NCBI GenBank assembly: GCA_013265495.1
Contig: MU062559.1
Coordinates: 5,788,577 to 5,852,576, forward strand
DNA length: 64,000 nt
Reading direction: 5' to 3'
Source: Vicugna vicugna
Lineage: Eukaryota
This document shows, in pieces, positions 1 through 64,000 of the stretch. The notes below the pieces were generated by a model, which worked only from the letters and a program-made list of their open reading frames with translations, made no database searches and was not told the DNA's origin. The translations under genes were made by a program, and so were the position numbers. The stretch's first letter is position 1, and the number at the start of each line of letters is the position of its first letter.

Positions 1-14
1 GTGGGTGAGGCTGA

Positions 15-16844
<16,830 letters not shown>

Positions 16845-16971
16845 GCCAGGATGACACTACCAGGACTCCTCAGGCCAGAAGTCTCCCCTTGGCAAGCAGC
16901 TCCCACCCTGCCTGGGCACTCAGAGCCCAGGCCCGGGGCCCACAGAGACCCCAGCTGTGTTGAGTTGGAGC

Positions 16972-16977
16972 AGTAAA
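16972..16977 (+). terminator. Candidate KCP polyadenylation signal (variant AGTAAA).
   Basis: AGTAAA about 130 nt after the KCP stop, followed by a GU/U-rich tract (GGTTTCCTTTCGTGTATGTGTG, about 16995-17016). The next AATAAA is at 17773. Confidence 0.45.
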
Positions 16978-18131
16978 CTTGGGGCCTCCCCTAAGGTTTC
17001 CTTTCGTGTATGTGTGCTTCCTCCTGCTGCAGGGGTTCTGGTGTGGGCTGCTTGGAACCTGGGATCCAGAGGTCAATGTTTCCAGGGTCAGGGTGGTGGC
17101 AGCTGTGGGACCTTACCCATTCTTTGCACCTGTACCCCGAGCCATCCCAATACCGAGTGCTCAGGCACTTCCTGGGCCACTCTAAGAGCTGGTGACATAG
17201 GGATCCCCCACCTGGAGTAGGGAACAGGAGAGACAATGTGTCTGTGATGACATACAGACACATGTGAAACCCATGTACATCTGTGTGTGTTCATAGCAAC
17301 ACCCACCCCAGATGGACACGTGGGAGGGGACACGTGCAACTTTCAAAGACATCCTTATAGGGGAAGGAATGTGGGTTTTGAAGTTGAAAAAAAATCAATT
17401 TGACAAGAAGTCTCTTCAAAGAAAACTCTATTTTGAGTTCTCTTTGCCACCTACCAGGTGTGTGACCTTAGGGTTTTAGGGACCTTAGCTAAAAGATCGG
17501 GGCACTCAATTCTCATTGCAGGAACCTTATTATTCCAACAGGGAGCAAAGGGAGAGCGAGCTTTGGGCTGAACTGAGACCCCCTCCCTGCTTGCTCAGCC
17601 CATTTCTGCTGGGGCCCCTTTCACGGAGCCCTTACAAGGCAGTTACAGGCAAGACTGCTCATGGTGGCAGGAGGTGTGGAGACTACAGACCATCTCCTAC
17701 GCCCGTTCCCTCCCCTTGTCATAAGTCATGCAAACTGTGTTCTCATCTGTCTGCATCTCACGTGTCTTGGGGAATAAACAGAGTAACCAACAGATAGCAC
17801 TCTGCGCTCGGGCCACTTGCAGTGAGCACTGGGGAAGAGCATCCCTGCTTATACTTGGGACCACATTTTCCCAGAGCCTGATTCTCATGGCCGTCTGTCT
17901 CCAATGAAGGAGATAGTGCCACCTGTTAGTTAGGGCAACTTATTCTCTGGGGCCGTTTTCTTGACTGTGAACTGGGGATGAGAGTAGTAGCACCTACTTT
18001 GTCGAGTTGCTTCGAGGAAGGATTACACGGACATAGGCTTCTGTGTCCTGGCACACAGTAAGCTGCTGGGAGCTGCTGCTGTACTGGGCACATCACATAC
18101 CCATACAATGCAGTTGCAAGCATAACATGTA

Positions 18132-18334
18132 CAGTTGACATTTGGAACAATGGGCCTACTTATACTCAGATTTTTTTCAATGTAAATACTGCAGAACTAC
18201 ACCGTCCACTATTGGTTGACTCCTTGGATAGGGAGGAACTGCCGATACGGAGAGCCAACTATAAGTGATATCTGGATTGTCCACTGGGTGGAGGGTCAGC
18301 ATCCCTAACCCCTGAGCTGTTGAAGGTTCAACTA
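18132..18334 (-). mobile_element. MER8/Tigger2-like TcMar non-autonomous DNA transposon.
   Basis: TA followed by CAGTTGAC...GAACAA at the left end and GTTGAAGGTTCAACT at the right (terminal inverted repeats). Internal GGAGGGTCAGCATCCCTAACCCC matches MER8 as recalled. Confidence 0.7.
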
Positions 18335-18641
18335 TCTATGTAAAACTGATGCTCGTTCCGGACTGCAAATGAGCACCTGCACACACCTCTTTATCAGGAT
18401 CTTACTCCTTACCCCACACTGCCACCCAGATGGCCAAGAAACCTGCATCAGAGTCAGGTCAGCATCTCTATGAGACTTGGCTGAGGCCCAGGCCCTGGCT
18501 CAGATGTCAGGGAGCTGCATTATTTAGCTCAGGAGCCTTTGTCTCCTCCTTGCTCCTGTCCCCAGCTCCTGGTCCTCCTCCTCTCTCGAGGAGCAGCAGA
18601 GGGAGAGGAAGGCAGGATCATCTTCACTGGCCCACTACCCC

Positions 18642-21600
18642 ATGGAGCAGACAGCCACTCCTGGGGGCCGAGGGCTCCCTTGTAGCCTCAAGCAGGCCTT
18701 GGCCCTGTACCAGCGCATCTTCCACTGCCCTGCAGGCTTGGGCCAGCTCTGGGCTGCCCTGCAGCAGGTGAGGGCGGCGGGGCACTGTTTTCAAGGGGGT
18801 GGGCTCTCCGTGGGGCCTGATTCCACTTTGCCTCCCCAGGTACAAGAGGGCCAGGCCTGTCCCTCAGGCCTGGAACTGCCCACGGTGCTACTGCAGATGG
18901 AGCGGAGCCGGCGGGCCCAGGAGCAGGTAAGGTCCAGCCGGCCAGGGGATGTGGCAGAGGGCAGGGTGGGTGCCCCTTCACATTCTGGCACCCTGTCTTC
19001 CTGCAGCTCCTGTGGGACTTGGAGCTGCTGACCGGGGCAGGGCTGGGCCTCTTCTGGCCCCACCGGGCCCAGCTTTGTGGTCTGAGAGGCCAGGCCCAGT
19101 GTGCATGGAGCCAGGGCAGCATGCCCCATGGTAGGATGGATGGGGGCTCTGAGCAGCGGACAAGTTGGGTGAGCTGAAGGCAGGGGGGCAGTCAGTGGGA
19201 CTTTGGGACACTTAAAGTGGTTGAGAAGTAGAAGGGCTTAGAGATAGAGGGATCTGGGTTCAAATCTCTGCTGACGCTCCTTGTGATTGTGAGCCTGTTT
19301 CCTCAGCTACGAAATGGGGAAGATAATAGCTCTTTCTCAGGGGGCTGCAGGGGGGACTGTATCTGGTACCCAGGACTGTCCCGGCTCGTTACCATTCCAT
19401 AGTGAACTATCTTGGTCAAATCAACTGCGTGTTGACACCTAGAAGCCTTTGGACATGGCTGCAGTGAGGGAGGAAAGCAGGCCTGGTGGGGCCCAGAGGG
19501 TGGAGGCACTGATTCCCAGGGTGCCTCTGAGATGAGACCCTGAGCAGCCCCAGTGCCTGGTCCCTCCCTCCAGGAAGGAGGGAGCTGTGGCGACTGGGAA
19601 CTAGGATGTGCCTCCCAGTCCCAGCTCAGCCGTCAACTGCCCGAGGCCTTTTGGGCAGGTTAGTAGCTGTGGCAGGAGGGGGTGTTAGCGATGACCACTG
19701 AAGAAGTGTCCAGCCAACACTTTTGGCCAGGACTACAGTCTCAACTGAAGGCTAGAGTGGGCAGGAGGGATCCATTTCCAAACTCCTTCACTTGGAGGGG
19801 AAGAGGAGGGTGGTCACACAAGGACACGGATACCAGGAGGAGGGATCACTGGGGGCTTGGAGGTCGCCCACTACACTGGAGGTTGATGCCCTATGGACTA
19901 GGCAGCCCCCAACCCTTCCAGAGTTCCAGGCTGTGCTCATCGCCTCCTGCTGAGGACTCCCTGAACCAGACCCATCAGCTCCTGGAGGGGTGAGCCTTTC
20001 TCCCAGGGAATTTCATCCACTCCATGTTGCCACACTAAGCAACCAAGCACTGGATCCTTCGTTCTGTCTCTCTCCATACCCCTGCCCATCGACCCCTCCT
20101 CGTTCCCCCAGCTCCTCCTGGGGCTCTCACTCAATTGTATCCATAAATATGGTTGCCCACAGCCCCTGGAAACGGTAACCTCGAGTTCCAGCTCCTGGGA
20201 CCCAGTGATGGGTACAGAGTTGGGGAAAGATACCCTGGACTGAGCTTGGGTGTTGGAGTGGGACGGCTTAGCAGCCTACTGGGGGCAGGGAGTCTGGGAG
20301 GCAGGGTGCCCCTGTCTCTCCAGAGCCCAGATGCAAAAGGTGCATCTGAGGCAGTCTTTGCATTCCTGTAGGGGGCAGTCGGTGGACCCATCATCAGCCT
20401 GGGATCTAAGTGAAGCCAGGAGTAATGCAGACCCAAGGTGGGAGAGCCCTGGCATGCCTGCAGAGTCCACGCCTGGTACGTTGACAGGAGGGGTTAGCAG
20501 CCAGGAGAACAGGCGTCCCTGGGCTGGAGTGGCCAGCCTAGGTTGGGAGGATTGGGGAAGCCCTCACCCCAAGTCCTGGGATTTCAGTCCATCCTCACCT
20601 ATTCCTTGCCTCGTACTTTTTGGGGGGGTGCCAGGGGCACCCAGGGACAACAGGTAGATTTTCTTTTATATGCCAATTCCACCTGATTAGTACCAGCTGT
20701 CTCAGGCACTGTGTCCAAGAGGATTCTGAAGCTAAGCTGGGGTACAGAGGGGAGAGAGCTGGGAATCACTGTCCACGGCTGCCCAGGGAGGAGGGACTTG
20801 AATGGCCGCTCCAAGCTGCCTAGTTGCCACCCGCATGCCAGGCACTGGGGAGAAACAGCACAAGAGAGACTTGGCTCATCACTTGTCCTCATCTCTAAGG
20901 AAATCATAGCCTAGTGAGAGAGTATGACAATAAACAGGCGATCAGAATTCAGTAGGATGGATGCTGTGAGCCCTGGGCCTGTTAGTTTAAATGAAACAGG
21001 CTCTCAAGTGATTTGTTAAATAATAGGCCTGGCAAAGTCATAAGCCTTCAATTGTGCCATCATGCCCGGGAGAGAGGAGGAAAGTGCCAATGATTATTTC
21101 TGACCGACAGAGAGATTTTTACAAGTATATTATTACCTGGGAAGACATTGTGGGAGACATCAATTACAACACTACAACCAGAGAAATAAATGACCTAGTA
21201 AGACAACAGATCAGAATGACAAGGGGACAGGGGTTGGAGGTTATTTTCACAGTTCATAGCAATAATTTCTAAAGGCTTGGGAGTCTTATTAGATTCTTTT
21301 GTTTGAAACTCTTCAAAAGACAGATTTGTTTTCACAGAGAGCATTCCCATTTGGTTACTGTTATGAATATTCACACATCCATATTGCATAAAGATGGCAT
21401 TTCTTGTGAGAGTTCTCAATTTAAGACCTTACAAAATCAAGTTCTTTTAACTAGTTTTATGGATGCAAAACAATGCTCCTTCCTCCACAGCTGCAAAGGA
21501 GCAGCGACATTTCATCTTTTTTTAGATTCCTTTTGTTCATTAGGAAGACTTGCAGTTTTTAGGTTAGCCTCTGGCCTAAAATTCCACTTCTTGAATTTCA

Positions 21601-24344
21601 CTTGATTTTTCTGTCAGAAACCAAGAAAGAGCTAAGGAGGATTATCCTAAATAGTAAGAAACTAAGGTCCATATGGTGGGGCTGGGCAGGCACACAGGGA
21701 TAAAGTGGGGGTAGTCCTTATGAAGGACTGACAAGCCAGGTAAAAGCAGTCCCTTCCTGCTCCTAGGCCTACCCTGGTGGTTCTGAGGAAGAGGGTGTGC
21801 AGGTTCCTCTGAGGTGGTCCTTGGCTGGGAGGATGAGGAAGATGGGGTCAGCTGTTGGCAGGCAAACCTGACAAACAGGCACATAGCAGACTGTGTAAAT
21901 AAAAGGGGAGTGATGAACTGTGACAGCCTTGAAATTCCAATACCAGTCCTCAGGGTACCTCCCTGCTTCCATGCTGGGGACTCCCTAGGTTTCTTGGTTC
22001 TGGTTCTGGTGGAATGTGTGTGTGGGGGGGTGCTGGGACAGGAGCAGAGGGCTCCCAACATCAGTCTTTGTCCCGTAGGTTGCTTACAAGAGCTGAACCC
22101 CACCACCACCGGCAGTTTTGGGGAACCAGGAAGCTCAGAGTTCAAGGTGAAAGGGTTGAAGGGTCCTGGGCAAGACCCCTCTCAGATTGGGGATAGCAGG
22201 GGTTTGTCTGGGAGGAGGCTGCTGGGGTGAGAAGCCCACTCACTGCCAGGTGGAAGAAGGGACTATCAGTGAAGCACCTTTTCTATTATATAACATGGAT
22301 TTAATGAATTCAGGAAAAAAGGCAAGGGCCCTTACAGGCCCACTGGGGTCTCCAGGGTTCCATGCGGGACATGGCCCTAGCACAGGGGGTGCCTCAAAAA
22401 CCTGGGACAAAGTGTTCTTCCTTCCTAGGACCTGACCCAGAGGGATGAGAGGGGCCAAGCAGAGCCCACAACCCAGAGGCCCAGTCGATCATCATCCAGG
22501 AGCCTACAGGAGAAAAAGCTTGCTCAGGGAGCCCCAGGACCCTCAAGCTTCCCGCCCCAGGGCCTGCCAGAACCCCAAGATCCCCTGGAGGGGCTGGGCT
22601 GCAGCCCAGGCCAGGAGAGAGCAGAGCTTCAGAAGCTGCTAAGGATTGAGATGATTCAGAGTCAGAGAGAGGAGGACCCTCAGGAGCAGAAAGAAGAGAC
22701 CCCTCAGGATCAGAGAGGGGAAGCCCCCCAGGGGAAGGACAAAGACTTTCCTCAGAGGAAGAGAGAGAAGACACAACAGGGTCAGAGTGTGGAGGCTACG
22801 CAGGCTCTGAGGGAAGAAGAGGCCCCTGAAGGGCAAAGGTGGGAGGCCCCCCAGGGTGAGAACAAAGAGGCTCCTCAAGGTCAAGACAGAAATCACTCTA
22901 AGTGTCAGAGAAAGGAGGCCCTCTTGGAGCAGAGTGAGGATTCTCCTCAGGGCCTGGAAGTGAAGATCCTTCAGTCTTCCGACGGCAGAGGCTGTCTCTC
23001 ACAAGCCCTGGAGGTGGCTCAGGGAGAGGCGCCTACACTGCCCTCGGAGGAAGGCGGCTCCCTGGGAATTCTGGGGGACTTCTGCAGGTCCCTGGGAGAA
23101 CAGATGCCGCAGCCTGAAAGCTGGGAGAGCCCAGGCCCCCGGGGAAGGACCAACCAGCTGATGCAGGTTAAGACTGATGCCTGGACAGGAGAGTCGGCAT
23201 CGGCCGTGGGAGAGCAGGGGCCCGCCCGGGAAGGAACGTGGGTTCCCCTTCCGACCCCGAGGCCCCCAGCCCAGCCGCCACTCCCAGGCCCAGGAGTGGT
23301 GATGCTAGCGGCCCGACACACTGGGGGCTCCGGGCAGCTGGAGCACCTTGCAGCTCCCTCGGGGCACCCGGGCCTGGTGCGCGATCCGTACGCGCTTCAG
23401 GGCCCGGGAGGAAGCCCCAGCCCCGCGGAGCAGGAGGTGGGCGGCTCCACGGGGCTCCCGGGCGCCCTCGGGGAGTCGAGGGGTGGCGCCGAAGCCCCCA
23501 AGGCCTCGAAGGCCGCTTGGCCCGAGCCCCCGGGCAGGAAGAGGTCGTCGGCGGGTGTGAGCGCGGCGCAGCAGGAGACGGCTCTTCAGCGGCTGCTGGA
23601 GCTGCACCGTGAGGCTAGGCGCCGCCGGCGGCAGGACCGCGAGCAGCAGCGGCTCCGGGTGCGCGGCCGGGCCGGGCCGGGCGGGCGGGCGGGCGTGCTG
23701 TCGGGACACCGAGGGGCGGCGGGGCGGCCGCTGACAGCCGCCTCCCCCAGGTCCTGGAACGCCTCCGCATCGCCAGGAACCGCCACTGCCGGGTGCACCC
23801 CCTGGGACCTCCACCCAACCCAGCTCAGCTCCCACCACAGGCAAGACCCCCCCCCAGGAGAAGGCAGTGGGGCCGTAACGACCCTGCCCGGGCGGGAGGC
23901 GGCGGCCGAGCTGGGCGCGACCCGGGTCCCTTGGATGTGCTTGCGCCGCGCACTTGCAATGACACCTGCGGAGAGCGGGAGGGGCGGGCCTTCCCGGGTG
24001 CTGCCCCCTGCTGGCCTCATCGAACCCGGGCGCTGGGAGGCGCGGACGCTCAGCGCTCCGTACGGCCCCAGGAGGACGCGGCCGGGCAGCGGCGCGCCCT
24101 GCGGGAGCAGCTGGAGCGGGCGCACCGGGAGAGGACCGGGCGGCTGCGGGCTCTCGGAGCCAGGTGAGGGGGCGAGCGGGGAAATTTGTGGGGTGGTGGC
24201 AGTCCTCTTTCCCTGGCATCTGGGGTGACAGACCACTCTCTCCCCAGGAACACCCAGAACTTCCAGCAGCTACTGTGGCCCCCTGGCGCTGAGGAGCCTG
24301 GAGAGTATCGCTCACCATTCCCAGACTCCTCTAGTCACTGCTGA
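18642..24344 (+). CDS. Uncharacterised 8-exon protein-coding gene candidate, about 637 aa: helical N-terminus, E/Q/P/G-rich low-complexity middle with an octapeptide repeat, Arg/Glu/Gln-rich coiled-coil-like C-terminus.
   Basis: Hand-built model: 18642-18767 (ATG, ends phase 0), 18840-18926 (0), 19007-19130 (1), 22079-22146 (0), 22429-23658 (0), 23751-23840 (0, GC donor), 24072-24163 (2), 24248-24344 (TGA). Total 1914 nt with no internal stop. Introns are 72, 80, 2948, 282, 92, 231 and 84 nt, all ending in AG. AATAAA follows at 24758. No gene symbol recognised. The exon 3-4-5 junctions and the true start are least certain. Confidence 0.72.
19232..19420 (+). mobile_element. MIR SINE.
   Basis: CTGGGTTCAAATCTCTGCT...GAGCCTGTTTCCTCAGCTACGAAATGGGGAAGATAATAG. 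Confidence 0.65.
22666..22956 (+). repeat. Degenerate 24-bp coding repeat, about 12 octapeptides, consensus xxEAPQGQ.
   Basis: REEDPQEQ KEETPQDQ RGEAPQGK DKDFPQRK REKTQQGQ SVEATQAL REEEAPEGQ RWEAPQGE NKEAPQGQ DRNHSKCQ RKEALLEQ SEDSPQGL. Confidence 0.8.
23200..24190. promoter_or_regulatory. Intragenic CpG island over exons 5-7 of the uncharacterised gene.
   Basis: Abrupt rise in GC and CpG from about 23200 to 24190, introns included. Confidence 0.65.
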
Positions 24345-24529
24345 ATCCTCAAAGGGATGATTAAGAGATGGGGGGTTAAGGAAAAAGCAAGAGGTCAGAG
24401 AGTTTCAGAACGGCCCAGAAAGCAGCCTCAGCGCCTGGGAGAGCCAGACAGACACACACGACAGCCTTGCCCCACCAAGAGGTGTGTTATTTCTTTTTAT
24501 CCCCCCTCAGCCCACTACCTGGCCTAGGG

Positions 24530-26696
<2,167 letters not shown>

Positions 26697-27150
26697 AGTG
26701 CATCACCTCACACAGGGCCAGGGTTCCACTAGCCATGCCCTCAGCACACCTCACATGCCTTATGTGCTGAGGCAGCAGCAGGCCAGGGCCCACTGGCCAA
26801 GAGCCTTGACCCCCAAACCTCTGATAGGACCCAGACTAGAATCAAAGACTTTCAGGTTTCCTGTGAATTTCGCTTCCATCCCTTGAAGTCATGTCCCCTC
26901 CCAGCCAATACAGACTCAAGTCGGGGAACCAGGGGTCTGGATGCCAGCCTCCTTCATTCCTCCCTGCCAGAGCTGGTCATCTCTGTTTCTGAGGACTCTT
27001 GGCACAATCTTCTCAGTCCAACTCTTCTATGTTTGAGTCTTTGGTAGAATCTTTTCCAGCCCTGCCAATCCAATCCCCACCCAACGGCCTCATCCCACAT
27101 GTGTCCTTTCTAGCACCCAGCCTCAGTTTGGAGAGAAGCAAGAACGTTAC

Positions 27151-27156
27151 TTTAAT
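27151..27156 (-). terminator. ATP6V1F polyadenylation signal (ATTAAA).
   Basis: + strand TTTAAT at 27151-27156, about 240 nt downstream of the TAG. Confidence 0.7.
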
Positions 27157-27396
27157 TTAACATCAACAATGACACTGTGTAACAGCACAGGGAAGAGGTA
27201 GTGGAGAGAAGACACTCAGGCTTCCTGTACCCTAACCAGCCTTGATTTTAATGGCACAGCCCCAGCAACCTAGAAGCCCCTCGCCTAGCCTCTCAGTGGA
27301 GTGGGAAGGGGCAGGGAATTGGAAATCAGAGGCTCAAATCTTAGAGAAGGGCTGATGGCAAGCCTGGGGAGAGGCTGCAGGGCTGTGGGGAGTCCC

Positions 27397-29642
27397 CTAG
27401 CGGAGGTCTTCAGCCGTGAACATGCCCCTGGCCCTGCGAAGGATGGAGTCCTTGGCAGCATCATAGGGGTGCTCCTTGGATGGGATCTCCAGGACGGCCG
27501 GAATGGAGCGCTGGTGGGCATCGAGCGCATGCCGCACCATCTCTGCGATGTACTGGTTGATGAGGATGATGCCAATGTCGTCCCGGTTTAGAAACTGCCT
27601 GTTGGGAGAGATGAGAAGGGAGTCCAGGGCGGTCCACTCTCAGTTGGTGGGCTGGTCTGCAAAGGGGAACAAGCTTGATCCAGAGAGCACAATGGACAAG
27701 GGAAAAGGTTGCTATCTTAAACTTGCTCCATTCTATTCAGAATCAATTTCACTCAAAAGCTAAGGGCCACGGCTTCTACCTTCCCCTGCTTGGAAGGCTC
27801 CCAGCTGAACTGATAATGAAGATAAGGGTGCATGCTGGTGTATTCCATATGCTGCCTTCATGTAAGAAAGGAGAGGATAAGAATACATATGTCTGACCTT
27901 TTTATCTGCAGAAAGATAAGGAAGAAGCTAAGTGGTTATCTGCGGGGTGGAGGAAGGAGGTAATGAAGTAGAAGAGGTCGGGGTGAGAGTATGACTTCTC
28001 AATGTGTGTATCTTTTAAATATTAATTTAGAAACCACATGAACACATTAACTTTTCAAAAGAAAACATTAAATTTTTTCAGGGGGCACTGTTGAGACCAC
28101 TCAAGGTCTATGCTGCTAAGGGCAGGGGGTAGATCAGAGGGGAAGTTTGGCCTGAGTCAAGAACACAACACAGGAAGAGGAAAATTAGTGACCAAGGAAA
28201 TCACACTTTCCACATAGAGAACCTGGCGCTGGACTCTTACTTTCATGTGATCCATTCCATGTGACCCATTCATTAATTTATTTACTCCTTAAAAACTATT
28301 TACGGAGCACCTACTCTGTGCCAAACACTAGGGAAGGTTATACTTAATGATTTCTGAGGTCCCTTTTGATTGGAAACTTGGAAAGTTCTTGCAGTAATAT
28401 TTGTCCTTCTCTCATGACAACTTGGGTCACTCTACCAGACTGCTTAGGGATCAGCAGAGATCAGCTCCCAGGTAAGGGCCTATCATCCCCCAGGCAGCGG
28501 GAACCAGTTTCAGCCGGCAGCTCAGGACTGGGCTGCTTAGGGAGAAACAGGTAAGAGTGGTTTGTTCCTGAGACTTGGCACAGGGGCCCTAGAGAAGGGG
28601 TGTGGGGAAAAAAGGGAGGACTGGCACCCTCAATTCTAGTCATCAGGACACCTCCTGGATTAAGGGACATGCCTGCACCTACATTTTGAAACTATTGCTC
28701 TTAACCCAGGACAGGAAATGCATATTTGAAGTGCAAGGTCTTAGCAGAAGGTAGGACACAGTCCTGATAACCTGTCCACTGTGCTAAGGGCAATGGGAAA
28801 TTCCAAAGCAAACAGAAGACAGCGGCACAAGCAGAGTGTAGACCTGGCTTAAGGAAGGCAGAAAGAGTGGGGACCAGGTTCAAATCCCTTCCCTGCTCAG
28901 TCTCTTCAGCATTGTATGACTTTAGTAGGTACCTTAACCTCTGTGAACTTTTTAGTTTTCTACCTGTAAGTGGGAATACCCACTCCCTACCTTACCTCAC
29001 GATTGGGGCCTCAAAGGGATATGAAAATAAAGAAAGCCGAACTCACTGCCCAGGTGTTCAGAGTGTGTGGTTCTTTTAGGGGTCAACTCGCAAAAGAGTG
29101 CTTGCAGTGCCCGAGCCTGCTCTACGGCTGAACTGGGGAGGCCCCTGCAGGGAAGCTGAGTCTGGCCCCCTCCAGGGCCTAGGTGCTCTAAAAGCCCAGC
29201 TCCGGCGGGGCAGGTTGGGCCGAGCGCGGCGCCAGCCCGTCACGAGCTCTGTTCCCCTTCTTTCCTGACACACGGTCATGTGAGGGGGGAGCTTGTGGAC
29301 CCGACATAGCCCCGGTCCCATACGGAGGCCTTCGCTCCGGAAGGGCGGGTGGACCGACTTCTCTGAGCCCGGAGGACGGGGTCTGATACTTCGGTTAAGG
29401 TCTGGAAGCCTAGTGCCGCCCCCGCCTTCCCGCGCTGCCACTAGGCAGCGGAGGGTCCCGTTCAGGCCNNNNNNNNNNNNNNNNNNNNNNNNNNNNNNNN
29501 NNNNNNNNNNNNNNNNNNNNNNNNNNNNNNNNNNNNNNNNNNNNNNNNNNNNNNNNNNNNNNNNNNNNNNNNNNNNNNNNNNNNNNNNNNNNNNNNNNNN
29601 NNNNNNNNNNNNNNNNNNNNNNNNCTTCCCCCTCCCCGCCAT
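27397..29642 (-). CDS. ATP6V1F: V-type proton ATPase subunit F, 119 aa, 2 coding exons; most of exon 1 is hidden by Ns.
   Basis: ATG at 29642 gives MAGRGK before the N run at 29469-29624. Exon 2 is 27598-27397: [69 protein letters not shown]. The exon 1 end (about 29485) is inferred from the known 119-aa length and is not visible. Confidence 0.96.
27870..28075 (+). mobile_element. Old L1 (L1ME-like) 3' end fragment in the ATP6V1F intron.
   Basis: AGTGGTTATCTGCGGGGTGG...GACTTCTCAATGTGTGTATCTTTTAAAT...A-rich tail. Confidence 0.45.
28835..29010 (+). mobile_element. MIR SINE.
   Basis: CCAGGTTCAAATCCC...GTATGACTTTAGTAGGTACCTTAACCTCTGTGAAC...TTTCTACCTGTAAGTGGGAATA. Confidence 0.65.
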
Positions 29643-29970
29643 CCTGACAGCCAGGCAGAGATCAGCCGCGACCACCCGAAGTCACCGAAGCCCCGCCTCC
29701 GCAGCGCACCGCCTTTTCGGCCGCACCTCCACCCGTCAGACATGCGCAGTTCCACCACTCCGCCTCCCGGAACATGCGCATTAACAGCAAGAGCGCCTGA
29801 ATGTGAATACGCCTGCGCCATAAAGAGAGGCCAGAACCCGAGGACTACGGTTCCCAGAAGCCCGCGCGGCATCACCGGCTTGCGCAATCACGTTAGCGCG
29901 TTCCTTCAACCAACTTGTGGAGCCTACTGCTGTTAGACACCGAGACGCCGGAGAAGAAAAGACGGTTCTC
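29200..29970. promoter_or_regulatory. ATP6V1F promoter CpG island.
   Basis: CpG-dense region around the ATG, with repeated CATGCGCA (NRF1-like half sites, about 29742 and 29773) and TTGCGCAAT at 29880-29888. Confidence 0.75.
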
Positions 29971-30289
29971 GAGGGTAAGGTCCGAGTCTGTATCGTGTAT
30001 GTATGTAACTACGGCACATAGTTAACAACTACTACGTATTTGTTCAATTAATAAAAGGATGAACAAGTTAATGATGATCCTCTTTAGTGTGGTAGAGCAT
30101 TGACAAAGCAATGTGTTAATTGGTAAAATGTGAGAAGTACGTGGAAGCACACTTCAGGTGTAACTAACTCATGGGGGGAGGTGGGGCGCGCAAAGAGGGT
30201 TGCCAGTAGGATGCAGGGGATAGAGATGAAGACAAGAAGGTGTTTTAGGGAAGAGCAATGGCATGTGCAAAGACTTAAGAGACTAGAAA

Positions 30290-30790
30290 GTAAAAGTGCC
30301 TTCAAGAGAAGTTAAAGGATCTGGAGGTTGTCCTGGGAACAAACTTATTCTGAAGTAACTGAAGAAATTTAAGCACGAGAATGATATAAACAGGATCGAG
30401 ACCGTGCTGTGTGCAGAGGCAAGACTGAAGGCAGAGAAACCATTGTGGTAATAAGAGATGATGGTGGCCAGAACCCAGGTAGTGGTGATGGGGAATGTGG
30501 AGAATTAGGTGGAGTCAAGAGATATTTAAAGACAGAATGGGGTTTTGGATTGGATATATTTGGGGTGACCCAGGTGACCTCCAGGTTTCTGGCCTGTGCA
30601 CCTAGGTGGACAGGAGTAACATTCCCGATAGAGTGAACTCTGTGAGATGAACATGTTGAAAAGAAAGGGCCACTTGTTCCTCCTCCCTTTTAACAAATAG
30701 GCATCCTGGCATCTGGCATGTGATTTGCAAGTTTAGAGCAGGTGAGACATCCAGCTGGCCTAGTCTAATCGTTGCACGTATGATAGGCTC
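30290..30790 (-). mobile_element. L2 LINE fragment.
   Basis: AAGAGATGATGGTGGCC...GGTAGTGGTGATGGGG...CCCAGGTGACCTCCAGGTTTCTGGCCTG...GGTGAGACATCCAG. Confidence 0.7.
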
Positions 30791-32732
30791 AGGACTTGAA
30801 TACATTTGGTTTGAATTTTGGCCCTGCTTCTTGGAGATGTGATTTGGGACTCATTACCAAAATTCTGAGGACCTTGGTCTCTTCAGATAATAGTATACCA
30901 GCATTGTAGGGCTGTTGGGATTAAGTGAGATGGAGTCCCTCAGTGCTCAGCACGCATGACGAGACTGTAGTTGGGGGAGAGCAGCTGGGCTGGATATTCG
31001 TAAACACATCCACAAACAGGTGGGGAGGGCAGCAGAAGCTGAGAAGGAGGCCAGCAAACCATGCAGGGAAATGCTCCCACCTGGGGCGAGGTGGGAGGGA
31101 AGGCAGAGTGAGGAAGGGTGTGTGTAGAAGCAGCTGGTTTGGTGCCTGGCACAGAACTGACCCTTAATGGCCATGAGTGGTTGGGTACTTGAGAATGGAT
31201 TCTGCCTTCAAAGGGCCTTTCAGGTTAAGTAGGAAGCTAGGAGAGTGCCACATTTATCACACTCCTTCATTCACCCAGCACGTATCAAATGTGGACATGG
31301 CGAGGCTGAGGACCAAGATTGATAAAATGCGATTTCTGTCCTCAAGGAGCTCCCTCAAGATCGAGGGGAGAGTAGAAAATATCACGAGGAGGTGGGTAGA
31401 CATACAGAGTGGCCCTGGAGGGGTCTTGAGGGGGCAGGACTCAGGAGAGGTAGGGGAAAGAAGAAACTTAAAGAGGAGTTGGGAGGCAGACAGGTTACCC
31501 AGTGAAGGTAGGGGGGATTCGGAGGCAGGCTGTGTATGTTGCATTTGCTCTGGCTGACTCATCACCGTGTGCTGAAATGCTTGGGGTGAGTCTAGAGATG
31601 GGGGATCAATTGAGTGAAATGCTGCTTTACTCTGCTCTGGCTACTTAGTTGCTCATGCATTTATTCATTCATCATAGCTGTCTGTATTAGACCTCCCAGG
31701 GTCAAAGGGCTCAGTCTGGTGGGGGAGACAGATCCTCTAAGATACACAGTCACAGATCAAAGTAGTAAATGCAGCCAGAAATGTGCTCCGGGGCAGTGTG
31801 AGAACTAGGGGGCTGACCTGGGGAGGGGCAGGGAAGGGTTCAGGAAAGCTTCCCATTGGCCAGAAGATGAGTGTGGAGAGGCAAGTGTGTTCCTGGGCAG
31901 AGGCCCAAAATGCCACATGGGTGCCTGGGAAACCAGAGGTTGTGAGGAGAAGTGGAGGTGGAGGGCACACTGCCTGACTCTGGGCACTTTTTGAATAAAC
32001 AGGTAGGGAGGCTGGTGTCTGAACCTAGAGACCTTGGAGGCCTCATTAGGACACGTAGACTAGCCCGAAGCAGAAGGACATTCAGAAGGGCCCTGGACCC
32101 GAAAGGGCCATCCATAGTCCCTTTGATGTGACCCCCTCTGGCTGCAGCATGAAAGGTGGGTTGGAGGGAGGTTAGTGGAGGGGCCAGTTCAGGAAGGAGG
32201 CCCTAAGCAAGGTCAGGGCTGGAGGTGGGGAGGGAGCAGGCCCAGACTGACCCAGGACCTAGCGGGAGTGAAAGAGCCCTGGGTTTGCATGAGGTTCTGC
32301 CTGCCTGCTGAGCAAGGAGCATTCCTGCTTCCGTCAGTGCTGCTTTAAGGTCCTAATTTTGAGAACATCTTTGAAATCAGGCTGAATGGAAACTGGCCTC
32401 CTGGTGGTCCTAGGGCAGTCTTCTAGAACGTAAGTGTCCACCTCCCTTTCCCACCCAGCAGCTCTCCAGGAATCTGAGGACCAAGACCACATCCCTGACA
32501 CCCCACTGCCATCCATGATTCTTTCAAGGAATCTGCCAGCATTCCAGACCTCCCCACAAAGACGGCCCAGCGGTCTGCCCCAGGTCCTTCCCCTTGGTCT
32601 GAGTCAGTCCCCCAGGGATCAAGCAGCCTGGCCTCTGCCTCCTGGGGCCTGGTTCAGTGTCAGCAGCCAGAGACAGCCAGCCACGGGGAGCCCACGCACA
32701 AGGAACAGCCAAGCCTCTGCGACAGGCCGCAC

Positions 32733-32738
32733 TTTATT
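32733..32738 (-). terminator. FLNC polyadenylation signal (AATAAA).
   Basis: + strand TTTATT at 32733-32738, about 690 nt downstream of the TGA. Confidence 0.85.
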
Positions 32739-33425
32739 TGGAGTTTTCCACCTAAGCAGCTCCCAGCTGAGCCGCATGACATGTGCAAAAATCCCCCCAG
32801 AAAGCTGGGCCTCGCAGTGTGTAAAAAAGGCCCCCCATGGGGCAGAGCTGTGCAATCATAATAAAAAAAAAAAAGAGAGAAATCAGTCCCTCAGGAAGCC
32901 TGGCTGGGATCTAAATCTCCCAGAGCCAGGCCACGTGCCAAGGCTGCTGCTGCTGGTGTGGGGTCCGTTTTCTCCTCGGATTGTGCTCTCTTCCAAGTCC
33001 TTAACACTCTGGGGTTGTGGCTGCCAGAGGGGCTGGACGCAATCCTCAGTGGCAAGGAGGCCTGGCCAGCAGTGCAGTTGGAGGGTGACCTCTCTTACAC
33101 ACACAGACACCCCCAAACATGTGCTCCCCCACTGGCCTCAGCCCCACCAGAAAACGCAGGGTTTCCCTGGCCCCCCAACCCCCAGTCCACTCTCATGTCA
33201 CGTTTGAGGCAAGGGACATGGCCCCGGGACAGACAAGGCCCTCCAACCCCAGGGCCCTGGTTGGGTGGGGGTCAGAGCCACTCAGTCCACCCCAGGGCAG
33301 GTGTTTGAGGTGTCTGATTCTGCGTGTGTGCATCTGGGTGTGGCCCTTTTGCGTGTGTGTATGTGTGTATGTGAGTGTGTTTGGCCAGAGGTGGGGGCCG
33401 AGGCTGGGGGAGGCACTTCTGGGAT

Positions 33426-36400
33426 TCAGGGCACGTTGACTTTGAAGGGGCTTCCGGGAACACTTTCGTCGCCCCACTTGACGATGAGGATGTAGTCCCC
33501 TTTCTCCTTGACGGTGTAGGTGACGTTGTACACTCGGTTCCCCATGTGCTTCACGTACACCTCCTCACAGGGGGTCTTGGGCCCATGCACGCCCACCATC
33601 ATCATGTTGGTGCCTGGAGAGGAGGGCAGTGAGGGACAGGCTCGCACCACAGCCCTTGGCCTCACGTTCTTGTGCATTTGCCCACCCCAGGAAACTGGCC
33701 CCTCTCCCCCAGTGGCTTGCCTGCTTTGCTGCAGTCCACGGTGAAGGAGTTCTTCTGGCCCACGAAGGCCTGGGACAGCCCGGGGCCCCGTGTCACCACC
33801 TTGCTGGCATCCGAGGAGAACTTGGGGATGGAGCTATAGCTGGAGCCCCGGCTTGAGGACGACTTGGTCACAGTCTCCACCAAAACCGTGGATGTTTCAT
33901 GAAGGCTGTGGCCTCCAGACAGCCGGGGACCTGAGAGGCAAGAGTGGGGCGGCCACAAGCCAGGTCAGTGGCATACCCTTCCCTAGGTGAGCCCTCTGCC
34001 GACACTGACAGCCCCACGTTCCCTTCCTCTGCTGTAGCATCCTAGGAGTGGCCCCCCAATTCCTAACGAGCCAGGGAGGCAGGGCAGGCTTATCTTGAGG
34101 TCTGGGGCCTCGGATGGCTCCGCCCCCCCCTTCTGGGCTTTGTCTGGGACCCCAAGTCACAGGGTAGAGTCTTGCTTTAAAAAGGAACATGTATCCAACT
34201 AATCCTTCATGCAGCTTCCAAAAGGAATGCTGGCTAAATATTTACTGAGCTCTCTCTTCTTGGAAGCCAGAAGGGCAGAAAGCTAAGTGAAAGCTTGGGG
34301 AGCCACCGCAGGGAAAAGATTAGTTGAGTGATGGACAACAATAAAGAGGGAGGATTTGATTTTTGAAAAATGATCTACACGAGTCCATGTGGAGAATGTA
34401 GAGAATGGTGTGCTGTGTAAAGCCAGGCCCGCTTTATCCCTGGTAACCTGACCTTGATGTTTGGGGCAGATACGACATGGGTGTGACTGGCTACCGGAGT
34501 CAACCAGGACTTCCCCNNNNNNNNNNNNNNNNNNNNNNNNNNNNNNNNNNNNNNNNNNNNNNNNNNNNNNNNNNNNNNNNNNNNNNNNNNNNNNNNNNNN
34601 NNNNNNNNNNNNNNNNNNNNNNNNNNNNNNNNNNNNNNNNNNNNNNNNNNNNNNNNNNNNNNNNNNNNNNNNNNNNNNNNNNNNNNNNNNNNNNNNNACA
34701 AGGCCCCTGAGCCCGCGTTCAAGGTGTTGACGATGAACTCTGATGACACGCCTGGGACCAGAGGTAGCAAGGGTGTAGGCAGAAAGGGTTTGGGGCCCAG
34801 AGGTGGGTGGGCTGGAGCCCAGGCTCCCTGGAGCAGGCCTCTGTGAGGACTCAGAGCTCATCAGCACTGCCCCAGGACTGGGGGCTAAGCACCCCAATAT
34901 CACCCCCTCCTCCCAGCCACTCACCTGTAGTGCCNNNNNNNNNNNNNNNNNNNNNNNNNNNNNNNNNNNNNNNNNNNNNNNNNNNNNNNNNNNNNNNNNN
35001 NNNNNNNNNNNNNNNNNNNNNNNNNNNNNNNNNNNNNNNNNNNNNNNNNNNNNNNNNNNNNNNNNNNNNNNNNNNNNNNNNNNNNNNNNNNNNNNNNNNN
35101 NNNNNNNNNNNNNNATTGTTAGGTGAGCTTTTGTCCTTCCCCTCCCTTTCCAAGAAGGTCCTGGCCTGACAGGGACTGGGCTAGCTCACCACTGTCCAGC
35201 TCGGAGACGTAGCACTCCTCCACTGCACCCGAGGGCGTGTGCACCCTAGCATCGATCACACCCCGAGCACCGTTCAGCTGCACCGCAAAGGACGCCGGCT
35301 GGTTCACCTTGAGCCCCGTCTCCTGTAGAGGTCACAGAGGGTGCTCAGACTCCTGGGAGGGTCTGGAGCGCTCCTGTCTGCAAGCTGGCACTGCTTTCAC
35401 CACATACCCAGCCTGGCTCCTGCCGCCTGGCCCAGCTCCCAGAGGCCCTCAGCAAGACTACAGTAGCGGTAGGGGGCTGGGTCTGTGACCCCAGCATCCA
35501 CCTGCAGGAGGTGGGCCCACTGGCTGTTCTGGGCAGGTAGGGCACCAGAGATGACGTGCCCTGTCCTGGCTGAGGAGGTAAGACCCAGACATTGTAAAGC
35601 GGGCCCGATGACAAAGCTGCTAGAGCTGTGTGGACCTGATGAGGAAAGAGGAGAGTGGCCTGGACTGGCTAGCGGTGCTCAAGGGGGGAGGTGGGCCAGT
35701 GGGGAGGCTGGGGGGGGTGGGGCACAGAGCCCAGCTCTAGAGTGGGGGTAGAGCTGGAGGAAGGAGAAACACAAGGGTTCTGATAAGACTACCCTGAGCC
35801 ACAGCTGGAAGGGGCATGGAGCCCCCTGCTGTACAGATACTGGGAGAGAGGAGATGTCTGTCTTGACCTTTGAAGGTCACTGCTAAGTCCCTGGCCACAT
35901 GGGCCTGCCATCCTCTACTCCTGCCCATCTCTCAGGGTGGCAGAGGGGCCCCATCCCTGGGCACACACCTGGAGGCTGGTGACGGTGAGACGGCGAGCAT
36001 CATCTGAGAGGGAGGCCACGGGTACCACAAAGGGGCTGTCTGGGATGTGCTCATCGTTGAACTTGATGGAGACCTCATAGTCACCTGAGGAGGGAAAGCC
36101 AGTCAGCATAGGCCCCAGGATGCAATGGCAAGGCAGAGCCACCTCCACCCTCGCCTCTTCCAGGACAAGCTCCTGGAGACAGATGTGCATTCCCCGGGTG
36201 TGGGGTGAAGGTAGACAGCAGAGAAAGAGCAGCAGCCCAGGTGAAGAATCAGTTCAGTAGTCCCTTCTCCTGCCTGGTCAGTGAGCAAGAGGCCAGTCTA
36301 GAAGGTTATTCAGGCCCAGCTCCACTGTGGACACCCACCTGGTTCCTGGACAACATAGGAGACCCCACAGGAGCCATCTTTGCGGTCCTCAAATGCAATC

Positions 36401-39400
36401 TCCGCCTTGCTGGGCCCCTCCACAGCAATAGACAGGCCCCCGGCACCTGCTTCTCGAGTCCAGATGCTGAATTCGGCTGGAGACGGAAGCAGGACAGGGG
36501 CGGCTGTTCAGCACCATTGCCCATCCTGCCAGCTGCCCTGCCCCCATCCCCTGTCTCGGCTTCCTCCCCCTTACCTGGCACACCGGCCACCCCTCGCTCC
36601 AGCCCTGTGCCTCCAGCCCGCACCTTGTGGGCACCACCTTCACCCAGTGGCCCCACGGTGAACTGAAAGGGGCTGCCTGGCACATGCTGCCCGCGGTACT
36701 TGACAGTGACCGTGTGGGGCCCCATCTCCTGGGGCACAAAGCGCACACTGTATGCGCTGTCCTCCCCCTCCACGATCTCTGCAGCTTCTGTCTTGCCGGA
36801 CGGGCTGGTCACCTGTGCGGTCATATCCTGAGAGCTGGCCTCACCTGCAGGGGGTGGGGTGTGTCAGGGTGACACTTGGGCTGCTCCTAGCCCCTTCTTC
36901 CCTCCTTAGTAAAACCCTCCCCTTGCCCCAAGGGATGGAAGGCCCAGCCTCCCCAGGAAGACCCTGGCCCTGCTCACCCTCCTGCTGGCGAGTGATGCTG
37001 CCAAAAGAGCCCAGGCGTTCTCGGCCCAGAAAGTCCCCGAAGACGGTGGGGAAGGGGTCTCCGCCAACCTGGGTGGACTCCTCCACCCGCACCTCACGCT
37101 TGGTCTCCCCGCCCCGTGTCTTGCTAATCTCTGTGCGCTCTGTGCGGGTATACGTGTGGCTGCTGCGGGTGAAGGTGCGTGTCAGGCGCTCCTGGGCAGA
37201 CACCATCTGGAACCAGTTCCCTGTGGGACACACAGAGCCAGGGAAGGGGAGGGGAGGGAGAGGAGAAATGAGCCAGCAGGACAGAGACCCTGGGGGCAGG
37301 CTCGGGGCCCTCCCCATTGCCCCACCCTGCCCAGGCTCTTCCTGGCTCCCACCTGGGATCTTGAGGTTGAGGTCACAGGTGCTGCCGATGGTGGCGATAG
37401 AAGGCGCCTGCCTGCGCCGGGTGATGCTTTCCTTCATGCGGCCCTCACCGGTAACCTTCACCGTGAATGGGCTTCCTGTAGCAGGAGAAAGGGGTCTTAG
37501 ATCCCTTGCCTCTAGCCTCCTGGCTTGTCTTACCCACCGCCTGGACTCTTACCCGGCACATGCTTGTCGGCAAACTTGATGTTGATGATGTAGGTGCCAG
37601 GTTCAGTGGGGCAGTAGGTGACTTTGCATGTGCCATCCTCCATATCCTCACAGTTGATGTCCACCTTGCTAGGGCCTTCAATACTCAGCCCCAGGCCCCC
37701 ATAACCTACCGGGAAGCAAAGGACACATCTCCCTCAGTCCCTACTGCCATTCTGCTCTCCCCTCCCCAAACTGCAGGCTCCATCCAGAATGGGCACCCCA
37801 GGTCTATCATAACCACTAACAAAAGATGGCTCAGCAGGAGGAGAAGGGGCAAGCAAGGCACTGACCCAGATGGTCAGGGAGAGGCAGTCTTGGAAATTCC
37901 CTAGGGCAGGCTTCTTGGGTGCCAGTGAGTGAGACAGAAACTCACGACAGCTGAGCTTTCTCTTAAATGTGAGAGAAGTGACATGGGGCCCACTTTCTTC
38001 ATTGGGCCCCAGAATATGAATCTCAGCAGAGACTGGGCCAGGAAGTTCAGGGAGGAGGGTATGGCCAAGGGGCATGGGGCAGGAAAGAAGGACTAGTCCT
38101 CATTAGAGGCACCAGCTGAAATGAGGGGTCTCTGGGACAAGAAGCACCTGCATTACGAGTGTCCACGATGAACTCCGCCACCTGGAACGTGTGTCCCTCA
38201 GACAGGCCCTTGCCCCAGACCCGCACCTTGCTAGCGTCCCCGATCTCAGACGGCCCCACCAGGATCTTGAAGGGGCTATTGGTGACGTGCTTGCCGCTCT
38301 TGCGCACGCTCACCACATGCTCCCCAACCTCCTTGGGGGTGAAGGAGATGCCTGTGGAGAAGAGGGGTCAGGCATGGAGCCCTGGGCCTGGCGGCGTCCC
38401 TTCCCGGCTCCCCCCAGGCCCCTCCCGTGGCCCCATGCTCACCAATGTGCCGGTTGGGCAGGCGCTTCAGCAGGCAGGGCTCCTCATTGCCCGATGGGGC
38501 ACGGATGCTGGCAGTCAGCTGGCTCAGGTCACTCTCGGTGATCTTCAGTGACACATCCGTGGAGGTGCCCACGTTCAGCTGTGAAGTCCTCATCGAGTCA
38601 TCGCCTGGGGGAGAGTTGGCATGTCAGGCAGTGTGACTCCAGGCAGGCCCTGCCTTCATGGAGCTCAGGAGACCTCCTGGCAGATCCTGCTGGACTCAGC
38701 AGAGACTGGGGGCCACTCACAGGCACAGAGAAACTGGGGAGAGGGCAATCTTCATTCACATTTAGCTGCCAAATGTGGGCCCAGCACCCTAGTCCCCCTG
38801 AATCGGTTAAATCCCTAATTTACACAAATTTCAATCTTAAGTCACGTGATTTTATGGAGACAAAACACTAGACTGGACTAGACAACACAGACCCTTTACT
38901 AGCTGTGTGGCTCTGATCAAGTTGCTTAGCCTCTCTGAGCCTACTGGTTTCCTCAGCTATCAAAGGGAATTAACAATACTCTAACTTGAAAGCCTCAACA
39001 AGATATGTTTCAGAGCTGGGGCAGGGGAGGTGGGGGTGGGGGTGGCTGAATGTTTCTCACCTGCTGTAGAGAATAGGATTACATCCTTACATTCATCCAG
39101 AAATGAACTCTTCCACCTCAAGGGGGCCCTACCCTAATGCCTGGTGACTTGAACACACCAGGCTTGTACATCCTTGTGTGCTGGGGATGGGGGGTGTCAT
39201 AGGCTGTGGGTACCCACATGTCCACCCACCTGTGATCTTGGCTGTGAAGGGGCTCCCCGGGATGTGCTTGTCATCAAAGCGCACGATGATGCTATAGTCT
39301 CCAGGCGCCGTGGGCAGGTAGGATACAGTGCAGGTGCCATCCTTGTTGTCCTTGCAGGTGATCTCTGCCTTGGACGGGCCCTCCACGGCCAAGGACAGAC

Positions 39401-42400
39401 CCCCTGTAGGTGGAAGTGGGGCTGAGATCAGAGGTCCTGATCAGCTACCCCTCCCCCTCACAGCCCCTGTCTGCAGCTCCCTCACCTTCCCCAGCATCCT
39501 TGGTGACAATGGTAAAGGTGGCCGGCTTGTTGACCATGCCATGGCTCAGGCCTGGCCCATAGGCACTGACATGGCGGCTGTTGATGGCATCCACGTAGAA
39601 CTGCAAGGGGCTTCCTGGGGGTGGATGGAAAAAGGGGGCTGGGTCAGTAAGGACAGGGACTGCCTGAACCCGCCTCAGCCCACCCCGCACCTTCCCACAG
39701 TCTCCCTGCTGAGCCCTACATCTCTGCCGTAGGGGCCTGACTGGTGGAAGTCTGCCTCCCACCAGGATACCAGCCTCCCCAGGGCTTCCTGTGGTGTCTG
39801 CATACAGCAGGTGCTCAATAAATATTTTTTGACAGAAGGCAGGCAAAGATGAAGTCACAGTGGGGCTCCTCTCAGCCCAACCAAGCCCAGCCCAGCCCAG
39901 CCGCCAACTCACCAGGGATGTGGTTGCCGTCATACTTGATCCCCATGTGGTGCAGGCCTTTCTCAGTGGGTGCGTACCTCACTGTGATGGTGCCATCCTT
40001 GTTGTCGGTGATGTTGGGCCGGGCCGTCTTCCCGGAGGGCATCCGCACCTCCCCTGGAAGGCAGACACAGTTATGTGGGGGACCTCAGTTTCTCCTACCT
40101 CAACCCCCTTGCTGTCCCAGGCCCCTACTCCTGTGTGGTTGTGCCTCCACCCCAGAGGTCCGGCACCAGGTGACAACCTGGAGCATCAGGACAAACCCCA
40201 AGCTGGGAGACAGAAGGCGTAAGTCTGAGTTCCAGCTCTGCCCACATTGCTGTGTGATCCTGGGTAGCTCACACCCCCTTTCTGGGCCCCAGCTTTCATC
40301 TCAGACACAAGGAGCTGGGCCTGAATGCAGGTGTCCTCCCTTTGACTCCTCAGGGCCCCAGGGCAGTACCTGTGAGCTCCCCTTTCTGCACGGTGAAGGG
40401 GATGACCAGGTTGAAGGGTCTCAGCATGGACTCCATTGGCTCCACAGGCACCACTGGCTCCTCGGTGGCCTGTGGCAGGTGAGAGGGAACAGTCACTGGC
40501 TGGAGAAGGCCTGGGAGCTTGGCCTGAGCCATGACTGAAGGCAGAGAAAATGAGGAAAGAACAAGATGGTTAATGTTGAAACTGGAAAGCAGGAGAGGCG
40601 CATCTGCTGCGGGAGAAGTGCTGTGCCCAGCTCGGGGGTCTGTCTCCCCAGCCTGACTCCCGCCTGCTCCCCAAGACGGCCCCCAAACCATGCCCCAGCC
40701 CTGGCTGCTGAAGAAGAGAAGGAAGAAGTGGAGGGAGAGGAGGAGGAGGGCGAGGTCTGGCCCAGGTGGGAGGTGGCAGTACCCAGTGTGTGGGGTAGGC
40801 GCTGGGCCGGTGCAGCTGCAGCACATCAGAGGGTTCCTCCACGTGGGGCATGGGGTCACACGCCTGGGAGGCAAGGCACGGAGAGCACAGGATGTGGCAG
40901 GCCAGTATTCACCAGCTCTAGTGACCAGGAGCTGACTCAGAATGGCCCAGGGACCCGAAATCCTGGGTTGCCCATGGGGCAGGATGGGTATCTTGGGTGC
41001 TTTACCCTCTGGAGGGCTTCATTGTCCTGCAGGGCCACCTTGGAGAGCTGTACAGGAACAGTGGGCTCAAGGGTCAGAGAGGAATATGGCAAATTCCACC
41101 AGAGAGGGCTGACCGACTGCCAGAGGGGCCAGAGGCAGGGCTGTGCTCACCTCCCAGGTTGGGAGGCTACTGGGAAAGCAAAGGCTCAACTCTGGAGCAC
41201 TCTGGGACCAGAAGCCATCAGACATGGCGACAGGTCCTGGATTCCTTGCTATTGCTAGTAAGGCTGGCCCCCCCACCCCCTCCAGCCACCATCTAGTCCT
41301 GCTGCGGCCGCGGAGCTTACCAGCACGTGGAAGGGGCTGTTGGGGATGTGCTCGCCTCCGAAGCGGATGGTGATGACGTACTTGCCCGGCTCAGGTGCAG
41401 TGTAGTAGATGTCGAAGGTACCATCGTGGTTCTCAACCACATCCACGTCGAGCTCTGCCCCATCCGGGGTGGACACTGTGCACGTCACCTTCCCCTTGCC
41501 TGCTGCCTTGGCGTCCACTGTGATCACTGTCTCCTCCCCAATCTGGATGCGGGGGCCCAGGCAGGCACCTGCCACACAGAAGCAACCGGTCATGGGTTCT
41601 GTAGGGGCCCTAGGCCCAGCCCCACTCAGTTCCCAGCTGCCTCCACCACCTCAGCCCACAGCAAGAAGAGAAGGGGCACTCACCCAGGCCGTGACCTCCA
41701 ATGGACACTGGAAACAGAGAAGAATGTGAGACCATGAAACACTCAGGAGAGGGTGGGGGGCAAGGGATGGGTAAGGGCAGGGGAGGTGGGAGAGGGGACT
41801 GGGGCAGGGGAGGCGGAGTGGGTGCCCACCTGTGACGAGGCACTTGCTGGCGTCCCCAGTGGGCAGGGCATGGATGCGGAAGGGCGAGTAGGGGATCTCG
41901 TCACCACCGTACTTGATGGTGATGGTGTACCGGCCACTCATGTCTGGCAGATAGGACACGGTGTATGTGCCATCCCCGTTGTCTCGGATGTTGGCCTTCT
42001 TGGGCTTACCCTCGGGGTCCTGGGGGAGAAGCAGAGGTCAAGGCCGGTCTGTGCCCAGAGCCTGACCAGGGAGGTGGGCAGCACATGGACTTACCAGGAT
42101 CTGGACAGTGAGCAAGCCCTCCCCAGCATCCCGGGCATCGATGGTGAACTCCACAGGCAGGCTGGCAGGGATGCCAGCGGCATTGAGGCCGGGGCCGCTG
42201 GCCCGCACCTTGCTGGCATCATGGGCTGGAAGCACCTTAATCTTGAAGGGGCTTGAGGGGTAAAAGGATAGTTAGTTGGCTGAGGGTCGGGGGGAGGCAG
42301 AGTCTTGTCTCATTTTGGGCCTGGAGTCCTTCCCACATTCATGAGAAGGGGAGATGACTCCTGAGTAGGGAGGAGGGACCAGGTCACAGCCTGAGTCATG

Positions 42401-45400
42401 GGGGAGGGTCATTTGGGTGTGCCCCCAACCGAAGCCTGAGCATTTCTTCTCCATTCTCCAGGCAGATGCTGTGGTTTGTTTAAAGTGGAGGGTGCAGGAG
42501 GCTGCCCTCTCCCACCTGTTTGCAGCTACATGGTGGGGGGAAAGCCCAGCCAGAGGAGGGTCCCTGAGGCTGTGCTGCCTCCAGGTTGGAAAAGACAGGC
42601 AGGGGGCCCTGAGAAAGAGTGGGAGGGGGCAGCAGAGACCAGATGAAGCCAAGACAAGTGGGAGGAGTGTTCCCAGGGCCCCACAGTGGCCCTGCAGGTG
42701 TGGCCTTGGTAGGAGCTCCCCAGAGCTCAGCACAGCACAGGAGCCCAAAGCTGGTCCTCACCTGCGTGGCACCTCCTGGTCAGCATACTTGACGGCTACT
42801 GTGTAGGGCCCATCAGTGGCTGGGGTGTAGTGGACAGTGTGGGTGCCATCTCCATTGTCACGCACCTCCACAGGCTCAGCCACACCTGGGCAAGGGAGCA
42901 GGGTCAGCAAAGCCTCCTGGCACCCTGTCCCATCTCTCTCCGCCCTGCCCATACATTCTCATACCTGTGGGGCCCAGCACGGCCACCTGCAGGGGGGCCC
43001 GGCCAGCTTGGCTGCAGTCTACCGTGAAGGTCTGGGGTACTCGGGCCCTGACACCAGCCCCCAGCCCCGGGCCCGAGCATTTGACCTTCCCAGGGTCCAC
43101 CACATCCTTCACCGGCACCCGGAACGGGCTCCCTGCAAGGAGAGAGACGTCAGCCCCTACCCACCTGCCTGGGAGGGGCTCCCTGACACTGAGGAACCAG
43201 GAGGAGGAGGCCTTCCATGCCTTTAAAATGCCCCAGGGAGGCCAGACCAAATGTGCAAACGCTTAGGAACTTGCTAAGAAAATGTAAACAAGGAGAAATA
43301 AACTTGGCTGCAGACCAAGGCTGTGCAAATCCACTTACTTAGGTCACAAGCCTGGAAGGCCTTTCTAAATTAATAGAATGTTAAAAGTGGAATATTTGTA
43401 AAAGAAAATACATTTTTGACAGTGTAAAATTAGATAAGGGGGGAAAATGTCCAATTTCAGCAGGCCCAAGTTATGCAATAATTGAAGGCATGACCCCTAC
43501 CCTGCCCCCACCCCTGAGCAGCTTATCCCTGCAGGAGAGCAGGGGGGTTCCTTGCTTTGTAAACAGTGAGAGCGAGAGGGTGTGAAAGGTGGCCCAGACT
43601 GTGTCTGAGAGACCAAACTCACAAGGTCTCGCGCTCCAGGCAAGGGGCCAGGACAGCAGTGCTGAGCTTCTGGGAATGAACTGCACCCACCGCCCTGCCT
43701 CTTGGCCATGACCGTGCCTGCCTGCTCAGCATTCTCTCTGCTGGCTGGACTGGTGGCCATCCTGCTCTGGGGATGAGTCTCCACACCCAACTTCCCTTCC
43801 AGTTTCCCTATCAGTGAGCTGGCCTCCTACTGCCCTCCCCAGCCCCACCCGCTCTCTGCACACCTGGGATGGGGCGGCCCCCAAAGGTGATGTTGACGTC
43901 GTAGTCTCCGGGGGTGAAGGGGATGTACTCCACGGTGCAGCTGCCGTCCTTGTTGTCCTTGCAGGACATCTTGGCTTCTGAGGGGCCCTCAATGGCCAGT
44001 CCTAGGCCCCCAGTGCCAGCTCCCCTACAAGAGGACCCCTCTGTCAGCCTCACTAGGACCACTGAGTGGAGATGAAGGAGCAGCTGAATAGGAGCTGAGG
44101 GCCAGGCTTAGAAGGGACCAGCTACAGGGGCTGCGACACTAGGGGAGGTTTGCACCCTTGATGGGGGATGGGCTGAGGATGAGGCACACGCAGACAGACA
44201 AAGGGGGAGGGCAAGTGGTTGGGATCAGGATGGCCACAGCTTCAGGGTCAAGGTTAGGAAAGGGAGAGATACCTGGTCTCCACAGTGAAGCGGTTGGCCT
44301 TGTTGACCAAGCCACCCTCTAGGCCAGGCCCAAAGGCCCGGACGCGAGTTGGGTCACAGCCCTCGGTCACGCCCACTCGGAATGGGCTCTTGGGCACAGC
44401 TACATCATCATACAACACCTCCACCAAATGCACGCCTAGAACCCGACCACAGGGTGCAAGTCAGGATGTGCACGGCCCCCTCCACCCCGCCCCCCTGAAA
44501 ATGCTGAGATCAGATCCCCACTGTCCCCACTCAGCCCAGTCCCTCACCCTCTTCATAGGCTGTATACTGCACTCGGTAGGTGCCATCCCCATTGTCTGTC
44601 ACATAGGTGTCTGTCTTAGCACCCGAGGGGTTGAGCACGCGAGCTGTCACATGGTTCCCACCCGTGGCAGTGAGGGATCTTGCATCCACAGTGAACTCAG
44701 TGGTCACCTCACGCAGGACACCTGGGTGCCAGGAGACAAGAGCTCAGTGTGGGTTTGGGGCAGCCTTCACACAGCTGCTCACCTCATCCCTCCCTTCCCA
44801 GCTCCCAGGTGGCTCCTCCTCTCCTCCTGTATTTCCCAGTCTGAGACCAGCCATCCTCTCAGGCCTGTGAGCTCCAGGCCCTGCCACCCACAGCCCCTGC
44901 CTCAGCTCCCTTCCCCACATGGTGACATTCTGTTCATGTAAGTCTCCCTACCAGGCTCTGGGCCCCTTGAGGGCAGGTATGGGTCTTACATCTTGCGCCC
45001 CCTGCCTCCATGCCCAGCCCAGGGTCTGGTCCCCAACAGATGATAACTCACATTCACTGAACTGAGCTGAACTGTGTCCTGAATCCTGTCACCCACTACC
45101 CCACAGCTTTCCCTCTGCACTATGGAGAGCAAGGTTCTTAGCTTTTTCAGATCATGGACCCCTTAAGCTGACGAAGGTAGAGGATCTCCCCAGCAAAATG
45201 CCCATGGGCAGATGCAGTTCTGCCACAAGACCAGAGGCAAAGCTCCATGTCCTTCCCTTGGCTTTGGCTCCTCTGGGGTGTCTGAGCTCTAAGGACTCCA
45301 GGGCTGCCCCAAAGCCCCCCGTTCACCTCACACTGCCCCCCAACGCCTTCAGCACTGCTTCCCGCCCTCCCTGACTGGCGCCATGACAGGCTCCTGGCTC

Positions 45401-48400
45401 CTCCTCCATCACTCACCATGTGGCTCCACACCAGGCCCTGAGACCTTGACCCCACTGGTGTCAACAGCGGGCTGCACGTGGACACGGGTGGGGAATTTGG
45501 GTACGGGGTGCCCGCCATACTTGATGGTAATGGTGTAGGTGCCAGGGAAGGCGGGGCTGTAGGTGATGTGGTAGGTGCCGTCAGCATTGTTGTGGATCAG
45601 CACCTCGGCCTTGACCCCGGCGTCCGACAGGATCTCGATGGTCAGCTCAGCCTCACCCGCCTCCGAGCAGTCCACAGTGAAGGTGGCAGCCTCGCCGGCC
45701 TTGCCACGCTCCAGGCCTGGCCCACTGGCCCGCACCTTGCTTGGGTCGAACACGGGCCGGATGGTAGCCTTGAAGGGCGAGCCGGGGATGTGGGCTTCGG
45801 CAAACAGGATGTTGATGGTGTACTCGCCCGGCTCCGTGGGCAGGTAGCTGACAGCACATGAGCCATCACCGTTGTCCTGGCACTCAATCTTGGCCTCGCA
45901 GGGGCCCTCCACGGTCAGCCCCAGACCACCTGTGCCCGCCCCCTTGGTGTCAATGGAGAAGGGCGCTGGTGTGCCTACCAGCCCGCCCTTGAGACCAGGG
46001 CCGTAAGCACAGACCTAGAGGAAGGAGCAGGTGTGTGGGTTACCTACACCTGGCCTCTCCCATGCCCAGCCTTCATGGCTCCCTGTGAAAGCTAAGCACT
46101 TTCAACTGTAGCAGCTACTACAGACTGAATCCTTATAACAATTCCACGTGAGGAAATGGAGGCAAAGAAATTGAATAATTTGTCCCAGTTGGTGGACCTG
46201 AGATTGAAGTCAGGCTCTTAATAACTCAGCTGTCTCAAAGGCAGGTCCTGAAGTGGGGGACTGCCTCGGCCCCGGGTCCTTGGCTGTGCTCCCTCCAGGA
46301 CATAAGGCCCTCTGGTCTCTGCCCCTATGACTTATTCATCTTTCCTACAAGCCCCCAATTCCCAGCTCCCACCAGCCCCCGTCTCCTCACCTTGGAGGGG
46401 TCAGGAGGTAAGACACCCTCCACAGTGAAGGGGCTGCCAGGCACCGGGTGACCATCATAGGTGATGTCCACCTTGTAGGGCCCCTCCTCAGGGGGCATGT
46501 AACGCACAGCCTGGGTGTCGGCTCCACCCCCAGGTTCCAGTTTGCAGGGGATGGGTCGTCGGGAGGGTGAGGTCATCCGCACGTCCAGCTGGCCCTGACC
46601 ACCAGCCCCTCGTGTGTTCACAGAGAATGCCTGTTCTTGCCCCACAGCGACCTCTGTGTAGAGAGCAAGGGACACAGTGAGCAGAGACTCCAGCCCACCC
46701 CAGCCAACACCCCTCACTCTCAGGTCAGCTCTTGCCCTCACTTACTGCTGTTGAGGCCTTGAACTTTGACTTTGCTAAGGTCCAGCGGGGGTGCCACATT
46801 CACCACAAAGGGGCTCTTGGGGACAGGATCTCCACCATAGGTCACTGTCACTGCCATGTTGCCCTATTGGATACAACAGGTCAGAATTGGGTGGCTTAGA
46901 AACAGCCTGGCAACATGCCCTTGGCCGATGTGGGCCTGAGGCACAGAGATCCACAGCAAGAGAGGATGGGAGGCAGGAAAGAGGCCAGAATCCAGAACTG
47001 GCCCTATGAGCCTGGAGGAAGGAGACCTAGGACGCCAGCCAGGATGAGTAGGGCAAGGGAGGGGGTGGGCACACCTGCTGGACGGCCGTGTACTTGACAG
47101 TGTAGGAGTAGTCATGGTTGTCGATGATTTCAAAGTCCCGCACAGCCTCGCCCTTGGCGGCCCCAGCAAAGTGCACGTCCAGCTTGGCCTTGCCAGCTCC
47201 CTTGGTCAGCACCGTGAAGTGAGTGGGTTTCCCAACTTCCACACCTGGGGAGCCCACACCAAGATGGTGGTGAGGGACTGGCGGCCAATTACTCCTAATC
47301 CCAGCTCGGCCCAGCCCCTTCCCAGACACCAACCTGTCCGGTTCAGCCCAGGGCCCTCAGCCTTGACTTTGCTGGCGTCATGGGATGGGTCCACCTTGAT
47401 ATGGAAGGGGCTGGCGGGGATCTCCTGGAGGGAGAAAAGGCTTGGTCAGGGTGGACATGAGCAGTCTCTGAGGTATACTGACTGCCCACAGGAAGTGCTC
47501 AATGGCTGTGGAACTGTTCCCAAAGGACAGCCTCTCAAGTTGCTGGCTGAGTCTAGGGGGTGCTGCCACCAATGACAACTAAAAGCCAGGTGTAGGGTAC
47601 CTGGTTGGCAAACAGCACCATGATGGTGTAGCGGCCGGCCCCTGGGGGTGTGTACTTGACTGTGAAGGTGTCATTGTCATTCTTGATGATGTCAAAGTCG
47701 ATGTCAGCCTCTGCAGGACCCACCACACCGGGGGCGCACTTGATGCCAATGCTCACATCGCCTGAAGGGAGGCAGGCAAGAGGCCATGAGTGTGGGCCTC
47801 AACAACCTCCTGCACTCTGCACCTCTGCCTTGAAATAGGCAGAGGTACTGGCTCCTCCCAGCCAGACCCCGCCCTGGCCCCGCCCCACTCCCTCCCCACC
47901 TCCAGGCCCACCTTGCCCTGCCTCGCTGCAGTCCACAGTGAAGTAGGTGGGCTCATTAGCCTTGAGGCCTGTCTTCTCCACGCCTGGGCCATAGACTTTC
48001 ACCCGCTCGGGGTGACTGCCCTCTCCCACGTTTACCTGTGGGGAGGAGATGACGCTCAGCACAGTGCCCCTCCATCAAGTCCCATCCCCTCCCCCAGCAC
48101 TACCAGCGCCGGCCTTAGTAGGACCAATCTTAGCCTCTTCGCTGGGGCCTTGAGGTGGGGGTGCCATGACAGGGCTCACGGACAGCCAACATCTCCCGCG
48201 TGGGGCTCCGCCCTCCCTCTGGGGCCCCGGCAGTGGGTACAGTACAAGACGCAGAGGACGTACCCGGAAGGGGCTCTTGGGTACGTTGACACCTCCCCAG
48301 GAGATGATGATGGTGTGCTTAATGGGCTTGGTGGGCACATAGGAGCAGCGGAAGGTGCCATCGCCATTGGGGATGACTTTGATGTCGATAGGGCAGCCGT

Positions 48401-51400
48401 CTGCGTCCTGTGGGCATCACCCAAAGCAAGGTTCTTAGAACGCTCCGGCCTCCTCAGAGCACTGGCGCCCTCTGCTGGCCGACACACTCACAGGCCTCGC
48501 CCCTGCCACAGACCTCAGACCACAAGCCTAGTGCCACGAGCTCTGGTGGCCAGGGAGCACCCTGGAAGCCAGGAGATGGGGCTCTAGGCCATCTGTGTGG
48601 CCTGTTCTCTCCCAACCTAGGTCTCTGAAATATGTTGTCAGGGGAGAAGCTCAGCTAAATCAACGTTCCTAAAATTGAATAATGAGCCGTTTAAAGAAGA
48701 ATCATCCTCTTGGACCCAAGAATACATTCATTAACCTCTAGGGATCAATGGACAACAGTTTGAGAAATTCACCTGGGAAACCAATCTCTTACTCAATCAA
48801 ATCATCTTTTAATTAAAAATTGTCACTATACAAATACATTTTTGGTAAAATGTTTTTAAGATTATCATTAGGAAGAAAACACAAAACTTTAAATTCTCCA
48901 TAGTTATTATGGATCCATGAGACTCAGTCCTGTGATGCCTGGATGCCCCTTTCTCTAACCTGCCCCATCCTCCCAGGGTCCCTGCTACAGCAGTGAGGGG
49001 CAGCGAGTTCAGGCAACACACTACCTGGGCATAGAGCTTCAGGTCTCCCTTGCCAGCTGCACGGGCATCAATGGTGAACTCTGCTGGCTTGTCCACGATG
49101 CAGCCAGTGGGCTCCAGGCCAGGCCCAAAGGCCTTCACCTGTGCAGGAGCAAGAGAAGAGGGCTGGGTTGGGTACTGGAGGAGAGCCATTCACCTTGTCC
49201 CGGGCCCACGGGCAGAAGCGGGGACCACACCTTGTCTGGGAAGCAGTCGGGTGGCGCTGGCTGGATGTGAGCAATGAAGGGTGAGTCACGGATGTCCTCA
49301 TCGTCGCAAATGACATGCACAGCGTACTCCCCTGGCTCTGTGGGCCAGTACCGCACATCGCAGGAGCCATCTCCCTTGTCATCACACTCAATCTTGGCCT
49401 GCGAAGGCCCCTCAATGGAGAAGCCTAGGTGTGAGGTGGGGAGGGTTAGAGGGCACAAGAGGCAATTTGGACCCTCAGGCAGGTCCCCCATCACTCCCCT
49501 CCCCAGCATCACCACCCTGGTCACCCCTATGTCCCATCTCCCCATCTCATCTCAGACTCGCCAGAATTCCTGCCTCCTGTTCCCCAGTCACTTCCCAGTG
49601 TCCCTCCATCACACCACTCCTCAGCACGCCCACCTGCTGCCATCCAGCCACTTACCCAGTGTTCCCACCTCGGTGCCAATGGCCTCCACCACAAAGTCAG
49701 CTGATTTTCCCACCTGGCCAGTTTCCAAACCGGGACCCCAGGCCCGTACCTTCTGCACTCCTGCCTCTGGGCTCACCTGTACCTCAAAGGGGCTGAGGAA
49801 AGAGGGAGCTGGTGTCAATGCTGGGCGGTGCCCCCATCAGAGGTACTCCTCCTCCCTTCCCTCAGAGTCCCAGGCAGTCCGCCTCCCTCCTCCCACCCTA
49901 TGAGGGCCCAAACAGGAAGGCACAGGGGTTGCATGGTGCTTACCTGCGGGGAATCGCATAGCCGCCCCACGTGATGGTCACCACGTACTTCCCGGGCACC
50001 ACGGGGTAGTACTCACACTCGAACACACCATCCCCAGCCTCCCGCACCTTCACTGGCTCCTCTGTGCCCTCTGAGGAGATGTGGGGAGTAGGGGTATCAA
50101 TGGCCTGTGAGTCCCAGCTCCTCGATCCCCTTGGGATCCAGAACCCTGGGGACCCAGGCCCAGCCTGAGGGCAGTGTTGCTAGTAGGCAGTGCTGAAAGT
50201 CCAGGCAGGGACCACGCGTCATCCCCATGCATAACACCCTGGGGTAGCCATAGGGCAGAGAGCAACATTTACAGCTTGCAGACAGTGAGACCGAGGCAGA
50301 TATAAGACAATGTGCACCTTTGTGTCTCTTTTAGAGCCCCAACAGGGGTACGTGGTGCTGGCTGTCACTGCCCTCAGGGAGTTAAACCACTGGCCGAATC
50401 TTCTCCCTGCACCCTGACCCTCACTGGCCCTGGGCCCTGCCACTCACTTGGTCCTTTGACTGTGACCTTGAGTTCCCCGCTGCCAGCACCCTTGGTGAAC
50501 ACCTTGAAGTCAGCCACCTCTTTGACACGTACACCCTTGGGCTGCAGGCCCCGCCCAGAGGCACGGCAGGCATTGGGGTTACAGGCTGGGAGGAAGAGAA
50601 GAGGCGGGGTTGGGGGCACTGAGGGGCCCTAGACAGATCCTCAGCCTCCCACCATTTGTCCCCCACCTCCCTGTGCACAGTCCTCCCGACACCCACAGAC
50701 ACAGGCCATGGCCTCATGCAACCCTCCCCTGGGCTCCCTGGTGCCCCGGACACCACTGGGAGCCATGCTAGGCAGGGGGCCGGCCACAGCGCCCCTAGCC
50801 CCCCTCATCAGGCTGGCTATAAGAAACCCTTCCCGCTGGGCTTCTCAGAGTCAGTGTCGCCTGGGACAAAGGCATGGCAGAGCCTGGGCAGAGACTTGAG
50901 CAGAGACACAGGGAAGGGCGCCTTACCCACCCCAAGGCCATCCACCTAGAACCATCTGAGCCTTCTCAGAGCTACCACAGCAGCTTTGGGAATGACATGC
51001 CACAAAACACTCAGCAACATCATGGAACGAGAGGTATTCATATAACAAGAAGCCTGCCACAGATCACAGGCAATGCATGGGAGTCAGCCTGCCACAGAAC
51101 ACTGCCAGTGGCAATGAACCCAGACTTTGCTACTGAACACAGGCCAAAGAACAGTGATCTCAACCTGCCACGGAACACATAAAATGGCATGGAACTTAAG
51201 GGTGCCACCAAACAGGCAACGACATATAATCCAGGCCTGCCACAGAACAGACAATGGCACGGAACTGAGATCTTCATCACAGAACTCATCAGGCAAGTGG
51301 CAAGAAACGAGATCTGCCACAGAACATAAGCAAAGGCATGGAACCTGGGGCCTGTCACAGAATGCCACGGAAGGGGGCAACTCCACACCGCTCGGGCCAT

Positions 51401-54400
51401 GCCACACAGCACAGGTGAGACCAGTCAGCTATGGCCATGCCTGGCCCCGCCTCCGCTGGCGTGTACTAACGTGGTGCCACTCTCCTGGCCTGGTGGACGA
51501 TGGGCACAGAGGGGGCGAGAGGCGGCAAGGGCTCTGAGTGGTAGAGAGAGAACCGAGTGGGGGGAGTCACCACCTGAGGGCCTGCCCTACAGGGGCTCAC
51601 CGTCCCTTTTCCCTCGCCCTTTCATGGTGGCGCTTGTCTGGTATCCTTCTCTGAGGCCTCCTGACCCTTCTCAGGGACGGGATGGACAGATGATCTCTCA
51701 AGAGCCCCACCCCTTGGCTCTTCCTTCTGCCCATTTTAAGCCTTCAGATGGCTCCCCTCAACCAACCCCTGGATTTAGTGCTTCATTTCCTATGAATCCT
51801 CAGACTCAGAATTTGGTGGAAATGCTCTCTGCGTCCTGGCCTCAGCGAGGGAGATGGTAAGGATGGGTGAAGGGCCTTTACCTTCTGCCACATGGACGGG
51901 GAAAGGACTGCGGGTGATGGGGGCACCAGCGAAGGCCACATGCACCGTGTGGGGCCCCTCCATCACAGGCCTGTATGTGCAGCGGAACGTGCTGTCGCCT
52001 TTGTCCTCCAGGGCCACCTCCACTGTGTCCCGCCGGCCCTGCGGGTCCACGATCACCACAGCAACATCACCAGTGCCAGCCCCTGTCACGACAATGGCGA
52101 TTAGCCCCCATTCTGGACATGCACAGATGTTCAGGGATCCCTCCCCCAAGACCACCCCTCTCTGGCTGGGACCCTGCCCCAGTCCCCCACGCACACCCTC
52201 CCCATGCTGTGAGGGGCTGCCCGCCTGAAACCTCCTAGGACCCTTCCTCACCTGCTGTGTAGATGTCAAAGTAGGTGGGTTTGTTGGCCACGTTGCCCAC
52301 AGGCTCCAGGCCAGGACCACGGGCTGACACCTTGTTGGCATCCCCCAGGGCCATGCCCACATTCACCTCAAAGGGGCTGCGTTCGATGTTCTGGCCAGCA
52401 AAGAGCACGGTCACCTGGGGGTCAAGGGCCAGAGATTAGCTAGAGGAGAGGAGCTAGAGGAGAGCAGCTCTGAGAGGGGGTGGAGGAGCAGAGCAGAGCC
52501 AAGGTGGGTGGGAGGTGGGTGGCCGGTGCACGGCCAGGATGTGAATGGAATGGGGAGGTCAGGGGAGGTCCTGCAGGGAGATACCTTGTGCAAGCCGGCG
52601 ACCTTGGGCACATAGGAGACAGCGTAGGTGCGGTTCTTGTCGTTGTTGGGAACCACTTTGGCCTATTGGGAACGGAAAAGACTGGCAATCACAGTGGCTG
52701 TAGCCCCTCCTGACCCCACAGCACCTGGAGGCCCAAACGGTAAGCACCCCGCCCCTGTCCCCAGCACAGTGGGTGACTCTGGCAGCCATCACCAGGCCAA
52801 TGCTATTGTTGGCCTGTGGACTCTTGTCCCATCCCACGCTAATCCCCCTCGTCCCAGAGGCCTCTCCATACCTCCTCAGTGTGGCCCTCGGGATCCTCGA
52901 TGTAGACCAGCACCTCGCCCACACCAGCATCCACCGTCTGCACGGTGAAGTGTGCGGGCTGCAGCACAGTGTTGCCCTGGGGCTCGATGCCTGAGGGGCA
53001 GAAAGTGGAGACAGATAACTTAGGGAGATCCTTCCAAGCCTGTGCCCAGCTGTCTGGGGCGGACTGCCAGGGGCTCAGCACATACCAGGCCCATAGGCAA
53101 TGGCCTTCTTGGGGTTCAGCTGCTTGGAGCGAACAGGGGCACCAGGTTTGAGTTTGGCCTTGGGGAACTGGGACAGGTAGGTCATGACAGAATGCTCATC
53201 CACATTGGGGTCCACAATCTCCTCGGGGGCAATCACCTGCCACAGGGAGGAAGGGAGTTACAAGGTGCCCTCCTTACCCAGCAACCTCGGTTCTCCCCAC
53301 ATCCTGACCGGATATCCCTACAGACCCAACTCCATCCTTGGCCCTCTGGCCCCTAGACTCTCCCGCTGCCTGATCCGTCAGCGTACCTGGGGCACCCCGA
53401 GCCAGTCGTCCGCCTGCTGCATGGCCTCCCGGGCGTTCTCCACAGGCTGGTTGGGGTCCCAGGCCTCCCAGTCAGGGCAGAGGCCTGGAGAGATGGCAGA
53501 GGGAGGCAATGATTAGGGGAAAGTGGTCAGCCAGAATACAGAGCATTTGCTGGCCCAAGACTGTCACAGGCTGTGAGTTCACGCTCCCTCCCACACAGCT
53601 CTGGGGCCCTGACCAGCCAGGTTTCTGCTGACCCTCTATGCTGTAGCCCATCAGCTGGGATGCCCATCGCTGTTTAGAGGAACGGCAGCCCTCCCGAGCA
53701 CCAACAATGAGGCCTTTCTGTCCCAGCTGACGCAGCCTGGCACCAGCCCTGCCAGCCAGCCTCCTGCCTGCCCAGGCCCCAGCACTGATCCTGAACACCA
53801 CACCCCTATAAGGGCACCCCTGGCAGATCTCTCCTGCCTCATTCCAGCTGCCTCTGGGGTGGGCAGTCCCTGTCCGGCACAAGTCCCTGACCCATCTCCT
53901 GGAAGGTCTTCTCCCAGCTGCCCTGAAGCCCTAGATCTCCAAGCATTTCGCACATCAGCCTTGGGGCATGACTCTCTCTCCTTCCTAACTGCCCATTTGG
54001 GGAAACAAAGGCATTGAAGGGCCTATTGGGAGAGGATGGGTTCTTCTTTCTGGTCACCCAGAACCCAGCCCTTCTAATGGGAGGAATGCTGAGGTCACTC
54101 CTGGGAAGGCTTAATGCTAGGTTACTGGGTACTTGGTCCAAGCCAGAGCTGGAGAGGAGGGCAATGCTAACTGGTGGGGAGTGGACCAGCTCAAAGGCTG
54201 GAATCCATGACTGGCCAGAACAGCTGAGCTCACTGCTGGCAGTCGCATCAGCGTGGGCAATGGCTCAGCAGCTGGGAATGCTTCCCAGGCAGCCGGACGG
54301 TGCCCCCGCCTCCCACCCCCTGCTCCCGGGCTGACCCCAGGCTGGGGGAGGATTCCCCCAAGGGGCCATGGCTCCCTAGAGGCAGAGGGGAAGAGAAGAC

Positions 54401-57400
54401 CTATCTTCCCAGGAGAGGAGGGTCAGAAAGGGAGTAACACATGGGGTAGGGCTCTAGTCCGTGATGCTTGTCTTCTTGTGGGCCCTGAGCTGCCCCCACC
54501 TGACTAGGCCGGGGCCTACACTGACTGAGGGTAGGGCTGGGTCACCTGCCACTGGGCAGGGTCACACCAGCCTCAGCCCACATCATCCTGGGTCTCATCC
54601 CCTTCTCAAAGCTGTGCTAGGGTCTCATAAAGAGGAGCCTCTGTGGGTCTAAGTCCTGGCCTTCTTTCTACAAGTCCCACCGCATTTCCTCTCTCCCGGC
54701 TGAGCAGAAATGGCATCCTTATAGCAAACTAGGAAGTTCACAGAGCAGGGAGTCGAGGTCTTGGGCTCTGGTTCAGTGCAGCCTCAGATAAGCTGTGTGA
54801 TCTTGGACAAGTCACAGGCCTTCTCCAGACCTCAGTGACCTTGTCTGTAAAATCTTCTGCTATTGCAGGAATTGGCAACTCATCAGGGAGGGCCTAACTC
54901 TGGCAGTGGTTCCCAGCTGGACCAGGGGGTCCTGATCCCCCAGCCCTGAGACACTCATTCTGACAAACACAAGCCTCGGCACCACCAGTTCAGCTCAGCT
55001 CTCCCTCCAGGGTCAGGGGTCCATGGAGTGCTGCTGTCCTACTCACCGGGGGCACAGTTGTCCACCAGGGCGCCCAGCGCTTTGCCGTCCTGCCAGTCAC
55101 GGTTAAAGTTGGTGATGGGCAACTGGGGCACCTTGTTCTGGATCCAGCCGAGCAGACGCTGCTTGGGGGTCTGCTTGCGGGCATCCTCATCATCCTCATC
55201 CTCCCACATCGGCATGGAGATGGAGTAGTGCAGGATCAGTGTCCAGATCAGGCCTAGGATCAGCTTCAGGTTCCCATCCACGATGGCCTTGCTGTCTGCA
55301 GAGCAGAGGGGACAAGCTGGGCTCGGGAGGGCTTGGGAGGGCCCGGGACTCTCTCCCGGCACAGTGCCCTCTCCCCTGCCCAGCTCCTGAGGCTGCTGCT
55401 AGTGCTGGGGTCAGGCCTCCTTCTGGAACCTACCCCTTCTCTGCCCACCAAATTCTCTCCCTCCTGCGAAGCCTGGCCCAGAGACCCAGCCCTTGACAAA
55501 TCCCCCCTTCTCCCTTCAGAAGGCTGTTTCCCAATGTGTTCCTATGGCAAGTAATTTCACCTATAGCACTGCACTTATCAGGCTACAGGTATCCATGCAA
55601 TTATGCGAGACTATAAGCCTCTTGGGGTCAGACACTGTTGTTTTGTTTCCTTTCATTTTTTAACACTTTGATTTGAGGTATGCTTGACATACAACAAACT
55701 GTACATATTAGAAAGTACAATTGGATACTTTTTTTTTTTTTGAGTCTGTATGTACCCAGAAAGCCATCGTCACAAATCAAGATAATAAATGTTTCTGTCT
55801 CTCCCCAAAGTTTTCTTTCCTTTGTGACCTGTTCCTCCTGTCCCTTCTTGTCCATCCTTCCCAGGCAATAACTGATCTACTCTTAGTCACTACAGATTAG
55901 TTTGCATTCTCTAGAGTTCTACATGAATAGAATCATACAGTATGTATTCTTTTTAGGTCTGGCTTCTTCCCTTCTAGATAGTATTTTATCTTTCTATACT
56001 CAGAGTCTAGAACTTAGTAGAATTTCAATAAGTACTGGTTGAAAGAACGAATATTTTAAAACCTGAAGTTGGAGAGAAGTAGAACCAACCTGGTTCCAGC
56101 CAGATTCTACTCTGAACACTATAAAAGGCTTTTGGAACTAAGTTCTGGGAGGAGGGAGGGGGTATAGTGCATGTTCTGTTAAGGCCTGAAAACCATGCTT
56201 TCAAATGACAGGGGCGGCTAGTGAGATTTCACAAGAGCTGGAGGAGTGTTATCCATGTGGACTCAAGTCTCAGAAGCTGAGACTCTCAATTCATCCCCTC
56301 CTTTGAGGAAGACTATGGACCAGAACTGGTACCCCACGGTTTTGGGGGCCTAGTTCTCCTTTAATAGCCAGAGAGAAATATCCAGGAACTGCAGGTGGCA
56401 TAGAGTATAGATCATTGGAAACCAGCTTATTTGTAAAAGACAATGCTGGCCTGAAATCCATCAGCTTCCCTGAGCACTGCTTTTAGGAGGCTGGGAAGGG
56501 GTGGAAGACAGCCTTGTTTATTGGTGTTGCCTGAGAGATGGGAAGGGTGGGGCTGGAAGTGCCCCCTTCCACATCTTTTCCTGCCTGCCCCTAGATCTTG
56601 GGAGATAACCTTAGGAGAGTGAAGGCCTGGGGGAACCCCAGTATTCCACCCCCCACCCCCGACCTGCTTCAGGAGGGGAATCTCAGTCTCTCTGTCCCTC
56701 TGGCTTTGGGCCCTGGCCCCCATGGCTCCCCCACCCTTTCACTGATTCATCCTTCCTTCCCTAGCAGCTCCCCAGGCCCGCCCCTTCTCCCCCTGGCTCC
56801 ACTGCAGCACAATGGTTTGGCAGCTTGCAGATTCCATGACACACTCAATCCCAGCCTCCCGGTGCTTTGGTGCATTCTCTCTCAAATACACACAGGCCCA
56901 CAACACTTTCACACAGTCTTGACACCCAGGGCCTCACAGCCTCTCACAACCCTGACAGCCTCCAAAGCTGGTGCTCACACACCCAGATGCTTCTTACAAA
57001 CTGGAGCCAGATCCCTGGGAGGGAGGTCTTGAGGCTGCTGGCACTGGGGGTTGGGAGGGGGGTCATTCATATTTGCTGCAGGGAGAGGTTTCTCCCCAGC
57101 AACTGGCCCTGGGCCAGACAGCAAGTGGTCCTGGTCAGCAGGAGAGGGGTGGATCCAGAGTCCCACTCTGGGAGCAGTGACCATCCTCTCCCTCCTCCCC
57201 CTCGGAGGCCAGGCAGAAAAGGGGAGTTCTGCTCAAGCCAGGCTTCATCCTTTGCACCCTACTGGGGATACCACCAAAAGGGTGGGAGGAGTCTGAGAGC
57301 CAGTCCCTGAGGCCACCCCAGGCCTCAAAGAGGAGGGGGAGGAGAGAGGGCCCAGTGAGGGAGGTGCCGGGACAGCTGCTGCCCCCTCCAGCCCCTCCCT

Positions 57401-59981
57401 CGGCGGTTGGCTCAAGGAGAAGGAATAGCAACTGGGGAACAGCTGCGGGACAGAGCTGCCTCATAGGCCTCTTTGTTCGGAGGGGCTGAGGGGGTGGTGG
57501 GGGTAAGGGCACACAGCTCCTTCCACCCAGGCTGAGAACTGGACCTCCTTCAGGGGGACTGCTCAGCTACCACCCCACTCCTAGAAAGGGAAGTGGGGAG
57601 TCTCTGACCTCCTCCCAGGTGCCCAGATGCTCAATTTCAATCCTAAGAGAATGCCCAGGAGGCCACCCCGACAGCCCCTTCCCACCACTAAGTGGGCAGA
57701 AGGAACTAGAGGAAGCAGGATGCCCACCTGGCAGCGAACCCTTTACAATCACCTCGGGATTGGGCAGCCCCTGCCCCCTCCCTTCCAGCCTCAGCCTTGG
57801 GCCCAGCAGCTGAATTGCTGACAGCTTATCTCACTCGGTGGCAGCGGCAGAGTGAGCCACTTGGCCCAAATGGGGAACAGTTCCCTTCTCCTCAAAAGGA
57901 ACATAATGGAGGGTTCCCTCCAGCCCCGCAAACCAGTTTTTGCTTCTTCCCCCTCTCCTCCGAGCCGGCCTCTCCACATACAGTTGAGCCAAGGGGGCCG
58001 GAGCCAGGCACCACCATGGGGGAGGAGAGAGGTGTGCTCAGGAAGGATGAGGCCTGGAGAGGGGCTGAGCGCCCCCGCAGCAGGGAGGAGAGGGGAAGGC
58101 TGAGCCATTTCCTATAAAGTCTCTGTGAGGCCCCAGGCCCTCCCCTTGAGACCCCATATGGGACAGTCAATCCTGTCGGTCAAATCTCAGCTGCTGAGGG
58201 ATGAAGGCCCCAGGGATAACTCCTCTCTGACCCCCGCCCCCCGAACCACACCCGCTCTCAAGCAGCCCTCAGCCCCACTACACACACCAGGGCCCCCTCC
58301 CCCACCCCCTGTCCTCAGGCTTGTCCTTCTGGAAAGCTCAGAGACATCTGCTGTGTCACGGAGGCAGGGCTATTTCCAGGCCAGAGCGGGTTGGGGGGGG
58401 CAGTTTTGGGGCAGGAGGGGGTAAGGCCTAGAGAGGGGACTGGACAGGGCAAAGGGCCCCAGACTGACCTCAGCAGCTAATTCAGGAGGCCTAGAGATAC
58501 CCTAAGGGAGAGTGGGGTTGGACAGACATTCAATTATCTGAAGAAGTCTCTGGGGCATCCTGGTGGGGCACCTGACCCCCTGTGAAACTCCCTTCCAGGG
58601 GCCTCGGAGTGCATCTACGCTCCCCCTCACCACGCTCTTTCTTGCAAATCATAGCAGGGCTCTTAAGAGCTCACCACAGGGGTAGGGGGTCTTCCCCAGG
58701 TCTCCAGCCTGCGGGGATGACTGCAGGCCTGTGAGGGGAGTGCCAGCCCCTCTCCTCTCAGAGTCCACCCTAGGCTCCCCAGCTCCCAAGCCTAAAGTGC
58801 CTCCCCACCCCCACCCAGCACTGACACACCTTCCAAATCTGGTTACACTCAATGACTTCCTCCCTTCTCTAGGCCTTCCCTCCCTCCTCTCAGCCCAGAC
58901 CATTAGCTGCAGCCAATCCGGGTTTAGAAGGTGGGCTGAGGCCGGGCATGGACAGGAGGGAGCCCCCTCCCCCGCTGGCTGAAGCCGGTAGAGGACAGGC
59001 AGGGGTTAAGGCTCCCTGCGCTCGCTCAGGACCTTTTTAGGTTTCCGAAGCTGGGCTCTACAGGCTCTGGCCCCTGGGCCTGAACCCAGCTGCCGAGCAC
59101 ATGCCTGCGGGGGCCCCAGGCCCCGCGCCCGCCCGGTCACCAGCTCTCCCTCTGAGCCCTGTGATCGGGCAGTGGTTGGGACCTGCCTTCTGCTCCTCCT
59201 TCCCGTTGGAAGTGCCGGGAGGCTGGGAAGCCATTTGCTTTGTTTAGGGGGAGGTGCCCCCAGGAATCAATAATAGGCATTGGCCCTGTCCTCTCAAACA
59301 AGGGCTGGGGTTGCGGATGGCGGGAAAGGGGAAGATGAGTAGAGGCGGGTTGGTGGGAGTGTGCGGGGGAGACTGAAGCTGGAGGATTAAGAAACGGACT
59401 GGTCTGGACTCTCCCGGACCTCTTTGGGATGCCGGCCGTCCAGAGGGGTGTGAAGGCAGAGCCCGAGGGGTCTGCATCGGCAGGCGAGAGCCGGGCTGGG
59501 GTTCTCTCCCGGTGCCGTGGCGCTCTCTGCCCTTTCGGCTTCCCGCGCGCCCACCCAACACCTGAGTCCCCTGTCCCCATGGGTCAGCCCCGCCGCGGAG
59601 CACTACCCCTCCACACCCGCACTGACCGATGGACACGAGCTTGATGTGCTCGCGCTCAAGGAACTCGAGGGCCACAGACACATTCTCCAGCTTCATCTGG
59701 CGGAAGTTGGGGCGCGGGTGAAACTTGCGGTACATGCGCTTCTGGCTGAGGACCTCGAGCAGCGCGATGAGGCGCAGCCCGTCGCTGAGGTCGCGCTGTA
59801 GGTCGGTCAGGCGCTTGCCCACGCACTTGAGGTGCTCGTTGCACCACCGCGTGAAAGTGTTCTGTTGGATCTTCTTCCATGGCGCGTCCTCCGCCAGGTC
59901 CTTCTCCGTGGACGGCATGTCGTCCGCTTCGTCGCCCAGACCGAGGCCCGGGGCCTCGGAGTAGCCGCTGTTGTTCATCAT
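33426..59981 (-). CDS. FLNC: Filamin-C, 48 coding exons (actin-binding domain plus 24 Ig repeats), about 2720 aa.
   Basis: Exons in transcript order: 59981-59627, 55295-55047, 53484-53387, 53236-53086, 52990-52872, 52662-52585, 52414-52252, 52082-51882, 50585-50448, 50070-49944, 49792-49656, 49424-49231, 49138-49025, 48407-48264, 48035-47912, 47761-47601, 47424-47334, 47244-47075, 46863-46746, 46653-46391, 46014-45417, 44721-44548, 44435-44273, 44024-43864, 43132-42965, 42885-42762, 42251-42095, 42019-41830, 41707-41684, 41568-41321, 40863-40783, 40469-40370, 40053-39913, 39614-39486, 39403-39230, 38604-38443, 38351-38148, 37705-37553, 37475-37353, 37220-36978, 36844-36575, 36476-36339, 36084-35969, 35322-35190, about 35101-34925 (start in Ns), 34751-about 34533 (end in Ns), 33930-33721, 33613-33426 (TGA). 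Starts MMNNSGYSE...[19 protein letters not shown], carries the FLNC-specific insert [22 protein letters not shown], ends [10 protein letters not shown]. Confidence 0.99.
36978..37220 (-). other. FLNC: FLNC exon 40 (243 nt), the FLNC-specific insertion in Ig repeat 20.
   Basis: Translation [81 protein letters not shown] with AG/GT boundaries. Known to be absent from FLNA and FLNB. Confidence 0.95.
40783..40863 (-). other. FLNC: FLNC exon 31 (hinge 1, alternatively spliced cassette), 81 nt.
   Basis: CTCCCAG|GCGTGT...CACTGG|GTACTG, phase 0/0, encoding [27 protein letters not shown] between Ig repeats 15 and 16. Confidence 0.9.
41684..41707 (-). other. FLNC: FLNC exon 29, a 24-nt micro-exon (VSIGGHGL).
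   Basis: TTTCCAG|TGTCCATTGGAGGTCACGGCCTGG|GTGAGT, phase 1/1. Confidence 0.9.
50998..51373. repeat. Degenerate minisatellite-like array in FLNC intron 8; 11-bp core TG(C/G)CA(C/T)(A/G)GAAC recurring about every 19 bp.
   Basis: Cores at about 50998, 51018, 51055, 51074, 51090, 51109, 51128, 51166, 51185, 51203, 51238, 51255, 51275, 51298, 51315, 51334, 51353 and 51363. Confidence 0.8.
55640..55975 (-). mobile_element. L1MB-type 3' end in FLNC intron 1.
   Basis: TTTGATTTGAGGTATGCTTGACATACAACAAACTGTACATATT...GGCAATAACTGATCTACT...GTTTGCATTCTCTAGAGTTCTACATGAATAGAATCATACAGTATGTA. Confidence 0.78.
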
Positions 59982-60480
59982 GCTGGCGCGGGCTGGGGCG
60001 GGGGCTGTGCTGCCGTCTGGGCTCGGGCTGGGGGCGCTCTGGGCTCGGGCTGGGGGCGCTGTCGGGGCGCTGTCGGGACTCGCGGCTCTGCGCTGCGCGG
60101 CTCTCAACTTCTCTCGCGCCTCTGGCGGGACTCGGCGGGCCTCCTTGGCTCTTCAGCCGCGCTCTCTCTCTCTCTGTCTTTCTCCCTCCGGGGGCGGAGC
60201 GGTGCTCGGGAAGTGCGGGCCGGGCTGGGGCGGGGGGTTTAAGAAGCCCCTGGGCCGCGTCCCCCCCGCCGCGCCCGCGGCCCCCGGGTCCACGTCAGAG
60301 CGCCGGCCTCCCAGGAATGCCGCCTGGCCCGCGGGTGGGGGCCGCGCCGACCCGGCCGGCCCCGCCTCCCTCCCTCCCCTCCCCCACGTGGCCGGCGGGC
60401 GGGAGGGGGCCCTCTCCCGTGGCCGGGGTCTGCGGCCCCGCGGGCTTGGGACCCAGGGCCGGCGCGCTGGAGAGGTGGAT
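59560..60480. promoter_or_regulatory. FLNC promoter CpG island with GC boxes, a weak TATA-like element and CACGTG/TGACGTGG motifs.
   Basis: Very high GC and CpG density over exon 1 and upstream. TATA-like CTTAAA on - at 60238-60243, multiple GGGCGG, CCACGTCA at 60290-60297, CACGTG at 60385-60390. Confidence 0.85.
60017..60060. repeat. Perfect 22-bp tandem duplication in the FLNC 5' UTR.
   Basis: CTGGGCTCGGGCTGGGGGCGCT at 60017-60038 and at 60039-60060. Confidence 0.95.
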
Positions 60481-63084
60481 AGTGGAACTGAAAAGTGAGG
60501 CGGGGTGAGGGCTCCCAACCAGAACTAAGCATTGCCAGCCAGAGATGAAATATACAGAGAGAAACTGAGGCCAGTGGTTAGGGCAAAACACACTCATCTG
60601 GTGTTGACAGAACTTTCTGGATCGGTTGATGGCAGGGCTGTTGACAGGGCCTGGGAGTCCTGGCTCCTAGCCCAGGGTATTGTCCACCTGCGGACAGGGA
60701 AGGGAAGTGTGTGTGCTTCTGTGCAGATAGACTGAGAGGAAGTAGTGTCACTGCCCAGGCCAATTAGGGAGAGGCTTGGGGTGGGCGTGCTCCACTTTAC
60801 AGGTAGAAAAGTCTAATTTGAAGCCCAAACCCAGGGTCCCAGGGGAAAGACTGAGGCCACCCCTGACTCAGTGTCCCTGTCACCAGCCCATTTGGCCTCA
60901 TCCCCTCAAGAATGGAGCTGAGCTCAGGAAGAGTGCCAGTGAGTCACACTGTGCTCCCCTCCAAGTCTGACTCAACCAAGGTGATGAGGAGGGTGGGAGA
61001 GGGAGCCCCCCTGGGCGATGTGTCCATTTGGGCCACAGGGCAGAGCCTTCCAGTCAAAGGGCAGGTTAGCCAGACAGAAACAGGGAGAGCCCTGCCCAGA
61101 GCAGCAAAGGGGAAATGCGATGGGGGCTGGTGGGCAGGGAGAGCCCTAGGGAGCCCGCCAGGATGTCTGGGCAGGACTGGGCTCAGGGTGAGCCAAGGGC
61201 AGCTGCAGGCCTAGGGCATGGTGACAGCAGGGAAACTGAGGCACTCCAACAGAGAAGCTGGCCTGGGATGAGGTGAAAGAACACATATAAAGAGAATATA
61301 TATCCTGCAATTCTGTAGGATACATTCATTCCACACCTCCTGGTAACCCCTTTAGACCAAACTTCCTCAGCTTTCCCATCCTTCAGGCCCATAAATTTGG
61401 GCCCCAACTCAAGCAGTGTGATGATTGAAATTTGGGGAGTTTCTGATGAATTGTTCTACCTTATTCCTTTTCTCCCACTAGGCCTACTGAAAAGGAAAGG
61501 AATAGTGGGCATTTTTGAGGGCAGAATGAGGGGAATCCCTGTTATGGAGCTGGGGGAGAAGTTCAGGAGTCCTATGGTGGGTAGTGCTTATGGTAAAAGG
61601 GGTCCATGAATGATTTCTTTCCCTTCTCATTAGTTAGGGAGGGGGAGGAGCAGAGAAGGGACCAGAAACAGAACAGGGACCTGCTGTGCGTGGCTTAGGA
61701 GGGGGGCAGCTGGGGGCCCTGATAGTGACAGGCGAGATATAAATAGCTTGGGCCCTGAGGCTCATGTTCTGTCGGCTGCCTGTGACGAGGTGCTCAGGAA
61801 TTCCACTCTCCTGTTGGCACCCCTCTTCCCTATCTCCAGAACTCTCTCCCCCCATGCTACCTTTGTCCCATGGCCAAAACCAACCATCAGGTATCAGTGA
61901 TCTCCATCTACTCAAGAGGCTGGACGCTCCTGTGGAGAGATGCCCAGCTCCTGGGGACACAGGACACGTAGCTGGGTCTCACGAGGGAACTCTGTGTGTG
62001 TGTGTAAAAAAGCAGGCTTCTGATACACAATCTGAGGTGCCAGTTCAGGGTTCAGTGATGTCATCTCTAAAGCCCTGATGAAGAAACTGAGGTATAGATC
62101 TGAGCATGATTGATTCCTCTCCCAGAGCCTCTGGGAAGAAGAGAAAGGGGTAAAGTGGGATTGTCTGGAGCTGATAGCCCTTTACAGACCCTAAAGGCTC
62201 ACAGTCCTATTTTGTGGGTGTTACCTAAGGCCCCCCAGTAACTTGAGGGCCTTCTTTAAGTTGGGGGAAGTTCAGAGGGAAGCCATTAAGTGGACAAAGA
62301 ACTTTCCTCTCCCCCTTCTCGTTCCCTCTCTCCAGGGGAGGGCTGTGTGCGGGCCCCAGGGGAATGAGTGAATGGTCGGCAGAGGGTGCCCAGTGCCAAG
62401 GATGGTTCCCGGCACCCCTCTTACCCCCCTTCTCCCCAGAAACCTGAGCCTGTCGCTCTCCAGGATAAATCAGGGCCTGACTCAGGCCCCAGCCAGCCAG
62501 TCACAGTCAGCCTGACCCAGGCGCAGGCTGGTGACTCAGCCCTCAATATAGCCCATGAGCCCGGGCCCCTGGCCCAGCCAGGAGGGCTAGAACAGACCGT
62601 GCACAATGCTGGTCCTGGGGCCTGCCAAGCTTGGGCCCCCTCCCCAAGGAGAGCTGATGCGTTCCTCCCAGAGCTGGGCAGGGGCGCATAGAGGGGCTTG
62701 CAGGGGGTTTCATCAGCTGAGTATTTGGGACAGTGCTGGCTGTGGCCACAGGCTGTTTATAGCCCCCTGACTCACCACCTGCTGACCTGTCTTAGGAGAC
62801 CAGGTTGCCTGGCTTTTCACCTAGCTCTGCCTTTCCCACCAAGGGGCACTGCTTGCCAACCACCGACATTGGCCATATTTAACTTGGGCTAAGCAGAATC
62901 TGGGTGAGTGGGTCCAATGGACCATGTGTGAAAATCCTGTTTTCCTGGAACCAGAGACTTTTCCAGTCACTTGTGATGGCACCAGGACGACCAGGCTTAC
63001 AGCAGGCACTGTGATCTATCCGTGAGACTGACTGTGGCCCTGATCTAGGTTGGGAAGGGACAGTGTGGGAGGGTGGAAAGATCC

Positions 63085-63255
63085 ATAGTCTGAATTCCAG
63101 CCTCTTCACCCCTGGTTCTGTAAACTTGGGCAGGTAATGTAACTCTTTGGGGCCTCAGTTTTCTCTCATAGCGATATTTTTTATGTGTGAAAATGAAAGG
63201 AGGTAACATGTAAAATGATTAGCATGGTGCCAGGCAGCTAATAGGTGATCAGAAA
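63085..63255 (+). mobile_element. MIR SINE.
   Basis: TCTGAATTCCAGCCTC...TTGGGCAGGTAATGTAACTCTTTGGGGCCTCAGTTTTCTC...GCATGGTGCCAGGCA. Confidence 0.65.
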
Positions 63256-64000
63256 AAACTTAGTTTCCTTCCTCTGCTGGTATTCTGGGAACCATGTGGG
63301 TTCTGGTGAGCTAGGCCTTCCTCACGGCTGTCTCTATCCCCTGTAGAGTCCTGCCAGTATCTGCCAGTATCTCCAGGACTCCCTTCTTCCCTGCATCCTA
63401 ACACTCCACCTGCCAGACTCAGAACCAGAATACTTCTGATCTTTAGAGCCACCCGCTGTGCCCAGTAGCAGCTGGTCCTTGACAGGGGTGCCAGGTGGTG
63501 TGCTCTACCTCGTGGCCTGGGAAGGGAAAGCAGAGGGGGCCGTGGTGCAGGGAGAGAGCAGAAAGGAAGCAGTCATGCAGAGGGCAGAAGAGGGGGAGAC
63601 GGAGGCCCCTGGACGTGTTTTGAGTCCTAGGTTCTCTCTGTACCTGGGCTTGGCTGCATGCCTTCTTGTGGCTTCTAAGAGACACCGCTTGTAGATTTAA
63701 AGCTCGCTCAAATGAGTGTTTCACATCCAACTCAGGCAGACCTCTTAAATCTACTCTAATGACCGTGCAGCAGCAAGACTAGGAAGCACAGAGTCCAGAT
63801 CAATGAAGAGGATGGTGTTCTAAGATGAGCCAACAGGGGCAAGTGTCCTAAAGGAAAGAGCTCTGTATTCTAAGCAAAAAGGCTGAGGAAAAGGACCCCT
63901 TTCCTGTCATTTCCTAAGCTCTCGGTTTGAATCTTGGAAGGACCAAGTGAACTCCTGACTGCCTACCAGGCCATGACTCCATCTTGGCTTCAAATTCCAA

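Follow-up and report, generated by a model that had tools for sequence, protein, structure and literature searches.

A ten-exon gene between KCP and SPMIP1 in the vicuña belongs to an unnamed protein family found across jawed vertebrates

What occupies the interval between KCP and SPMIP1 in the 64,000-nucleotide stretch of vicuña DNA analysed here (hereafter the window), and does it belong to any known family of proteins? A preliminary description of this DNA had joined eight open segments into a gene of 637 codons and had called that gene unrecognised. The present analysis points, with a probability of roughly 0.85, to an intact protein-coding gene of the expressed type, consisting of ten exons on the plus strand between KCP and SPMIP1, that is the same gene as one modelled by NCBI in the alpaca. 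The order KCP (+), the gene (+), SPMIP1 (-) and ATP6V1F (-) is found in seven mammalian loci, the upstream gene being rich in VWC domains. The whale locus and the window are colinear, and the VWC-rich KCP gene stands upstream in every retrieved orthologous locus that shows such colinearity; SPMIP1 (PF22589, E 1e-28) and ATP6V1F follow downstream on the minus strand.

The eight segments originally proposed (exons 1 to 8 in the list below, with exon 3 taken as 19007-19130) do join into 1914 nt, or 637 codons, that lack an internal stop, and their splice acceptors are all AG while their donors are GT, except for a GC after 23840. Six of these eight exons were exact, whereas exon 3 had been cut short by 38 nt and two coding exons, here termed a and b, had been missed. 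The ten-exon model totals 2124 nt and encodes 707 aa. Its features, with exons other than a and b numbered as in the preliminary description, are the following:

18407-18641, plus strand: minimum 5' UTR; the L001 transcript contig (see below) aligns from 18407 onward
18642-18767, plus strand: exon 1, coding part, 126 nt; ATG at 18642, phase 0, donor GT; identical to the alpaca model P0224
18840-18926, plus strand: exon 2, 87 nt, phase 0; orthologous loci and P0224
19007-19168, plus strand: exon 3, 162 nt, donor TGG|gtgagc at 19168; homologous exon end in L001, and P0224
19922-19989, plus strand: exon a, 68 nt, encoding SSRLCSSPPAEDSLNQTHQLLEG; L001 alignment, residues in P0224
20372-20475, plus strand: exon b, 104 nt, encoding GQSVDPSSAWDLSEARSNADPRWESPGMPAESTP and ending in phase 1; L001 alignment, residues in P0224
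22079-22146, plus strand: exon 4, 68 nt; L001, orthologous loci and P0224
22429-23658, plus strand: exon 5, the large exon, 1230 nt or 410 codons, encoding the disordered core and the start of the C-terminal domain
23751-23840, plus strand: exon 6, 90 nt, followed by a GC-AG intron (CAG|gcaaga)
24072-24163, plus strand: exon 7, 92 nt, encoding the second C-terminal helix and ending in phase 2 inside an Arg codon
24248-24344, plus strand: exon 8, coding part, carrying the motif RNTQNFQQLLWP; TGA at 24342-24344
24345-24767, plus strand: 3' UTR up to AATAAATAAA (24758-24767), antisense to the 3' end of SPMIP1

The dimensions of these exons recur in other mammals. Exon 1 measures 126 nt in all seven orthologous loci, in fox, reindeer, whale, bat and sea lion exon 3 is again 162 nt long and ends at a GT donor, exon a keeps its 68-nt length and its AG/GT sites, and exon b varies only from 104 to 107 nt across the seven loci. 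The introns flanking exon 2 are short (72 nt before it and 80 nt after), and the additional residues of exon 3 beyond 19130 (RMDGGSEQRTSW) are present in P0224. Upstream, an ATG at 18430 opens a 113-codon ORF (18430-18771) that overlaps the start codon of the gene. At the other end, the double AATAAA noted at the outset is indeed there, as AATAAATAAA; the L001 contig has an AATAAA at a similar place (position 2916) and runs past AATAAATAAA to position 25013 of the window, so that the transcript may end further downstream.

Transcript evidence for splicing comes from L001, a 3112-nt spliced transcript contig from another mammal species (Logan, SRR17982464). This contig is ungapped through the junctions 3>a, a>b, b>4, 4>5, 5>6, 6>7 and 7>8; its positions 877-947 align to 19920-19990, covering exon a and both of its junctions, and its positions 957-1039 align to 20382-20464 within exon b. 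The junction 22146>22429 (exons 4 to 5) of the preliminary description is thereby found spliced in another species. The contig retains introns 1 and 2, and the removal of these introns, which the N-terminal reading frame requires, is predicted from conservation and from gene models.

Two other transcript structures have to be weighed against the ten-exon model. In one, the 637-aa transcript in which 19130 is joined directly to 22079 and exons a and b are skipped would be the main product or a real alternative isoform. Its frame stays open, its donor (CATG|gtagga) is usable, and automatic models elsewhere also vary at this point, that of Moschus (P0006) skipping exons a, b and 4 and that of the sea lion (P0004) using other exons. 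However, in place of 19130>22079 both L001 and the orthologue models use 19168>19922, 19989>20372 and 20475>22079; the GT at 19131 reads GG in L001; seven loci conserve exons a and b together with the residues encoded beyond 19130, and have intact AG/GT sites; and the NCBI alpaca model includes all of them. Such an isoform is accordingly regarded as improbable. The other structure is that of the alpaca model itself, P0224 (NCBI 'uncharacterized protein [Vicugna pacos]', 784 aa), to which 707 of the 707 residues of the ten-exon product are identical (100%). The two share exons 1-5 and 8 and differ solely in that P0224 reads through the intron between exons 6 and 7, which adds 77 residues and leaves nine exons. 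That the longer form is the true product is unlikely, even though GC donors are rare, several other models also read through the interval, and the window, whale, fox, sea lion and squirrel all have an open interval whose length is divisible by three. The transcript of L001 is spliced exactly at this GC-AG intron, and most orthologue models splice the interval out. Moreover, the interval, 231 nt long in the window, has a length that is not a multiple of three in three of seven species (reindeer, bat and mangabey), its AG acceptor is conserved, its GC donor is kept in six of seven loci (GT in the bat), and a teleost intron lies at the same codon and in the same phase.

Conservation of the frame decides whether the ten exons encode a protein at all, or whether in this species the locus merely gives a transcript that is decaying or non-coding, with a frame open by chance in GC-rich DNA. 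Several observations would fit such a chance frame: GC content is 64-76% over 23000-24500 (climbing to 71-76% within exon 5 from 23000 on), the opposite strand carries long meaningless ORFs such as one of 337 aa at 23305-24318, the core of the protein evolves almost neutrally, and in a catarrhine monkey, the mangabey, a deletion of 40 nt shifts the frame of exon 3. However, the full ORF is present in eight mammals (the window, fox, reindeer, gray whale, horseshoe bat, sea lion, ground squirrel and the species of L001), where a frame of 617-713 codons is kept whole in eight independent lineages with all indels in threes, and the orthologues of exon 5, at 1002-1239 nt, are every one a multiple of three. 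Median NG86 dN/dS is 0.35 for the N-terminal end, 0.33 for the C-terminal end, 0.68 for the core and 0.55 for the whole, compared with 0.8-1.6 overall in shifted-frame controls. The dN/dS comparison suggested in the preliminary description thus places both end domains well below their own controls (1.0-1.6), while the value of the core is near its controls (0.81-0.89). In addition, conservation reaches the teleosts for the two end domains as well as for the splice sites and intron phases. Because the frame is conserved across species, the reading as a chance ORF is rejected as extremely unlikely, and on these sequence comparisons the gene is real, constrained and protein-coding. The proposal of a genuine multi-exon coding gene between KCP and SPMIP1 is therefore borne out by conserved synteny, frame and splice sites. 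An origin of the gene as a camelid copy or paralogue of CCDC187 is also very unlikely; it is suggested only by the label of the UniRef cluster that holds P0224 ('Coiled-coil domain-containing protein 187'). That name is borne by none of the 30 profile matches that were looked up, nor by the matches of word-based searches, and teleost and mammals alike keep the gene beside KCP. A search with the frog C-terminal domain for a named paralogue such as CCDC187 returned frog proteins only. In human, CCDC187 presumably lies on chromosome 9 and KCP on chromosome 7.

The gene is, however, not unrecognised, since an identical NCBI protein model exists in P0224. It is already known to databases as an 'uncharacterized protein' in the alpaca and in many other vertebrates, in keeping with the suggestion made earlier that it might prove to be a LOC model, and as the discovery of an unrecognised gene the original claim does not hold, given that standard annotation already has the gene. 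In the dromedary, 'uncharacterized protein LOC116154064 [Camelus dromedarius]' (P0056) is a partial model, a C-terminal fragment with an internal stretch out of frame. The 'uncharacterized LOC' models of many mammals likewise represent the window gene, among them those of Vulpes lagopus (P0027), Rangifer (P0008), Eumetopias (P0004), Dasypus (P0041) and Apodemus (P0230). These have the position between KCP and SPMIP1, the ten-exon plan and the end domains all as in the window, but are only 45-70% identical to it in exon 5. They often appear under misleading automatic names, including collagen-like, glutenin-like, RP1L1-like, atrophin-1 and KCP. Names of the collagen, glutenin and RP1L1 type result from a low-complexity composition rich in G, P and Q, not from homology; an identity with any of the three was rejected, as Pfam gave no match at E up to 1 and the translation has no Gly-X-Y periodicity. 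Indeed, the window exons matched no Pfam family at all at that threshold, ten non-mammalian homologues matched none at E up to 0.01, a PDB sequence search with a profile of the family (A1) gave no match, and literature searches on ATP6V1FNB with KCP, SPMIP1, dkey-266m15.7 and CCDC187 found nothing about the window gene. No human or ape model of the gene was among the matches of any search made. Together with the deletion in the mangabey, this hints at possible damage to the gene in catarrhine primates, which would explain why so old a gene has neither a name nor a literature.

The age of the gene follows from its distribution. A profile search returned 167 matches, and profile searches placed homologues in a marsupial (the bilby, P0089), lizards (P0139, P0168 and P0209), frogs (P0158, P0177 and P0233), the coelacanth (P0184), a sturgeon (the sterlet, P0215), a ray (P0197) and teleosts, the last including Gouania (P0134) and Siganus (P0131), all 'uncharacterized'. 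A killifish member (Nothobranchius) bears the UniProt name Si:dkey-266m15.7, in the style of a zebrafish clone-based symbol. These proteins, 743-3079 aa in length, have N- and C-terminal domains homologous to those of the window protein: hhalign gave 96.8% for the N-domain (E 2.6e-10, 77 columns) and 97.7% for the C-domain (E 1.8e-12, 114 columns), and an HMM built from teleosts only matches residues 16-81 (E 9e-10) and 575-688 (E 4e-19) of the window product. In Gouania, a VWC-rich KCP-like gene lies upstream of the homologue on the same strand, and four intron positions with their phases are common to the teleost and the window gene. Three of the corresponding pairs, window first, are EQ|LLWD and EM|LFWD, RLR|VLERL and LLR|VQERL, and PPQ|ED and LPM|ED; in both genes, moreover, an intron interrupts the Arg codon that precedes NT, between its second and third bases. 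Because it adjoins KCP and shares these intron positions, the teleost gene is considered an orthologue. It should be noted that Gouania is the only non-mammalian member in which a KCP-like neighbour and common intron positions and phases were demonstrated. The window gene thus belongs to an unnamed family that is found across jawed vertebrates, down to cartilaginous fish, and a young or lineage-restricted gene is rejected on account of that reach. A separate paralogous family made up of the frog and lizard proteins was considered and tentatively set aside, as no lineage had two copies among the looked-up matches.

Within the family, the ends of the protein and its middle have had different histories. 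The N-terminal domain is helical, about 70 aa long and conserved around the pattern …LY..(I/L/V)F…C…(V/L)L.EME…(L/F/Y)WDL.LL. The conserved C-terminal domain of about 115 aa is very basic (net charge +14, 19% Arg) and comprises two long helices with a Pro-rich loop between them, ending in the motif RNTxxFxxLLxP; in alignment A3, the N, T and last L of this motif (RNTQNFQQLLWP in the window) are invariant, and its R, F and P occur in at least 90% of the sequences. Between the two domains lies a long, acidic, intrinsically disordered and fast-evolving linker, rich in G, E, P and Q (net charge -18) and encoded mostly by one exon. Fish, ray and lizard (Podarcis) orthologues have a conserved helical central block of about 400 aa, to which the teleost HMM (positions ~128-663) finds matches in the sterlet, the ray, Podarcis and, in part, the coelacanth, but in no therian including the window. 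Therian mammals keep only the small N-terminal helical domain and the basic two-helix C-domain around the disordered exon, and the absence of the central block from them is a lineage difference inside the family rather than an exclusion from it.

Predicted structures are consistent with this division. In the AF2 model of the fox orthologue, the C-terminal helices span residues 547-592 (pLDDT 96) and 611-647 (pLDDT 85-88), residues 109-545 have a pLDDT below 50, and the N-domain reaches a pLDDT of only 50-69, with its first helix seemingly absent. The expectation of conserved helical ends around a fast-evolving, disordered core agrees with these values and with the dN/dS contrast given above; the core had also been called repeat-rich, and here only one weak tandem array (24 nt x 2.9, at 22663-22732) was found, so that the core is more than a run of repeats. 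The sterlet orthologue yields a more confident N-domain (residues 1-80, pLDDT ~90), predicted to form two helix-loop-helix units with two short bridging strands, as in the paired EF-hand lobes of calmodulin, S100B, troponin C, centrin and EH domains. Residues 1 to ~77 of this model align to lobes of calmodulin, S100, troponin C and EH proteins, superposing on whole lobes over 65-76 residues at an rmsd of ~3 A with Z 5-7, a 'middling' range that is under the tool's caution line of 8. Unlike EF-hand proteins, however, the window protein has loops ('GGRGLPCSLKQ' and 'QEGQACPSGLEL') that are free of the D-x-[DNS]-x-[DNS]-G…E ligands, and EF-hand Pfam families matched neither the window exons (E up to 1) nor the fish proteins (E up to 0.01). 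Foldseek searches with the sterlet model against the Swiss-Prot AFDB and the PDB gave no match with a usable TM or E-value (E >1). ESM Atlas queries with the whole protein, its C-end and its N-end returned clusters of CEP126, KIAA2012, CEP295NL, TSGA10IP, CENPJ and DAAP1, which were rejected at best scores of 0.70-0.78, under the 0.9 line.

A non-enzymatic role as an adaptor or scaffold would fit such an architecture. The N-domain, predicted from the sterlet to be an EF-hand-like lobe that does not carry calcium ligands, and the basic helical C-domain may bind partners or self-associate, while the disordered linker would be a mere tether. Expression may take place in the reproductive tract: the RNA runs with the largest shares of the sampled words of the locus (0.10-0.21) are labelled 'reproductive system'. 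This labelling is the single hint bearing on the germ-cell or cytoskeletal role that the preliminary description had suggested.

Taken together, these observations allow a wider picture to be put forward tentatively, as one that is nearly as probable as its opposite. The family would be an ancient, single-copy one of jawed vertebrates that has stayed beside KCP for over 400 million years, is unnamed and has neither a Pfam entry nor a literature, and combines a calcium-blind, EF-hand-like N-domain with a basic two-helix C-domain. Its neglect possibly stems from breakage or non-annotation in humans and apes, and in therians a central folded domain would have been replaced by a fast-evolving disordered exon, possibly tied to a role in reproductive tissue. 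What the analysis adds to existing annotation is a gene structure corrected to ten exons, one of its introns, the conserved GC-AG one, being read through in NCBI's model of the alpaca gene, and the demonstration that a single orthologous family, with two definable domains that no domain database covers, unites dozens of LOC models from the ray to the alpaca, whether misleadingly named or nameless. Definitions of these domains would let annotators drop the labels 'collagen-like', 'glutenin-like', 'KCP' and 'CCDC187', and would also provide a well-defined target for an initial knockout in zebrafish or mouse.

The eight intervals of the preliminary description join, in a scripted concatenation, into an open frame of 1914 nt (637 codons) with a single stop at its end; all acceptors are AG, and all donors are GT except CAG|gcaaga after 23840. 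Orthologue models align with its exons 1-3 and 6-8, and many add two segments between its exons 3 and 4. One match of a protein search with exon 5, P0011, is encoded on L001, a Logan transcript contig of 3112 nt (SRR17982464) from a different mammalian species, with DNA approximately 82% identical to the window. The contig's alignment with the window has the pattern of a spliced transcript, in eight blocks:

18407-19140, L001 block 1
19920-19990, L001 block 2
20382-20464, L001 block 3
22077-22147, L001 block 4
22427-23660, L001 block 5
23747-23841, L001 block 6
24065-24164, L001 block 7
24244-24866, L001 block 8

L001 crosses ungapped the junctions 19168>19922, 19989>20372, 20475>22079, 22146>22429, 23658>23751, 23840>24072, and 24163>24248. 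The originally proposed junction 19130>22079 is absent from L001, in which the corresponding donor GT at 19131 reads GG. A ten-exon model that includes exons a and b, previously left out, also stays open (2124 nt, 707 aa); the initial sequence observation was largely right, and the exon model built on it partly wrong.

Exons of the ten-exon model
18642-18767, + strand, exon 1 (coding)
18840-18926, + strand, exon 2
19007-19168, + strand, exon 3
19922-19989, + strand, exon a
20372-20475, + strand, exon b
22079-22146, + strand, exon 4
22429-23658, + strand, exon 5 (410 codons)
23751-23840, + strand, exon 6
24072-24163, + strand, exon 7
24248-24344, + strand, exon 8 (coding)

Introns 1 and 2 are retained in L001, the sole transcript contig at hand (contig positions 489-559 and 648-719), and conservation together with gene models suggests that they are normally removed. 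They span 18768-18839 (72 nt) and 18927-19006 (80 nt) in the window and 66-80 nt in other mammals; intron 1 of the window is open and in frame, such that its retention would add 24 residues, while an unspliced intron 2 would cause a frameshift.

The preliminary description regarded the gene as unrecognised, a claim refuted by a second protein search with a longer query. This retrieved P0224, an NCBI "uncharacterized protein [Vicugna pacos]" of 784 aa that matches the ten-exon product exactly over all 707 aligned residues; the gene is therefore already annotated, and the window comes from alpaca or a camelid almost identical to it. The next closest match is a dromedary fragment, P0056. P0224 differs solely in also translating the 231 nt that separate exons 6 and 7, the insert being identical to the window's own translation there (ORF 23793..24167). 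An intron at 23841-24071 is nevertheless favoured, because L001 is spliced at this interval, because the GC donor is kept in six of seven orthologous loci (it is GT in the bat), because in reindeer, bat, and mangabey the interval is not divisible by three in length, and because an intron lies at the identical codon in a teleost.

The 410-codon exon matched 80 mammalian proteins, nearly all of them either "uncharacterized LOC" models of automatic origin or entries named after their composition (collagen-like, glutenin-like, RP1L1-like). Other names given to this gene are CCDC187 (UniRef), Kielin/chordin-like protein (Apodemus), atrophin-1 (Bubalus), collagen alpha-1(I)-like, SETD1B-like, MAP7D1-like, and IF-2-like, among others. 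The source names of P0224, of the orthologue P0230, and of many others all seem to be artefacts that stem from composition or neighbourhood. A Pfam search of every exon matched no family.

Orthologous loci were compared in fox, reindeer, gray whale, horseshoe bat, sooty mangabey, Steller sea lion, and thirteen-lined ground squirrel. In all seven the order is a VWC-rich KCP (+), the gene (+), SPMIP1 (-), and ATP6V1F (-), and the whale locus is colinear with the window at 82-85% identity over 13211-29880. Downstream of the gene, the minus strand of the window likewise carries SPMIP1 (PF22589, E 1e-28; first exon ORF 26088-26645) and ATP6V1F. When the ten exons are projected, the frame is complete in the window and the L001 species as well as in fox, reindeer, whale, bat, sea lion, and squirrel. 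Across the projected mammals exons 1, 2, 6, and 7 measure 126, 87, 90, and 92 nt; exon 3 is 162 nt in complete-frame mammals (squirrel 153), exon a 68 nt (bat 62), exon b 104-107 nt, and exon 4 68 nt (squirrel 65), while exon 5 varies from 1002 to 1239 nt among orthologues, each length divisible by three. Pairwise dN/dS values reveal clear purifying selection on both protein ends and a weakly constrained exon-5 core in which the frame is kept.

Median pairwise Nei-Gojobori dN/dS (28 pairs); controls are the same columns in two shifted frames
First 88 residues: 0.35; shifted frames 0.98 and 1.18
Exon-3 tail with exons a, b, and 4: 0.57; shifted frames 0.91 and 0.61
Exon-5 core: 0.68; shifted frames 0.89 and 0.81
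C-terminal 127 columns: 0.33; shifted frames 1.13 and 1.58
Whole protein: 0.55; shifted frames 0.94 and 0.91

In the mangabey (Cercocebus atys, locus L006, 7903-8024), a 40-nt deletion leaves exon 3 with 122 rather than 162 nt and puts exons 1-3 out of frame with exon a; exons a-8 are open, and read-through past the exon-3 donor reaches a TGA. Accordingly, Old World monkey models lack the N-domain, starting downstream of it. No ape or human protein was among the matches of the exon-5 search, the search with the A1 profile (30 mammalian sequences), or the longer-query search. A full-length model exists for the murid Apodemus, under the wrong name KCP, and rodents in general therefore keep the gene. 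In the bat (Rhinolophus ferrumequinum, locus L005), which has the GT donor after exon 6 where GC is otherwise conserved, the exon-2 acceptor is GG rather than AG (6197-6198), and the annotated protein P0013 skips exon 2.

At the 3' end, the double AATAAA of the preliminary description was found as overlapping AATAAATAAA at 24758-24767. The 3' UTR up to this signal overlaps the 3' end of SPMIP1 in antisense orientation; in the whale, the SPMIP1 coding end lies only approximately 200 nt past the gene's stop codon. L001 is colinear with the window to 25013 (24345-25013, +), beyond the poly(A) signal, so the transcript and its tail-to-tail overlap with SPMIP1 may extend further. Upstream, within the L001-covered region, a 113-codon ORF (18430-18771, +) in another frame overlaps the main start codon at 18642; its L001 equivalent has only about 14 codons. 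GC content is 71-76% over 23000-24200, from the 3' half of exon 5 through exon 6 and the GC-AG intron to exon 7, resulting in long spurious ORFs on both strands, such as one of 337 aa on the minus strand (23305-24318). P0056 and P0060 (Logan, primate-like) leave the conserved frame for approximately 35-55 residues in the disordered exon and then return, the out-of-frame stretch corresponding to the alternative-frame ORF 23348-23560 of the window. These excursions may be pairs of frameshifts that compensate each other and are tolerated in the disordered core; otherwise they are errors of the assembly or of the model.

The A1 profile, searched against 1.84 billion representatives, gave 167 matches at E up to 0.001. 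In the non-mammalian ones, and in a marsupial one, its C-terminal ~115 positions align with the C-termini of the proteins. These came from teleosts (Siganus, Gouania, Dallia, Thalassophryne, Mugilogobius, Nothobranchius, salmonids, and others), sterlet, paddlefish, coelacanth, the electric ray Narcine, frogs, lizards, and the marsupial Macrotis. All that were looked up are "uncharacterized" or mislabelled; one killifish entry is named Si:dkey-266m15.7, a symbol for which a literature search found no paper. Profile-profile comparison of mammals and teleosts aligned the C-domains over 114 columns (97.7% probability, E 1.8e-12) and the N-domains over 77 (96.8%, E 2.6e-10), and a teleost-only HMM matches residues 16-81 (E 9e-10) and 575-688 (E 4e-19) of the window product. 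In Gouania, a VWC-rich KCP-like gene lies directly upstream of the family member on the same strand, and four intron positions and phases are common to the Gouania and mammalian genes, which are orthologues.

A central block (positions ~128-663) is likewise conserved in the teleost profile; it is present in sterlet, ray, Podarcis, and partly coelacanth, with a match in no therian. This central helical domain has been lost in therian mammals. In the sterlet protein P0215 the domain is helical, conserved in the family alignments A2 and A3 (residues 108-340), and predicted at pLDDT >90 for most of 110-270; it matches no Pfam family, nor any known structure significantly. The Podarcis muralis model reaches 3079 aa.

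An AlphaFold2 model of the fox orthologue, built with A1, has a mean pLDDT of 51. Residues 109-545 are essentially without structure, helices at 16-28, 33-45, 55-80, and 90-107 are of modest confidence, and the C-terminal helices are better predicted (547-592, pLDDT 96; 611-647, pLDDT 85-88). The linker of the window product is rich in G/E/P/Q and carries a net charge of -18, and the C-domain is 19% Arg with a net charge of +14. Modelling was more confident for the sterlet orthologue with its central block: an N-domain at 1-80 (pLDDT ~90), a helical domain at 108-270, and both C-terminal helices. Foldseek returned nothing significant with this model. In VIA-align, sterlet residues 1 to ~77 align with whole EF-hand lobes (calmodulin Z 7.0, S100B 6.2, troponin C 6.1; also PLC-zeta, calpain, centrin, and EH domains). 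The loops lack calcium ligands; given this, the middling Z scores, and the less well modelled mammalian N-domain, the resemblance to an EF-hand lobe serves as a lead only.

When RNA runs are ranked by the share of the locus's sampled words that they contain, the top ones (0.10-0.21) all bear the label "reproductive system", an indirect hint and the sole one on expression for the window's genome. ESM-Atlas neighbours (centrosome, cilium, and testis proteins) scored under the tool's own threshold and were set aside.

The bipartite architecture is conserved, with deeply conserved end modules, a variable tether between them, and no catalytic signature. The protein may act as an adaptor or scaffold, its end domains binding partners or one another. 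Of lasting value are the corrected structure and the recognition of a single old vertebrate gene family, unnamed and unstudied, for which two domains can be defined.
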